A stretch of DNA of 60,103 nt, filler included. It is 3 parts of 3 records of this genome, joined end to end, with 100 filler letters (N's around TTAATTAATTAA, not from the genome) between each part and the next. Parts side by side here need not be neighbours in the genome. Positions count along the whole stretch, not along the records: positions 34,038 to 60,103 come from SRR22947727_1940; 2 more parts are not named here. One strand, given 5' to 3'. The translations under genes and the position numbers were made by a program. A model generated the notes under the pieces. That model ran no database searches. It was not told the DNA's origin and saw only the letters and a program-made list of their open reading frames with translations. Shown in pieces: positions 1 through 60,103 of this stretch; within the stretch, counting starts at the first letter, position 1, and each line of letters begins with the position of its first letter.

Positions 1-12
1 GAAGGTTCGAAC

Positions 13-501
13 TTAGCGTTTCGAGAACTGGAAGCTCCGACGGGCTTTGCGCTTACCGAATTTTTTGCGTTCCACGACCCGGCTGTCGCGCGTCAGGAAG
101 CCGGCGGCTTTCAGGGCGCCGCGCAGGCTGGGTTCATAGAGTTGCAAGGCTTTCGAGATGCCGTGTTTCACAGCGCCCGCTTGGCCTGTCAAACCGCCGC
201 CTTTGACTGTGGCAACCACGTCAAATTCGCCTTCAACACCGGCCACCTGCATCGGTTGACGCAAGATCAGCTGCAGAACAGGGCGCGCAAAGTAAGCGTC
301 TTGATCTTTGCCGTTCACAGTCACTTTGCCGGAACCTGGTTTGATCCAGACACGGGCAACCGCGTCTTTACGTTTGCCAGTGGCGTAGCTGCGGCCCAAG
401 TCATCGCGAACAGGTTCCCGAGGCGCTGCGATTTCAACCACAGCAGAGGTGCCTTCGGCGACCGCTGCCAGGTCTTCGAGAGATGTAATTTGATCTGACA
501 T
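13..501 (-). CDS. rpsI: 30S ribosomal protein S9
   Basis: [20 protein letters not shown] and C-terminal RRSFQFSKR; follows rplM. Confidence 0.98.
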
Positions 502-504
502 CGC

Positions 505-963
505 TTATACCCGTGTGTTTTTCTTGTTCATGACTTTTACATCCAATACGTCTGGGGCTTGCGCCTCATGTGGATGCTCGGCGCCTGCATAGACACGCAG
601 ATTGGTCATAATCTGACGCGACAGACGGTTACCTGGCAACATGCGCTTCACAGCTTGTGTCAAAACGCGCTCAGGATACTTGCCCTCCAGGATCGTGCCC
701 GTGGTGCGGGATTTGATCCCACCTGGGTACCCGGTGTGCCAGTAGTTTTCTTTGTTGCGCTTGTTACCCGTCAGCTGAACTTTTTCAGCATTGATCACAA
801 TCACATTGTCGCCCATGTCCATGTGCGGTGTGAAGGTGGCTTTGTGTTTGCCACGCAGGCGCATTGCGATAATCGAAGCCAAACGGCCCAAAACAACGCC
901 TTCGGCGTCGATCAGAATCCATTTTTTGTCGATATCTGCAGGTGTTGCAGAGAAGGTTTTCAT
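505..963 (-). CDS. rplM: 50S ribosomal protein L13
   Basis: [37 protein letters not shown]. Confidence 0.98.
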
Positions 964-995
964 TTTTTATACCCATCGAGGTTGGTGATGAGCGG

Positions 996-1023
996 GTTAT
1001 AGAGATTGCCGAGATGCAGTCAA
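996..1023 (-). promoter_or_regulatory. Putative sigma70 promoter of rplM-rpsI
   Basis: Minus strand TTGACT-N16-TATAAC, about 33 bp before the rplM ATG; the -10 lacks the final T, as is common in alphaproteobacterial promoters. Confidence 0.55.
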
Positions 1024-1107
1024 CATCGAAATGCCATAAAAAACCGTTTAAAATCATTATCCTAAAAATAAGGTATTATTTTACCCCAACGCCCAGCCTG
1101 CCCCCCC

Positions 1108-1530
1108 TCACCCATCACGCGGAATGGCATAGGTCAGATTGGCGCGGGCCACCGGCTGGGTTTGGTCCGCTGAATAGATCATACTCTGACACACAGCCAG
1201 GGATCGGCCAAGTTTGACCACCTCATTTTTGCACAGTAAATCCGCGCCAGCGCTGGGTTTGCGCATGAAATCAATCCCGCAATTTGTGGTCACCGCTAAG
1301 GCTTTTGGGCCGATCAGCGCAAGAATATGCAAATAGGCCGCCACATCAGCCAAAGCGAACATTGACGGACCCGAGACGGTGCCACCCGGACGCAGATGCT
1401 TGTCCTGCACATGAAGTGCCACGTCCAGCCGCTCCGTGCTCAGGTCTGTAATTTCGAATTCATCCGCCACTTGCGGAAATTCGAGCAGCAAAAAAGCCTT
1501 CAGTTCCGCAGCGTTCATTTTAAGTGCCAT
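1108..1530 (-). CDS. PaaI family thioesterase
   Basis: HLRPGGTVSGPSMFALAD and KLGRSLAV hotdog-fold motifs. Confidence 0.9.
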   Translation of the reverse strand: MALKMNAAELKAFLLLEFPQVADEFEITDLSTERLDVALHVQDKHLRPGGTVSGPSMFALADVAAYLHILALIGPKALAVTTNCGIDFMRKPSAGADLLCKNEVVKLGRSLAVCQSMIYSADQTQPVARANLTYAIPRDG

Positions 1531-1584
1531 TGTCGCGCTCCTTAGCTTTTGGTTATGGTGACGAGGAAGTTAATGGAGAGCAAG

Positions 1585-2373
1585 ATGGCAATTTTGACAC
1601 GCCGCGACGAAAACGCCGTCGCCTACCTTACAATGAATGCACCTGAGCGGCTCAATGCGCTCTCGGACGAGATGCTTGCCGCGCTTCAAAACACATTGAA
1701 CGCATTGAAATCAGATAAAACGATCCGGGCGGTGGTGCTGGCTGGAACTGGGAAAGCCTTCTGCGCCGGCCATGATCTCAAGCAAATGACTGCGGCACGG
1801 CAAAATGCCGATGGCGGCGCTGCGGCCTTTAAGGATCTATTTGATCGCTGTGCAACCTTCATGCAAACTGTGCAAGAAATCCCCCAGCCAGTGATTGCCC
1901 AGGTTCATGGGATCGCAACCGCTGCAGGCTGTCAGTTGGTGGCCAGTTGTGATTTGGCCATTGCAGCGGAGGGCACGAGGTTCGGAGTGAATGGCGTCAA
2001 TATCGGCCTGTTTTGCTCAACGCCCATGGTGGCGCTCTCGCGCAACATTGCCCGCAAACGCGCATTCGAAATGTTGGTCACTGGCGAATTTATGACGGCC
2101 GATGAGGCCAAACACGCCGGCCTGATCAATCGCGTGGTGCCGGAAATTGAGCTTGCCCCCAGCGCCCGCGCCTTGGCAGAGCTCATCGCATCCAAACTCG
2201 GCTCTGCGGTCAAGACCGGCAAAACCGCCTTCTACCAGCAAATTCAGATGCCACTAGACCAAGCCTATGCCTACACCGGCAACGTCATGGTGGAGAATAT
2301 GCTGAACCGGGACACTGAGGAAGGGATTGCCGCCTTTATTGAGAAACGCGATCCCAATTGGTCGCAAGACTGA
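1585..2373 (+). CDS. Enoyl-CoA hydratase (crotonase family)
   Basis: [36 protein letters not shown] 1585 chosen after a GGAGAG RBS. Confidence 0.9.
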
Positions 2374-2413
2374 GCCCTTCCCTTCTGCCGCGCATGCCAT
2401 TACATCGCCTGCC

Positions 2414-3751
2414 ATGACACAAAGATTAAACATCATCGGCGGCGGCATGGCCGGTTGCGAAGCGGCATGGCAAGCAGCACAGCTTGGCGTGCCGGTGACG
2501 ATTTACGAAATGCGCCCAAAGGTGGAGACCTTTGCCCATCAAACCGGTGATTTGGGTGAGATGGTATGCTCCAACTCCTTCCGTTCGGATGATGACGAGC
2601 AAAACGCCGTGGGTTTGGTGCATTGGGAGATGCGGGCCGCGGGCAGCCTCATTATGGCCACGGCTGATAAGCATCGCATACCCGCAGGCGGTGCTTTGGC
2701 GGTGGATCGCGAACCCTATGCCAAAAGCATCACGGCGGCGATCCATGCGCATCCTTTAATTAACGTCACCTATGACGAAATCACCCATCTGCCCGATCAG
2801 GGGCAGTGGATTGTAGCCACGGGACCGTTGACCTCTGGCGCATTGGCCGAGGCGATACAGGCGGAGACGGGGTCAGAGGCCCTGGCCTTTTTCGATGCAA
2901 TTGCACCGATCATCTATGCCGACAGCATCGACATGAGCCGCGCTTGGATGCAGTCGCGCTATGACAAGGGCGAAACCGAAGAAGAGCGCACAGCCTATCT
3001 CAACTGCCCGATGAGCAAAGCGCAATATGAGGCCTTCATCGATGCGCTGCTCGAGGCCGAGAAAACCGAGTTCAAACCAGGTGAAACAGCCGGGTATTTT
3101 GACGGCTGCCTTCCGATTGAGGTCATGGCCGAACGTGGCCGCGAAACCCTGCGCTTTGGCCCGATGAAGCCGGTTGGGCTGTGCAACGCCCATGATCCAG
3201 AGAATAAGCCCTACGCGGTGGTGCAACTGCGCCGGGACAACGCTTTGGGCACGCTGTTTAATATTGTCGGGTTTCAAACCAAGATGAAATATGGCGCGCA
3301 AACCCGCGTATTGCGTATGATCCCAGGCCTGGAAGAGGCGGAATTTGCAAGATTGGGCGGGATTCACCGCAATTCCTTCATCAACTCCCCCACCCTGCTC
3401 ACGCCGCAAATGCAGCTAAAAAGCAAGCCCAATATCCGTTTTGCTGGGCAAATTACGGGCGTTGAGGGCTATGTCGAAAGCGCGGCCATGGGCATGGTGG
3501 CGGGCCGTATGGCGGCCGCGGAACTCTCAGGTCACACTCAGCCGCCGCCGGGACCCGATACCGGTTGTGGCGCATTGATCACCCACATCACGGGCGGCGC
3601 TGTGGCTAAGACCTTCCAACCGATGAATGTAAACTTCGGGCTTTTTCCACCAATTGATACGGTCAAGGGCGGACGCAAGCGGCGCAAGGAGCGCTACAAA
3701 GCCTATACGGACCGTGCCAAAGAGACGTTTTCAGCCTGGCTGGAGCGATAA
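2414..3751 (+). CDS. trmFO: Methylenetetrahydrofolate-tRNA (uracil-54) methyltransferase TrmFO
   Basis: [54 protein letters not shown]. Confidence 0.96.
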
Positions 3752-3789
3752 TCTCTTGCCAAAACAGCACCAAACTCTAGGCTATCGCC

Positions 3790-4413
3790 ATGACGCAGGA
3801 TCGCAATTTACCCACTAAATTCCCTCTCTGGGTGCCACGCCCGGTAGAAGAAACTTTGGAAATCTATGCCGATTGGGCCTCTCATTATGATGAGGATTTG
3901 GCCGAAGCCGGCTATGACACCCCGCGCCGCATTGCCGCGGCTTTAAAACCCTATGTGCAGCTGAATGACCGTATTTTAGATTTCGGCTGCGGCACCGGTC
4001 TGTCTGGCTTCGCGCTGCAAAATGCCGGATTTACAAATATTGATGGATTGGACATCTCAGCGCCCATGCTTGAAAAAGCCAGGGCGCGAGCGCTCTACAC
4101 CAACCTTTGGCAAGGGCGCCCTGGTGAGATCACCGGTGTGACGGAAGGGCAATATTCGGTGATCATCGCTGCGGGCGTTGTTTCCCTCGGCGCCGCGCCG
4201 CCTGAAACTTTGAGCCTGATCATTGATCACCTAACGCCCGGCGGGGTCATCGGCCTGTCCTTTAATGACCCCACTGTCGCCCATGGCAGCTATGATGCTG
4301 TTTTGAAGACTGAGATTAACCAAGGTCGCGTCGAGCTGATGTATCGAGAAAATGGCTTGCACCTGCGAGAGCCCCCAATGGGCTCGGATGTTCTGATCTT
4401 GAGGCGCCTGTGA
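3790..4413 (+). CDS. Class I SAM-dependent methyltransferase
   Basis: ILDFGCGTGLSG and DGLDIS SAM-binding motifs. Confidence 0.88.
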   Translation: MTQDRNLPTKFPLWVPRPVEETLEIYADWASHYDEDLAEAGYDTPRRIAAALKPYVQLNDRILDFGCGTGLSGFALQNAGFTNIDGLDISAPMLEKARARALYTNLWQGRPGEITGVTEGQYSVIIAAGVVSLGAAPPETLSLIIDHLTPGGVIGLSFNDPTVAHGSYDAVLKTEINQGRVELMYRENGLHLREPPMGSDVLILRRL

Positions 4414-5279
4414 TCCGCACACGCTTTGCCCCCTCTCCCACGGGCCCGCTGCATCTTGGACATGCCTATTCAGCCATCACGGCTCATGATTTCGCCCGCC
4501 GCCAGGGCGGCATGTTTTTGCTTAGGATGGAAGATCTTGATCAAAGCCGCGCGCGGCCTGAATGGGAGGCGCAGATCTTTGATGACTTGGCCTGGCTCGG
4601 CCTGACCTGGGACGGGCCTGTATTGCGCCAAGCCACACGCAGCGCGGCCTATGAGGCGGCTCTCACAGCACTTTTAGGGCGCGGGCTGATCTATGGATGT
4701 AAATGCAGCCGCCGCGATATTGCACAGGCTGCGTCAGCACCCCAAGAAGGTACACCGCCCAATTGGGGACCCGATGGGCAGGTCTATCCTGGGACCTGTC
4801 GTCCACATATAGCCGGCCATCTCCTTGCTGGGCCGGCGCGGCGGCTGGATATGGCGGCTGCGCTGGCGGGCTGCTCTGAGATCGCGTTTCAAGAGCTTTC
4901 AGATGACCTCATAACACCAATTGATCACATTAATAATGTCGATCATTTTGTTGATAATATTGGAGATGCTGTATTGGCCCGCAGTGATGGTGCCGCAGCA
5001 TATCATCTTGCGGTCGTGGTGGATGATGCAGCGCAAGACATCACCCATGTGGTGCGGGGTGCCGATCTGCTGAGCGCCACACCCATTCATGCCTTATTGC
5101 AACACCTCCTGGGCTACGCAAAGCCGATCTACCATCACCACGCCCTCATTCGAGATTCCAACGGTAAGCGCCTCGCCAAGCGAGATGACGCCAAAGCCAT
5201 TGCAAAATTCCGAAGCGAAGGGGCGAGTCCTGACGATATCCGCGCGATGGTCGGGCTGCCGACACGCTCCAATTCATGA
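4410..5279 (+). CDS. gluQ: Glutamyl-Q tRNA(Asp) synthetase
   Basis: TRFAPSPTG.LHLGH, CxC...YxxxC, short GluRS lacking the anticodon domain, RLAKR. Confidence 0.92.
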   Translation: MIRTRFAPSPTGPLHLGHAYSAITAHDFARRQGGMFLLRMEDLDQSRARPEWEAQIFDDLAWLGLTWDGPVLRQATRSAAYEAALTALLGRGLIYGCKCSRRDIAQAASAPQEGTPPNWGPDGQVYPGTCRPHIAGHLLAGPARRLDMAAALAGCSEIAFQELSDDLITPIDHINNVDHFVDNIGDAVLARSDGAAAYHLAVVVDDAAQDITHVVRGADLLSATPIHALLQHLLGYAKPIYHHHALIRDSNGKRLAKRDDAKAIAKFRSEGASPDDIRAMVGLPTRSNS

Positions 5280-5296
5280 TCTTATTGTAATATATT

Positions 5297-5653
5297 TCAG
5301 ACAATTGGCTGACTTAATTCACGCGGATCACCCATGATAACCGACGTATAAAAGCAGCTGCGGCGATTGGTGTGGCAGGCCGGTCCTTCCTGCCTCACGA
5401 TCGCCAAAAGGCAATCTTGATCGCAATCGTACCGCAGATCGACCAATGTCTGCCGGTGTCCGCTGGTTGCCCCTTTCACCCAAAAACTCTGCCGTGACCG
5501 GGACCAATAGGTCACGCTGCGGCTGCGCAAGGTTTCGGTCACCGCTTCCGCATTCATCCAAGCCAACATTAAAACTTCATGCGTCTCAGCGCATTGAGCA
5601 ATCACCGGCAACAGTCCGTTGGCATCATATTTTAACGTTTGCGGGTCGAACAT
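5297..5653 (-). CDS. hisI: Phosphoribosyl-AMP cyclohydrolase
   Basis: YWSRSR..W.KG.TSG, DCDQDCLL, ACHTNRRSCF; start after AGGAGG RBS. Confidence 0.96.
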   Translation of the reverse strand: MFDPQTLKYDANGLLPVIAQCAETHEVLMLAWMNAEAVTETLRSRSVTYWSRSRQSFWVKGATSGHRQTLVDLRYDCDQDCLLAIVRQEGPACHTNRRSCFYTSVIMGDPRELSQPIV

Positions 5654-5720
5654 GTCAGACCTCCTCTTGCATTTCACTTCTGCGGCTTATCTATTGGGTG
5701 CAACGGGGAATGTCCAAACA

Positions 5721-6173
5721 ATGACAGAACAAATTGAGTTGATCAAACTTTATTCCACACGCATTCTCGCCCTCGCAGCGCAGATGCCGCATGTGGGCAG
5801 TCTGGACAATCCAGACGCCAGCGCCATGAAACGCTCGCCGCTTTGTGGATCGAAGGTGACGGTTGATGTCATTATGCAAAATGGCAAAATTACTGAATTT
5901 GCGCAAAATGTGAAAGCCTGCGCCCTTGGCCAAGCGGCGGCAAGTGTAGCGGCGCAAAACATCATTGGCCGCACCGCTGAAGAGGTGGTGCGCGCGCGCG
6001 ATGAGCTGGCTGCGATGCTTAAATCCGGAGGGCCACCGCCCGGCCCACCGTTTGACGGTTTTGAGGTGCTCGCGCCCGCTTCTGAGTATAAGAACCGACA
6101 CGCAAGCATTCTTTTATCGCTCGACGCCACAGCCGTGGCTTGCGCCAGCATCGCTGCACAAAATTCAGCATAA
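5721..6173 (+). CDS. IscU/NifU_N-like Fe-S scaffold family protein
   Basis: SPLCGS and VKACALGQA motifs. Confidence 0.85.
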   Translation: MTEQIELIKLYSTRILALAAQMPHVGSLDNPDASAMKRSPLCGSKVTVDVIMQNGKITEFAQNVKACALGQAAASVAAQNIIGRTAEEVVRARDELAAMLKSGGPPPGPPFDGFEVLAPASEYKNRHASILLSLDATAVACASIAAQNSA

Positions 6174-6185
6174 TCCGATATATTG

Positions 6186-6201
6186 TTAACGCAGAATTAA
6201 C
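6186..6201 (+). promoter_or_regulatory. CtrA binding site (full consensus)
   Basis: TTAA-CGCAGAA-TTAAC = TTAA-N7-TTAAC, 76 bp upstream of the Hint-domain gene; ctrA is on the same contig. Confidence 0.7.
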
Positions 6202-6276
6202 CAGTTGAAGACACATTGACTGCAAATTTAATCAATTTTTTGATTAATTATCTTTATAACATAAAGCGCAGTCACA

Positions 6277-7302
6277 ATGCCCGACCATACTCTGCATGCA
6301 ATCGATGGCACTGCACCCAATGTTTGGGGGGGTGGATTCACTTGGAGAAACACAGGATCGTTCACCTATGACGAGGCCAATACGCAAATCGACACCCTCG
6401 TGTTTACCGATAGTGATGCACAGCTGACAATTACGGATACCAGCTTAGAGCTGCTAAAATCGCTGAATGGTATCATCCACAATAGCAACGCAAGAGTAGG
6501 TGGGTCTTGGACGGTCACTGGCTCGGACGGAACGAGCTTCAAGGTTTGGCGCATGCTCGCGCCGTCTCAAGTGGAGGGCTACTTGCTTTTCACGCAAGAT
6601 CTAACGGATGGGGTGACCTACAGCCTTTCGAACTTCTCTTTGGGCGATCCTATGCCCTATGCGCAGATCGCTCAGCAAACTACGCCCTGTTTTACTGCGG
6701 GAACTTGGATTGACACCCCGGCCGGTGCAAGGCGCGTAGAAACGCTCTGTGTGGGCGATCTTGTGCGCACCCGGCACCACGGTCCACAAACCATCCGTTG
6801 GATCGGGAGAAGATCGGTAAAACTCGCACCCTATTTCCCCAAAGACAAATTAAGACCCATCGAAATTTCCATCGGTGCCTTAGGCCAGGGTCTGCCTCGT
6901 GAGCCCCTACGCCTGTCCCGCCAACATCGGGTTTTGATGTCATCGCCCATCAATCAGCGCATGTTTGGCACGCAGGACAGCTTGATTGCCGCGGTAAAGC
7001 TCACAGATTTTCCGGGAATTCATATCGACACAGATTGCACTGAAGTGACATATATTCACCTCTTATTTGATCAACATGAGGTGATATTTGCCAATGGTGC
7101 GCCCTGCGAGAGCCTGCATACCGGCCCGGAGGCGATCAAATCCATTTTCCCAGCCGCCCGCGCAGAACTGTTTGCTATATTTCCAGAACTGATGACCGCG
7201 CCAAATCAGCGCCGCTTGGCCGCGCTTTGCCCCGAAAACCGCCAGCAGCGGCAGCTGATTGCTCGTCACAAGAAGAACAAAAAACCTCTGCTCTGCCTTT
7301 AA
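6277..7302 (+). CDS. Hint (Hedgehog/intein-like, BIL) domain protein
   Basis: PCFTAGT.I.T..G...VE.L..GD.V.T, LSRQHRVL, Y.HLLFDQHEVIFANGA.CES; about 135-aa variable beta-rich N-terminus. Confidence 0.92.
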   Translation: MPDHTLHAIDGTAPNVWGGGFTWRNTGSFTYDEANTQIDTLVFTDSDAQLTITDTSLELLKSLNGIIHNSNARVGGSWTVTGSDGTSFKVWRMLAPSQVEGYLLFTQDLTDGVTYSLSNFSLGDPMPYAQIAQQTTPCFTAGTWIDTPAGARRVETLCVGDLVRTRHHGPQTIRWIGRRSVKLAPYFPKDKLRPIEISIGALGQGLPREPLRLSRQHRVLMSSPINQRMFGTQDSLIAAVKLTDFPGIHIDTDCTEVTYIHLLFDQHEVIFANGAPCESLHTGPEAIKSIFPAARAELFAIFPELMTAPNQRRLAALCPENRQQRQLIARHKKNKKPLLCL

Positions 7303-7353
7303 CACGTCACGCTTCCACCTTATTCAAGAGGCGCATTGCATCTGTGCCCTCGG

Positions 7354-7497
7354 CTAGAGGGTCGGGATAAACAGACCGATATAAAGCATCGCGATGATTG
7401 CGAATGCACCAATCGCATCCTTGATCGCCTCTTTGGTTTCCAAGCGGCGCGCTTCCTCGGCATTTGATTTACGGGCGTTTGAGAAAAAGTTGTCCAT
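7354..7497 (-). CDS. Small (47 aa) protein with C-terminal hydrophobic helix, putatively SOS-regulated
   Basis: GGAG RBS before ATG 7497; ends AIGAFAIIAMLYIGLFIPTL; LexA box upstream. Confidence 0.6.
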   Translation of the reverse strand: MDNFFSNARKSNAEEARRLETKEAIKDAIGAFAIIAMLYIGLFIPTL

Positions 7498-7557
7498 ATT
7501 CTGCTCCCATTTATTTATTGTTGCCACTTTGTTCTCACAGGACTGCATGCATGTAAA

Positions 7558-7572
7558 GAACTTTTATAGAAC
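7558..7572 (-). promoter_or_regulatory. Alphaproteobacterial LexA (SOS) box
   Basis: GAAC-TTTTATA-GAAC (GAAC-N7-GAAC), plus a third GAAC at 7579-7582. Confidence 0.72.
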
Positions 7573-7589
7573 ATTTGCGAACAAAATAT

Positions 7590-11824
<4,235 letters not shown>

Positions 11825-12047
11825 CTAAGGATTGGATCCGATCCCGTCCAGAGGCCTTATGCTGTGAATTATGTACGGCTTTGGCCGATGCAGGGGCTGG
11901 ATTCTGTCGTGCCACACGGTGATTTGCGTTCATACATCGTAAAGCGACGTCAATGTCACAGGGTTTCTGACACCATCCACATTTGTCATCTTGCCGAAGT
12001 GTGAGGCCCAGAATGTTGACCGTCACGGCAAGCCATGCCTGAGCCTC

Positions 12048-12761
12048 TTAGGCCGAAATTGCCATATCTTGCGCCGCATCATCGGGCTTTCGGTCACGCA
12101 ACACATATCCGCGCCCCCAGACGGTTTCGATGTGATTTTCGCGCCCAGTGGCTTCGCTTAATTTCTTTCTCAATTTACAGATGAATACATCAATGATTTT
12201 TAGCTCAGGCTCATCCATGCCACCGTAGAGATGGTTTAAGAACATTCCCTTAGTAAGTGTCGTGCCTTTGCGCAGACTCAACAGCTCCAGTATTTGATAT
12301 TCCTTACCGGTCAGATGCACAGTATTCCCGCGCACTTCCACGGTTTTTCCGTCCAAATTCACCTCTATATCGCCAGTTTTGATGATCGATTGCGAATGCC
12401 CTTTTGAGCGGCGAATGATCGCGTGAATCCGTGCGATCAATTCCTCCCGGTGAAACGGTTTGGTCAGATAATCATCCGCCCCAGAGCCAAACCCGCGCAT
12501 TTTATTCTCAGTATCGGTCTCGCCAGACAGGATCAGAATCGGGGTATCAATCCGAGCAACACGCAACTGGCGCAACACATCATGCCCATTAATATCAGGC
12601 AAAACCAAGTCGAGCAAAATCAGGTCGTAATCATAGAGTTTGGCCAAATCAATGCCCTCTTCCCCCAGATCCGTCGTGTAGACGTTGAAATTCGCATGCC
12701 CCAGCATGAGTTCAATACTTTTCGACGTGGCAGGATCATCTTCAATCAAAAGTATTCGCAT
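12048..12761 (-). CDS. ctrA: Response regulator CtrA
   Basis: [57 protein letters not shown]; sciP-ctrA-ligA-recG synteny. Confidence 0.96.
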
Positions 12762-12803
12762 AAAAATCCCCAATAACAGCTAAATACATCCTGAAATAAA
12801 CTG

Positions 12804-12819
12804 GTTAATTTAATGTTAC
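12804..12819 (-). promoter_or_regulatory. CtrA box upstream of ctrA (autoregulation)
   Basis: Minus strand GTAA-CATTAAA-TTAAC, one mismatch to TTAA-N7-TTAAC. Confidence 0.55.
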
Positions 12820-12841
12820 CCATAAACACTATTTCTGTAAA

Positions 12842-13126
12842 CTATTGATCAAATTGGCGATACTTTTTCAACGCCGTGGCGCGCAGCGCTGACTCCCCGT
12901 GCCGGGCCACAGCTGTTTGCCAGCTGCTATATTCATCTTGGGTCAAGTCGTAGAGGCTACAGGCCTCCTCCAATGAAATCAGCCCAAACCGCACGGCTTT
13001 CACGACAGTCGCCTTGCGCGAGGCGACCCAGCGTTTTGTTGTGGGGGGCGGCAGGTCACCGCGACTCAAAAATCCGCCATCGGGCAATTGAACCGTGCGT
13101 GGACCGCGAACCTTGCGAATATGCAT
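12842..13126 (-). CDS. sciP: CtrA inhibitor SciP (DUF1153)
   Basis: LPP..T.RWVASRKA.VV.AV..GL, immediately upstream of ctrA. Confidence 0.92.
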   Translation of the reverse strand: MHIRKVRGPRTVQLPDGGFLSRGDLPPPTTKRWVASRKATVVKAVRFGLISLEEACSLYDLTQDEYSSWQTAVARHGESALRATALKKYRQFDQ

Positions 13127-13237
13127 GTGCAGGTTTCTTTCTCGCGGCCAATGGACTGCAAAGCACTTAAAGTGTTGTGAAGCGCGCGATTTTTGTTATT
13201 ATAATTTTGCTAAATTCTGCAGGACTGAGCACCTCCC

Positions 13238-14374
13238 ATGAGCCATAAAACCCCTTTAAATTCCCTTGGTTTTGCCAAGGCGCCCGAAGACACGCGGGTG
13301 GTTGTTGCCATGTCAGGCGGGGTTGATAGCTCGGTTGTTGCGGCCGAATTGGCGGCGCAAGGCTATGATGTTGTTGGCATTACGCTCCAACTTTATGACC
13401 ATGGAGCAGCACTCGCTAAAAAGGGTGCATGTTGCGCTGGCCGCGACATTCACGACGCGCGCCGCGTGGCGGAAGAGCTCAATTTTCCGCATTACGTTTT
13501 GGACTATGAGAACAAATTTCGCGAAGCGGTTATCGACGATTTTGCCGAAAGCTACCTGGCTGGGGCGACACCCGTGCCCTGTATTCGCTGCAATGAGCGT
13601 GTGAAATTCAAAGATTTGTTGCAAACGGCCAAAGATCTTGACGCAGATTGCATGGCCACGGGCCATTACATCCAACGCAAAATCGGCCCAACGGGTGCGC
13701 AATTGCATATGGCCGCAGATCACAATCGCGATCAAAGTTACTTTCTATTTTCAACCACGACCGAGCAGCTCGAATATCTGAGATTCCCGCTGGGGCATTT
13801 GACCTCCAAGGCTGAAACGCGCGCTCTGGCGAGCAAATACTGCCTTGGTGTGGCCGATAAACCTGACAGCCAAGATATTTGCTTTGTACCAGATGGTAAC
13901 TACGCGGCGGTCATTGAAAAGCTGCATCCAGGCTCCGCACAACCCGGTGACATTGTCGATCAGAGCGGCAAAGTTCTGGGGACCCATGAGGGCATTATCC
14001 ATTATACCATTGGCCAAAGACGCGGTCTTGGCATCGGTGGATTGACTGATCCCATCTATGTGGTCCGTTTGGATATCGAAAACCGGCATGTGGTGGTTGG
14101 ACCGAAAGAGATGCTGGCGACACGGCACGTGCGCCTTAAGGAAGTCAATTGGCTTGGCGACAAGCCTTTGACTGACCAAGCCGAGTGGAGCATCGCCGCA
14201 AAAGTCCGCTCCACCCGCCCGCCACGCGACGCGGTTCTGCGCCCATTGTCGGAAACCGAAGCGGTGGTAGAGCTGATGATGGCCGAAGAGGGTGTGGCGC
14301 CGGGGCAGGCTTGCGTTTTCTATGATCCCGATGGCAGCCGGGTTTTGGGCGGTGGTTGGATCACCCGGGATTGA
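13238..14374 (+). CDS. mnmA: tRNA 2-thiouridine(34) synthase MnmA
   Basis: [44 protein letters not shown]. Confidence 0.97.
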
Positions 14375-14376
14375 GA

Positions 14377-15531
14377 CTATTGGAGCCCTTTGAGGACCGC
14401 GCGCGCCGCACGATAGGGCAACTCTGGATCTCCACGGCCAAGGCGCGTCATCGTCTCCTCTATGGCTTGCGCTTGCGCTGCGGGAGCGCTCAGAATTTGC
14501 CGCAAAGCGGGTGCGATTTGTGAGGCTTTACAGTCTCTACCGACAAATTCTGGAACAGCCCGGGTCTCTGATACAAGGTTGACCAAGGTCACCGTGTCAA
14601 TTTGGAGCATAGCACCGATGATCAACCGCGAGATGAGACCCATGTCATAGGCAATCACCATCGGCGTGCCGGCCGCTGCCAGCTCAAGCGACACGGTGCC
14701 AGAGGCCGCCAAAGCCGCTTTTGCGGCGCCATAGGCAACCAGCCGCTCTTCGGCAGCAGCCGCCGCGCTGAGCCCGGAGCCTGTGACCAACAATGTCTCC
14801 TGCGGCAAGCCCTCAAGCGCTTCGCGCAAGAGCGGCTCCAAATGCGGCAATGTCGGAAAAATCAGCCGAAAATCTGCGAAACATGGCTCTGATAGGACCT
14901 GGCAGAACACGGGCAACAGGCGCTTGATTTCTGAGGGTCGAGATCCCGGCAGAATCACTAAAGACACACGCGCTGGATCTAAGGCGTAGTCGGCTTGAAA
15001 CTTAGCAATCTGTTTAGAGGTGATCGGGGCTTGCGCCGCGACCGGATGACCCACAAAATCGCAAGCCATGCCTTCGGCCTCCATATAGGGCGGCTCGAAG
15101 GGCAATAGCGCCAGCACATGATCAATAAAGCCCGCCATTTTCTTTGCGCGCCCCGCTCGCCAAGCCCAAACTGACGGCGCAACATAGTGGCAGGTTCTGA
15201 TCTTCGGGTCCGCCGCCCGCACCGCCCGCGCAACCCTTAAGGAGAAATCAGGACTGTCGATGGTGATCAAAATATCTGGCTTCCAGGCCAGCACCTCCGC
15301 CACGGTCTGATCAAAGCGGCGCTTTAGGGCGAAATATTTTGGCAAGACTTCCGCCAACCCCATGACGGACAGCTCGGACATGTCAAACAGGCTGTCCAAA
15401 CCTTCACTTTGCATCTCAGGTCCGGCGATCCCTCGAAAGGTCACATCCGGTGTAAGGTGACGCAACCCGCGCATCAGATCCGCCCCAAGCCGATCGCCGG
15501 AGGCCTCACCTGCCAAAAGGAACAGCTTCAC
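14377..15531 (-). CDS. lpxB: Lipid A disaccharide synthase
   Basis: AGEASGD.LG, IDSPDF, YVAPSVWAW, FVGHP, LPGSR.SEI. Confidence 0.96.
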   Translation of the reverse strand: MKLFLLAGEASGDRLGADLMRGLRHLTPDVTFRGIAGPEMQSEGLDSLFDMSELSVMGLAEVLPKYFALKRRFDQTVAEVLAWKPDILITIDSPDFSLRVARAVRAADPKIRTCHYVAPSVWAWRAGRAKKMAGFIDHVLALLPFEPPYMEAEGMACDFVGHPVAAQAPITSKQIAKFQADYALDPARVSLVILPGSRPSEIKRLLPVFCQVLSEPCFADFRLIFPTLPHLEPLLREALEGLPQETLLVTGSGLSAAAAAEERLVAYGAAKAALAASGTVSLELAAAGTPMVIAYDMGLISRLIIGAMLQIDTVTLVNLVSETRAVPEFVGRDCKASQIAPALRQILSAPAAQAQAIEETMTRLGRGDPELPYRAARAVLKGLQ

Positions 15532-16331
15532 AGCTTCGCCTCACACACCCATAGAAACAGCCCCAAACGATCCGCCTCAGCAATGACATCTGGTAAATCC
15601 AAGGCAACCACGCCGCCCTGCACTATGGCGACCCCCGCCAGCCCTGCCTGCGCCGCCTGCGCCATGGTCTCAGGGCCAATGGCCGGCAGGTCTATTCGCC
15701 GCTCTTGGCCGGCCTTCGGAGCTTTATAGAGCACCCCCCCTTCGGGCCAATCAGCGGGTCGAACGGCCGGGAGGCGCGATAACATCCACCGGGTGCCGCC
15801 AAAAGCTTCAACGGCCAAGATATGGCCAGACGCCACAACGCAGCCCTGCCCCATGTCCAAAGCTGAGAGCCTCTCAACCACCGTTTGAGCCCGCGCCACA
15901 TCTTTGTGATCCTGAGCGTCAGCTGCGCGTTGGCTCAACACCCCGCCCGGCGGCAAAAGCTCAGGTACAAGCTGCGTAAAACCAACCACTTCAAATCCGG
16001 CCTGTTCGAAAATATTAATAACGAGGCGTAGGGCGGCATCATCGCCGTCAGAAAGCGCTCGGGCAATCTGGCTCACAAGTGGCTGTGTGGCCGCGTCAAT
16101 TTGTGCAGGATCGACTTTTGGCCGCCTAATCGCGCCGGCGAAACAAACCTGCTTAACCCCGCGGAGTTTCAAGTCATTCAAGAAAGTGCCGAGGGTTTCC
16201 AGGCGAAACGTCAAATCAACGGCAAGACCCTCGGGCCTAAATTGCTCCAGAGCCGCAATCAAAGGCACATGGGAGATGTTTCGAACGATCAGACCCGGCA
16301 AAGCACCCTGCCCGCATATGAGCGCCAGCAT
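15528..16331 (-). CDS. lpxI: UDP-2,3-diacylglucosamine diphosphatase LpxI
   Basis: LICGQGALP, DMGQGCVV, KAPK.GQ..RIDLPAIG; lies between lpxA and lpxB. Confidence 0.9.
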   Translation of the reverse strand: MLALICGQGALPGLIVRNISHVPLIAALEQFRPEGLAVDLTFRLETLGTFLNDLKLRGVKQVCFAGAIRRPKVDPAQIDAATQPLVSQIARALSDGDDAALRLVINIFEQAGFEVVGFTQLVPELLPPGGVLSQRAADAQDHKDVARAQTVVERLSALDMGQGCVVASGHILAVEAFGGTRWMLSRLPAVRPADWPEGGVLYKAPKAGQERRIDLPAIGPETMAQAAQAGLAGVAIVQGGVVALDLPDVIAEADRLGLFLWVCEAKL

Positions 16332-16335
16332 CTGT

Positions 16336-17133
16336 TTACCCCGGTGTCAAAAAGGAGCGACCGCTGTCGCCCAGAATAAAATCGACAATTTCCTGAACAT
16401 AGGCACTGTCGGTTTCCTCCCCAAGTCGTTTCGCACGATCTTGAAATGCGCCCTCCCCTTGGGCCAGCATCTGAAAGGCGGCGCGCAGAGCCGTGATGTC
16501 TTGTCGATCCACCCCACGGCGCTTTAAGCCAACAAGGTTGAGACCATCCAACTGTCCCCGTGACGCCTGCACCAGACCATAGGGAATCACATCATTGGTC
16601 ACCATAGTAACCGCGCCAATAATAGCGCCCTTTCCAAGGCGCACGAATTGATGCACGCCGCAAAGCCCGCCGACAATCACGTCATCCTCAATGACCACAT
16701 GGCCCGCAATGGCTGCAGAATTGACAATAATGACCCGATTTCCCAAACGCGAGTCATGGGCGATATGGCAGCCCGCCATCAGCAAACAGTCATCGCCAAT
16801 CGAGGTGACGCCGCCGCCGCCTTGGGTGCCAAGATTGATGGTCACATGCTCGCGGATGGTGTTGCGCTGGCCAATCTCCAGCTGGGACACTTCGCCTTTA
16901 AACTTCAAATCCTGCGGAATTTCACCAATTACGGCAAATGAGAAAATGCGCGTGTCTGAACCGACTTTGGTCTGCCCACGAATAACCACATGCGATGTGC
17001 AAACAACATTTTGGGCAAGCTCCACATGGGCCCCTATCCAACAAAACGGCCCAATCTCACAGCCCGCCCCGATGCGGGCCCCCGGCTCGATGACCGCTGA
17101 CGGATGAATCTGTGCGGTGCTGTTGACGCTCAC
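16336..17133 (-). CDS. lpxA: UDP-N-acetylglucosamine acyltransferase
   Basis: Hexapeptide repeats, PQDLKF, HIAHD, HQFVR.G, GLN.VGLKRRG. Confidence 0.97.
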
Positions 17134-17591
17134 TTGGCGGTCTCCGGCAAATCCATCATGGCGGTGAATTCGGCCTCTGCCGCCATTTCGCCATTGACCA
17201 AACCACGGCCTTTAAATTTCCAGATTTTGGATCCGCCGCGCAGGGTCTCCACATGCAACTCCAGAACATCGCCGGGCACGACTTTGCGGCGGAATTTGCA
17301 TTTATCGATCGACATAAAGTAGATCAACATATTGGTATCTGCCAAGTTATGGGTCACCCCCACCATAACAGCGGCCGTTTGCGCCAGAGCCTCAATAATC
17401 GTTACCCCCGGCATAATGGGCGTGCCCGGGAAATGGCCCTGAAAATGGGGTTCATTCATCGTGACGTTTTTGATACCCCGCGCCGATTTCACCCCGTCGA
17501 TATCTTCGACACGATCTACCAGAAGAAAGGGGTAACGATGCGGAAGAATGGCTTGAATCAGTTGGATGTCAGCGCTTGCAAGTTCGGTCAT
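17130..17591 (-). CDS. fabZ: 3-hydroxyacyl-ACP dehydratase
   Basis: [31 protein letters not shown]. Confidence 0.97.
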
Positions 17592-17699
17592 GTATTTTAT
17601 CCTTAATTTTATTAAAGGTACCAAAGCCTGACGCGCCGTGCAACATTTGCCCGAACAGCCATTCTGGAGCCTGTTCGGAGCCAAGGCGCAAACCGAGGT

Positions 17700-18266
17700 C
17701 TAATTTTCAGCGGCCGGCTCGGTGGCAGAAATACTGGCCAGAAAGGCATCATCCACCCGCTCGACCAGAAGATCTGTGATATCGATGCCCTCGATGCTGC
17801 GTAAAACCGAGCGTTTCTCCAAGATCACAGTTGCATTGAACTCCCGCATAACCAGGTCAAAAAAGGGCTCAATTCGGCTAAAAAACAATGGCTTCAGATT
17901 CTTAAACTGCTCATCCACTTGCCTAATTTTTTCAAGCCGTGCGCTGCGGATTTCCTGGACTTTCGCATCAAATGCGGCGGCGGCGGCGGCGAATTCTTCG
18001 GCAGACAGCGTCGCACGATCCTCTGTCAGCTGCAGCTCTTCATCTTTCAAGGCATTCAATAGGAGCGTATTTTCAGCTGCTACGTCTTGATTGTCTTCGC
18101 GAAACTGCGCGCGCATAGATTTGCCAAACAAAGAGGTTTCATAGGCCCGATCAAGATCGACCACCAATATTGAGGCCTCCTGCGCCGCCAAGGGCGCCGC
18201 CAGAAGCGCCCATAGCAAGCTAAGCCACAGTAAAGAGAATCGGAGCAACCTGGCGCAAGCGCCCAT
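17700..18266 (-). CDS. OmpH/Skp family outer-membrane chaperone
   Basis: Signal peptide, ILVVD, coiled coil, IDITD; lies between bamA and fabZ. Confidence 0.88.
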   Translation of the reverse strand: MGACARLLRFSLLWLSLLWALLAAPLAAQEASILVVDLDRAYETSLFGKSMRAQFREDNQDVAAENTLLLNALKDEELQLTEDRATLSAEEFAAAAAAFDAKVQEIRSARLEKIRQVDEQFKNLKPLFFSRIEPFFDLVMREFNATVILEKRSVLRSIEGIDITDLLVERVDDAFLASISATEPAAEN

Positions 18267-20614
18267 CAGAAAGACGCCGAAATGGTTAGATCAAAATTCT
18301 GCTCAACATCATACTCTGCAGTTTTAACCGCATCGGTGAAGTTGAAACGCAGTGGACCAATCGGGGTATTCCAAAAGATCGATACGCCCGCCACCGCGCG
18401 CAGGGTGAACTCATCGTAAAGAATCGTATTGGCCGGTGCTTGGTTCGCACCCGACCCCACATGGGCCGAATCCAAGCCCCAAACAGAGCCCGCATCAAAG
18501 AAAGCGCCGAACTCAATGCCATATTCTTCAGGCAGGCCGATTGGAAATTGCGTCTCAAACCGCGCAACCGCGTAGTATTCACCGCCAAGCGCGTCATTAA
18601 TCGAGTTGCTCGTGTCGACTTCGCGAGGACCCAGACCGCCGGGTGCAAAACCGCGAAACAAGCCAGACCCAAGGAAAAAACGATCCGTAACCCGGTTTGA
18701 ACTGCCACCGGCATAACTCAGCGCGCCGCCCTCCAAAATCGCTGTGACTTTGAAGTCTTCATTGCGCACATAGGTTTCACCACCCAATTTTACATTCGTG
18801 CGGACAAAACGCGCGTCACCGGCTAGGCCAAAATCTTGCGACAGCCGCAAAAACATCCCGGATTTGGGATTGAGGCCCGTGCGGCGGTTGTCGAAAGAGT
18901 AAGTATAGCCCAAGCCGAGTGTTTTGCGGTCGCCCTCTGTTGCTTCTCCTGTGATAACTGCTGAACTTGTCGTCACATCCGTCAGCTCTTCGGTTTCATA
19001 GAAGAGCTTGGGGGTAAAAAATCCAGATTCGCTGACAGGAAAGCCCAAGGCTGCATCAATTTCAAGCGAACCGGTATTATACCGGGCGTTGTTCTTACTG
19101 GTGCCACGGTAATCTACCCCAAAACTCAAGCTCAAATCTCGGTTGAATAGCGATGGCTCTTTGAACCCAAAATTAAACCCGCGCGTGCTTGTCGTGGTAT
19201 TGATTCCAAAACTGGTGGCTTGCCCCCGCCCCAAGAAATTTTCTTCGCGGAAACTGGCCACCAATCCGACCCCATTGGCCGAATTATAATTGGCCCCGAA
19301 TTTCAAGTTGCCGGTCGGCTTCTCAGTCACCGAAACTTCGACGATCCTTTGATTGGGTGCAGACCCCTCGCGGGTGGTTACATTAGAGCTTGCAAAGAAA
19401 CCCAGCGCGCGAATCCGTTCGGCGCTGGCGCGAATTTCACGGGGGTTTAACGCATCTCCCTCAACGACTTTGAACTGCCGGCGGATCACCCGATCAAGCG
19501 TGGTCGTATTGCCTGCAATATCAATCCGCTCAACAAAAACGCGCGGACCGCGAGACAGGTTGAAATCAATATCCAAGGCCAGGCCTTCATTGTTGCGGGT
19601 CACACGCGGCTCAACACGCACGAAATCAAGCCCCAGCTCTAGAGCTCGGCGCTCCATCCGGGTGATGGTATTTTCAACCAGGGCCGGAGAGTAGATATCC
19701 CCCTGCTCGATTTTAATCGCGTTTTCAAAATCACCCGGATCCACGTCTTCAAGGTCTGACGTTGTGGTGATCTTGCCAAAAGAGAATTGCTGCCCTTCTT
19801 GAACGCGGAAGGTGAGAAAGAAGGAATCTTTGGTTTTCGACAGCTCTGAGGTCACAGCTTGCACTTGAAAATCAATATAGCCACGCGAGTTATAAAAATC
19901 AGTCAGAACTTGCTTGTCGAATTCTACCCGATCCTCAACATAGGTGTCGCGCTGTACGAATATCCGCAGCAGACCGGCTTGTTTGGTGTTCAAAACACGG
20001 CGCAGCCGCCGGTCGGAGAACGTCCGATTGCCCACGAAGGACAGACGTTCAATCTCCACAACACCGCCCTCCGCAATCTCAAAAATCACATCAACCCGGT
20101 TGTCCGATCGCCGAATGATCCGCGGTTCGACAAAGGCGGCTATGCGGCCTTGATTGGCATAGGCCTCAGCGATGGCATTGGCATCATCACGCACTTGGCT
20201 GACCGAATAGATCCGCCGAGATTGCGAGCGCACCAAAGCGCTCAGTTGTTTTTCGCCAAGCCGTTCATTGCCTTCAAACACAACTTCATTGACCGTCGGA
20301 AATTCAAAGACAGTGACCTTGAGCTTGTTGCCTTGGACCTCTGCCGTCACAGTTTCAAACAGGTTTGAATCGCGCACGCGCTGCACCGCGTCATTAACCT
20401 CACCAATCGCCAAAACGGCCGGGGTCTCGATCTCTGTGTAGCTGCGGATGGTTTCTGTCTCGATCCGCCGATTACCGTCGACTATAATTTCAGTAATTTT
20501 AAAATCATTTGCCTGCGCCGCCTGCACCATCCAGACGCAAGAGATCATCATGACACCAAAGGCGCGGATCAAAACGGTTGCCCGTGCCGCATGAGCTCCA
20601 AAAAGTTTCATCAC
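18266..20614 (-). CDS. bamA: Outer membrane protein assembly factor BamA
   Basis: POTRA repeats (GN.R), FRGF motif, TPIGPLRF, C-terminal Phe. Confidence 0.96.
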   Translation of the reverse strand: MMKLFGAHAARATVLIRAFGVMMISCVWMVQAAQANDFKITEIIVDGNRRIETETIRSYTEIETPAVLAIGEVNDAVQRVRDSNLFETVTAEVQGNKLKVTVFEFPTVNEVVFEGNERLGEKQLSALVRSQSRRIYSVSQVRDDANAIAEAYANQGRIAAFVEPRIIRRSDNRVDVIFEIAEGGVVEIERLSFVGNRTFSDRRLRRVLNTKQAGLLRIFVQRDTYVEDRVEFDKQVLTDFYNSRGYIDFQVQAVTSELSKTKDSFFLTFRVQEGQQFSFGKITTTSDLEDVDPGDFENAIKIEQGDIYSPALVENTITRMERRALELGLDFVRVEPRVTRNNEGLALDIDFNLSRGPRVFVERIDIAGNTTTLDRVIRRQFKVVEGDALNPREIRASAERIRALGFFASSNVTTREGSAPNQRIVEVSVTEKPTGNLKFGANYNSANGVGLVASFREENFLGRGQATSFGINTTTSTRGFNFGFKEPSLFNRDLSLSFGVDYRGTSKNNARYNTGSLEIDAALGFPVSESGFFTPKLFYETEELTDVTTSSAVITGEATEGDRKTLGLGYTYSFDNRRTGLNPKSGMFLRLSQDFGLAGDARFVRTNVKLGGETYVRNEDFKVTAILEGGALSYAGGSSNRVTDRFFLGSGLFRGFAPGGLGPREVDTSNSINDALGGEYYAVARFETQFPIGLPEEYGIEFGAFFDAGSVWGLDSAHVGSGANQAPANTILYDEFTLRAVAGVSIFWNTPIGPLRFNFTDAVKTAEYDVEQNFDLTISASF

Positions 20615-20733
20615 AAATGTCCCTGTTGTGGCTTGGTTAATATTTCGTGAACTTATCGCCTCGCCGGCACTGTGTCAAAAAAAACTGCGTGCCAATCACC
20701 GCATTTTCCGGGCTTTTCCGCCACAGTGTCAGG

Positions 20734-21658
20734 TTACGGGCACATGAAATTCATGACCACAGCGAAGGCTGTCAGCGACAAAACCAAAAACAGCCCGATG
20801 GTCATCAAAATCTGCAGAGCAGAATCACTTGGCTTGCGCCCTGTGATCGCTTCATAAGCGCAAAATAGCAAATGCCCGCCATCCAAGACCGGGATGGGAA
20901 AGAGGTTCATCAAGCCAACCGCTGTCGACAATCCTGCGATCAAAGCAACAAAGGGCATCGCCCCCTGACGCGCCATCTGCCCAGCCGTCTCGGCAATCGC
21001 CACCGGACCGGAAATATTGCAGGCGCTGATCGAGCCGAGAACCATTTGCTTCAAACCTGCAAGAGACAGGGTAATGATCGACCAGGTGCGCTCAGCGGCC
21101 GCGCGGATCGCCACGCCAAAGGGCAATGGATCCGTACCCGGCTTAAAGAACGTCCCACCAGAAATGCCCACCAATCTCCGGTTTACAAATTCACCATTAG
21201 CGTTTGGAATCGCAACCGATTTTGCAGTGAGGCGCACATCAAACTCTGTGCCGGCGCGCCACACTGAAAATCCCATTTCATCTCCATCGGCCTCGGCCAC
21301 GGTCTGTTGCAGTTGAGAAAACCCGTTAATGGCCCTTCCATCGATCCGCAAAATCACGTCACCGGCTTGCAACCCCGCCTCAATCGCCGCAGAGCGCGGC
21401 TGGACCTGCGCCACCAATGCCGGGAAAGGTACGGGCCCCAGCACAGAGCTGCGCCGCCCGTCCCGCATCACCGTGTAGCGCACGGGGGGCACGAGTGCCT
21501 GACCGATCGTCGCAAATTCTTCGTAACTGCGCACGTCTTGCCCCTCAACGGCCAAGATTTCATCTCCGATCTGCAGGCCCATTTCCCCCGGAACCGGGGT
21601 TAATTGCGCGATCTTCAAACTGCCATCATACTGGCCATGCCACATGAACAACCCACAA
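20734..21658 (-). CDS. rseP: RIP metalloprotease RseP (5' truncated at contig end)
   Basis: PDZ domains and NLFPIPVLDGGH; upstream of bamA. Confidence 0.92.
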
Positions 21659-21758
21659 NNNNNNNNNNNNNNNNNNNNNNNNNNNNNNNNNNNNNNNNNN
21701 NNTTAATTAATTAANNNNNNNNNNNNNNNNNNNNNNNNNNNNNNNNNNNNNNNNNNNN
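21659..21758. other. Artificial contig-joining spacer
   Basis: N44 + TTAATTAATTAA (stops in all frames) + N44; flanking genes truncated. Confidence 0.97.
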
Positions 21759-21936
21759 AAACGCCGCGCGGGCGGTGATATTTGAACGAGCGCCCCATGA
21801 GGCGCACGCCATTGGCCAAAAGCGCGCTGGCCAGCGTGTCGCCCGCATGACCTTGGTAGGCCTTGCCATCGAAGGTGAAGTCCAAACTCTGGCTGCGGTC
21901 AATTTGCCCGCCCGGAAGGCGATTGATTTGGCTCAT
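21759..21936 (-). CDS. soxA: Sarcosine oxidase alpha subunit, N-terminal fragment (truncated)
   Basis: FTFDGK.Y.G..GDTLASALLANG, RSFKYHRPRG. Confidence 0.92.
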
Positions 21937-22220
21937 CGGCTCCGCCCCCGGCTGCGGGCCACATCGCGGGCCAGTTCCACGGCGGAAATTTCATGGGTGG
22001 TTGTGTCGCGGGTGACGACAAGGAAGGAGCGATCGCCCTGCTCGTGATACCAAAGCTCACGATGCGCCCCGGCAGGATTGTCGCGCATATAGCCATAGTC
22101 AATAAATTTCGCCAAAGCCTCCGGGTCTTGCCAATCGGGGCGTTCTATCAGCTTGGCATCTCCCATATAGGTAAACTCTGCACTGTCGCGTGGACCGAGA
22201 AGCGGGTGGTTGATAATCAT
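21933..22220 (-). CDS. soxD: Sarcosine oxidase delta subunit
   Basis: GPRD..EF.Y.G, Y.RDNP.G...E.W.H, RDT.THEI; between soxB and soxA. Confidence 0.92.
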   Translation of the reverse strand: MIINHPLLGPRDSAEFTYMGDAKLIERPDWQDPEALAKFIDYGYMRDNPAGAHRELWYHEQGDRSFLVVTRDTTTHEISAVELARDVARSRGRSR

Positions 22221-22233
22221 ATCTCATGCGCTC

Positions 22234-23484
22234 CTAGTGCAGCTGTGGGTTGTTACCCACGCCTTTTTCATCAATCATCTGCCCCTTTTCGAACCGGTCA
22301 AAGCGGTAGGCCTTGGCAAATTCATGCGGGGTATCCGTGGCCAAGAGATGGGCATAGCACCAGCCAGAGGCCGGCGTGGCCTTGAAGCCGCCATAGCACC
22401 AACCGCCGTTGAAATAGAGCCCGTCAATATGGGTGCGGTCTATGATGGGCGAGCCATCCATCGACATATCCATAATACCGCCCCACATGCGCAGAAGACG
22501 CACACGGCCGAGCATGGGGAATATGGCCATGGCCCCTTCGCAGACATCTTCAACAACGGGCAGGTTTCCGCGCTGGGCGTAGGAATTATAGCCGTCTATA
22601 TCGCCGCCAAAGACCAATCCGCCCTTGTCCGATTGGCTGCAATAAAAATGTCCCGCCCCAAAGGTGATGACCCCGGGAAGCACTGGTTTCAGCCCCTCGG
22701 AGACAAAGGCTTGCAGCACATGGCTTTCGATGGGCAGGCGCATACCGGCCTTTGACATCAAACGGCCCGAGGATCCGGCGACACAGGCGGCAATTTTGCC
22801 GCCCGCGATATAGCCGCGGCTGGTGTCCACGCCAAGGCAGGCACCGCCTTCAATGCGAAAGCCGGTGACTTCGCAGTTTTGGATGATATCCACCCCCAAT
22901 TGATCGGCCGCGCGGGCATAGCCCCAGGCCACTGCATCATGGCGCACGGTGCCTCCGCGATGCTGGGCCAGACCGCCTTTGATGGGGAAGCGGGCGTTGT
23001 CCACATTGAGGAAAGGGTAGCGTTTTTGGATGGTTTTTGTGGAGAGTAAATCCGCATCTGCCCCGTTGAGAATCATCGCATTGCCGCGCCGCGTGAAGGC
23101 GTCGCGCTGTGCGTCAGAGTGGATGAGATTGAGAATGCCGCGCTGGCTGACCATCGCGTTGTAATTCAGATCCTGCTCCAGCCCCTCCCAGAGCTTGAGC
23201 GAATGCTCGTAAAACGGCTCATTGCCGTCCAGGAGATAGTTGGAACGGATGATCGTGGTGTTTCGCCCGACATTCCCGCCGCCAATCCATCCTTTCTCCA
23301 AGACCGCCACCCTCTTGGCCCCATGGTTGCGCGCCAGGTAATAGGCGGTCGCCAAACCATGCCCGCCGCCACCGATGACGATGTAATCATAATGCGCTTG
23401 CGGCGCCACGTCCCGCCAAGCGGGCGTCCAGCCTTTGTGGCCAGTGAGAGCTTCTTTAATCACTCGTAGGGCTGAATAGCGCAT
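22234..23484 (-). CDS. soxB: Sarcosine oxidase beta subunit
   Basis: GGGGHGLATAYYLA, GRNTTIIRSNY, RHDAVAWGYAR, GWCYGGFKATP. Confidence 0.96.
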   Translation of the reverse strand: MRYSALRVIKEALTGHKGWTPAWRDVAPQAHYDYIVIGGGGHGLATAYYLARNHGAKRVAVLEKGWIGGGNVGRNTTIIRSNYLLDGNEPFYEHSLKLWEGLEQDLNYNAMVSQRGILNLIHSDAQRDAFTRRGNAMILNGADADLLSTKTIQKRYPFLNVDNARFPIKGGLAQHRGGTVRHDAVAWGYARAADQLGVDIIQNCEVTGFRIEGGACLGVDTSRGYIAGGKIAACVAGSSGRLMSKAGMRLPIESHVLQAFVSEGLKPVLPGVITFGAGHFYCSQSDKGGLVFGGDIDGYNSYAQRGNLPVVEDVCEGAMAIFPMLGRVRLLRMWGGIMDMSMDGSPIIDRTHIDGLYFNGGWCYGGFKATPASGWCYAHLLATDTPHEFAKAYRFDRFEKGQMIDEKGVGNNPQLH

Positions 23485-23680
23485 AGATCTGACTCCTTGC
23501 TGCAACTGTGGCCAATCCACCGCGTGAATTCAGGTTGAAATCGGACAAACTACAGGTGTTTTCCGACCAAGACCGTCTTTGTAATTTCTGGACCTGTGTT
23601 TGAGCGGTGGCGCGCATCAGTAGGGCTTTTTCTTTGCGCAATTTGGCGTTAGGAATTGATCTGTCTTGAAAGGATATCCC

Positions 23681-24505
23681 ATGGGCGACACGCAAAAATA
23701 TTATTTCCCAACTGGCGGCCTGCCGGGCCAGAAGGAGGTTATGACTCAACGCGCGGTCTTTACCGAGGCCTATGCGGTCATCCCCAAGGGCACGATGCGC
23801 GATATCGTCACCAGCTTTCTGCCCCATTGGGACAAAACACGCGCCTGGGTACTCGCACGTCCCTTGAGCGGTTTTGCTGAGACGTTTTCGCAATATATCA
23901 TGGAAGTCTCCCCCGGTGGTGGCAGCCGTAAGCCGGATGCAGACGCCCGGGCGCAATCGGTACTTTTTGTCACCCAAGGTGCGGGCGTGCTGCATCTGGA
24001 CGGGCAGGCGCATGCTTTGCGGGCGGGCAGCTACGCCTATATTCCCAGCGGATTGCAATGGCAGCTGGAGGCACCTGAGGAGTGCCTGCGGTTTCATTGG
24101 ATCCGTAAACTCTATGTGCCGGTTGAGGGGATCGCGAGACCTGAGGCCTTTGTCACCCATGAGGCCGATCATGAGCTGCATTTGATGCCAGATACCGATG
24201 GGGCATGGGGCACCACGCGCTTTGTGGAACCCAACGATCTGCGCCATGACATGCATGTCAATATCGTGACGTTTCAACCGGGCGGTGTGATTCCTTTTGA
24301 AGAGACCCATGTTATGGAGCATGGGCTTTATGTGCTCGAGGGCAAGGCTGTGTATAAGCTCAACCAAGATTGGGTCGAAGTGGAGGCCGGCGATTTCATG
24401 TGGCTACGCGCCTTTTGCCCGCAAGCCTGCTATGCGGGCGGTCCGGGACCGTTTCGCTATTTGCTTTATAAAGACGTGAACCGGCATATGCCGCTGGGCC
24501 TGTAG
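23681..24505 (+). CDS. (S)-ureidoglycine aminohydrolase / allantoicase-type bicupin (AllE/YlbA)
   Basis: RAVFTEAYA.IP, ETFSQY, ETHVMEHG, CPQACYAGG, YLLYKDVNR. Confidence 0.92.
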   Translation: MGDTQKYYFPTGGLPGQKEVMTQRAVFTEAYAVIPKGTMRDIVTSFLPHWDKTRAWVLARPLSGFAETFSQYIMEVSPGGGSRKPDADARAQSVLFVTQGAGVLHLDGQAHALRAGSYAYIPSGLQWQLEAPEECLRFHWIRKLYVPVEGIARPEAFVTHEADHELHLMPDTDGAWGTTRFVEPNDLRHDMHVNIVTFQPGGVIPFEETHVMEHGLYVLEGKAVYKLNQDWVEVEAGDFMWLRAFCPQACYAGGPGPFRYLLYKDVNRHMPLGL

Positions 24506-24635
24506 CCCTCTGACCTGCGCAAGGCAGGTCAAAATTTGAAAGACCTCTGAATAAGGCCATTTCAGCCCGGTGTTGCCACTGGGCAAAGTACTTTTTTACC
24601 TTGCGGCTGGGTTATGCAGGGATCTTCTTGAGGCT

Positions 24636-26036
24636 TCAACGCGGTAGAAGATCGCGAAGGCGGAATTCTGCGATGCGTTCCACTTGGCGGCAGGCTTCGG
24701 CAAATTCGGTCTCACGATCATGGGTGATGCGTCTTTCAAAGGCGGCAAGGATGCTGGCTTTGCTGTGATCTCGCACTGCGATGATAAAGGGAAATCCGTG
24801 TTTTTGCACATAGGCGTCGTTGAGCGCTGTAAAGCGCGTGCGTTCGTCGTCGGTCAGCGCGTCAAGCCCGGCGCTGGCCTGCTCTGCGGTGCTTTCCGCC
24901 GTTAGGCGCTTTGCGGCCGCCAGTTTTCCAGCCAAATCTGGATGCGCGGTGAGCACGCCCAAGCGCAGCTCTGGGCTGGCCGAGCGGAAGGCACGGCATA
25001 GGGCGTTGTGTAATCCGGTCGCAGTGTCGTGCATGGGGCCAAGTTCCAGCCGGTGCGCGCGCTCTGCGACCCAGGCGGAATGCTCAAATATTCCGCCATA
25101 GGCGGCTGTGAACGCCTCTCGGGACAGGCCACTGGGGCGATTTTGGCGCTGATGGGGGTGGGTTTGGGTCCAATGATCAGCGATTGCCTCGCGGGTGGCG
25201 AACCAGACGCCCTCATGGCCCTGCGCATATTCAATGAAACGCTGCAGCGCGGCGGCGCGGCCTGGCCGGCCGATAAGGCGGCAGTGCAGGCCGATGGACA
25301 TCATGCGCCCGCCTTCCGCGTAGAGCGTGTCGAAACTATCCTTAAGGTAGCTGAAAAATTGATCGCCCGCGTTAAAGCCCTGCGGGGTTGCAAAGCGCAT
25401 GTCATTGGCGTCGAGCGTATAGGGCACAATCAACTGATCGCGCGCCTCAAATTCCATCCAATAGGGCAGATCATCAGCATAGCTGTCGGCGACATAGGCA
25501 AATTGCTCGGTTTCTGCGGCCAAGCGGACTGTGTTTTCCGAGCACCGCCCCGTGTACCAGCCGCGCGGTGGTGTGCCCACGACCTCTGTGTGCAGACGGA
25601 TGGCCTCCGCCATATCTGCGGCCTCATCTTCGGGGCTGGCATCTTTATATTCGATCCATTTGAGCCCATGGCTGGCAATCTCCCATCCGGCAGATTTCAT
25701 CGCAGCCAGTTGCTCTGGCGCGCGGGCCAAGGCGGTGGCCACGCCATAAACGGTGATGGGCAGGTCTTTGAGCATGCGATGCAGCCTCCAAAATCCTGCG
25801 CGCGCGCCGTATTCATAGATGCTTTCCATGTTCCAATGGCGCTGGCCGGGCCAGGCGGCGGCGCCGACGATCTCGGACAGAAAGGCTTCAGAGGCCGCAT
25901 CCCCATGCAATATGTTGTTTTCGCCGCCCTCTTCATAGTTCAGCACCAGTTGAACCGCAATTTTGGCGCCTCCGGGCCACTGCGCTGCGGGAGGGGTTGG
26001 GCCATATCCGGACATATCGCGTGGGTAACGTTTCAT
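24636..26036 (-). CDS. puuE: Allantoinase PuuE fused to OHCU decarboxylase (UraD)
   Basis: N-terminal LNYEEGGE, ESIYEYG.R.G.WR, GLHCRL.GRP; C-terminal FEHS.W, HPDLAGK, S..EQ..AG, Y..K.GFPFI.AV. Confidence 0.94.
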   Translation of the reverse strand: MKRYPRDMSGYGPTPPAAQWPGGAKIAVQLVLNYEEGGENNILHGDAASEAFLSEIVGAAAWPGQRHWNMESIYEYGARAGFWRLHRMLKDLPITVYGVATALARAPEQLAAMKSAGWEIASHGLKWIEYKDASPEDEAADMAEAIRLHTEVVGTPPRGWYTGRCSENTVRLAAETEQFAYVADSYADDLPYWMEFEARDQLIVPYTLDANDMRFATPQGFNAGDQFFSYLKDSFDTLYAEGGRMMSIGLHCRLIGRPGRAAALQRFIEYAQGHEGVWFATREAIADHWTQTHPHQRQNRPSGLSREAFTAAYGGIFEHSAWVAERAHRLELGPMHDTATGLHNALCRAFRSASPELRLGVLTAHPDLAGKLAAAKRLTAESTAEQASAGLDALTDDERTRFTALNDAYVQKHGFPFIIAVRDHSKASILAAFERRITHDRETEFAEACRQVERIAEFRLRDLLPR

Positions 26037-26107
26037 AATTTTCTCCATCTTGGGCTTTCCCTTTGCTTATTTTTTGCGCAGAGATTAGGGAAGCAAAAAA
26101 GGAATAG

Positions 26108-26464
26108 ATGATGAATGGGTTTTTGACCACACATGTTTTAGACACGGCCAAAGGTTGCCCGGCTGCTGGGATCCACATTGAGCTGTTTCGCTACGACAAC
26201 GGCCAGGCGATCAAACTGGGGGAAGCGGTGACCAATGCCGACGGGCGCACCGACAGCCCAATCCTGTCGAAAGAGGATTTTGCCCTCGGGCAGTACGAGC
26301 TGGTGTTTCACGCGGGCGACTATCTGCGCAGCACAGGACAGGCGGCACTGGCGCCATTGTTCTTAGATGTGGTGCCCATTCGGTTTGGCATGTCGCAAGA
26401 TGATCATTACCATGTGCCCTTGCTGTTGTCCGCCCATGGGTTTTCCACCTACAGAGGTAGCTAA
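26108..26464 (+). CDS. uraH: 5-hydroxyisourate hydrolase
   Basis: LTTHVLDT, TN.DGR, HYHVPLL, C-terminal YRGS. Confidence 0.96.
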   Translation: MMNGFLTTHVLDTAKGCPAAGIHIELFRYDNGQAIKLGEAVTNADGRTDSPILSKEDFALGQYELVFHAGDYLRSTGQAALAPLFLDVVPIRFGMSQDDHYHVPLLLSAHGFSTYRGS

Positions 26465-26475
26465 GGGATCAGATC

Positions 26476-27699
26476 ATGTATGATGCTGCAATATTTTGGG
26501 ACTGGATCAGCTTTGCCGTGCGTTGGCTCCATGTCATCACCGCCATGGCTTGGATTGGCTCATCGTTTTATTTTATCGCGCTGGATTTGGGGTTGAACCG
26601 CAACATTGACGGGCCCGCCGATGGTGAGGAGTGGCAGGTGCATGGGGGGGGATTTTATCACATCCAGAAATACCTCATTGCTCCGGAGGCCATGCCAGAG
26701 CATCTGACCTGGTTCAAATGGGAGAGCTACATGACCTGGCTGTCCGGCGTTGCCATGTTGATGGTGGTCTATTGGGCTGGCTCGGAGCTCTATTTGATTG
26801 ATCCGGCGAAGATAGATCTTACCACATGGCAAGCGATTGCCATTTCAGCGGGATCTCTGGCGATTGGCTGGGTGATCTATGACGTCCTGTGCAAATCGCC
26901 TTTGGGAGAGCGCCCAACGCTCCTGATGCTCTTGCTCTTTGCGGTCTTGGTGGCGATGTCTTGGGGCTATAATCAAATTTTCACCGGCCGCGCAGCGCTT
27001 TTGCATCTGGGAGCTTTTACGGCCACGATCATGACGGCCAATGTGGCGATGATCATCATGCCCAATCAGAGAATCGTGGTGGCGGATTTGAAAGCGGGGC
27101 GGGTGCCGGCGGCCAAATATGGCAAAATTGCCAAATTGCGCTCTACCCATAATAATTATCTCACCTTGCCCGTGATCTTTTTGATGCTGTCGAACCATTA
27201 CCCGTTGTCCTTTGGCACGCCCAACGCTTGGATCATAGCCTGTTTGGTTTTTCTGATCGGCGTGACGATTCGCCATTACTTCAATTCCATGCATGCGCGT
27301 AAGGGCCGGCCGAATTGGACGTGGGCGGTCACTGTGATCTTGTTTATTGCCATTGCCTGGCTGTCCTCGGCACCCGGTTTTGACGGAGATGTGGAGCAGG
27401 CCGAAGCCGTGCCTTTGACCCGTTACGAGATGCGATTTGCTCAGGCGGAGGGTTTTGAGCAGGCGCATGAAATTGTGCAGGGCCGCTGCGCCATGTGCCA
27501 TGCGCGCGCGCCGGCTTGGGATGGGCTGCGCTGGGCACCGAAAGGTGTCTTGCTCGAAACCCGCGCGGATGTGGCGCGCAATGCCCGCGCGATCTATTTG
27601 CAAGCGGGGGTGAGCCACGCCATGCCGCCCGCCAATATCACGGATATTCCACAAGAGGATCGCGCGCTTTTGACGGCCTGGTATCGCGCGGGGCAATAG
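26476..27699 (+). CDS. puuD: Membrane urate hydroxylase PuuD with cytochrome c domain
   Basis: RWLHV...AWIG.SFYF, HGGGFY, WFKWE, RS.HNNY.TLPV, CAMCH heme motif. Confidence 0.93.
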   Translation: MYDAAIFWDWISFAVRWLHVITAMAWIGSSFYFIALDLGLNRNIDGPADGEEWQVHGGGFYHIQKYLIAPEAMPEHLTWFKWESYMTWLSGVAMLMVVYWAGSELYLIDPAKIDLTTWQAIAISAGSLAIGWVIYDVLCKSPLGERPTLLMLLLFAVLVAMSWGYNQIFTGRAALLHLGAFTATIMTANVAMIIMPNQRIVVADLKAGRVPAAKYGKIAKLRSTHNNYLTLPVIFLMLSNHYPLSFGTPNAWIIACLVFLIGVTIRHYFNSMHARKGRPNWTWAVTVILFIAIAWLSSAPGFDGDVEQAEAVPLTRYEMRFAQAEGFEQAHEIVQGRCAMCHARAPAWDGLRWAPKGVLLETRADVARNARAIYLQAGVSHAMPPANITDIPQEDRALLTAWYRAGQ

Positions 27700-27714
27700 G
27701 GGCGACTTCCACTC

Positions 27715-27730
27715 TTGCAACCGGTTGCAA
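27715..27730. promoter_or_regulatory. LacI-family operator upstream of the iol operon
   Basis: Perfect 16-bp palindrome TTGCAACCGGTTGCAA with central CG, about 73 bp before iolD. Confidence 0.7.
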
Positions 27731-27803
27731 AAATAGTATCCTAACCAACGAACGGCTTGCCAAGATTGGGCAGGGTCTTTGCATTTAAATCGGAGTATTT
27801 TCT

Positions 27804-29675
27804 GTGGACACGGCAGATAAAACCATTCGCCTGACCACCGCACAGGCCATCATTCGCTATTTGGCGGCGCAGTATATTGACATTGACGGAGAGAAAACCC
27901 GCGTATGTGGCGGGGGTTTTGGCATTTTTGGCCATGGCAATGTGCCTTGTTTGGGCGAGGCCCTATACGACCACCGCGATGTGCTGCCGCTGTATCGCGG
28001 ACAAAATGAGCAAGGCATGGGGTTCGCGGCGGCGGCCTACGCCAAATATCACCTACGCCAAAAATTCATGTTTTGTACGGCCTCAGCAGGGCCCGGCACG
28101 GCCAATCTATTGACCGCTGCGGCCTTGTGCCATGCCAACCGCCTGCCGATGCTGATGCTTTGCGGAGATACGTTTTTGACCCGACTGCCCGATCCAGTGC
28201 TGCAACAGCTGGAGCATTTTGGCAATCCGGCGCTTGGGCTCAATGATAGTTTTCAAGCGGTTTGTCGCTATTGGGACCGGATCACCCATCCGGCGCAGGT
28301 GATCCAAACCCTGCCGGCGGCTTTGGCGACTTTGCTTGATCCGGCCGATTGCGGCCCGGCGTTTATCGCTCTGCCACAGGATGTGCAGGGTTGGACCTAT
28401 GATTACCCTCTGTCTTTCTTTGAACCCAAAGTGCACCGCATTCGTCAGCAAATGCCAGATGCGCGCGAGCTTGAGGATGCGATAGCTGCCTTGAAAGCTG
28501 CCAAACGCCCAGCGATCATTGCCGGTGGCGGGGTGCAATATGCCAAGGCCGTGGCCGAGCTGACCCAATTTGCAGAAGCTTGCGGCATCCCTGTGATTGA
28601 GACCATTGCGGGCCGCGCCAATCTCTTGGCCGATCATCCCCTGAACATTGGGCCGGTTGGGGTGACGGGATCTGACAGCGGCAATTGGCTGGCAGAACGG
28701 GCGGATGTGATCCTATCGGTCGGCAGTCGCTTGCAAGATTTCACCACAGGATCCTGGACGGCCTTTGCGCAAGATGCGCAATTTATCTCGCTCAACACCG
28801 CGCGCCATGATGCGGGCAAGCATCGCGCCCTGCCGTTGGTGGGTGACGCCAAGCTGGGACTTCGGGCGCTCACCGAGCAAATAGGGGGCTATCGCGCCCC
28901 CGGCGCTTGGTTGGACGAAGCGCAAGCCGAGCGCCGCAAATGGGACGCCTATGTGGCGCAGAATGTGAAGCCGGGCAATCGGCCCAACTCCTACGCCCAG
29001 GCGATTGGTGTGGTCAACGCGCTCTGCGATCCGCGTGACCGGGTTGTTGCCGCGGCAGGCGGTTTGCCCGCGGAGGTGACGGCGAATTGGCGGACCTTGG
29101 ATATTGGCACTGTGGATGTGGAATTTGGCTTCAGCTGTATGGGCTATGAAATCGCAGGTGGCTGGGGGGCACGCATCGCGCAAAGTGAGCTTGAACCTGC
29201 GCAAGACACCATCGTCTTTACCGGTGATGGCAGCTATATGTTGATGAATTCAGACATTTACTCATCCGTGCTGACGGGCAAGAAATTGATTGTTTTGGTG
29301 CTCGACAATGGCGGGTTTGCGGTGATCAACAAGCTGCAAAATAACACCGGAAATGAGAGCTTTAACAATCTCATCGCCGATAGCCCAACGATCGACGCCC
29401 CCTTTGCCGTTGATTTCACCGCCCATGCGGCGGCCATGGGCGCGATTGCGGAGCGGGTGGCCAACCCTGCTGAATTGGCAGAGGCGTTTAAGCGGGCCAA
29501 GGCGGCAGATAAAACCAGCGTGATCGTCATGGATGTGGATGCCTATGAAGGCTGGACGACCGAAGGGCACAGCTGGTGGGAAGTCGGCACGCCCCAGGTC
29601 AGCGCCCATTCTTCCGTCCGCAACGCCCATGAAGATTGGGAACGCGGCCGCAAGAAACAGCGGCGCGGGGTGTAG
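27804..29675 (+). CDS. iolD: THcHDO acylhydrolase IolD
   Basis: RLTTAQA, GIFGHGNV, NEQGM, PDPVLQQLE, EFGFSCMGYEIAG, GDGSY. Confidence 0.96.
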   Translation: MDTADKTIRLTTAQAIIRYLAAQYIDIDGEKTRVCGGGFGIFGHGNVPCLGEALYDHRDVLPLYRGQNEQGMGFAAAAYAKYHLRQKFMFCTASAGPGTANLLTAAALCHANRLPMLMLCGDTFLTRLPDPVLQQLEHFGNPALGLNDSFQAVCRYWDRITHPAQVIQTLPAALATLLDPADCGPAFIALPQDVQGWTYDYPLSFFEPKVHRIRQQMPDARELEDAIAALKAAKRPAIIAGGGVQYAKAVAELTQFAEACGIPVIETIAGRANLLADHPLNIGPVGVTGSDSGNWLAERADVILSVGSRLQDFTTGSWTAFAQDAQFISLNTARHDAGKHRALPLVGDAKLGLRALTEQIGGYRAPGAWLDEAQAERRKWDAYVAQNVKPGNRPNSYAQAIGVVNALCDPRDRVVAAAGGLPAEVTANWRTLDIGTVDVEFGFSCMGYEIAGGWGARIAQSELEPAQDTIVFTGDGSYMLMNSDIYSSVLTGKKLIVLVLDNGGFAVINKLQNNTGNESFNNLIADSPTIDAPFAVDFTAHAAAMGAIAERVANPAELAEAFKRAKAADKTSVIVMDVDAYEGWTTEGHSWWEVGTPQVSAHSSVRNAHEDWERGRKKQRRGV

Positions 29676-29677
29676 TT

Positions 29678-30667
29678 ATGCAAAACCTCTTGGCGGGTAT
29701 CGCTCAGAATAATTTTGTTGTAATTGGTCGCGCGGGGATGGATTTCTTTCCCGATCCCCCCGGAACGAAGACGGAGGAGGCGGAGGTCTTCACCGCCGGT
29801 TTAGGAGGGTCCTCGGCCAATATTGCGGCGGGGCTTGTAAAACTTGGCGGCAAGTCGGCTTTGGTGACCTCTGTCAGCGATGACAGCGTTGGGCGCTACT
29901 GTGTCAATCAGCTGAAAAATTATGGCGTGGATTGCAGCCATGTCAAAGCGGTTGGTGGCGAGTTTCGCAACTCCCTGGCCGTCTATGAAACGCGCGTCAA
30001 AGAGCATCAAAGCGTGATCTATCGCAATGGCGCGGCTGATTTTCAGTTTACTGCAGCCGACGCCGAGGCCGTCAATTATGGTGATTTCGGCGCTCTTGTG
30101 ACAGCGGGAACGGTGTTTGCGGCCGAGCCAAGCCGTTCTGCGGCCTTCCACGCCTTCGATCTGGCCCGCGCGGCCGGGCTGCCGATCATCTTTGATGTGG
30201 ATTATCGCCCCTACAGCTGGCCATCGCCGCAGGTGGCCGAGGAGGTATTGTCCCGTGCCGGTGCGCTGTCGGACGTGATTGTGGGCAATGACGAAGAATT
30301 CGGCTTCATGGCCGGTGGACTTGACAAAGGTCTGGCCAAGGCGCGCGCTCTGGCGCAGAGCACTGCGAAGATTGTGATCTACAAAATGGGTGAGAAAGGC
30401 GCGATTACCTTTGCGGGGGATCAAGAATTGCGCACGGGTATTTACCCGGTCACTGCGTTGAAACCGACAGGGGCAGGGGATAGTTTTATGGCGGGTTTTC
30501 TGGCCTCTCTGGCGCAGGGCTTGCCGCTTAAAGATGCGGTTCTGCGCGGCTCTGCCTGTGCGGCTATCGTTGTGGGCAAGCCTGGCTGCGCGCCGGCCAT
30601 GCCCTTTCCGGCCGATTTAGAAACATTTTTGGCCGCGCACGCCGGTCCCACAGAGGTGAAAGATTAA
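29678..30667 (+). CDS. iolC: 5-dehydro-2-deoxygluconokinase (PfkB family)
   Basis: GGSSANIA, DVDYRP..W, GAGDSF; position in iol operon. Confidence 0.92.
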   Translation: MQNLLAGIAQNNFVVIGRAGMDFFPDPPGTKTEEAEVFTAGLGGSSANIAAGLVKLGGKSALVTSVSDDSVGRYCVNQLKNYGVDCSHVKAVGGEFRNSLAVYETRVKEHQSVIYRNGAADFQFTAADAEAVNYGDFGALVTAGTVFAAEPSRSAAFHAFDLARAAGLPIIFDVDYRPYSWPSPQVAEEVLSRAGALSDVIVGNDEEFGFMAGGLDKGLAKARALAQSTAKIVIYKMGEKGAITFAGDQELRTGIYPVTALKPTGAGDSFMAGFLASLAQGLPLKDAVLRGSACAAIVVGKPGCAPAMPFPADLETFLAAHAGPTEVKD

Positions 30668-30670
30668 ACC

Positions 30671-31513
30671 ATGCATATAGCTCCCTATGACAATAAAAAT
30701 TCCCCCATTGTGGATGTGGATGATACCACGGTTCCGCTGAATTATTTCAACATCGTGAAACTGAACAAGGGTCAGGCCTTTGCCTATCAGGTGCCGGGCT
30801 ATGAGACCTGCATTGTTCCGGCCACGGGCACCATTGATGTCGATGTCGAAGGGTTCAAAACCGCCGGATTGGGCGGGCGTGTTGAAGATGTGTGGGGCGG
30901 CGAGCCTGAGGGCGTTTATGTGCCGTCAGGGGCAAAAGTGGAGATGGTGTGTCTGTCGGAGACCGCAGAGGTGTTCATTGCTGGCGCGAAATATGATGAG
31001 GTCCTGGATCCTTTTGCGGTGCGCGTCGATGAGATTGACCTGGTGCAATATGGCTCGGATGACACAAAAACCCATCGCAAAATCAAACATATACTTGGCC
31101 AAAAGCAGCATGGAAAAGTGGGCCGCCTGCTGGTCAGTGAGCTGTTCACGGTCGGTGCCGGCGGATGGTCGGGCTTTCCAAGCCATAAGCATGACACGGA
31201 CCGTCTGCCCACAGAGACACGTCATGATGAAACCTATAATTTCCGCTTCAAACCCAATTGGGGCTCGGGCGTGCAGATGCTACAGCGCGAGGACAATAAT
31301 CCGGGGGATGCCTATCATATCGTGGATGGCTCAACCATCTGTCTCGACAATGGCTATCACCCCTGCTGCGTTCTGCCGGGGTATGAGATGTATTATTTCA
31401 CCATCCTGGGCGGGTTGAGCCAACGTTCGCTCGTGCAATATTTTCAGCCAACCCACGCCTATCAAATCGAAACCATTCCGGGCATCAAAGACATGATCGC
31501 GAAATTCAAATGA
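30671..31513 (+). CDS. iolB: 5-deoxy-glucuronate isomerase
   Basis: G.WS.FP.HKHD, E.Y.FR, GYHP, PGY.MYY. Confidence 0.92.
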   Translation: MHIAPYDNKNSPIVDVDDTTVPLNYFNIVKLNKGQAFAYQVPGYETCIVPATGTIDVDVEGFKTAGLGGRVEDVWGGEPEGVYVPSGAKVEMVCLSETAEVFIAGAKYDEVLDPFAVRVDEIDLVQYGSDDTKTHRKIKHILGQKQHGKVGRLLVSELFTVGAGGWSGFPSHKHDTDRLPTETRHDETYNFRFKPNWGSGVQMLQREDNNPGDAYHIVDGSTICLDNGYHPCCVLPGYEMYYFTILGGLSQRSLVQYFQPTHAYQIETIPGIKDMIAKFK

Positions 31514-32349
31514 CCCTCGCAACGCTTGCTGAGGTGCTGCAACCGGCCCTAAAGCAGGGCTATGCGGTGGGGGGATTGGTGACCCTAGGTTGGGAAGATA
31601 TGCGCGCCTATGTGGCGGCGGCTGAGGCGGAGAATTGCCCGGTTATCCTGCAGGCCGGGCCATCGTGCCGGGCGCATACGCCGCTGCCGGTTTTGGGCAA
31701 AATGTTTCGGCATTTGGCGGAGGCGGCCTCGGTGCCTGTGGTGGCCCATCTGGATCATGGCTATACCTTTGAAGACTGCAGACTTGCCTTGGACAGCGGT
31801 TTTACATCGGTGATGTTCGATGGCTCGCGCAAACCTTTGCAGCAAAATATTGATGAAACCGCCGCAATTGCCGAGATGGCCCATGCGGCAGGCATCTCTT
31901 GTGAAGGCGAAATTGGGTTTGTTGGATATTCTGGCGGGGAAAGTTCTAATGGGACCGATCCTGAAGAGGCCGCAAAATTTGCCCGCGAGAGCGGGGCGGA
32001 TGCCATTGCGATCAGCGTTGGCAATGTGCATTTACAACAAGATAAGGAAGGCGGTCTGGATTTCGAGCGCATTGCTCAGATTGAGGCGCTAACGTCGGTG
32101 CCTTTGGTCATTCATGGCGGCTCTGGTGTTCCGGTAGAGCAGCGCCGACATCTGGCGGCAAAGACGTCGATTTGCAAATTCAATATCGGAACCGAATTGC
32201 GGATGGCCTTTGGGTCGGCCCTACGCGCCGCGGTTGAGGCTGATCCGGCGCGGTTTGATCGGGTGCAAATCCTATCGGATACGCTTGACCCGGTCCAACG
32301 TGCCGCGCAGGAGGTTCTGCGCGCCTTTGGGGCACCGCCGCAGCGTTAA
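31510..32349 (+). CDS. Class II aldolase (IolJ-like)
   Basis: HLDHG, SVMFDGS, GNVH, VIHGGSG, K.NIGTE; last gene of the iol operon. Confidence 0.9.
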   Translation: MTLATLAEVLQPALKQGYAVGGLVTLGWEDMRAYVAAAEAENCPVILQAGPSCRAHTPLPVLGKMFRHLAEAASVPVVAHLDHGYTFEDCRLALDSGFTSVMFDGSRKPLQQNIDETAAIAEMAHAAGISCEGEIGFVGYSGGESSNGTDPEEAAKFARESGADAIAISVGNVHLQQDKEGGLDFERIAQIEALTSVPLVIHGGSGVPVEQRRHLAAKTSICKFNIGTELRMAFGSALRAAVEADPARFDRVQILSDTLDPVQRAAQEVLRAFGAPPQR

Positions 32350-32358
32350 AGCCAGGCG

Positions 32359-33937
32359 TTAATCCTTTTTTGCAGGCGCTTTTTTAGCCGCTGCGGATTT
32401 TTTGGTGGTTGGCTTTTTGGCGGTGGTTTTTTTGGCGGTAGGTTTTTTCTTGGCCGCCGCTTTCTTCTTTTTGGCAGGCGCTTTTTGCGCAATCAGATCC
32501 ACTGCGAGTTCCATGGTGACCTGGGCCGGCTCAATCTCTTTTGGGATGGTGGCATTCACTTTGCCCCATTTCACATAAGGACCATAGCGCCCATCCATGA
32601 CATTGACCGGGCCGCCCTCGCTGGGGTGTTCGCCCAACTCATGCAGCGGCTTGGCGGCCGCGCCCCGTCCACTCCGCGCAGCCTTTTTGGCCAATTCTTC
32701 CATAGCCCGGTTCATGCCGATGCTCCACACTTCGTCGATATCGCCGATATTGGCGTAGAGCGTGCCGTGTTTCACATAGGGGCCGAAGCGCCCGATTGAA
32801 GATTCGATCATCACCCCATCTTCCGGATGCGGGCCAATTTCGCGGGGTAGGGATAAAAGCTGCACGGCCTTCTCAAAAGTCAACTCATCCAAGGACCAGC
32901 TTTTCGGAATGGACATCCGCGGTGGCTTGGGGTTTTCCTCCGTGACAGTGCCGCGCTGCACATAGGGGCCGTAGCGCCCATCGCGCAGGCTGATGGGATC
33001 CGCGCCATCATGCCCGAGCAGCTGGCCATCGGGACCGATGGCGCTGCTTTCGGTGCCGGGCGGTCCGAATGGGCGGGTAAAGCGGCATTCTGGGTAGTTG
33101 GAACAGCCGATAAATGCGCCACCAGATCGGGCTGTGCGCATGGACAAACGCCCATTGCCACAGCTTTTGCAGACGCGTGGATCAACCCCGGGCTCTTCCA
33201 TGGGAAAGAGATGTGGCTCAAGGACATCGTTAATCTTTTCAAGAACTTCAGTGATGGATTGATCCATCGCCTCGTCAATCGCGACCTTGAAGTCCTTCCA
33301 GAAACGGCTCAAAACCGTGCGGTATTCGCGATCACCGGCCGAAACGTCATCCAATTCATTTTCCAAATTGGCCGTGAACTCATAGCCGACGTATTGGCGG
33401 AAGAAACTGCTCAGGAAAACAGTCACCAAACGCCCCTTATCCTCAGGAATCAGACGGTTCTTCTCTTTGCGCACATAGTCGCGATCTTGGATTGTGGTGA
33501 CGACCGAGGCATAGGTGGAGGGGCGGCCAATGCCCAGCTCTTCCATACGCTTGACCAAGCTGGCCTCGGTGTAGCGCGGTGGTGGCTGGGTATGATGCTG
33601 CTCAGGGGTGACAGATTTTTTAGCCAGGGGATCGGCGGCGCTGATTTGTGGCAAACGCTTGTCATCTTCGTCAACAACCGTGTCGTCACGCCCTTCCTCA
33701 TAGACCCGCATGAAGCCATCAAAGAGCATCACTTGCCCGGTGGCGCGCAGACCGACCTGCCCATCGCTTGATTCAATTTCAACCGTGGTGCGCTCCAAAC
33801 GGGCCGCTGCCATTTGGCTTGCGATCGTACGTTTCCAGATCAGATCATAGAGTTTCTTTTGGTCAGCGTCGGATATCGATAGGCTGTCAGGGGCTTGGCC
33901 CATTTCGGTGGGGCGAATACATTCATGCGCCTCTTGG
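32359..33937 (-). CDS. topA: DNA topoisomerase I (5' truncated at contig end)
   Basis: In-frame QEAHECIRPT up to the contig edge, GIGRPSTY, one zinc ribbon, GRYGPYV C-terminal repeats, Lys/Ala tail. Confidence 0.96.
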
Positions 33938-34037
33938 NNNNNNNNNNNNNNNNNNNNNNNNNNNNNNNNNNNNNNNNNNNNTTAATTAATTAANNNNNNN
34001 NNNNNNNNNNNNNNNNNNNNNNNNNNNNNNNNNNNNN
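33938..34037. other. Artificial contig-joining spacer
   Basis: N44 + TTAATTAATTAA + N44; taxonomic character of the genes changes across it. Confidence 0.97.
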
Positions 34038-34570
34038 GGGGCTTTCGCCAAAGGAATTGTTTTTGCTCCAACAGGGGGAGCTGGCGCTGCAGGAACTCCC
34101 GGAGGTGCCGGTGGAGCTGTTCTTACCGGAGCGGCCGGTGGAGCAGGTGCTGACGGCGCAGGTGCTGACGGCGCGGGCGCTGGTGGCGGTGTCGGCTGTG
34201 TCGGCGCGGCCGGTGGTGCTGCAGCCACAGGAGCGGCTGATCCGCTTGCAGGAATCGGATCAGACTCGGCTGTAGGCGTCGGACGAGTCGATCCTGAATC
34301 AGGAATGGGAGCGGTATCCGCAGCAGGGCTTGCTGGTGCGGTTACGTCATCTTCAAGAATTGGAGTGGTCGGTGGCTCAAGGTGCTGGCCTTCGACGATT
34401 GCAGAGGTAGGTCCGGAATCATCGCTGGTTTGAACCGGAGCGGTCGATCCTTTTGGCGCAACAGGACCCGACTCATCGGATCGAGCACGCAAGGTAATGC
34501 GCACGGTTTCCTTCTTGAGTGGAACGGTTGACGTTTTGGTTGAGGGCTTTTGAGGATCGGTATCACTCAT
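34038..34570 (-). CDS. Pro/Ala/Thr-rich low-complexity protein (3' truncated)
   Basis: Open frame to the contig edge; PLKKETVRITL segment followed by a disordered Pro-rich tract. Confidence 0.75.
34143..34172. repeat. 15-bp tandem duplication in the Pro-rich ORF
   Basis: GCAGGTGCTGACGGC x2 (encodes APSAP x2 on the minus strand). Confidence 0.85.
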
Positions 34571-34722
34571 AGGTTACTGTCCGTGTTTATTTCGAAAAAA
34601 TTACTGAACCAGTATTTAGGCCCCGAATTGGCTTCGATGTCAATACCTTATTGCAGAACTGAGAAGTCTTCTCTTTTGTGATATCCTCTCAGTTTTGTCT
34701 GTATTGTATGAAGCCTTTCGAG

Positions 34723-35871
34723 ATGAGTCCAGAATCAATTTTAAAGGAATTGGTTCAAATTCCCAGTGTGAACCCTGATGGAGACCCCGGAACTGCCCTG
34801 ACGGGGGAAGGGGATTGCGCGGCATGGGTGGCTGATTTCTTGCGTGAGGCTGGCGCTGAGGTCTGGATAGACGAAGTTTTACCGGAACGTCCCAATGTGG
34901 TGGGGCGTTTTTTTTCTGAAGTCGGCGATTCCGATTCGGAAAATAAACCGAAAATTTTATTCGCTCCGCATACAGATACCGTTGGAGTCGGCGGAATGAC
35001 GATCGATCCGTTTGGTGGAGAAATTCGCGATGGAAAATTGTGGGGCCGCGGTGCCAGCGACACAAAAGGAACGATGGCGGGGATGTTGTGGGCGATCGCA
35101 CAGGTCGCGAAACGGGACGATGGTTTCGAAAAACTGGGCGCGCGAGTTGGTTTTGTCGGATTGATGGGAGAGGAAACGGCTCAGCCGGGCTCGATTCATT
35201 TTGCGGAAAAATACCGGGGTCAGTGGGATTTTGCGATTGTGGGCGAACCAACGGAGCTGGACGTGGTTTATTGCTCAAAAGGCTGCGTTTGGGTGGAAAT
35301 CAAAACGCACGGGAAATCAGCGCATGGTTCAACTCCGGAGCGCGGTGAAAATGCGATTGCAAAGATGCTGCCTGTTTTTGAAGCGTTGGACACCGAATTG
35401 CGGGCTGAGTTAGCCGCGTATTCCCATCCGATTCTGGGAGATTCGACGTTGAACCTTGGAATGATTCGCGGAGGCAACCGAACGAATATTGTACCGGCAG
35501 AATGTGTTGTTTCAGTCGATTTTCGTGAAACGCCATCACTTCACGAAGCGGGTGGTAGCGTGGCAAAGCTGCGTGATTTGGTCAAGCGTCGCGGCTGGGC
35601 GGACGATGTCGAGGTGGTGGTCACGAATGACTCGATTCCGATGGATACCGATGCCGAGCTGGATTTTGTAAAGCGATTTGAACCGCTCGATTCCAAGCTG
35701 GTTGGAGCGCCGTGGTTTTGTGACGCGGCGCGATTAGCTGACGGAGATATTCCAGCTGTTGCCGTTGGGCCGGGGAATATCGCGCAGGCCCACACCGAAG
35801 ATGAATTTCTCGCGCTCGATGATTTGCAGGCCGGGGCGGAGTTTTATCTGGCGTATTTGGATTCGTTTTAG
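34723..35871 (+). CDS. M20 family metallopeptidase (ArgE/DapE-like)
   Basis: HTDTV, GRGASDTKG, GEE, GEPT, AHGS.PE.G.NAI, AHT.DE; start uncertain. Confidence 0.9.
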   Translation: MSPESILKELVQIPSVNPDGDPGTALTGEGDCAAWVADFLREAGAEVWIDEVLPERPNVVGRFFSEVGDSDSENKPKILFAPHTDTVGVGGMTIDPFGGEIRDGKLWGRGASDTKGTMAGMLWAIAQVAKRDDGFEKLGARVGFVGLMGEETAQPGSIHFAEKYRGQWDFAIVGEPTELDVVYCSKGCVWVEIKTHGKSAHGSTPERGENAIAKMLPVFEALDTELRAELAAYSHPILGDSTLNLGMIRGGNRTNIVPAECVVSVDFRETPSLHEAGGSVAKLRDLVKRRGWADDVEVVVTNDSIPMDTDAELDFVKRFEPLDSKLVGAPWFCDAARLADGDIPAVAVGPGNIAQAHTEDEFLALDDLQAGAEFYLAYLDSF

Positions 35872-35960
35872 GGAAAAACGAATGCCCCCTGTTGGTTCGG
35901 TGAACAGCCCCTGTCCGATCGAAAAACGTCGCTATGAAAAGCGAGTTGTTCCAGTTTTCT

Positions 35961-35996
35961 AATTCCCGTTAACTGGTACGATTTTTAACGGGAATT
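35961..35996. terminator. Inverted repeat between convergent genes (possible bidirectional terminator)
   Basis: AATTCCCGTTAA-N12-TTAACGGGAATT, perfect 12-bp arms. Confidence 0.5.
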
Positions 35997-36040
35997 TCAA
36001 AGAATTGTTTGGAATTTGTGGGAATGGCTCCGCCTCCAAT

Positions 36041-36793
36041 TTATTCGGCAGCGTTTTCTGCGGCCACTTTCTCGTCGTTGTCTTCGACCACCGCATCGCG
36101 ACCGTAAAACTTAACGAGGCGTTTGATTTTCTCGCGCCCGTTCCCCTCGCGCCAGGCATTTGTATCGCGCATTGAATAAACGCAGCCACAATATTCCTGC
36201 TGATAAAATTCTTCGTTTTTCGAAATCTCAATCATGCGCTGGCTGCCACCCTGCTTTCGCCAGTTGAAGGTCCAGTATTTCATCCCGTCGTGACGAGCAG
36301 CAGCGCGATCTCCACTGCCATTGATTTGATCCATGTTTTTCCAGCGGGAAATCCCGAGAGTGCTGGAAATGAGATTGTATCCCTGAGCAGCCGCGACATC
36401 AGCCGTGACTTCAAATCGCATGTCAAAACAAGCCGTGCAGCGAACGCCGCGCTCGGGCTCCCATTCCATACCTTTGGTGCGGTCGAACCAATCGCGCACG
36501 TTGTAATCACCGTCGATGAAATCCATCCCCAATTTTTCGGCGTAGCGGATGTTTTCCTGCTTCCGGATTTCGTATTCATCGCGCGGATGAATGTTCGGGT
36601 TGTAGAAGAAAATCGTCGTCTGGATATCCGACGCCGCGAGCGCATCCATTACCTCCGCCGCGCAGGGAGCGCAGCAGGAATGCAGCAAGATTTTGTCGGC
36701 CCCGTTCGGTGTGTCGAGAACGGGGCGCTCAAAATTATCCACTGAAAAACGGGCGGGATCGTCTTTGCGTTGGAATTGTTTGGAGTCACTCAT
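36041..36793 (-). CDS. queH: Epoxyqueuosine reductase QueH
   Basis: [33 protein letters not shown]. Confidence 0.95.
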
Positions 36794-36852
36794 GATTCGC
36801 AAATGATAGCTTAAAATTCCAAGATTTTCCAATTCGCGCTACGTTTTCTAAA

Positions 36853-36870
36853 AGTGACGGATTTGTGACA
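36853..36870. promoter_or_regulatory. Pho-box-like 11-bp direct repeat between queH and pstS
   Basis: AGTGACGGATTTGTGACA (minus strand TGTCAC-AAATC-CGTCAC); second degenerate copy at 36945-36962. Confidence 0.6.
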
Positions 36871-37071
36871 CATCCTCATTTTTCTTCATCCGCTCGATGT
36901 TGGTTCATCGTGCCGGAAACATCCGACTCCCCGAACATTTCCCATGTGACAGAATTGGTACGGGAAGCCGATTGAATCCACACCGTCCTCTGGGCAATTT
37001 GCGATGCGTTAGGCAACAAAGAAATGCCAAGGCGCGTTAAAAAAATATCTGAAAACACAACCAACCAAAAG

Positions 37072-37890
37072 ATGATGAAAAAAATCGTAATGACCACCGC
37101 TCTTCTCGCAGGACTTTCTGTTTCTGCATTCGCCGAAGACAAAATCATAATTAAAGGCTCCGACACTCTCGGAGCGAAAATGGTTCCTCAGCAAGCAGAA
37201 GCTTACAAGGAAGCAGGCAACGAAGTTGGATTCGAAATCGCAGCTGAAGGGTCTTCAAGCGCATTCACAAACCTTCTCTCTGGATCGGCTGACATCGGAA
37301 TGTCCAGCCGGAACATAAAGGATTCTGAAAATGAGTCTTTCACTGCAAAAGGAAAAGAGATCGTTGAAACCACCGCTGGTTACGACATGATCGGTGTGAT
37401 CGTTAACAGCGCTAACAGCGTTGAAAGCCTCACCCTTGAGCAAGTTGAAGGAATCTTCACAGGTGACATCACTGATTGGTCAGAAGTTGGCGGTCAGGCG
37501 GGTCCGATCTCTGCCTACACACGCAACACTTCTTCAGGCACATACAAGTCATTCCAGGAAATGGCTATGGGCAAGCGGGACTACGGTTCTGACACACAGA
37601 AGATGGCTGGTAACGAGCAGATCGCTGCTGAAGTTGCTAAGAACGCAAACGGAATCGGCTACGTCGGTTTGGCTTACGTTAAAAAAGACGGCATCACCCC
37701 GGTCAAAGTTGACGACATTGAGCTCAAGCCAGAAAACGCAAAAGATTATCCAATCGCACGTTCACTTTTCTTCTACACGATCAAAGGTGAGCTTTCAGAA
37801 GCTGCGCAGAAGTTCCTCACATGGGCAACGACTGACGAAAAAGCTGCTGCTGTTGTAGAGCGCGTCGGATTTATCCCACTCAAAAAGTAA
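37072..37890 (+). CDS. pstS: Phosphate ABC transporter substrate-binding protein
   Basis: Signal peptide, IKGSDT, GSS, DIGMSSR, RNTSSGT, YPIAR.L. Confidence 0.94.
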   Translation: MMKKIVMTTALLAGLSVSAFAEDKIIIKGSDTLGAKMVPQQAEAYKEAGNEVGFEIAAEGSSSAFTNLLSGSADIGMSSRNIKDSENESFTAKGKEIVETTAGYDMIGVIVNSANSVESLTLEQVEGIFTGDITDWSEVGGQAGPISAYTRNTSSGTYKSFQEMAMGKRDYGSDTQKMAGNEQIAAEVAKNANGIGYVGLAYVKKDGITPVKVDDIELKPENAKDYPIARSLFFYTIKGELSEAAQKFLTWATTDEKAAAVVERVGFIPLKK

Positions 37891-37923
37891 TTCGACCTCG
37901 AACACATCAAGATCAACATTTGG

Positions 37924-37953
37924 AAACCCGGTGGCAATCAGCCTCCGGGTTTT
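37924..37953 (+). terminator. Stem-loop between pstS and pstC
   Basis: AAACCCGG-TGGC...GCCT-CCGGGTTTT hairpin with short U-tract. Confidence 0.6.
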
Positions 37954-37998
37954 ACCGCGTAAAATTCTATCGGATCAGAAAAAGACCGTGAGCAATCT

Positions 37999-40029
37999 AT
38001 GAGCGATCAACCGCAAGCAGACGAACCGATCAAGTTTCGGCGGAAGGGCTTCAAATTTCTGGGACTCGGCCTCCAGGAATACATTAAATATTTCTTTGGT
38101 GGGAATGCCAGTCTTGCGATCATCGTTCTTGTTCTGATTTGCACGTTTTTACTCAAGGAGGGAATTGCATTTTTCCCTGACTACAACAAGGAGCTCCGCG
38201 AATATCGCCAAACGGGTCAAGAATTCGTCGACTACGCCGACCGGCAAATCGACGCCCACACTCGCATTAATAGCGATGCCAACATCGCATACTACGCCGA
38301 GCTCAATCAGTCCTCGAAATTTGAAGACGACATTCTTTCCGCCTATCGATCCGTGGGAAGTTTTGTGAGAAGTGCGACTTCTTCTGAAACGGATCAGCTC
38401 AAGCGGTACACAGAAAGGATCGAGGATTTAGAAGACAATCTTGCGAAGCTGGCAGAAGCCCCCGCGACTGACGAGATTGATGGGAGAGCTCAAATACAAC
38501 AACTGGCTGTTGAATTGGACGATTACCAACAGCGATCGGAAAAGCTGAAGGGCGAAATTCTGACTCATTTTAGGCTTCACCTCGCCAACGAATCCATTTG
38601 GGAAAACGTCCGGCCTGGAATTCATTTATCGAAAGAGAGCAAAGAACTTGTTCTCACCGCCGTGCTTCACAAGCAACCTGGCGTGAAGGAAGAGTATCCT
38701 GAAATCAAGCAGTTGATGGCTGATAGCTCCGCCAAGAAAAAAGTCGCAACGGAATCATTGGCTGAATTCAAATCAACCATCACTGCCCTCTCAAAAGCGG
38801 TTCGCCCAATGAAATCGTTCGTTCGGGATTTGAAAGATATCGCCAGCGAAAATGCCCGTGAGGCGAAAAAATTCTCGACTGCAGAACTCCGCTATGATGC
38901 TCTTCTTAAGGGGTCAGAAAAAGCGGCGACGGAATCTGACAAACAAAGGTTCATCGAACAAGCCGGGGCCGTTGATCGAACTAAACCAAATTTCGAAGAA
39001 ATAACAAAGCCCCTCATAGCAAAAACCGATGAGCACAATAAACTCTCCGTCGAGTTACAGAAGGAAATCGCTCGACTGGTCCCGCTACTTCCAAAAAATC
39101 CAGCCACCGAATCTGCACGGGAAAACCTGCAAAAGGTTCAGGGCAATGCTGCCAATTTTCCAAACATCGCAGAGGAAAGCCGCGAAGAAATGATGGATTG
39201 GAACTTCGATAAGAAGAACTCCGTTTTCCACGCTCTCGGCGCTTTCTTTTTTGGCAAACACTGGATTTCGAACAGCTCATGGCGCGACTTTTATGGAATC
39301 CTCCCCTTGTTCACCGGATCGCTGCTCATCGCCGTTATTGCGCTTGCCGTAGCGGTTCCGTTTTCTCTCGCAGCTGCGATCTACGTGAATCAACTCGCTT
39401 CGCGAAGAGAGCAGAACTTTATCAAACCAGCGATTGAATTCATCGGCGCCATCCCTTCCGTCGTGCTTGGATTTTTTGGAATTCTCGTTCTCGGAACCGC
39501 GCTTCGAAACATCAGCCAAATCGAAGCGCTATCATGGATTCCCGGCTTTCCGATGGCTGAGCGCCTCACCATTTTGAATGCAGGACTCCTCCTCGCATTC
39601 ATGGCCGTACCGACAATTTTCACACTGGCGGAGGACGCGCTCAACAACGTTCCCCAGGCACTTTCCGAAAACTCATTCGCGATGGGAGCTTCAAAATTAC
39701 AGACCATTCTTCGAGTCGTATTTCCGGCATCGATCTCTGGAATTATTGCCGCCGTGCTACTGGGCTTTGGCCGAATCGTCGGTGAAACGATGGTAGTCCT
39801 CCTTGTCGCAGGAAACAAAATCAAAATCCCCGATTTTACCGAAGGAATCGGTGTTGTCACCCAACCGGCTCACACCATGACGGGGATCATTGCTCAGGAA
39901 CTTGGCGAGGTGGACAAAGGCTCCCTTCACTGGGGCGCACTTTTCATGGTCGGTCTCGTACTCTTTTTTATGTCGCTAGTGATTAATTTTTCAGCACAGC
40001 GAATCCTCAAAAAACTTCAGAAATTCTGA
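37999..40029 (+). CDS. pstC: Phosphate ABC permease PstC with a large soluble insertion
   Basis: C-terminal GILPL..GSL, IPSVV.GFFG, GR..GETM.V; about 350-aa hydrophilic insert after TM1. Confidence 0.93.
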   Translation: MSDQPQADEPIKFRRKGFKFLGLGLQEYIKYFFGGNASLAIIVLVLICTFLLKEGIAFFPDYNKELREYRQTGQEFVDYADRQIDAHTRINSDANIAYYAELNQSSKFEDDILSAYRSVGSFVRSATSSETDQLKRYTERIEDLEDNLAKLAEAPATDEIDGRAQIQQLAVELDDYQQRSEKLKGEILTHFRLHLANESIWENVRPGIHLSKESKELVLTAVLHKQPGVKEEYPEIKQLMADSSAKKKVATESLAEFKSTITALSKAVRPMKSFVRDLKDIASENAREAKKFSTAELRYDALLKGSEKAATESDKQRFIEQAGAVDRTKPNFEEITKPLIAKTDEHNKLSVELQKEIARLVPLLPKNPATESARENLQKVQGNAANFPNIAEESREEMMDWNFDKKNSVFHALGAFFFGKHWISNSSWRDFYGILPLFTGSLLIAVIALAVAVPFSLAAAIYVNQLASRREQNFIKPAIEFIGAIPSVVLGFFGILVLGTALRNISQIEALSWIPGFPMAERLTILNAGLLLAFMAVPTIFTLAEDALNNVPQALSENSFAMGASKLQTILRVVFPASISGIIAAVLLGFGRIVGETMVVLLVAGNKIKIPDFTEGIGVVTQPAHTMTGIIAQELGEVDKGSLHWGALFMVGLVLFFMSLVINFSAQRILKKLQKF

Positions 40030-40084
40030 AGCAGTCTTTTTCCTATTTGCCCAACTATTTACACCTTCACCCTGAACTCGAATC

Positions 40085-41317
40085 ATGGAAGACACCCCTC
40101 CCCTTGATCCTTCGATAGAAGACGAGGACAACCAAACTCCGGTCGATGATCCGGTTGTTAATCCCTTCGCGACCACTTCGAGATGGGCCAAGGTAAAGGA
40201 AGCAATTGCCTCAAATTTTCTTCGCGCCGGAGCTTATGTGATCTTGATTTGTGCATTCTACATTTTTGGTGACATCATCGTAAGAGGCGCACCCGTTGTG
40301 TTTCAAAAAGAAGCCCCCTTCATCAACACCGAGTTCTTTACCCTCGATCCGGAAACCCTCGTTGTTTTCGAAACCGCTGACGGCAACGAATACGAAAAAC
40401 GCTACTCTGAATACGCCCAATTCAAACGCGACAACCCGACCGTTGAAATCGTTTCAGAGCACACGCACTCATATTCTGCTGGTGGCATCCGGGGTCCCCT
40501 TGTCGGCACCTTTCTCTTAACTGGAATTTGTATCGTGATTGCGATTTTTGTCGGACTCACCACCGCCATTTACCTCAGCGAATATACCAGCAGAGGGCGG
40601 TTTATGGATGCCATCCGGCTGGCCATTATGAACCTCGCCGGGGTTCCCTCGATCGTCTACGGACTCTTCGGCCTGGGGCTCTTCTGCCTGGTGGCACCCG
40701 TTATCACGTCGGAACCAAATTTGGACAATACGATTCAAATTTGGTTCACTGACATTGAAATTGCACCAGTCATTCCATTGCCTTTCACTGACAATTCGCT
40801 TTCATTTCAAGGGTGGGGACAATGCATGCTCGCGGGAGGATTCACTCTCGCCGTCATGGTCTTGCCCGTGATCATTACCGCCTGTGAGGAATCCCTCAAA
40901 GCTGTTCCCATGGGCTTTCGCGAAGCCTCTTTTGCCCTCGGAGCAACCAAATGGCAGACCATTCAAAAATCGGTCCTTCCTTACGCCTTCCCGGGAATGC
41001 TTACCGCGACTATTCTTGGTATCACCCGAGTCGCCGGCGAGACCGCGCCCATCATGTTCACCGCCGCCGTAGCTCACAAAGACGAGTTGCCGTGGGCTAT
41101 TCTTGAAACTCCCGGCAATGGTGTTGGTGACGTCTTATCTCAATCAGTCCAGGCAATGCCCTATCACATTTACACCGTTGCGGCTCGCATTCCCCAATCA
41201 GAATACACCGAGCCCATGCAATATGGCTCCGTATTTGTCTTCATGGTTTTCGTGATGCTCTTCGCCGCACTCTCAGTCTGGATGCGAATCCGGTACCGGA
41301 AAAAAGTGAAATGGTAA
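40085..41317 (+). CDS. pstA: Phosphate ABC permease PstA
   Basis: LAGVPSIVYGLFG, REAS.ALGATKWQT, R.AGETAP. Confidence 0.94.
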   Translation: MEDTPPLDPSIEDEDNQTPVDDPVVNPFATTSRWAKVKEAIASNFLRAGAYVILICAFYIFGDIIVRGAPVVFQKEAPFINTEFFTLDPETLVVFETADGNEYEKRYSEYAQFKRDNPTVEIVSEHTHSYSAGGIRGPLVGTFLLTGICIVIAIFVGLTTAIYLSEYTSRGRFMDAIRLAIMNLAGVPSIVYGLFGLGLFCLVAPVITSEPNLDNTIQIWFTDIEIAPVIPLPFTDNSLSFQGWGQCMLAGGFTLAVMVLPVIITACEESLKAVPMGFREASFALGATKWQTIQKSVLPYAFPGMLTATILGITRVAGETAPIMFTAAVAHKDELPWAILETPGNGVGDVLSQSVQAMPYHIYTVAARIPQSEYTEPMQYGSVFVFMVFVMLFAALSVWMRIRYRKKVKW

Positions 41318-41367
41318 GAAACACAAAAAACCACTCGATTTACCGATCGATACCCAACAATTTATAA

Positions 41368-42213
41368 ATGAACGACACTATGTCAGCTACGGAACATCAG
41401 GACTATTCTACCGCACCTCAGGCTACCACATCGAATCCGCCGGAAATCGAACACGAAGTGGTGATCGAAATCGATGACGTCAATTTTTCATACGACAAAA
41501 AGAAAGACGTCCTTCAAGACATCACCTTGGACCTGCGCAAAAACGAAGTGACCGCATTCATCGGGCCCTCTGGTTGTGGTAAGTCCACCCTCCTTCGGTG
41601 TATGAACCGGATGAATGATCTCATCCCGAACGCCGGCCTAACCAAGGGTGAAATCCGTATTCTCGGGACCGACATCCATGCACCCGAAGTCGACGTTATC
41701 GAACTCCGCAAGCACGTCGGAATGGTGTTCCAAAAATACAATCCCTTCCCAAAAAGCATTTACGAAAACGTTGCCTATGGCCTGCGAATTCAGGGCATCA
41801 AAAACAAGGCCATATTGGACGAAGCCGTTGAAACCAGCCTCATCTCCGCCGGTCTCTGGGAAGAAGTTAAAGACCGACTCGACGCCAGCGGCCTTGGACT
41901 TTCCGGCGGCCAACAACAGCGGCTTTGTATCGCACGCACGATTGCCGTTCAGCCCAAAATCATTCTCATGGATGAACCGTGCTCCGCACTGGATCCCCTA
42001 TCGACAGCCACGATCGAAGATCTCATCACCAAGTTGAAACACGACTTCACCATCGCCATCGTTACCCACAACATGCAACAGGCGACCCGGGTTTCCGACA
42101 AAACAGCCTTCTTTTATCTCGGTGAACTCATCGAATTCTCCGACACTACCAAGCTATTTACCAATCCCTCTGTCAAAGCCACCGAAGACTACATTAGCGG
42201 ACGATTCGGCTAA
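41368..42213 (+). CDS. pstB: Phosphate ABC ATPase PstB
   Basis: [41 protein letters not shown]. Confidence 0.97.
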
Positions 42214-42249
42214 GTCAGATTCGTCTTTCGATTTTCAAACAACATTTAA

Positions 42250-42951
42250 ATGAGTGAAATCCCACACACCTTGAGCGATTACGAAGAAGCCCTCAAAAAT
42301 ACAAAGAGTTCCGTTCTCACTATGGGCAGCATTGCATCCGAGAACCTGGCCAACGCCATCAAGGGACTTCTTGAACGCAACGAAGATCTTTGTAACGACG
42401 CCATAGCCGAAGACGAAGAGGTCAACGCATACGAGCGGAGCATCGACAAAGAAGGCATGGAGATTCTCATGCGATTCAACCCCGTTGCCACCGACCTCCG
42501 CGCCGTTGTCGGCGCAATGAAAATTTCGACTAACCTTGAGCGAATCGCTGATCAGGCAGAGAATATCGCACGGCGAGCTCGAAAAATTCTCAAGAAGAAT
42601 GAAATTGATGAAGTCCGCCTCATCGAGCCCGTTTTTAAAATGGCCGCGGAACTCGTAGAAGATTCCTTGCGCTCCTTTTCAGAGGGTGATGTTGAGCTGG
42701 CACTAGGCCTCTACGATCGCGACTCGAAGTTGGACAAACTCCACCGCCAAGTCATGAAGACCTTCACCAAAGCAATGGAAAGCGATTCCGAAAATCTTCG
42801 AATTTATCTCAATTTGATTTTCATCGTTCGCTGCCTTGAGCGCGTCGGCGATCACGCCGTGAACATCGGTGAAGACGTCGTTTATCTTTACGAAGCAGCA
42901 GACATTCGGCACATTGGCCCATCTGCACTCGAAGCAGACGAGGAAGAATAA
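42250..42951 (+). CDS. phoU: Phosphate signalling protein PhoU
   Basis: P.A.DLR, LERIAD.A.NIA, LERVGDHA.NI.E. Confidence 0.95.
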   Translation: MSEIPHTLSDYEEALKNTKSSVLTMGSIASENLANAIKGLLERNEDLCNDAIAEDEEVNAYERSIDKEGMEILMRFNPVATDLRAVVGAMKISTNLERIADQAENIARRARKILKKNEIDEVRLIEPVFKMAAELVEDSLRSFSEGDVELALGLYDRDSKLDKLHRQVMKTFTKAMESDSENLRIYLNLIFIVRCLERVGDHAVNIGEDVVYLYEAADIRHIGPSALEADEEE

Positions 42952-42960
42952 TTCTACAAG

Positions 42961-43016
42961 GAATCACGATCCAATAGGGTGCGTTCGATGAACCTACACT
43001 GTTGGATCGTTTTTTT
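42961..43016 (+). repeat. Long hairpin (terminator/REP-like) downstream of phoU; member of a dispersed family
   Basis: ACGATCCAATAG...CTGTTGGATCGT followed by a T-tract; related copy at 60062-60103. Confidence 0.65.
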
Positions 43017-43018
43017 AT

Positions 43019-44302
43019 TTAGACGGGGCTCAATACCGATAGCGGAGGAGGAGGAACCGAAAGGTGAAAACACGTTTTCCGCCCAGGCTGACTTGTCACT
43101 GAAATGGAACCGTGATGAGCTTCAATGGCACGCTTTACGATTGAAAGCCCCAGCCCCGTCCCCTTCAATTCGCCGCTTGCATGTTGCTTATCCACTTTAT
43201 AAAAGCGCTTGAATACCCCTTCCAAATCCGCCGCAGGGATTCCCACTCCATTATCGATCACATCGATTTCGAAACGGTCATTAACTTCCAGGCGTTTCAC
43301 CCGGACGGTGATTTTCAGCCCCAGCCGCGCATTTTGTTTAAGTGCATTTTCGACCAGATTAAAAAATACCTGATCCCAATAATAGGGATCGCCATAAAAC
43401 CCTCTGAGCCCTTCTTTAGGGTATTTAACCGAAATGACGGTATCGTGGCGATCGATCAACAATTGAAGCCGCTCGATGGTTCCGTTGATGCATTCACTGA
43501 TATCAAAAAGCTCCATTCGAAGCAGGCTTTCGTCAGCCTGGTTGCTTTCCAATTTCGAAATCGTCAACATGTCCTCAACGATTCGGGTGAGCCGATCCGT
43601 GTGCTTCTTCATCACCGAAATCGTCGAATCATCACCATCTTCATCTAAAATTTCCAGATATCCGTTGAGAATCGACAACGGAGTCCGCAACTCATGCGAC
43701 GCATTGGCAACGAAGTCCTTTCGAATCTGTTCCGTCTGCAAACGCTCCGTGATATCTCGAATAATCAACCACGCGCCGCTTCCGATTTTATAATCTGGAT
43801 CAATCGGGCCTGCTTCGATCAGCAGCGTTTCCGACGAATTCACCAACTTGATTTGATCCTGCATCTTGCCATTGGCTGAAACTGCCAGTCGCACAGTTTC
43901 ATCGATGTGATGATCCCGACAAATTTCGATCAACGGCCGCCCAATTTGCCCTTGGGCAGCAGGAAACAATCGCAACGCAGCCTTGTTGACGAAACGAACT
44001 TCGTAATGTTCATCAACGACGAAAAGCGCGTCTTCGATCTGATTCAAAAGATAATCGAGAATCTTCCTCCTGCCCATTTCTGACATCCTCATCATCTCTC
44101 CCTCCGTCGCTGTATTCAGCACTGCAGCGCTCAATCGCGACAATCGGTCCTGTTGAGTTGTCTCCGGAAGAGACTCTCGCTCAAAAATAGACTCATCTTT
44201 CAACGCAGCCGTTAAATCTTCAATCCCACGGCATAACACGACCAAACGGTAAGCCAACCAAAGCCCCGCACTTCCAATAACGATGATGATGAAAGTCTGC
44301 AC
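43019..44302 (-). CDS. phoR: Phosphate regulon sensor kinase PhoR
   Basis: N-terminal TM, PAS, DFVANASHELRTPL, NLVENA.K, DNG.GI, GTGLGLSIVK. Confidence 0.9.
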   Translation of the reverse strand: MQTFIIIVIGSAGLWLAYRLVVLCRGIEDLTAALKDESIFERESLPETTQQDRLSRLSAAVLNTATEGEMMRMSEMGRRKILDYLLNQIEDALFVVDEHYEVRFVNKAALRLFPAAQGQIGRPLIEICRDHHIDETVRLAVSANGKMQDQIKLVNSSETLLIEAGPIDPDYKIGSGAWLIIRDITERLQTEQIRKDFVANASHELRTPLSILNGYLEILDEDGDDSTISVMKKHTDRLTRIVEDMLTISKLESNQADESLLRMELFDISECINGTIERLQLLIDRHDTVISVKYPKEGLRGFYGDPYYWDQVFFNLVENALKQNARLGLKITVRVKRLEVNDRFEIDVIDNGVGIPAADLEGVFKRFYKVDKQHASGELKGTGLGLSIVKRAIEAHHGSISVTSQPGRKTCFHLSVPPPPLSVLSPV

Positions 44303-44305
44303 GTT

Positions 44306-44992
44306 TCAAATTTCCGCTGAATCATTAAACCGGTACCCGACTGAACGGATCGTTTCAATGATCACTCCAAACTCTCCCAGCTTGGTCCGCAACCTTTTAA
44401 TATGGGTATCCAGCGTCCGGGTCTGCATCGAATCGCTGTAACCCCACACTTTTTGGAGCAAATCCGCCCGCTCACAAATTTGACCCGGCACCTCCGTCAG
44501 CGCCAGCAGGAGCTTAAATTCAGTCGAGGTCAGATATACATCCTCACTCGCCAGAAACAACTTCAGTGAATTTTTATCGAGCCGGAACTCACCGATTTCG
44601 ACAACCGAACCCGAATCCAACTCATTGGTGCGTCGAAGCACATTTCGAACTCGCAGTACCAATTCCTTCGGACTGAACGGCTTCGTTAAATAATCATCCG
44701 CCCCGAGTTCCAGCCCCGCGATTCGTTCATCCAGCCCGCTTCTTGCCGTCAGCATAATGATCGGCAGCCGAGTCGTCCGCGCATCCTTCCGCAGCGCCTT
44801 GCAAACCGCGATTCCATCTTTCCCCGGCATCATCAGATCGAGAATCACCAAATCGGGTTGTTTCTTCTTCGCCAGCTTTTCACCTTCCAACCCATCACTC
44901 GCTTCGATCGTGTCGAAGCCTTCGCGCTGAAGTTTGAGGGCAAGCAGATTACGAATATCCGTCTCGTCATCTACAATGAGAATCGTTGGCAT
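44306..44992 (-). CDS. phoB: Phosphate regulon response regulator PhoB
   Basis: OmpR family: ILIVDDE, LDLMMP, GADDY.TKPF, RT.D.HI.RLR; paired with phoR next to pst. Confidence 0.9.
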   Translation of the reverse strand: MPTILIVDDETDIRNLLALKLQREGFDTIEASDGLEGEKLAKKKQPDLVILDLMMPGKDGIAVCKALRKDARTTRLPIIMLTARSGLDERIAGLELGADDYLTKPFSPKELVLRVRNVLRRTNELDSGSVVEIGEFRLDKNSLKLFLASEDVYLTSTEFKLLLALTEVPGQICERADLLQKVWGYSDSMQTRTLDTHIKRLRTKLGEFGVIIETIRSVGYRFNDSAEI

Positions 44993-45062
44993 GATAGAAA
45001 AGTTTGGGGATCAAATTTAAACCCGACTATCTAGCCGTTCAAACAGATCGAAACCGGAGGTT

Positions 45063-45080
45063 TCTGACAAATTCGTCACA
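45063..45080 (-). promoter_or_regulatory. Pho-box-like site upstream of phoB
   Basis: Minus strand TGTGACGAATTTGTCAGA, similar to the sites upstream of pstS. Confidence 0.5.
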
Positions 45081-45141
45081 AAAGAAGAGGAATCTGCGGA
45101 TGAATTCCACCGTTTGCCAATTCGTGCTACGATTTCGAAGA

Positions 45142-45438
45142 ATGGAACTTGGTGATCTGCGAAAACTCCGAATCCTGCATGAAATTCACGCGTGGGTCAT
45201 GACGGGCTGCACCGCCTTGATTTCGACTCAGATTTTACTTTCAGGGTTTATTCGATCGCCAATTTTTGGGAATCGACTCCGAGCTCTGATGCCAGACTTG
45301 GCTGTTGTTTGGATACTGTGTTTGGTGGTGTGCGTGATCCTTTATCTCGCACGCAAACGGCCCAAGCGAGATCTAGCTACAGTTCTATTGTCTATCAATG
45401 TAGTGGTGTCACTTTGTGTATTGATGCGTCCGCTTTAA
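45142..45438 (+). CDS. Hypothetical small membrane protein
   Basis: Three hydrophobic segments; fills the gap between phoB and the sulfatase; start uncertain. Confidence 0.45.
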   Translation: MELGDLRKLRILHEIHAWVMTGCTALISTQILLSGFIRSPIFGNRLRALMPDLAVVWILCLVVCVILYLARKRPKRDLATVLLSINVVVSLCVLMRPL

Positions 45439-45443
45439 GGCGA

Positions 45444-46907
45444 TCAATCCACCCACTCCGTAATCACTTTCCGCTCTTTCACAGGATACCACTCGCCGAT
45501 TTTTTTCGCCAAATCCGCAACAACCTCAGGATTGTCTTTCGCGAGATTCACTTTCTCATGCGGATCCGCCAACAGATCAAAGAGCTGAGGACGTTTTTCG
45601 TCACGCGGGTGAGTAGACTTGTAGCGATTCACAACGCCGTCATACGTGAGCAAGAGCTTCCATTCTCCTTCGACTGCCCAGCGAAAAAGCAGGGTGTCTT
45701 CGTGATTATCGACGTCGCCGATGTCATGAGCGCAGCTTTCGCCAAAGACGATGTCACGTGGTGTGTGATCTCCGCTTTTTAAAATCGGCAGTAAATTGAT
45801 CCCGGGCATTTCTTTCGGGATTTCAACGCCCGCAGCGGCAAGCATGGTTGGCACAATATCGATGCTGGATCCGAGTTCTTTGCCGCGATCGCCTTTTTTG
45901 ATGGTGCCAGGCCAGCTATACATGGTCGGCTGACGCACGCCGCCTTCGTATGCGGTTTGCTTGGAGCGTGGCGCGTATTTTCCGTTGTCTTCGGATTGAA
46001 TCCAGCCGTTGTCGCAAATGTAAATGATGAGGGTGTTTTCAGTAATGCCTTTGGAATCAATGTGCGCTTTCAACTCGCCGCAGGTTTCGTCGAACCACTC
46101 GCACATCGCGTAGTAGCGAGCCACGAAATCGGAATCGATGCCTTTGGCTTTGTATTTATCAAACAATCGCTTCGGCGGATTGTGCGGGGTGTGCGGCAAA
46201 AACGGCGCATACCACAGGTAAAACGGCTTCTCTTTTTCGACTGCCATGTCGATGAAATCAGTCACTTCAGCGAGACCTTCACGCCCAATTTTTAAACCGT
46301 CGTCGCCATGACGTCCGCCAGGCTCGGGAAATCCGCGAGTCATCCCGTGGGTGAATCCACCGCGCTTATAGCTGCCTTCCCACCATTTGCCGGACTGATG
46401 CGAGAGGTAACCTTTCGTCGCGAGCAATTCGGCAATCGTCGGGTGTTTGTCGACATGAGAAATGAGCTGTTCTTGAAGTCCCTTATATTTTTTATTCGCC
46501 GCAATCTGTTCAGGCGATGGTGCAGCAGCTTTGCCCTTGTTTTTACCCTTAGCTTTTCCAGCTGCGCCTTTTGGCTTTTTCGGCGCTGCTTTAGCGGTGC
46601 CTTTGAGCGGCGTTGGATCATTTCCGCTGGTCTGGTGTTGATGAACGTAAAGGCCGGTGGCCAAGGTCATGAGGCTTGGGCGACACAACCCGGTCGGAAC
46701 GTATCCGCGGGTGAAAACAGCGCTCTCTTCAGCGAGTTTATCGAGGTGTGGAGTCTCGATGTGCTTGTGCCCCATGAAAGAATAATCCGTCCACGCCTGA
46801 TCATCCGATAGAATGAGAACGATGTTTGGCGGAGCGTCTTCGGCTTTCAAAAAAGCAGGAAATGCGAGCAGGATCGCGAGGAAAAATGCGGGGATTTTCA
46901 TGAGCAA
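45444..46907 (-). CDS. Formylglycine-dependent sulfatase (S1 family), secreted
   Basis: Signal peptide, PNIVLILSDD, TP.LD.LA, LCRPS, GKW, PH.P, DNG, K...YEGGVR.P. Confidence 0.92.
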   Translation of the reverse strand: MLMKIPAFFLAILLAFPAFLKAEDAPPNIVLILSDDQAWTDYSFMGHKHIETPHLDKLAEESAVFTRGYVPTGLCRPSLMTLATGLYVHQHQTSGNDPTPLKGTAKAAPKKPKGAAGKAKGKNKGKAAAPSPEQIAANKKYKGLQEQLISHVDKHPTIAELLATKGYLSHQSGKWWEGSYKRGGFTHGMTRGFPEPGGRHGDDGLKIGREGLAEVTDFIDMAVEKEKPFYLWYAPFLPHTPHNPPKRLFDKYKAKGIDSDFVARYYAMCEWFDETCGELKAHIDSKGITENTLIIYICDNGWIQSEDNGKYAPRSKQTAYEGGVRQPTMYSWPGTIKKGDRGKELGSSIDIVPTMLAAAGVEIPKEMPGINLLPILKSGDHTPRDIVFGESCAHDIGDVDNHEDTLLFRWAVEGEWKLLLTYDGVVNRYKSTHPRDEKRPQLFDLLADPHEKVNLAKDNPEVVADLAKKIGEWYPVKERKVITEWVD

Positions 46908-46959
46908 AGATTCAGTGTTTCACGTGTGGGTGTCAAAAGCATGAATGTGGTTCGGTACG

Positions 46960-48246
46960 TTATTTGCCCTTGCCGATACACCACAAGGCTTCATGGCTGC
47001 GGAGGAAAATCTCGCCCTCGGAAACTACGAGCGAAGAGTTCGTCATCTCGCCGATATCCGATTCAGCTACCACCTTCAGACCTTCGGGGTCCGCTTTAAA
47101 AACCACCGTCATTCCCGGTTGGCTGAGCGTGTAAATATGATCGCCCACCATCGTAAATGACCCCCACGATTTCCCAGGCCCAGGAAGACGCGCTTTCCAT
47201 TTTTCCTCGCCAGTTTTCATGTCCAGACACGACGCGATGTTGCTGTTGTTCAGGTAATAATAGTGTCCGTCTTTCGCCACGCCCGTGCCAATGCCGCCGT
47301 TGTGCCTAACCGTATGCCAAAGCCGATGCGTGTCGGTGACATCTCCATTTCCGCCGATTTTCACGCCGATGGAATTTCCATGATACCCACCCGTCGCAAT
47401 AACCGTGTCTCCATCAACCACCGGCGACGTGTAGACCAAAGGATTCAGTCCGCCGCATCTCCAGAGCTCTTCGCCAGTCTTCGGATCAAACGCTTTTATT
47501 TCCATCGGAAAGCTCATGACTAGCTCATCGCGCTCGCCGGAGTTTACTAAAATCGGCGTGCTGAAACTCCCAATGATGCCCTCGTCATCCCGACCTTGGA
47601 AGCCATCCGTCCGCGTGCCGGGCTTCCACTGGGGCTCGTCCCATTTCCAGACAGTTTCGCCGGTTTTTAGATTTAAACCGCTCAGAAAAGAGCCTTTTCC
47701 CGGGCCATGATAATGGGTCACCAAATCACCAATGATCATTGGCGACGAGGAATTTCCCCACGTATGAGATGCCGGCCCGAGATCACGGTGCCACAGCTCT
47801 TTTCCTTCAAAATCATACGCCGAAACGCCAGCCGACCCGTAGGAAACCACCACCGTTTTCCCATCCGTCGCGGGCGATGCTGAGCAATACGGATTCGTCC
47901 GGTGCGATGTTTCCGGCTTTGCATAAGTCACGCCTTTCTTCCAAAGCAGCGACCCATCTGCGCGGTTGAAGCACATCAGCCCACGAAATTTATCCGTGTC
48001 GATCGCCTGAGAAACAAAAATGCGATCTCCCGAAACAATCGGTGTCGAGTTTCCTCGCTGAGGGAGTTCAACTCGCCAGCGAATGTTGTCCGATTTTTTT
48101 CCCCAATCCGTCGGTGCCGAAGTTTCACCTGCCTTGCCTGATCCCTGTAAATCGCCCCGCCAACTCGGCCACGAATCGGCCAACGCCAGGCTCGAAAATA
48201 ACAGTGCGACAAGCGAAAGAGACGAAATGAAGCGGAGTTTTTCCAT
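46960..48246 (-). CDS. PQQ-binding-like (BamB-type) beta-propeller protein
   Basis: Signal peptide, WP.WRG, repeated S.P / D..TG...W blades typical of PVC bacteria. Confidence 0.88.
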   Translation of the reverse strand: MEKLRFISSLSLVALLFSSLALADSWPSWRGDLQGSGKAGETSAPTDWGKKSDNIRWRVELPQRGNSTPIVSGDRIFVSQAIDTDKFRGLMCFNRADGSLLWKKGVTYAKPETSHRTNPYCSASPATDGKTVVVSYGSAGVSAYDFEGKELWHRDLGPASHTWGNSSSPMIIGDLVTHYHGPGKGSFLSGLNLKTGETVWKWDEPQWKPGTRTDGFQGRDDEGIIGSFSTPILVNSGERDELVMSFPMEIKAFDPKTGEELWRCGGLNPLVYTSPVVDGDTVIATGGYHGNSIGVKIGGNGDVTDTHRLWHTVRHNGGIGTGVAKDGHYYYLNNSNIASCLDMKTGEEKWKARLPGPGKSWGSFTMVGDHIYTLSQPGMTVVFKADPEGLKVVAESDIGEMTNSSLVVSEGEIFLRSHEALWCIGKGK

Positions 48247-48307
48247 ACTCCTATTGAACCACGATCAGGCTCGTTTTGACGAGCGCACGATCGCGTGAAT
48301 AACGTCG

Positions 48308-48934
48308 TTAGGACTTTGAAACGCTGTTGAGCAAAAGTTCTCCCTCGCCCTTGAACTCATTGTCCATCATTCCGCGAAGGCGCTCAACGCCTCTACGAAT
48401 GCGAGCTTTTACCGTTCCCAATGGACAATCTGTTTTCTCGGCGATTTGGCGCTGAGTAAGCCCTTCAAAATAAGCAAGCTCGATGACTTCACGCTGCTCA
48501 GGAGTCAGCTCGACGACGGCCTGATTCAAAACGCGGCGGGCATCTGAGCGATACAGCTCTTCTCTGCCAGAAGTGCGTAGCTCTTTTTTGTCACCCTTAA
48601 CACGCTCTTCGAATCGGCCGTATAGCGCAGCACGTCGCTGGACAGAACGAATGCGATCAATGGCGCGGTTTCGAGCCGTGGTGCAAATCCAAGTCACAAG
48701 TGAACCTTTCTGAGGATGGTAGGAATCCGCCTTCTTCCAAACTGTGTTTAACACTTCGGCCGACACATCTTCGGTATCTTCAGCGTGTCTCAACACTTTA
48801 TAAGCGGTTGAATAAATTAGAGGATAAAATCGATTCGAAAATTCAGCCAGAGCATCGCCATCTTTCACGGCAATCCGCTGCATTAGTTGGAAATCGAGTT
48901 CGCGCTGTTCAGGAGATATCTTTGTTCTGGCCAT
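48308..48934 (-). CDS. ECF RNA polymerase sigma factor (LitS-like candidate)
   Basis: Region 2 (ED...EV...VW, W....ARNRAID..R) and region 4 (L.YFEGLT...IA.....PLGTVK.R.RRG). Confidence 0.93.
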   Translation of the reverse strand: MARTKISPEQRELDFQLMQRIAVKDGDALAEFSNRFYPLIYSTAYKVLRHAEDTEDVSAEVLNTVWKKADSYHPQKGSLVTWICTTARNRAIDRIRSVQRRAALYGRFEERVKGDKKELRTSGREELYRSDARRVLNQAVVELTPEQREVIELAYFEGLTQRQIAEKTDCPLGTVKARIRRGVERLRGMMDNEFKGEGELLLNSVSKS

Positions 48935-48938
48935 ATTT

Positions 48939-49047
48939 TGTTCAGGTTGTGTACAGATTATGTCGATAAAATGTCAAAGGTCAACAAGGATTTGACAAAA
49001 TTCGTCCCTTTTCGACTCCTTGACGTATTCTGTTCAATATTTGTCTC
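48939..49047. promoter_or_regulatory. CarH/LitR-type operator: 11-bp-period TnnACA direct repeats
   Basis: TGTTCA 48939, TGTACA 48950, TGTCGA 48961, TGTCAA 48972; inverted pair TCAACA 48981 / TTGACA 48992; TGTTCA 49031 / TGTCTC 49042. Confidence 0.75.
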
Positions 49048-49054
49048 ATTTTTT

Positions 49055-50026
49055 ATGTCTGATCTCCCCGAAAGTTACGAAATTAGCGCGGTCTCCCGGT
49101 TAACAGGAATCTCGCCCCACGTCCTCCGTGTTTGGGAGCGCCGGTATAACGTCGTTGAACCGGAGCGGACCGATTCAAAGCGCCGCCGGTATTCTAAAGA
49201 AAACATCCGCCGACTCACTTTGATTAAAATGCTGGTAGACAACGGCAATTCGATCAGCTCGATCGCCGGCCTGGAAACCAGTCAACTGGAGCAACGCGTC
49301 GAGGAGATTAATTCAGTTGTTTCTGAGACTCGAAATGAACGATTGCCCCAAAAGCATCGAAAAATTGCAGTGGTTGGCACTCTGGTTCGGGATGCCGTTC
49401 GGAGAGCTGTCGATAGTGAATCGGCATTGTCGATCGTGGGCGAATTCCTTAAAGCGGGTGAGGTTGCGGAGACGATCCGGCGAGGTGCTGTCGACCTTTT
49501 AGTGATCGAAAAGCCAACCGTCTTTGCTGAAACCGTGGCGGAGGTTAAAGAAGCAATCGAGACCTCTGGATGTTTGAAAGCAGTGGTGGTGTATCAATAC
49601 GGGGCCTTCGAAGCAATTGAGGCACTTACGATTCCTGAAGTTACCACTGTCAGGTTCCCCGCAACTTCATCGGAGCTGTTGCCGATTTTCCTCGAGAATT
49701 TGGAGAAGTCGCCAGCATCAATTCCCCCTGCCGATATTCCTGTTCCAAAAGGCGAAATTCCAGCACGGCATTTTAGCGACATCGAACTGGCGAAAATCAG
49801 TCGGCAATCTTCCGTCGTCCAATGCGAGTGCCCTCACCATTTATCCGCGTTGCTTTCAAATTTGGGAGCATTCGAGAAATACAGTTCCGAATGCGAAAGC
49901 CGGAACGACGAAGATGCAGAGCTGCACAATTTTCTTTACCGGACGACCGCTCAATGTCGCGCTGAAATGGAGGTGGCGTTGAGTAAAGTCCTCCGCCACG
50001 AAGGGATTGATCCCACCACTTTGTAA
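49055..50026 (+). CDS. MerR-family regulator, class III LitR-like
   Basis: CarA/CarH-type HTH (LRVWERRY...P.R....R.Y); C-terminal CECP.HL...FE.YS..C...DA.LH domain; no ExH B12-ligand motif. Confidence 0.85.
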   Translation: MSDLPESYEISAVSRLTGISPHVLRVWERRYNVVEPERTDSKRRRYSKENIRRLTLIKMLVDNGNSISSIAGLETSQLEQRVEEINSVVSETRNERLPQKHRKIAVVGTLVRDAVRRAVDSESALSIVGEFLKAGEVAETIRRGAVDLLVIEKPTVFAETVAEVKEAIETSGCLKAVVVYQYGAFEAIEALTIPEVTTVRFPATSSELLPIFLENLEKSPASIPPADIPVPKGEIPARHFSDIELAKISRQSSVVQCECPHHLSALLSNLGAFEKYSSECESRNDEDAELHNFLYRTTAQCRAEMEVALSKVLRHEGIDPTTL

Positions 50027-50214
50027 TCGTTCGGAAGCCGGGACCGCCGACGTCCCCTTCGGCTTGGGGCTCTGTCAGCGTTTTGAAATACGTCGCTCCT
50101 TGGTCGGTATCAAAAAACGGCCGCGCAGGAAATCGCATTTCAAGGATTCGAGCTTGAAATAAAATCATCGCTTGGCTGAATTTGAATTCTGTTCTTTGGT
50201 GCGCGCAGCTACTC

Positions 50215-51621
50215 ATGATCCAAAGAAAAACGAAAATTATCGCGACCGTCGGTCCGGCAACGGATTCCGAAGAAATGCTCGGCAAACTTCTCACTGCCGG
50301 AGCGAATGTGTTCCGGTTGAATATGAGTCATGCGACTCACGACTGGACGCGCGATGTGGTTGGGCGAATTCGGAAGCAAAAAGCGGCGTTAGGTAAAAGC
50401 GCCGCGACGCTGGTCGATTTGCAGGGGCCATCTATTCGAACGGGTGATCTGGACGAGAAGTTGGAACTGGCAAAAGGCGGTGTGTGCGAATTCCGAAATG
50501 CTGACTTGGAGCCTTCGGAAAAATTATCAACCACGACAAATTACGATGGGCTTTCTGACGATGTGAAAGTTGGGGATGTGATGCTGGTCGATAATGGAGA
50601 AATTCATTTTAAGGTGACGCGCAGTGAGCCGGGCCGTCTGATTTGTGACACGTTGACTAAAGGAACGATGGGGTCGCGGCGCCACATCAATCTACCCGGA
50701 GTCCGTGTGAATTTGCCTGCGCTTACGAAGAAAGACATTTGCGATATTGATCTCGCCGCAGAGCTCAATGTCGATTTTGTCGCGATCAGTTTTGTCCGCG
50801 ATGCAGAACACATTCGCAATCTGAGAGCCCAACTGGAGGAACGGGATTCCCGCGCGAAAATTGTAGCGAAAATTGAGGACCAAGAGGCGATGCGAAATCT
50901 GGAGGAAATCATTACGGAAACGGATGCGGTCATGGTTGCCCGAGGTGATTTAGGAATCGAAGTTCATATCGAAGAGCTTCCCGTCGTTCAGCGAACCATC
51001 GTTCGCGAGTGCGCCCGGATTGGCCGGAAGGTGATTGTGGCGACGCACATGCTGGAGTCGATGATCGAAAATCCAACACCAACGCGGGCGGAAGTAACGG
51101 ACGTGGCGAATGCGGTTTATGAGCAAGCGGATGCGGTGATGGTGAGTGGTGAGACCAGCGTTGGAAAATACCCAATCAAATGCATCGAGGTTCTCGATCG
51201 GATAACCAAGCGGATCGAGCAAGAGCCCGGAGCTGGATTTCACAAAAACATTGAGCTGAAAACCGAGAAGCAGCAGACGGTAAAATCCGCCGTCGTCCTC
51301 GCAAATTCGTTGCCGGATTCAAAGCTCCTCATTTTTACGGCGCGCGGCGTGCTGGCGAATTACACCGCGCACCAACGTCCTGAGAACGCGCACATTTACG
51401 CATTCTCACCGGACGAAAAAGTCGTCCAGGCGCTGAATTTGAATCGCTCGGTCGCTCCTCACGTGATGGAGTTCGAGGAGACACCCGAGGCGACGATTCG
51501 TAAAGCCATCGAGTTTCTCATGGATCGCGGCGAGGTCGAAAAAGGCGACCCCATCGTGATCCTGAGCGATGTCTTGTCCGGCGACTTCGACACCGAAGCC
51601 ATTTTGCTGCGGAAGGCTTAA
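50215..51621 (+). CDS. pyk: Pyruvate kinase
   Basis: KTKIIAT.GP, RLNMSH, DLQGP.IR, AKIE, MVARGDLG.E, PTRAE..DVANA, SGET. Confidence 0.96.
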   Translation: MIQRKTKIIATVGPATDSEEMLGKLLTAGANVFRLNMSHATHDWTRDVVGRIRKQKAALGKSAATLVDLQGPSIRTGDLDEKLELAKGGVCEFRNADLEPSEKLSTTTNYDGLSDDVKVGDVMLVDNGEIHFKVTRSEPGRLICDTLTKGTMGSRRHINLPGVRVNLPALTKKDICDIDLAAELNVDFVAISFVRDAEHIRNLRAQLEERDSRAKIVAKIEDQEAMRNLEEIITETDAVMVARGDLGIEVHIEELPVVQRTIVRECARIGRKVIVATHMLESMIENPTPTRAEVTDVANAVYEQADAVMVSGETSVGKYPIKCIEVLDRITKRIEQEPGAGFHKNIELKTEKQQTVKSAVVLANSLPDSKLLIFTARGVLANYTAHQRPENAHIYAFSPDEKVVQALNLNRSVAPHVMEFEETPEATIRKAIEFLMDRGEVEKGDPIVILSDVLSGDFDTEAILLRKA

Positions 51622-52352
51622 ACTCCGACCACTTGCCGCCACATCTTGGACATCAGGGCGTGGCCTTCAGCTGTCGGGTGAACGCCGTCTCGTGCCCATT
51701 TTTCAGGTTTGGTTCCTTCAGCAATCGCATCGTCGAACATTTTCTGAAACGGAACCCAGAGCGTTCCCGCCGCATCCGCGACTTCTTTTGCATACGCTCT
51801 ACGGACGTCAAAATCGGGGAACCACTCGCCTTTTAGCACGGCTCCACACTTTAGCGCAAAAGGTTCACAAACAACAATTGTTGTGTCAGGGAGAGCCTTT
51901 TTCGTTCGCTTGAGAAGGGTGGCGAAACCATCGCGATAGACTTCCGCGGTTCCGTCGTATTTCCCGTTCAGCTTGTGCCAGATATCGTTCACACCAACCA
52001 GAATGCTCAAGATGTTCGGTTTCAGATCGATGCAATCACGATCCCAACGCTTATCAAGATCAGGCACTTTATGCCCGGAAATACCGCGGTTGTGAACCTG
52101 AAGATTGAGAGCTGCATGATCTGCCAGCAATCCGGCTCCGATAACAGCTGGATAGCCGCGCCCGAGGCTCTTCGGCTCGTTAGCGACCTGATTCTTCTTG
52201 TCGCGACCTGCGTCGGTAATGGAATCCCCCTGGAATAGAATCACGCTCCCGGATTTCAACGTCGGCTTCTCGGCAGCGTCGGCTGAGGTTGCGAAGAATC
52301 CGGCAGCCGCAGCTGAAGTTCCGGTAACCATAAATTGGCGTCGATTAATCAT
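51618..52352 (-). CDS. Tat-exported SGNH/GDSL hydrolase
   Basis: NRRQF twin-arginine signal, FQGDSITD, NRGISG, GVND, DGVHP. Confidence 0.92.
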   Translation of the reverse strand: MINRRQFMVTGTSAAAAGFFATSADAAEKPTLKSGSVILFQGDSITDAGRDKKNQVANEPKSLGRGYPAVIGAGLLADHAALNLQVHNRGISGHKVPDLDKRWDRDCIDLKPNILSILVGVNDIWHKLNGKYDGTAEVYRDGFATLLKRTKKALPDTTIVVCEPFALKCGAVLKGEWFPDFDVRRAYAKEVADAAGTLWVPFQKMFDDAIAEGTKPEKWARDGVHPTAEGHALMSKMWRQVVGV

Positions 52353-52362
52353 GCTGCTGTTT

Positions 52363-53889
52363 TTAGGGAGATTTTTCCGTTTTGACAAGCGAATGCCACA
52401 GCCGAAAAATTTCGATGGCTTCGATCGATGCCTTAAATTCAGCTTCGGTAAACTCACCCGTAGTTTCCGTCCCATCGTTGAGCTTGTGCGAAAATTGAAA
52501 ACCCTCCAGCGCAGGTGTGGCAACGAGTAGGACGTCACAAAAGTCTTCTGGAAGCGCAAAGTAAACGCGGGTGTTGCTGGCGTCGCGGACTTTCATGGTG
52601 TCGCCGTTCAATTCGAACGGCAGATCCAATTCGAGAACTTTTCCGCGAATCCGCGCGCTCACCGGACGATTTGAAGGCGGTGTTTCATATCGTTGCTGAA
52701 GAAACAGGCGTGGCTTTTCCGTTTCGCGATCAACCGCAAACAGAATCAGATTTTGACCCGTCCGGTCGTGCGCTTTGTCGGCGATCGCCGGCCAGTAGCA
52801 ATTCAAACGATCGTCGATTGGATGCCGGATTTCGGTCAGAGAGTTCTTTATTCGCAGCGCAGTCAACACCTCGCGGTTTTCAAAAATTAAATCCGCAGCC
52901 AGCAATTCCCGAGCGGTTGCAGCATCGGTTGGATCGTTTTGGAAAATGGCTTTCTTGCGGTCAAACGTCTTCAGCGCCGCGTCGAATTTTTCACCGGTCG
53001 CTTTGATTTCCCACGTCACGATTTCAGAAAGCGGCTTCGGAATTTCGGGAATGGGTTGAGGTATCGGCGGGGTTTCTTTTTCTGCCTCTTGTTTCACCAA
53101 AAGTGCCGGATCAATTCCTTTGAACGTCGCCCACCAGGTTGTGTCCGATGTCAGGTCCCGGAATTTCTCGAACGTCGCGCTGACCTGACTAAGCGCGCTG
53201 ATTTCGTTGTCGTTTAGAGGAATCTCCCGATAATTTTTATCCGCATCTTCGATGAGAAATTTCATTTTTTCTGAGTCCTTTAAAAACGTCCCTAAGGCCT
53301 CATTGTGTTTGGTCAGAGAAAGGTCGAGCTGAGCGCCCCCGCGAAAAAACTCGATGTCTTCAGCGGTGTATTCGATCCGAATCGGTGGCGCGCCGACACC
53401 CATAATCATCAGCGCCAGACCATCTTTCCCGATCCCGCCCTTGAGGTTGGCCTTGAGCCGAATCCACGCCCCTTTTAAATCGTTCCCAACATAGGCAATG
53501 GTTCGGTCTTCTTCTTCCTTCGCCGGAATTTTTTTCGCATAATAAAAATAAGCGTCCATCCGAGTATTAAAATCAGAGCGGTATTGCGCCTTCAGCTGCT
53601 CTTTTAGAATCAGCGCGCGATCAATTCGTGAGAGCGAAGATTCTTCCACCTTGTGAACAGTTCCGTTCTTCATCCGCAATCGCACCAGCCCTTGCTCCGA
53701 CTCTTTTCCAAAAACCAGCAGTTCCGCGCGCAGTTTTTTGCCGTCAGTATTGGTCCATTCCCGACTAGGAAGCAACGCCTGCGCCTGAGCGTTTTTTACG
53801 AACAACAATACTCCTGAAAGCAGGCAGAATAGGCAAATCAAATGACGTGGGCGGTGCGACGTGGAACTGCGACGATACACCATCGGCAC
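52363..53889 (-). CDS. Secreted protein with SHD1-like domain(s)
   Basis: Signal peptide, REWT..DG....AEL......V.L...NG....V....LS..D; central Pro-rich linker. Confidence 0.7.
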   Translation of the reverse strand: MPMVYRRSSTSHRPRHLICLFCLLSGVLLFVKNAQAQALLPSREWTNTDGKKLRAELLVFGKESEQGLVRLRMKNGTVHKVEESSLSRIDRALILKEQLKAQYRSDFNTRMDAYFYYAKKIPAKEEEDRTIAYVGNDLKGAWIRLKANLKGGIGKDGLALMIMGVGAPPIRIEYTAEDIEFFRGGAQLDLSLTKHNEALGTFLKDSEKMKFLIEDADKNYREIPLNDNEISALSQVSATFEKFRDLTSDTTWWATFKGIDPALLVKQEAEKETPPIPQPIPEIPKPLSEIVTWEIKATGEKFDAALKTFDRKKAIFQNDPTDAATARELLAADLIFENREVLTALRIKNSLTEIRHPIDDRLNCYWPAIADKAHDRTGQNLILFAVDRETEKPRLFLQQRYETPPSNRPVSARIRGKVLELDLPFELNGDTMKVRDASNTRVYFALPEDFCDVLLVATPALEGFQFSHKLNDGTETTGEFTEAEFKASIEAIEIFRLWHSLVKTEKSP

Positions 53890-53981
53890 CTTAAAAAATA
53901 GGAAGATGCGTTCACGATCTTATATTCATCATCAATTTATCATACAGGCGTATGCCGGTCTTTTTCTGCTATTGGTTCGTA

Positions 53982-54578
53982 TCAATTAGCCGACGCCACA
54001 AGATCATAAGCCTTTCGAAGTGCTTCGCGGATGTTGCCGTCAGTCTCCTCAAAGAGATCCGTGATTTTATGATCGGAGATCGAAAAATCAGGCGCTAAAC
54101 GCTGGATGAAATCACTCAGCATCATCGGAGTGGTCTTGGTTTCCAATAAAACGGATGTCCCGCGCTTACGTTTGTGCGATGTCGTCAGCAATCCGGCAAA
54201 CCCGTGCGCCACGCGGGTGAATTCAAGCCGATCGAGATAGGACATTTGTTCTTCGCCATCTAGAAAAATGATGATCGAACCATGATTCGGACAGTTGGTG
54301 AGAAAGATTTTTTCCTGCTGCGTCAGCGACTTTTTCTCGTCATTTAAAAAAAGTCGGCAAATTAGAAAGTCACCTTCGGATTTTAGTTTGGATTCGAAAT
54401 CATCGAGAAACGTCGATTTCCCTGAGCCGTGTGGTCCGACAATTGTGGCCCGAAAATCGAGTTCGCCAAATCGCGCTATAATAGCTTCCCAGGAAGTGTT
54501 GAGCCATGTTGGTTCGAACGAGATCAGGGATTCAACACGAGTCACTTCGAATGGATTTTCGCGTGCGGAACAACTCAT
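53982..54578 (-). CDS. Small P-loop ATPase (AAA+/Hda-like)
   Basis: Walker A GPHGSGKST, Walker B IIFLDG, C-terminal GNIREAL lid motif. Confidence 0.75.
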   Translation of the reverse strand: MSCSARENPFEVTRVESLISFEPTWLNTSWEAIIARFGELDFRATIVGPHGSGKSTFLDDFESKLKSEGDFLICRLFLNDEKKSLTQQEKIFLTNCPNHGSIIIFLDGEEQMSYLDRLEFTRVAHGFAGLLTTSHKRKRGTSVLLETKTTPMMLSDFIQRLAPDFSISDHKITDLFEETDGNIREALRKAYDLVASAN

Positions 54579-54591
54579 TTTCGAATTGAAA

Positions 54592-55662
54592 TCAGGGCAA
54601 CTTCGGAATAAATGGCCCGCTGGATTTCGGCTTCACGGGCTCTTCCGGTTTGTTGGCGTTGTTCACTACCGCCATGACCAATCCGATGATTACGACGAGT
54701 GAAAGGAGAATCAAAATGATCACCCCTGTCGGGTTTGATTTCGGCGCTGGAATCGGTGGCGTTGCTCGCCGAGTCGTTGAAATCACCAGTTTTTTTCGAG
54801 CCGCTTTTTTCGCTGGTGTTGCGGATTTTTTCGCAGGAGCCGGAGTCTGCGCAATTTCTCGAAACGCATCTTTCAACTCCTGGATGATTTGGAATCGATT
54901 CGCGGGATCGGTTGCCATTGCTTTTGCGATCAGAGCATCGAAACGAATATCAAATCCGAGCGCAGAGGTGAGGGGAGATTCGGAACTGGGCAGCTTTTTC
55001 GTCAGCGTCTCGTAGGTTAAAACGCCCATCGAAAAAATATCGGCGCGCTGATCAATTTCAACGGTGGGATCAAAAACCTCGGGTGCCATGTAATCCGGTG
55101 TCCCCAGTTCGATGCCGCTATCAACTGAAGCGTGATCGACTTTTGCCAGACCAAAATCAGCGACTTTAACCATGCCTGTTTTATCGATCAGAATGTTTTC
55201 CGGTTTGATATCGCGGTGAACAATCCCGTTCGCATGGGCATAGGCGAGGGCATCACAGATCTGGCCAAGGTAGCTCATCTTGTGAGCGACAGAAGTTTCA
55301 GCGGTATGAATGATGTGATGCAAATCCGTGCCCTCCACGAATTCCATGCAAAAGAAAAGCAGCTCGCCGTCGGTTGTTTCGCCGTAGTCGAAAACACTCA
55401 CGATGTTGTTGTGAGTAAGCTTCGCCATCGCTTTGGCTTCGCCTTCGAATCGCGCCGCAAAATTCAGGTCGGCCCCGAATGTTTTCGGTAACACTTTGAT
55501 CGCAACATCACGATCCAGCTTGAGCTGAACACCACGATAGACCGCACCCATACCTCCTTGCCCGACGAGTTCTGTCACCGAATAATCGGTGAGCAGCGCA
55601 TCGAGTGCTTCGGGAGACGGTGGGGAAAAGTGAGATTCAGCAGTGGTTGTAGAGTCGTCCAC
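54592..55662 (-). CDS. Hanks-type Ser/Thr protein kinase with C-terminal TM helix
   Basis: GQGGMGAVY, VAIK, HRDIKPEN, DFG, GTPDYMAPE, ADIFSMG. Confidence 0.95.
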   Translation of the reverse strand: MDDSTTTAESHFSPPSPEALDALLTDYSVTELVGQGGMGAVYRGVQLKLDRDVAIKVLPKTFGADLNFAARFEGEAKAMAKLTHNNIVSVFDYGETTDGELLFFCMEFVEGTDLHHIIHTAETSVAHKMSYLGQICDALAYAHANGIVHRDIKPENILIDKTGMVKVADFGLAKVDHASVDSGIELGTPDYMAPEVFDPTVEIDQRADIFSMGVLTYETLTKKLPSSESPLTSALGFDIRFDALIAKAMATDPANRFQIIQELKDAFREIAQTPAPAKKSATPAKKAARKKLVISTTRRATPPIPAPKSNPTGVIILILLSLVVIIGLVMAVVNNANKPEEPVKPKSSGPFIPKLP

Positions 55663-55708
55663 AAGAGGTAGATACGATTATTCGGAGCGAGAGCCAATAA
55701 AAAATCCC

Positions 55709-57040
55709 TTACTTGGCTAATTCCTTGAGCAACGCGCGATTCAGCTTAATTCCCGCCTCAAAGTTGGTCACCGTAAAACTCTCGTTCGGGGCGTGAATTT
55801 GGCAGTCGGGTAACGCCAGCCCGAGCAAAAGCGTATCGACATCGAGGATGTCCTTGAACGCCTGAATGATCGGAATACTACCGCCTTCACGAATCAGGCG
55901 AGCGGCGTCATTGAAGGTTTCTTTCAGCGCAGTTTGAGCGGCTTTTCCGTATTTTGAATTCGGATCCATCACGTAAGCAGGACCGTCATGCCCAAGCTCA
56001 ACCTCGATGGTGCAAGAGTCCGGGCAAAGCGAATTTAAATAGTCCGAAGCCAGTTTCAAGATGTCGGCCGGGTCTTGATCGGCCACCAAACGGAAACTCA
56101 GTTTTGCCATCGCCTCACGTGGAATGACGGTCTTCGAGCCTTCGCCCTGATAACCGCCGCCGATGCCGTTGACCTCTGCCGTAGGCCTTCCCCAACGCTG
56201 TTCAAGCGCCGTGTAACCGGCTTCGCCCCACAGACCTTTGACCCCGGTTTCGTCGATTGTCGCCTGTTCGCCGTCGGGCAACTTCGCCCACATTTCGCGT
56301 TCCCAATCTTCAAGGGGAACCACTTTGTCGTAAAAACCGGGGATCAAAATCTTTCCGTTTTCGTCATGCAATTTCGAAACGATTTGAGCCGCAATCAGCG
56401 CCGGGTTCGGCACCGCACCGCCGTAAACGCCGGAGTGCAGATCAAGCGTCGGTCCGCGAACGATAAACTCAAGGCAGGCGATTCCGCGCAAACCGTAGGT
56501 CATGGTCGGAATGCCGGGCCCAATCATGCCTGTGTCAGAAACCGCGCAGATATCGCATTTCAGCTCGTCTTTATGCTCGCGCAAAAACGGAGCCAAATTC
56601 GGGCTGCCAATCTCCTCTTCGCCTTCCAGCAGGAAAATCACGTTCACCGGCAATTCGCCTTCTTCCTTGAGCGTTTCCTCAACTCCGAGAATGTGAGCAA
56701 AGTTCTGACCTTTGTTATCCGTCGCGCCACGGCAGAAAATTTTATCACCCACCAGCGTTGGCTCAAATGGCGGTGTGTCCCATTCTTCAACCGGGTCAAC
56801 CGGCTGAACATCGTAGTGACCGTAAATCAAAACAGTCAGGAGACCATCCTTCGATTCACTTTTCGCAACAATAACCGGATGACCCGGCGTCTCGTGCTTT
56901 TCTACGGAAAGCCCCATCGATGTGAATTTCGCCACCAGTGAATCCGCGCAGGCGTTCACATCGCTTTTGTGATTGGAATCCGTCGAAATGCTGGGAAATC
57001 GAAGGTAGTCGAAAAATTCGTCGAGTTGCTTTTGAGACAT
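55709..57040 (-). CDS. M20 family dipeptidase (CNDP/Dug1-like)
   Basis: YGHYDVQP, RGATDNKG, EGEEEIGS, DLHSG.YGG, GGSIP, IHAPNE. Confidence 0.93.
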   Translation of the reverse strand: MSQKQLDEFFDYLRFPSISTDSNHKSDVNACADSLVAKFTSMGLSVEKHETPGHPVIVAKSESKDGLLTVLIYGHYDVQPVDPVEEWDTPPFEPTLVGDKIFCRGATDNKGQNFAHILGVEETLKEEGELPVNVIFLLEGEEEIGSPNLAPFLREHKDELKCDICAVSDTGMIGPGIPTMTYGLRGIACLEFIVRGPTLDLHSGVYGGAVPNPALIAAQIVSKLHDENGKILIPGFYDKVVPLEDWEREMWAKLPDGEQATIDETGVKGLWGEAGYTALEQRWGRPTAEVNGIGGGYQGEGSKTVIPREAMAKLSFRLVADQDPADILKLASDYLNSLCPDSCTIEVELGHDGPAYVMDPNSKYGKAAQTALKETFNDAARLIREGGSIPIIQAFKDILDVDTLLLGLALPDCQIHAPNESFTVTNFEAGIKLNRALLKELAK

Positions 57041-57103
57041 TTCGGAAAGTAGGAGAATTCGAGCCGGATTCAATCGTGGAAATGTGTCATTGAACCGAAT
57101 TCG

Positions 57104-57622
57104 CTACAGACGATCGGGGAGGACAAAGGCCCAATTTGGTTCTTTTGGAAGAATTTTTTCCAGCTTGGTGAATATATCAATTTGAGTGAGGTCTGATCCT
57201 GCTTCAAAAAGAATGAAGGCCATTGAGTGTCCCAATAACGTTGCGGCTTTGCTGAATGATTGAATTCTTTTGCGGCTCTGGGATTCGGTTAGAATCTCAT
57301 CATTTAGCGAGAAAGCGTGATCGTTTGTCAGTCTAAGCACGAACATATCGACATTTATTGGGAATCGTTCGTAATCCCGAAATCTGACCGTCAGTAATTT
57401 CTCTCCATGCCGAAATTCGACTTCAACTTCATCCTGATTCTCCAATAAATTTCGAATCTCGTTCTCAGTTTCACTCCATTTGCGCTTCCGCTTTTCAGGC
57501 GCTCCAAGATCAATTACGATATCGGTGTTAGACGCATTCCTGAATTTGAACGACGGAAGAACCACGATGAAAAAGTATCCGAGAATCACGAGAGTCGAGA
57601 TTATTTTTCTTCGTTTGGACAT
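57104..57622 (-). CDS. Hypothetical bitopic membrane protein (weakly ExbD-like C-terminus)
   Basis: Basic N-terminus plus one TM; C-terminal pattern recalls the ExbD periplasmic domain. Confidence 0.55.
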   Translation of the reverse strand: MSKRRKIISTLVILGYFFIVVLPSFKFRNASNTDIVIDLGAPEKRKRKWSETENEIRNLLENQDEVEVEFRHGEKLLTVRFRDYERFPINVDMFVLRLTNDHAFSLNDEILTESQSRKRIQSFSKAATLLGHSMAFILFEAGSDLTQIDIFTKLEKILPKEPNWAFVLPDRL

Positions 57623-57645
57623 CGCTCGTGTTCTCTTTTACAATT

Positions 57646-58914
57646 TCACTGCATCCGCTTCCGAAACCACTTCGAGCCAACCATGCTACAATTCAACGGG
57701 GGAGGGATCGTTCGCGTGACTTCTTTTGGAATGCGGTTTTTCACAAAAAGCTCATTGCTCGCAGCCCATATTAAATCGCCAGCTCCAAGCTTTTCAGCGC
57801 CTTCGAGAAGGCCTTCGGCTTTGTCACCCGAAAGAAAATTTCCCTGGGCCGAAATCGATGTTGGCGCTTCGGTTCGATCTTTTCCTTTTCCCATCTCGCC
57901 ATCGAATTTGAAACAAGGGCCTTCGTTCGCGGCGAGTAAATTTGCCTCAATCGAAATCGAACGCGCCGTTTGATAGCCGTTCAGCTTTGGGTTTTTCGTG
58001 CCGGACATCAACGTGATCGCACCTCCCGAACGTCTCGTCGTGCCGATGATCGCGTTTCCGCGAATGACGTGATTTTTCCCATAAATCCGAATGCCACCGG
58101 TTTCTTTTTTATTCTTCCCGGCGATCAGATTCTTCTCAACGAGCGATCCGTCACCGTGCCGCAACGTGATCGTTCCCGCGCATTTTATCAGCGTATTCCC
58201 GCGGATCGTGACCTTGCCGGCCTTGATCGAAAGCGCCTCCATTTCCCCGTCGCAAGACTCGAATAAATTGCCCTCGATGACCGTTCCAGAATCCGATTCC
58301 GATTCATCACTCGTTCCGATTCGAATTGTCTCGAAGCCATTTCCGCTGGCGCCTTTCGGCCTCCCCAAAAAAAGGTTCCCCGCGATGACATGACTTTCAG
58401 CGCCTCCTTTTTGGCGCCACACTATCAAGGTCACGCTCCTGGATGTTTTGTTCATAAACGAACTCGCATCGACACGATGATTGGTGCCTTTCAGCGAAAC
58501 CCACTTGTCCTCTTTTTTCGAATCTTTCGGGTTGTAGGATTCGATCACGACTTCCGTGAGCCGACAGTGTTTCCCATCAACTTCGATCACGTATTTCTCA
58601 GGTGAAGCACCTTCTTTGAAATGAAAACCCGAGACGATTGCGAAATCGGTCCGCAAACGCAGAGCTGATTGTCCCGAGAAAATAACGCCTCCGGGAGTTT
58701 CGGCGCGAATGATAATGGGTGCTTCCGCCGTTCCGGCTCCGCTAAGCGATAAGTTGTGATTCGGGTAAATGCCGTCGCGCACGACAATGACGTCACCTGG
58801 TTTTGCCTCCGCAATCGCAGCCGGAAGTTCCGTTGCCGGAATTTGTCCGTCGGCCGTGCCGACGATAAATGCAACGCCACCCGCCAGAAATGTACTTTTC
58901 AAAAAATCTCTCAT
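57646..58914 (-). CDS. Polysaccharide lyase family 6 (chondroitinase B/alginate lyase beta-helix)
   Basis: A.PGD.I....G.Y, G....PI, NG.ETIRIG.S, GE.E..S.K, G...LRHG, GGIRI; signal peptide. Confidence 0.9.
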   Translation of the reverse strand: MRDFLKSTFLAGGVAFIVGTADGQIPATELPAAIAEAKPGDVIVVRDGIYPNHNLSLSGAGTAEAPIIIRAETPGGVIFSGQSALRLRTDFAIVSGFHFKEGASPEKYVIEVDGKHCRLTEVVIESYNPKDSKKEDKWVSLKGTNHRVDASSFMNKTSRSVTLIVWRQKGGAESHVIAGNLFLGRPKGASGNGFETIRIGTSDESESDSGTVIEGNLFESCDGEMEALSIKAGKVTIRGNTLIKCAGTITLRHGDGSLVEKNLIAGKNKKETGGIRIYGKNHVIRGNAIIGTTRRSGGAITLMSGTKNPKLNGYQTARSISIEANLLAANEGPCFKFDGEMGKGKDRTEAPTSISAQGNFLSGDKAEGLLEGAEKLGAGDLIWAASNELFVKNRIPKEVTRTIPPPLNCSMVGSKWFRKRMQ

Positions 58915-58933
58915 CGTTACCATCCTAATCATC

Positions 58934-59677
58934 ATGAACATGCCACGCCTCATCATCTCAATCATAGTTTTAGCCGTTTTTTTCGCGGTTTACGATATTT
59001 TAGTCCACCAAATAATGCTCGGGAAATTGTATGTAGCGACCGGAGATTCATGGCGCACCGAAGATGAAATGATGTCGCGGATATGGATTCTGTATGTGTG
59101 TTATATCCCGATTTCGATTGGCTTCACCACGGTTTGGGCTCTCGCGTTTCCCGTTAAAGGCGTGAAATGCGGGGCGATCTACGGGTTTTTGATTGGCCTC
59201 ATTTCTGTTGGTAGTTTGATAGGCATCAGCGCTTTTACTCCGATCCCAGATCAAGTCATTCTTCCGTGGATTGTGAGCGGCCTAGTCGGTTCAGCATTAG
59301 CTGGAGTGGTCGTTGCCGCCGTTTACAAACCGAAAGCTTATATGGCTGACGAACAAAATCTGTCCCATCGAGCTCGGCGCACCCGCTGGAACGGATGGGG
59401 AACCGCGATGGTCATTTCGGCAGCGATTGCTTTAATCGCACCGTTGTTTGGGCTTTTAGGAACCGTTTTTGGAATGGTGGGAGCTTTCGGCGAGCTTCAA
59501 GAGGGCGGTATGGGAGATCCCGAAGCGTTAGCTGGTGATGTCAGCACCGCCTTGGTTACCACTGCAGGTGGAATCGTTGTATCGGTTGTCGGAATTATTC
59601 TTGCGATCATTTTCCTCGTCCCGTTTTTGTTGAAGTTAGACAAAGACAAAAAAGCGGCATTTTCTGAAAGTTCATGA
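58934..59677 (+). CDS. Membrane protein: 4-TM domain fused to MotA/TolQ/ExbB-type helices
   Basis: C-terminal APLFGLLGTV.GM..AF ... LAG..S.AL.TTA.G proton-channel signature. Confidence 0.75.
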   Translation: MNMPRLIISIIVLAVFFAVYDILVHQIMLGKLYVATGDSWRTEDEMMSRIWILYVCYIPISIGFTTVWALAFPVKGVKCGAIYGFLIGLISVGSLIGISAFTPIPDQVILPWIVSGLVGSALAGVVVAAVYKPKAYMADEQNLSHRARRTRWNGWGTAMVISAAIALIAPLFGLLGTVFGMVGAFGELQEGGMGDPEALAGDVSTALVTTAGGIVVSVVGIILAIIFLVPFLLKLDKDKKAAFSESS

Positions 59678-59997
59678 TCAAAGAAGCTGACGCCGACGGC
59701 CCAAAGCGCTGGAATCAATGGGGAACCTTGATGATGATTTCCGCCGTCGCCATTGTGCTGTCTCCGATTTTTGGTGCAGGCATCAAATTGGTGAAACACT
59801 TCAAAAGTATCAGTGAAACTGGTGGTGGATCCTCTCCTGAGGTAGCAGGAGGAATCAGCAAGGCTCTAGAATTCACCGGCATCAGTTTCATCCTCACCTC
59901 AATCAGTGCCGGCGTGGCCCTCATCTGTTTACTGCTGTTTCTTCGACAGAAAAAATTGGACGAAAAAGCTTATCACGACGCAAAGAACGCGGAATAG
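59674..59997 (+). CDS. Small MotA/TolQ/ExbB-like two-helix protein, paralog of the preceding C-terminal domain
   Basis: RWNQWGT.M.ISA...L.P.FG and F..I...G....VAGGIS.AL..T. Confidence 0.7.
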   Translation: MIKEADADGPKRWNQWGTLMMISAVAIVLSPIFGAGIKLVKHFKSISETGGGSSPEVAGGISKALEFTGISFILTSISAGVALICLLLFLRQKKLDEKAYHDAKNAE

Positions 59998-60061
59998 CCG
60001 GAAGTGTTTGCGACTTTTGTGCTTTTTTGCGGCTATAAAATCAGCCAGCCGATTTGAGGTT

Positions 60062-60103
60062 GATTCACGAACCAATAGGGTTGATTCATCGAACATACCC
60101 TGT
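60062..60103. repeat. Second copy of the hairpin repeat (cut by window end)
   Basis: 32/42 nt identical to 42961-43002 by manual alignment. Confidence 0.65.

What the first reader, a model, noticed from the sequence alone, without database searches (positions are those of the whole stretch)
48308..50026. Candidate B12-independent light switch: class III LitR-like repressor divergent from an orphan ECF sigma
Seen: a MerR protein with the CarA/CarH-type RxWERRY DNA-binding domain, no ExH cobalamin ligand, and C257-x-C259-x20-C280. It lies head-to-head with an ECF sigma whose downstream gene is not an anti-sigma. Recalled, to be verified: Burkholderia multivorans class III LitR is a light-inactivated repressor relying on three C-terminal Cys with this spacing, and it controls an ECF sigma (LitS) plus photolyase-type genes. 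Inference: an equivalent repressor-to-sigma cascade in a verrucomicrobial/PVC organism, where I know of no description. Targets lie elsewhere, as no crt/phr genes are in the window.
Basis: partly seen in the sequence, partly recalled or inferred. Interest (0 to 1): 0.8.

Follow-up and report, generated by a model that had tools for sequence, protein, structure and literature searches.

The report
Class III LitR repressor with orphan sigma
A verrucomicrobial regulator of the B12-independent "class III LitR" light-switch family sits head-to-head with a sigma factor gene whose promoter carries its likely binding site, extending a little-understood family beyond Burkholderia.

Summary
Window 49055-50026 (+) encodes a 323-aa MerR protein with a CarH-type HTH, no B12 domain, and Cys257/259/280. 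It lies head-to-head with an ECF sigma gene (48308-48934, -).

It is a full-length homologue of the only LitR-type protein in a Burkholderia multivorans genome (27% identity, E 2e-33). The Cys triad and its x1/x20 spacing align, so I file it in the class III LitR family. I could not read the paper that defines that class.

New here:
- The family is large: 1166 representative clusters. It spans Verrucomicrobiales, many Gammaproteobacteria and Burkholderiaceae.
- Paralogues and orthologues sit beside rhodopsin/blh, photolyase-family, crtI-family and folE genes. An ECF sigma is adjacent in 55 of 150 distinct loci.
- The sigma promoter region carries four tandem 11-bp TGTnnA repeats, which is CarH operator architecture. 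The triple repeat occurs nowhere else in the window or in the nearest 6-Mb genome.
- No anti-sigma gene is conserved next to the sigma gene.
- The C-terminal domain is predicted to form a symmetric dimer with all three Cys in the interface.

Most likely reading: a dark-state repressor of the sigma gene, released by light. The light response itself, the cofactor and the sigma's targets are inferred, not shown. It is a new member of a known kind.

The parts
49055..50026 (+). litR-like gene: 323-aa class III LitR-family MerR regulator (stop codon included)
   Evidence: There are 273 homologues at E<=1e-3, and the 120 listed cover 96-100% of the query. BLASTP against the B. multivorans homologue: 27% identity, E 2e-33, residues 8-317 against 1-300.
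49076..49279 (+). MerR/CarH-type winged HTH (about residues 8-75) with R25xWERRY31
   Evidence: Pfam MerR_1, 1.9e-18. The best PDB sequence hits are Thermus LitR/CarH 3whp and 5c8d, E about 9e-8, over residues 8-67 only.
49352..49702 (+). Middle alpha/beta domain (about residues 100-216), receiver (CheY)-like fold with no Pfam hit
   Evidence: AF2 model, pLDDT 90.2. VIA-align Z 11-13.4, rmsd 2.5-3.3 over 110-123 residues, against receiver domains and CpaE pseudo-receivers. A B12-binding mutase domain ranks 36th at Z 10.8. Foldseek TMt is 0.6-0.65.
49772..50008 (+). C-terminal helical domain (about residues 240-318) with invariant C257, C259, P260, C280 and H291. Codons: 49823-49825, 49829-49831, 49892-49894, 49925-49927.
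   Evidence: Invariant in 48 sequences. phmmer with 93 aa gave 1166 representatives at E<=1e-3 and 808 at <=1e-10, always at the C-terminus of proteins of about 310-350 aa. Predicted symmetric homodimer with these residues in the interface.
48308..48934 (-). ECF-type sigma factor gene, 208 aa, with no adjacent anti-sigma
   Evidence: Sigma70_r2 and r4_2. TIGR02937 sigma70-ECF scores 108.9 bits against a cut-off of 42.9. It is 55-75% identical in the divergent orthologous loci and 34% identical to the ECF sigma downstream of litR in Paraburkholderia.
48938..48981 (+). Putative LitR operator: four tandem 11-bp direct repeats, each nTGTnnAnnTn
   Evidence: TGTnnA four times at 11-bp spacing: 1 match in the window and 0 in 100 shuffles. 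The three-repeat form occurs only here in the window and only at the orthologous place in the 6-Mb nearest genome. It is the reverse complement of the CarH repeat consensus nAnnTnnACAn (PMC8156234, section 6.2).
48957..48984 (-). Sigma-70-like promoter for the sigma gene: -35 TTGACC (48984-48979), 16-nt spacer, -10 CATAAT (48962-48957). It lies inside the repeat array.
   Evidence: Consensus scan, 10 of 12 positions. This is weak on its own: 1 site found against a mean of 1.9 in shuffles.
48972..48997 (.). Palindrome TGTCAAA-N12-TTTGACA, overlapping repeat 4 and the -35 element
   Evidence: It is the only such site in the window. Orthologues have TGTCTA-N11-TAGACA at the same place, 30-60 nt from the sigma start.
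46960..48246 (-). PQQ_2/BamB-like beta-propeller gene downstream of the sigma gene. It may be co-transcribed and is not an anti-sigma.
   Evidence: Pfam PQQ_2, 5.2e-38. Metatranscriptome contigs of 3 runs from 2 studies bridge the junction 48247-48307. The gene is not conserved in this position in most orthologous loci.

Best explanation
The MerR gene encodes a member of the B12-independent class III LitR family. It has three parts: a CarH-type DNA-binding domain, a receiver-like middle domain, and a C-terminal helical domain carrying an invariant Cys-x-Cys...Cys...His set.

In the dark it probably binds, as a tetramer (a dimer of dimers), the four tandem 11-bp repeats that cover the -35 and -10 elements of the divergent ECF sigma gene. 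That keeps the sigma gene off. Light, acting on a cofactor or on the Cys site of the C-terminal domain, loosens the oligomer and the repressor leaves the DNA. The sigma factor is then made. No anti-sigma gene lies beside it, so it would be active as soon as it is made, and it would switch on photoprotective genes elsewhere in the genome (candidates: photolyase and the cryptochrome-like DPRP gene).

Shown: family membership, domain layout, invariant residues, conserved gene pairing, and the uniqueness and conservation of the repeat array.

Inferred: repression, the tetramer, light as the signal, the chemistry of sensing, and the sigma's targets.
For: Family membership
- P0001 matches the B. multivorans locus protein over its full length (27% identity, E 2e-33).
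- That genome holds only one LitR-type hit (8.2e-62). The next hits are short MerR proteins at 2.5e-7 or weaker.
- C257, C259, C280 and H291 are invariant in 48 sequences.
- No B12 domain is found. NCBIfam CarH scores 46.6 bits against a cut-off of 400.
- A review places class III LitR mainly in Burkholderia, with a C-terminus unlike any known domain and a light-dependent spectral change (PMC9758184 introduction).

Link to light: of 150 distinct loci, 29 have a rhodopsin, blh or photolyase-family gene within the fetched 6-7 kb flanks. My estimate for a random locus is under 1%.
- Six loci have rhodopsin divergent from litR, five of them with blh.
- In Woeseiaceae, litR is followed by a photolyase-family gene.
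- In the Burkholderia cepacia complex, DPRP is divergent from litR, with folE and an ECF sigma nearby.
- In Pandoraea the order is litR-folE-ECF-DPRP.
- The genes after the sigma gene (L002) or after litR (L051) are crtI-family: 452 and 522 bits against a cut-off of 238.

Sigma partner
- An ECF sigma is adjacent in 55 of 150 loci.
- The window lies in a 41-row clade (support 97), nearly all of whose rows have a divergent ECF sigma.

Operator
- The four-repeat array is unique in the window. The three-repeat form is found only at the orthologous place in the nearest genome.
- 26 of 29 orthologous intergenic regions have at least 2 tandem repeats (shuffles: mean 0.26, maximum 2).
- All 30 TGTCTA-N11-TAGACA hits in 1.56 Mb lie in sigma-litR spacers.
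- A three-repeat array sits about 100-130 nt upstream of litR in two Woeseiaceae litR-photolyase loci.

No anti-sigma: of 36 evaluable loci, 25 have a convergent gene after the sigma gene, 8 have a large co-directional gene and 3 are ambiguous.

Oligomer: the C-terminal domain (236-323, two copies, 2 Zn riding along) scored 0.60 against a best control of 0.00.
- That mark was reached by 21 of 30 proteins solved as pairs of one chain and 0 of 23 solved as single chains.
- The three runs agree in at least 97% of contacts, and partner pLDDT is 78.
- The interface includes 256-259, 262, 280 and 291. The pairs 276 with 262' and 269 with 269' show antiparallel packing.

Expression: the sigma gene and a piece of litR occur in metatranscriptome contigs.
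Against: - No experiment or light/dark expression data bear on this protein. The RNA evidence is contigs only, which give no levels and no transcript ends, and DNA carry-over is possible.
- The primary class III paper could not be read. That the B. multivorans homologue is the published LitR rests on elimination.
- The promoter call is no better than chance on its own.
- The window's operator differs from the orthologue consensus: four direct repeats on the + strand, against two repeats plus an inverted half-site.
- 54 of 150 loci have none of the probed neighbours.
- H262 is not universal: 4 of 27 Burkholderiales homologues lack it.
- In the nearest genome no operator-like site was found at the photolyase, DPRP or squalene/phytoene-synthase genes, so the targets of the sigma factor are unknown.
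- The dimer is a prediction made with zinc of my choosing and without an alignment.
- Conservation among orthologous spacers partly reflects shared descent.
Confidence: 0.65

Rival explanations
1. The protein belongs to the same family and represses in the same way, but it is not itself a photoreceptor. The Cys-x-Cys...Cys...His set would be a redox or metal (possibly iron-sulfur) centre that senses photo-oxidative stress such as singlet oxygen or peroxide, as SoxR-type MerR proteins sense redox state (SoxR recalled, not from a call).
For: Three invariant Cys and one invariant His are typical metal or cluster ligands rather than a chromophore pocket. They lie in a predicted subunit interface. 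The neighbouring genes (carotenoid desaturase, photolyase) fit a stress response as well as they fit light sensing.
Against: Papers from the discovering group state that recombinant class III LitR shows a light-dependent change of its absorption spectrum and needs a chromophore other than B12 (PMC9758184 introduction; PMC6739363 introduction). Rhodopsin/blh operons next to paralogues point to light rather than to damage.
Confidence: 0.22
2. The protein is the DNA-binding effector of a separate photoreceptor, as class II LitR is for a short LOV protein. The receiver-like middle domain would be the docking or signal-input module.
For: PmlR2 is an effector of PmSB-LOV (PMC9758184 abstract). The middle domain has a receiver fold (Z up to 13.4), which usually takes input from a partner.
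Against: No photoreceptor gene is conserved next to the pair. No BLUF match was found in the nearest genome, which is 95% complete; LOV was not searched. The acidic residue at the usual phospho-acceptor position is not conserved across the family (E152 is invariant only among the verrucomicrobial sequences).
Confidence: 0.08
3. The pair has nothing to do with light. It would be a MerR-type regulator of an envelope or metabolic ECF sigma that happens to share a fold with LitR.
For: The window itself holds no photolyase, carotenoid or rhodopsin gene. Its neighbours are sulfatase, a PQQ-like propeller and pyruvate kinase. 54 of 150 loci show none of the probed neighbours.
Against: Light-related neighbours occur in many independent clades and phyla. 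Sigma-crtI and sigma-litR-crtI arrangements are found in close relatives. The protein is homologous to the Burkholderia class III protein.
Confidence: 0.05

Closest known systems
Class III LitR of Burkholderia multivorans (Sumi et al. 2018, J Bacteriol 200:e00285-18). I saw only citations and one-sentence summaries of it in PMC9758184 and PMC6739363.
   Same: Same three-part architecture. Homologous over the full length to the B. multivorans homologue (27% identity, E 2e-33). Identical CxC-x20-C spacing and a conserved His. No B12 domain. An ECF sigma is close to litR in Burkholderiaceae.
   Different: It lies in a deep, separate clade: Verrucomicrobiia group together with support 98, while Burkholderiaceae sit on a long branch with support 100. 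Here the sigma gene is divergent and shares the operator region. In Burkholderiaceae it is downstream or several kb away. folE and DPRP are not at this locus.
CarH / class I LitR (Thermus thermophilus 5c8d, 3whp; Bacillus megaterium; Myxococcus xanthus)
   Same: CarH-type HTH (E about 9e-8), and the best Foldseek hits to the whole model are CarH (E 5e-7). The operator is built of tandem 11-bp repeats with the TnnACA core, four as in B. megaterium (PMC8156234, section 6.2). The operator overlaps a promoter.
   Different: No B12-binding or four-helix-bundle Pfam domains. After the HTH come a receiver-like domain and then a Cys-bearing helical domain. NCBIfam CarH scores 46.6 bits against a cut-off of 400.
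LitR-LitS of Streptomyces (class I LitR with a partner ECF sigma)
   Same: Light-sensitive MerR repressor paired with an ECF-type sigma partner (PMC11519972 abstract).
   Different: The Streptomyces LitR uses adenosyl-B12. This one cannot, judging from its domain content.
Class II LitR (Pseudomonas PplR/PmlR) with a short LOV protein
   Same: LitR-family repressor of photolyase-type genes without full B12 binding (PMC9758184).
   Different: Class II keeps only the four-helix bundle and is an effector of a LOV protein. Neither a four-helix-bundle hit nor an adjacent LOV gene is seen here.

Membership tests
Class III LitR (LitR/CarH family, B12-independent) | N-terminal MerR/CarH-type HTH with RxWERRY | tested here: met
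   MerR_1, 1.9e-18. CarH/LitR structures are the best sequence hits. R25-V-W-E-R-R-Y31 is present.
Class III LitR (LitR/CarH family, B12-independent) | No B12-binding domain or motif | tested here: met
   No Pfam hit outside the HTH at E<=0.01. The CarH equivalog scores 46.6 bits against a cut-off of 400 and covers residues 7-145 only.
Class III LitR (LitR/CarH family, B12-independent) | C-terminal region homologous to that of the Burkholderia multivorans protein | tested here: met
   BLASTP E 2e-33 over residues 8-317. The CECPxH...C...H block aligns without gaps. The B. multivorans genome has one LitR-type hit only. Its identity with the published protein is inferred, because the paper is not held.
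Class III LitR (LitR/CarH family, B12-independent) | Light-dependent spectral change and loss of DNA binding | not testable with these tools
   Needs purified protein. Known for the family only from summaries.
Class III LitR (LitR/CarH family, B12-independent) | Represses light-inducible genes, including an ECF sigma | tested here: inconclusive
   A unique CarH-type repeat array lies over the sigma promoter region and the pairing is conserved. No expression data resolve light from dark.
CarH / class I LitR | B12-binding Rossmann domain with a His ligand, plus a four-helix bundle with Wx9EH | tested here: not met
   No PF02310 or PF02607 hit. There is a single Trp (W27), in the HTH. The middle domain matches receiver domains best.
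ECF sigma factor | Regions 2 and 4 only, about 200 aa | tested here: met
   Sigma70_r2, r4_2 and r4. TIGR02937 scores 108.9 bits against a cut-off of 42.9. No NCBIfam equivalog or subfamily model other than TIGR02937 reached its cut-off among the 25 best of 91 families shown. The group in the published ECF classification was not determined.
ECF sigma factor | Co-transcribed cognate anti-sigma | tested here: not met
   The downstream gene here is a PQQ_2 propeller. In 36 evaluable orthologous loci, 25 have a convergent gene, 8 have a large co-directional gene and 3 are ambiguous. A distant anti-sigma is not excluded.

The most novel reading that the evidence does not exclude
The invariant Cys-x-Cys of one subunit and the Cys280 (with His291 or His262) of the other would form two composite sites at the ends of an antiparallel helical dimer. 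These sites would hold a labile metal or iron-sulfur centre. A 3-Cys/1-His set is reminiscent of CDGSH-type 2Fe-2S ligation (recalled, not tested).

Light would destroy or rearrange this centre and so break the tetramer. That would be a photoreceptor chemistry unlike flavin, bilin, retinal or B12.

It would operate in more than a thousand protein clusters across marine and soil bacteria, including regulators of proteorhodopsin operons.
Probability: 0.2. Interest if true: 0.85.

Novelty: new member of a known kind. Interest (0 to 1): 0.5.

Why it matters
In the papers I could read, class III LitR is described only as a Burkholderia-centred curiosity with an unknown chromophore. This locus and its relatives change that picture in four ways.
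- The family is widespread in Verrucomicrobiales and in marine and sediment Gammaproteobacteria.
- It is wired to rhodopsin, photolyase and carotenoid genes.
- It keeps the CarH way of reading DNA (tandem 11-bp repeats) although it has swapped the sensor module.
- It has just four invariant candidate ligand residues, which sit in a predicted subunit interface.

Together these give a short list of mutants, a defined 44-bp probe, and several cultured hosts (Haloferula, Lentisalinibacter, Burkholderia). With them one can ask how a B12-free LitR senses light.

For ecology, the family marks a likely light-response circuit in abundant heterotrophs. Because the repeat array is unique in the genome, the cascade should be simple to dissect.

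Tried and rejected
1. A shared motif turned out to be a dispersed repeat. The 25-nt sequence GTTGATTCNNCGNACAAACNCTGTT lies upstream of the photolyase operon, of DUF6807-DPRP and of the HpnD-like synthase in the nearest genome, and at first looked like a regulon signal. It is a dispersed element with 317 copies at <=3 mismatches, against 1 for the reversed control. It has no copy in the window. Rejected as a LitR or sigma site.

2. SQS_PSY genes about 3.2 kb downstream of litR in 18 loci are HpnD-like: 271 and 243 bits against a cut-off of 278.6. They follow the lepA-lepB block, so I treat them as inherited gene order, not as a marker of light.

3. A CGTAAC hexamer is conserved upstream of litR in 18 of 29 spacers. 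I found no consistent -35 partner and no consistent hairpin, so it is not assigned.

4. The sigma-70-like promoter scan alone is not significant.

5. Papers and earlier findings:
- Sumi 2018 and Sumi 2020 are not held.
- Searches for 'class III LitR' (4 papers), LitR+Burkholderia+CarH+B12-independent, LitR/photosensor/MerR from 2019, Verrucomicrobia+LitR (swamped by 'litre') and Verrucomicrobia+rhodopsin+MerR gave no description of this family in Verrucomicrobia and nothing on its Cys residues.

6. The ESM Atlas gave only unnamed or MerR-named clusters.

7. The fold searches were filled by the HTH and receiver domains, so the fold of the C-terminal domain remains untested.

8. In the nearest genome there was no rhodopsin match, but nothing rang in the controls either, so this is uninformative. 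There was no BLUF match.

9. RNA contigs do not cover 48953-49033 or most of litR. This is no evidence either way.
Full report
**1. What is in the sequence**

- Two divergent genes fill 48308-50026.
  - On the minus strand, 48308-48934 encodes a 208-aa ECF-type sigma factor with Sigma70_r2 and r4_2. TIGR02937 scores 108.9 bits against a cut-off of 42.9.
  - On the plus strand an ORF open from 48887 encodes a MerR protein.
- Homologues begin 6-8 residues before the HTH, so I take the ATG at 49055 as the start, giving 323 aa.
- In that numbering the Cys residues are at 173, 257, 259, 280 and 301, and R25-V-W-E-R-R-Y31 is the RxWERRY motif.
- Pfam finds the MerR HTH only. The NCBIfam CarH model scores 46.6 bits against a cut-off of 400 and matches only as far as residue 145.
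- PDB sequence hits are confined to residues 8-74. The best are Thermus LitR/CarH, E about 9e-8.
- The gene after the sigma gene (46960-48246, -) is a PQQ_2/BamB-like propeller with a signal-peptide-like start.

**2. The family**

- The protein has 273 homologues at E<=1e-3 in the 5.8-billion-protein index. The 120 listed all cover 96-100% of the query.
They come from Verrucomicrobiales, Woeseiaceae, Lentisalinibacter, Methylococcaceae, Chromatiales, a Myxococcales bin, a Bdellovibrio bin and a Burkholderiales bin.
- In a sample of 301 genomes of the order of that Burkholderiales bin, 27 genomes (33 places) had full-length matches at E<=3.3e-61. One of the 27 (G297) is flagged unpublished. It enters only this count and the next one.
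- I took one such locus from a 7.1-Mb genome as query. It led to Burkholderia diffusa, contaminans, ambifaria, territorii, pseudomultivorans and multivorans, and to Paraburkholderia and Pandoraea: 27 relatives among 228 pattern matches.
- The B. multivorans genome holds a single LitR-type match (8.2e-62, model positions 2-308). The other three hits are 2.5e-7 or weaker, two of them in ORFs of about 140 aa.
- P0001 aligns with that protein over residues 8-317 against 1-300, with 27% identity and E 2e-33.
- The block C-E-C-P-x-H-L ... F-E-x-Y-S-x-x-C ... D-A-x-x-H aligns without gaps, with the same x1 and x20 spacing.
- Papers from the discovering group say that class III LitRs are found mainly in Burkholderia, that their C-termini resemble no known domain, that the recombinant protein changes its absorption spectrum in light, and that the chromophore is not B12 (PMC9758184 introduction; PMC6739363 introduction; passages only).
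- The primary paper is not held. The equation 'L185 homologue = published LitR' therefore rests on elimination.

**3. Invariant residues and fold**

- In 48 sequences from Verrucomicrobiia, Gamma- and Betaproteobacteria, Myxococcia and Bdellovibrionia, the invariant columns outside the HTH are L78, G108, C257, C259, P260, H262, F273, E274, Y276, C280, A288, H291, E306, L309 and E316.
- C301 is Ala in 5 of 25 verrucomicrobial sequences.
- In the wider Burkholderiales sample, 23 of 27 homologues have CxCPxH and 4 lack His at that place. By eye, the three Cys and the later His are kept in all 27.
- An AlphaFold2 model built on the 48-row alignment has pLDDT 90.2 and pTM 0.47. Its parts are an HTH (1-70), a long helix (75-94), an alpha/beta domain (102-213), a poorly modelled linker, and helices 242-250, 259-279 and 285-316.
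- The alpha/beta domain has a receiver fold: Z 11-13.4 against response-regulator and CpaE receiver domains. A B12-binding mutase domain appears only at rank 36 with Z 10.8 (Foldseek).
- The C-terminal domain was not reached by these searches.
- phmmer with the last 93 residues against 1.84 billion representatives found 1166 proteins at E<=1e-3 and 808 at E<=1e-10. In the listed proteins of about 310-350 aa the match is always at the C-terminus.

**4. A predicted subunit interface**

- C257 and C259 lie at the start of helix 259-279 and C280 lies at its end. In one chain they are therefore far apart.
- Folding two copies of residues 236-323 with two zinc ions riding along gave ipSAE 0.60 against a best control of 0.00.
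  - That mark was reached by 21 of 30 proteins solved as pairs of one chain and by 0 of 23 solved as single chains.
  - The runs agree in at least 97% of contacts and partner pLDDT is 78.
  - The calibration held no small molecule, so the counts apply only roughly, and my alignment was not used.
- The interface lists residues 256-259, 262-263, 280-281 and 290-291.
- The pairs 269 with 269', 273 with 262' and 266', 276 with 262', and 301 with 301' describe an antiparallel, two-fold symmetric packing.
- By that symmetry, C257 and C259 of one chain come next to C280 of the other. This is my inference, not a printed contact.
- The tool's verdict is that the model supports binding but does not show it.

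**5. The gene pair is conserved and the sigma gene stands alone**

- I probed 174 loci around homologues with tblastn. 166 gave a usable LitR and 150 were distinct. I dropped L035 and L129 (a stop codon), L037, L077, L125 and L202 (too short), and L196 and L204 (no LitR hit).
- An ECF sigma gene lies within 1.1 kb in 55 of the 150, and within the fetched flanks in 60.
- In a FastTree tree the Verrucomicrobiia form one clade (SH-like support 98). The window lies in a 41-row sub-clade (97), nearly all of whose rows have a divergent ECF sigma. The Burkholderiaceae form a 20-row clade on a long branch (100). The tool warned of long-branch joins.
- The sigma proteins of the divergent loci are 55-75% identical to the window's. 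The sigma downstream of litR in Paraburkholderia is 34% identical (E 6e-30).
- Of 40 distinct divergent loci, 36 could be judged.
  - In 25 the next gene converges on the sigma gene, 23 of them ending within 100 nt.
  - In 8 a large co-directional gene follows. Five of these match the crtI-type probe from L002 (that probe itself is crtI_fam, 452 bits against a cut-off of 238). The others are the propeller here, a 431-aa ORF in L102 that was not scanned, and one more.
  - 3 are ambiguous.
- No anti-sigma-like gene is conserved.

**6. Link to light**

- Within the fetched flanks, 29 of 150 loci hold a rhodopsin, blh or photolyase-family gene. With one to three such genes per genome, a random 12-gene neighbourhood would hold one in under 1% of cases (my estimate).
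- The arrangements recur in separate clades (Pfam and NCBIfam names; positions):
  - rhodopsin, with blh beside it in five, divergent from litR, often with a flavin amine oxidase and a photolyase-family gene downstream (six loci, e.g. L040, L050);
  - sigma-litR-crtI operons (L041, L043, L051, L094);
  - litR followed by a photolyase-family gene in Woeseiaceae and other Gammaproteobacteria;
  - DPRP divergent from litR, with photolyase, folE and an ECF sigma nearby, in the Burkholderia cepacia complex;
  - litR-folE-ECF-DPRP in Pandoraea;
  - litR-folE-ferrochelatase in B. multivorans.
- 54 loci show none of the probes.

**7. The operator**

- The 120-bp spacer holds four tandem 11-bp units at 48938-48981: TGTTCAGGTTG, TGTACAGATTA, TGTCGATAAAA, TGTCAAAGGTC.
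- TGTnnA four times at 11-bp spacing occurs once in the window and in none of 100 shuffles. The three-repeat form occurs only inside this array.
- In the nearest genome held (6.0 Mb, 95% complete) the three-repeat form occurs only at the orthologous spot, with 1 hit for the reversed control. The window's own assembly is not held.
- Read on the other strand, the units fit the CarH repeat consensus nAnnTnnACAn at 5, 5, 4 and 4 of 5 specified positions (my count). CarH operators consist of three (Thermus) or four (B. megaterium) such repeats and overlap the promoter (PMC8156234, section 6.2).
- The array contains a sigma-70-like promoter facing the sigma gene: TTGACC, 16 nt, CATAAT (10 of 12). 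This is not significant by itself.
- The palindrome TGTCAAA-N12-TTTGACA overlaps the array.
- Among 29 orthologous spacers:
  - 26 have at least two tandem TGTnnA units (shuffles: mean 0.26, maximum 2);
  - 22 have TGTCTA-N10-14-TAGACA with at most one mismatch per half (shuffles: mean 1.07, maximum 4).
- In 1.56 Mb of loci, all 30 hits of the N11 form lie in sigma-litR spacers, 30-60 nt from the sigma start.
- Across 1.93 Mb, arrays of three or more repeats occur five times against 0.23 expected. These are the window locus (fetched twice), two Woeseiaceae litR-photolyase loci about 100-130 nt upstream of litR, and one site 1.6 kb away from litR.
- Related spacers share descent, so these counts overstate independence.

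**8. Expression**

- Metatranscriptome contigs cover the sigma gene and bridge into the propeller gene in 3 runs from 2 studies. One of them is a 95-99% relative. A 200-nt litR piece appears in one run.
- Contigs give neither levels nor transcript ends, and DNA carry-over is possible.

**9. Targets**

- The nearest genome has a second litR paralogue, next to an ArsR-methyltransferase and SAM-cycle genes.
- It also has a CPD photolyase, a DPRP gene preceded by DUF6807, and two SQS_PSY genes (one scanned is HpnD-like).
- It has no BLUF match. The rhodopsin search was uninformative.
- No operator-like array lies at any of these genes.
- This fits a design in which the repressor controls only the sigma gene and the sigma factor does the rest. 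The sigma's promoters are not known.

**10. Verdict**

- The locus is a new, verrucomicrobial member of the class III LitR family, coupled to an ECF sigma with no adjacent anti-sigma through a CarH-style operator.
- That light is the signal is a strong inference from gene context. How light is sensed remains open.
- The family and the repressor-to-sigma logic are known, so this is not a new kind of system.
- The invariant Cys/His set in a predicted interface and the single genomic operator make the open mechanism directly testable.

Noticed in passing
G001 loci L216-L235 (e.g. L216, L217, L218); no copy in the window at <=3 mismatches: A dispersed element...ACCCTGTTGATTCRTCGAACAnACCCTGTTGATTCGT..., occurs 317 times in the nearest genome at <=3 mismatches, about equally on both strands. 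In 10 of the 20 copies examined, an ORF of 100 aa or more starts with ATG or GTG 8-13 nt after it. It looks like a very common promoter-proximal or leader element of this organism. Its function is unknown.
   Followed up: partly
window 49024-49029 (CGTATT); orthologous spacers of L002-L038: A CGTAAC hexamer is conserved 26-95 nt upstream of the litR start in 18 of 29 orthologous spacers. The window has CGTATT. I found no consistent -35 partner or hairpin. It could be the -10 element of an ECF-type promoter that feeds back on litR, but this is not established.
   Followed up: partly
window 47900-48910: RNA-library contigs of 3 runs from 2 studies run from the PQQ-like propeller gene across the 61-nt gap into the sigma gene. 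The two genes may therefore be one transcript in this organism. The nearest relative, L102, also has a 431-aa co-directional ORF after its sigma gene.
   Followed up: partly
L209:9606-10646 (-) = G001:C163:53629-54606: A second LitR-family paralogue (E 9.6e-93) lies in the nearest genome. It is flanked by an ArsR-HTH/SAM-methyltransferase fusion and, divergently, by SAM synthetase and AdoHcy hydrolase. It has no light-related neighbour.
   Followed up: partly
L057, L083, L091, L101, L106, L109, L120, L129 (Methylococcaceae): In methanotroph bins the litR homologue is always divergent from a fatty-acid-hydroxylase-superfamily gene (Pfam FA_hydroxylase, with only a weak OlsE-like NCBIfam hit). 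This is a conserved pairing of unknown meaning.
   Followed up: no
L027:222-5852 (+), likewise L026 and L028: In Lentisalinibacter/Woeseiaceae a gene of about 1880-1950 aa lies directly upstream of litR on the same strand. In L027 it encodes a duplicated UvrA-like ATPase, with UvrA interaction and DNA-binding domains.
   Followed up: no
L211:4885-9275 (G001:C163) compared with L002, L010, L013, L015: In relatives, lepA follows litR, and a DUF6807 gene abuts the sigma gene in some. In the nearest genome, lepA, DUF6807 and the cryptochrome-like DPRP gene sit together on another contig. The window's locus therefore looks rearranged relative to its relatives.
   Followed up: no
L040, L079, L048, L050 (rhodopsin-litR spacers): Spacers between rhodopsin and the litR paralogue carry repeated TGTGCATTT(T/C)CTGTAGAGAAA-like units, that is TGT at 11-bp spacing. 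This suggests that the paralogues also use CarH-type repeats, with another half-site.
   Followed up: partly
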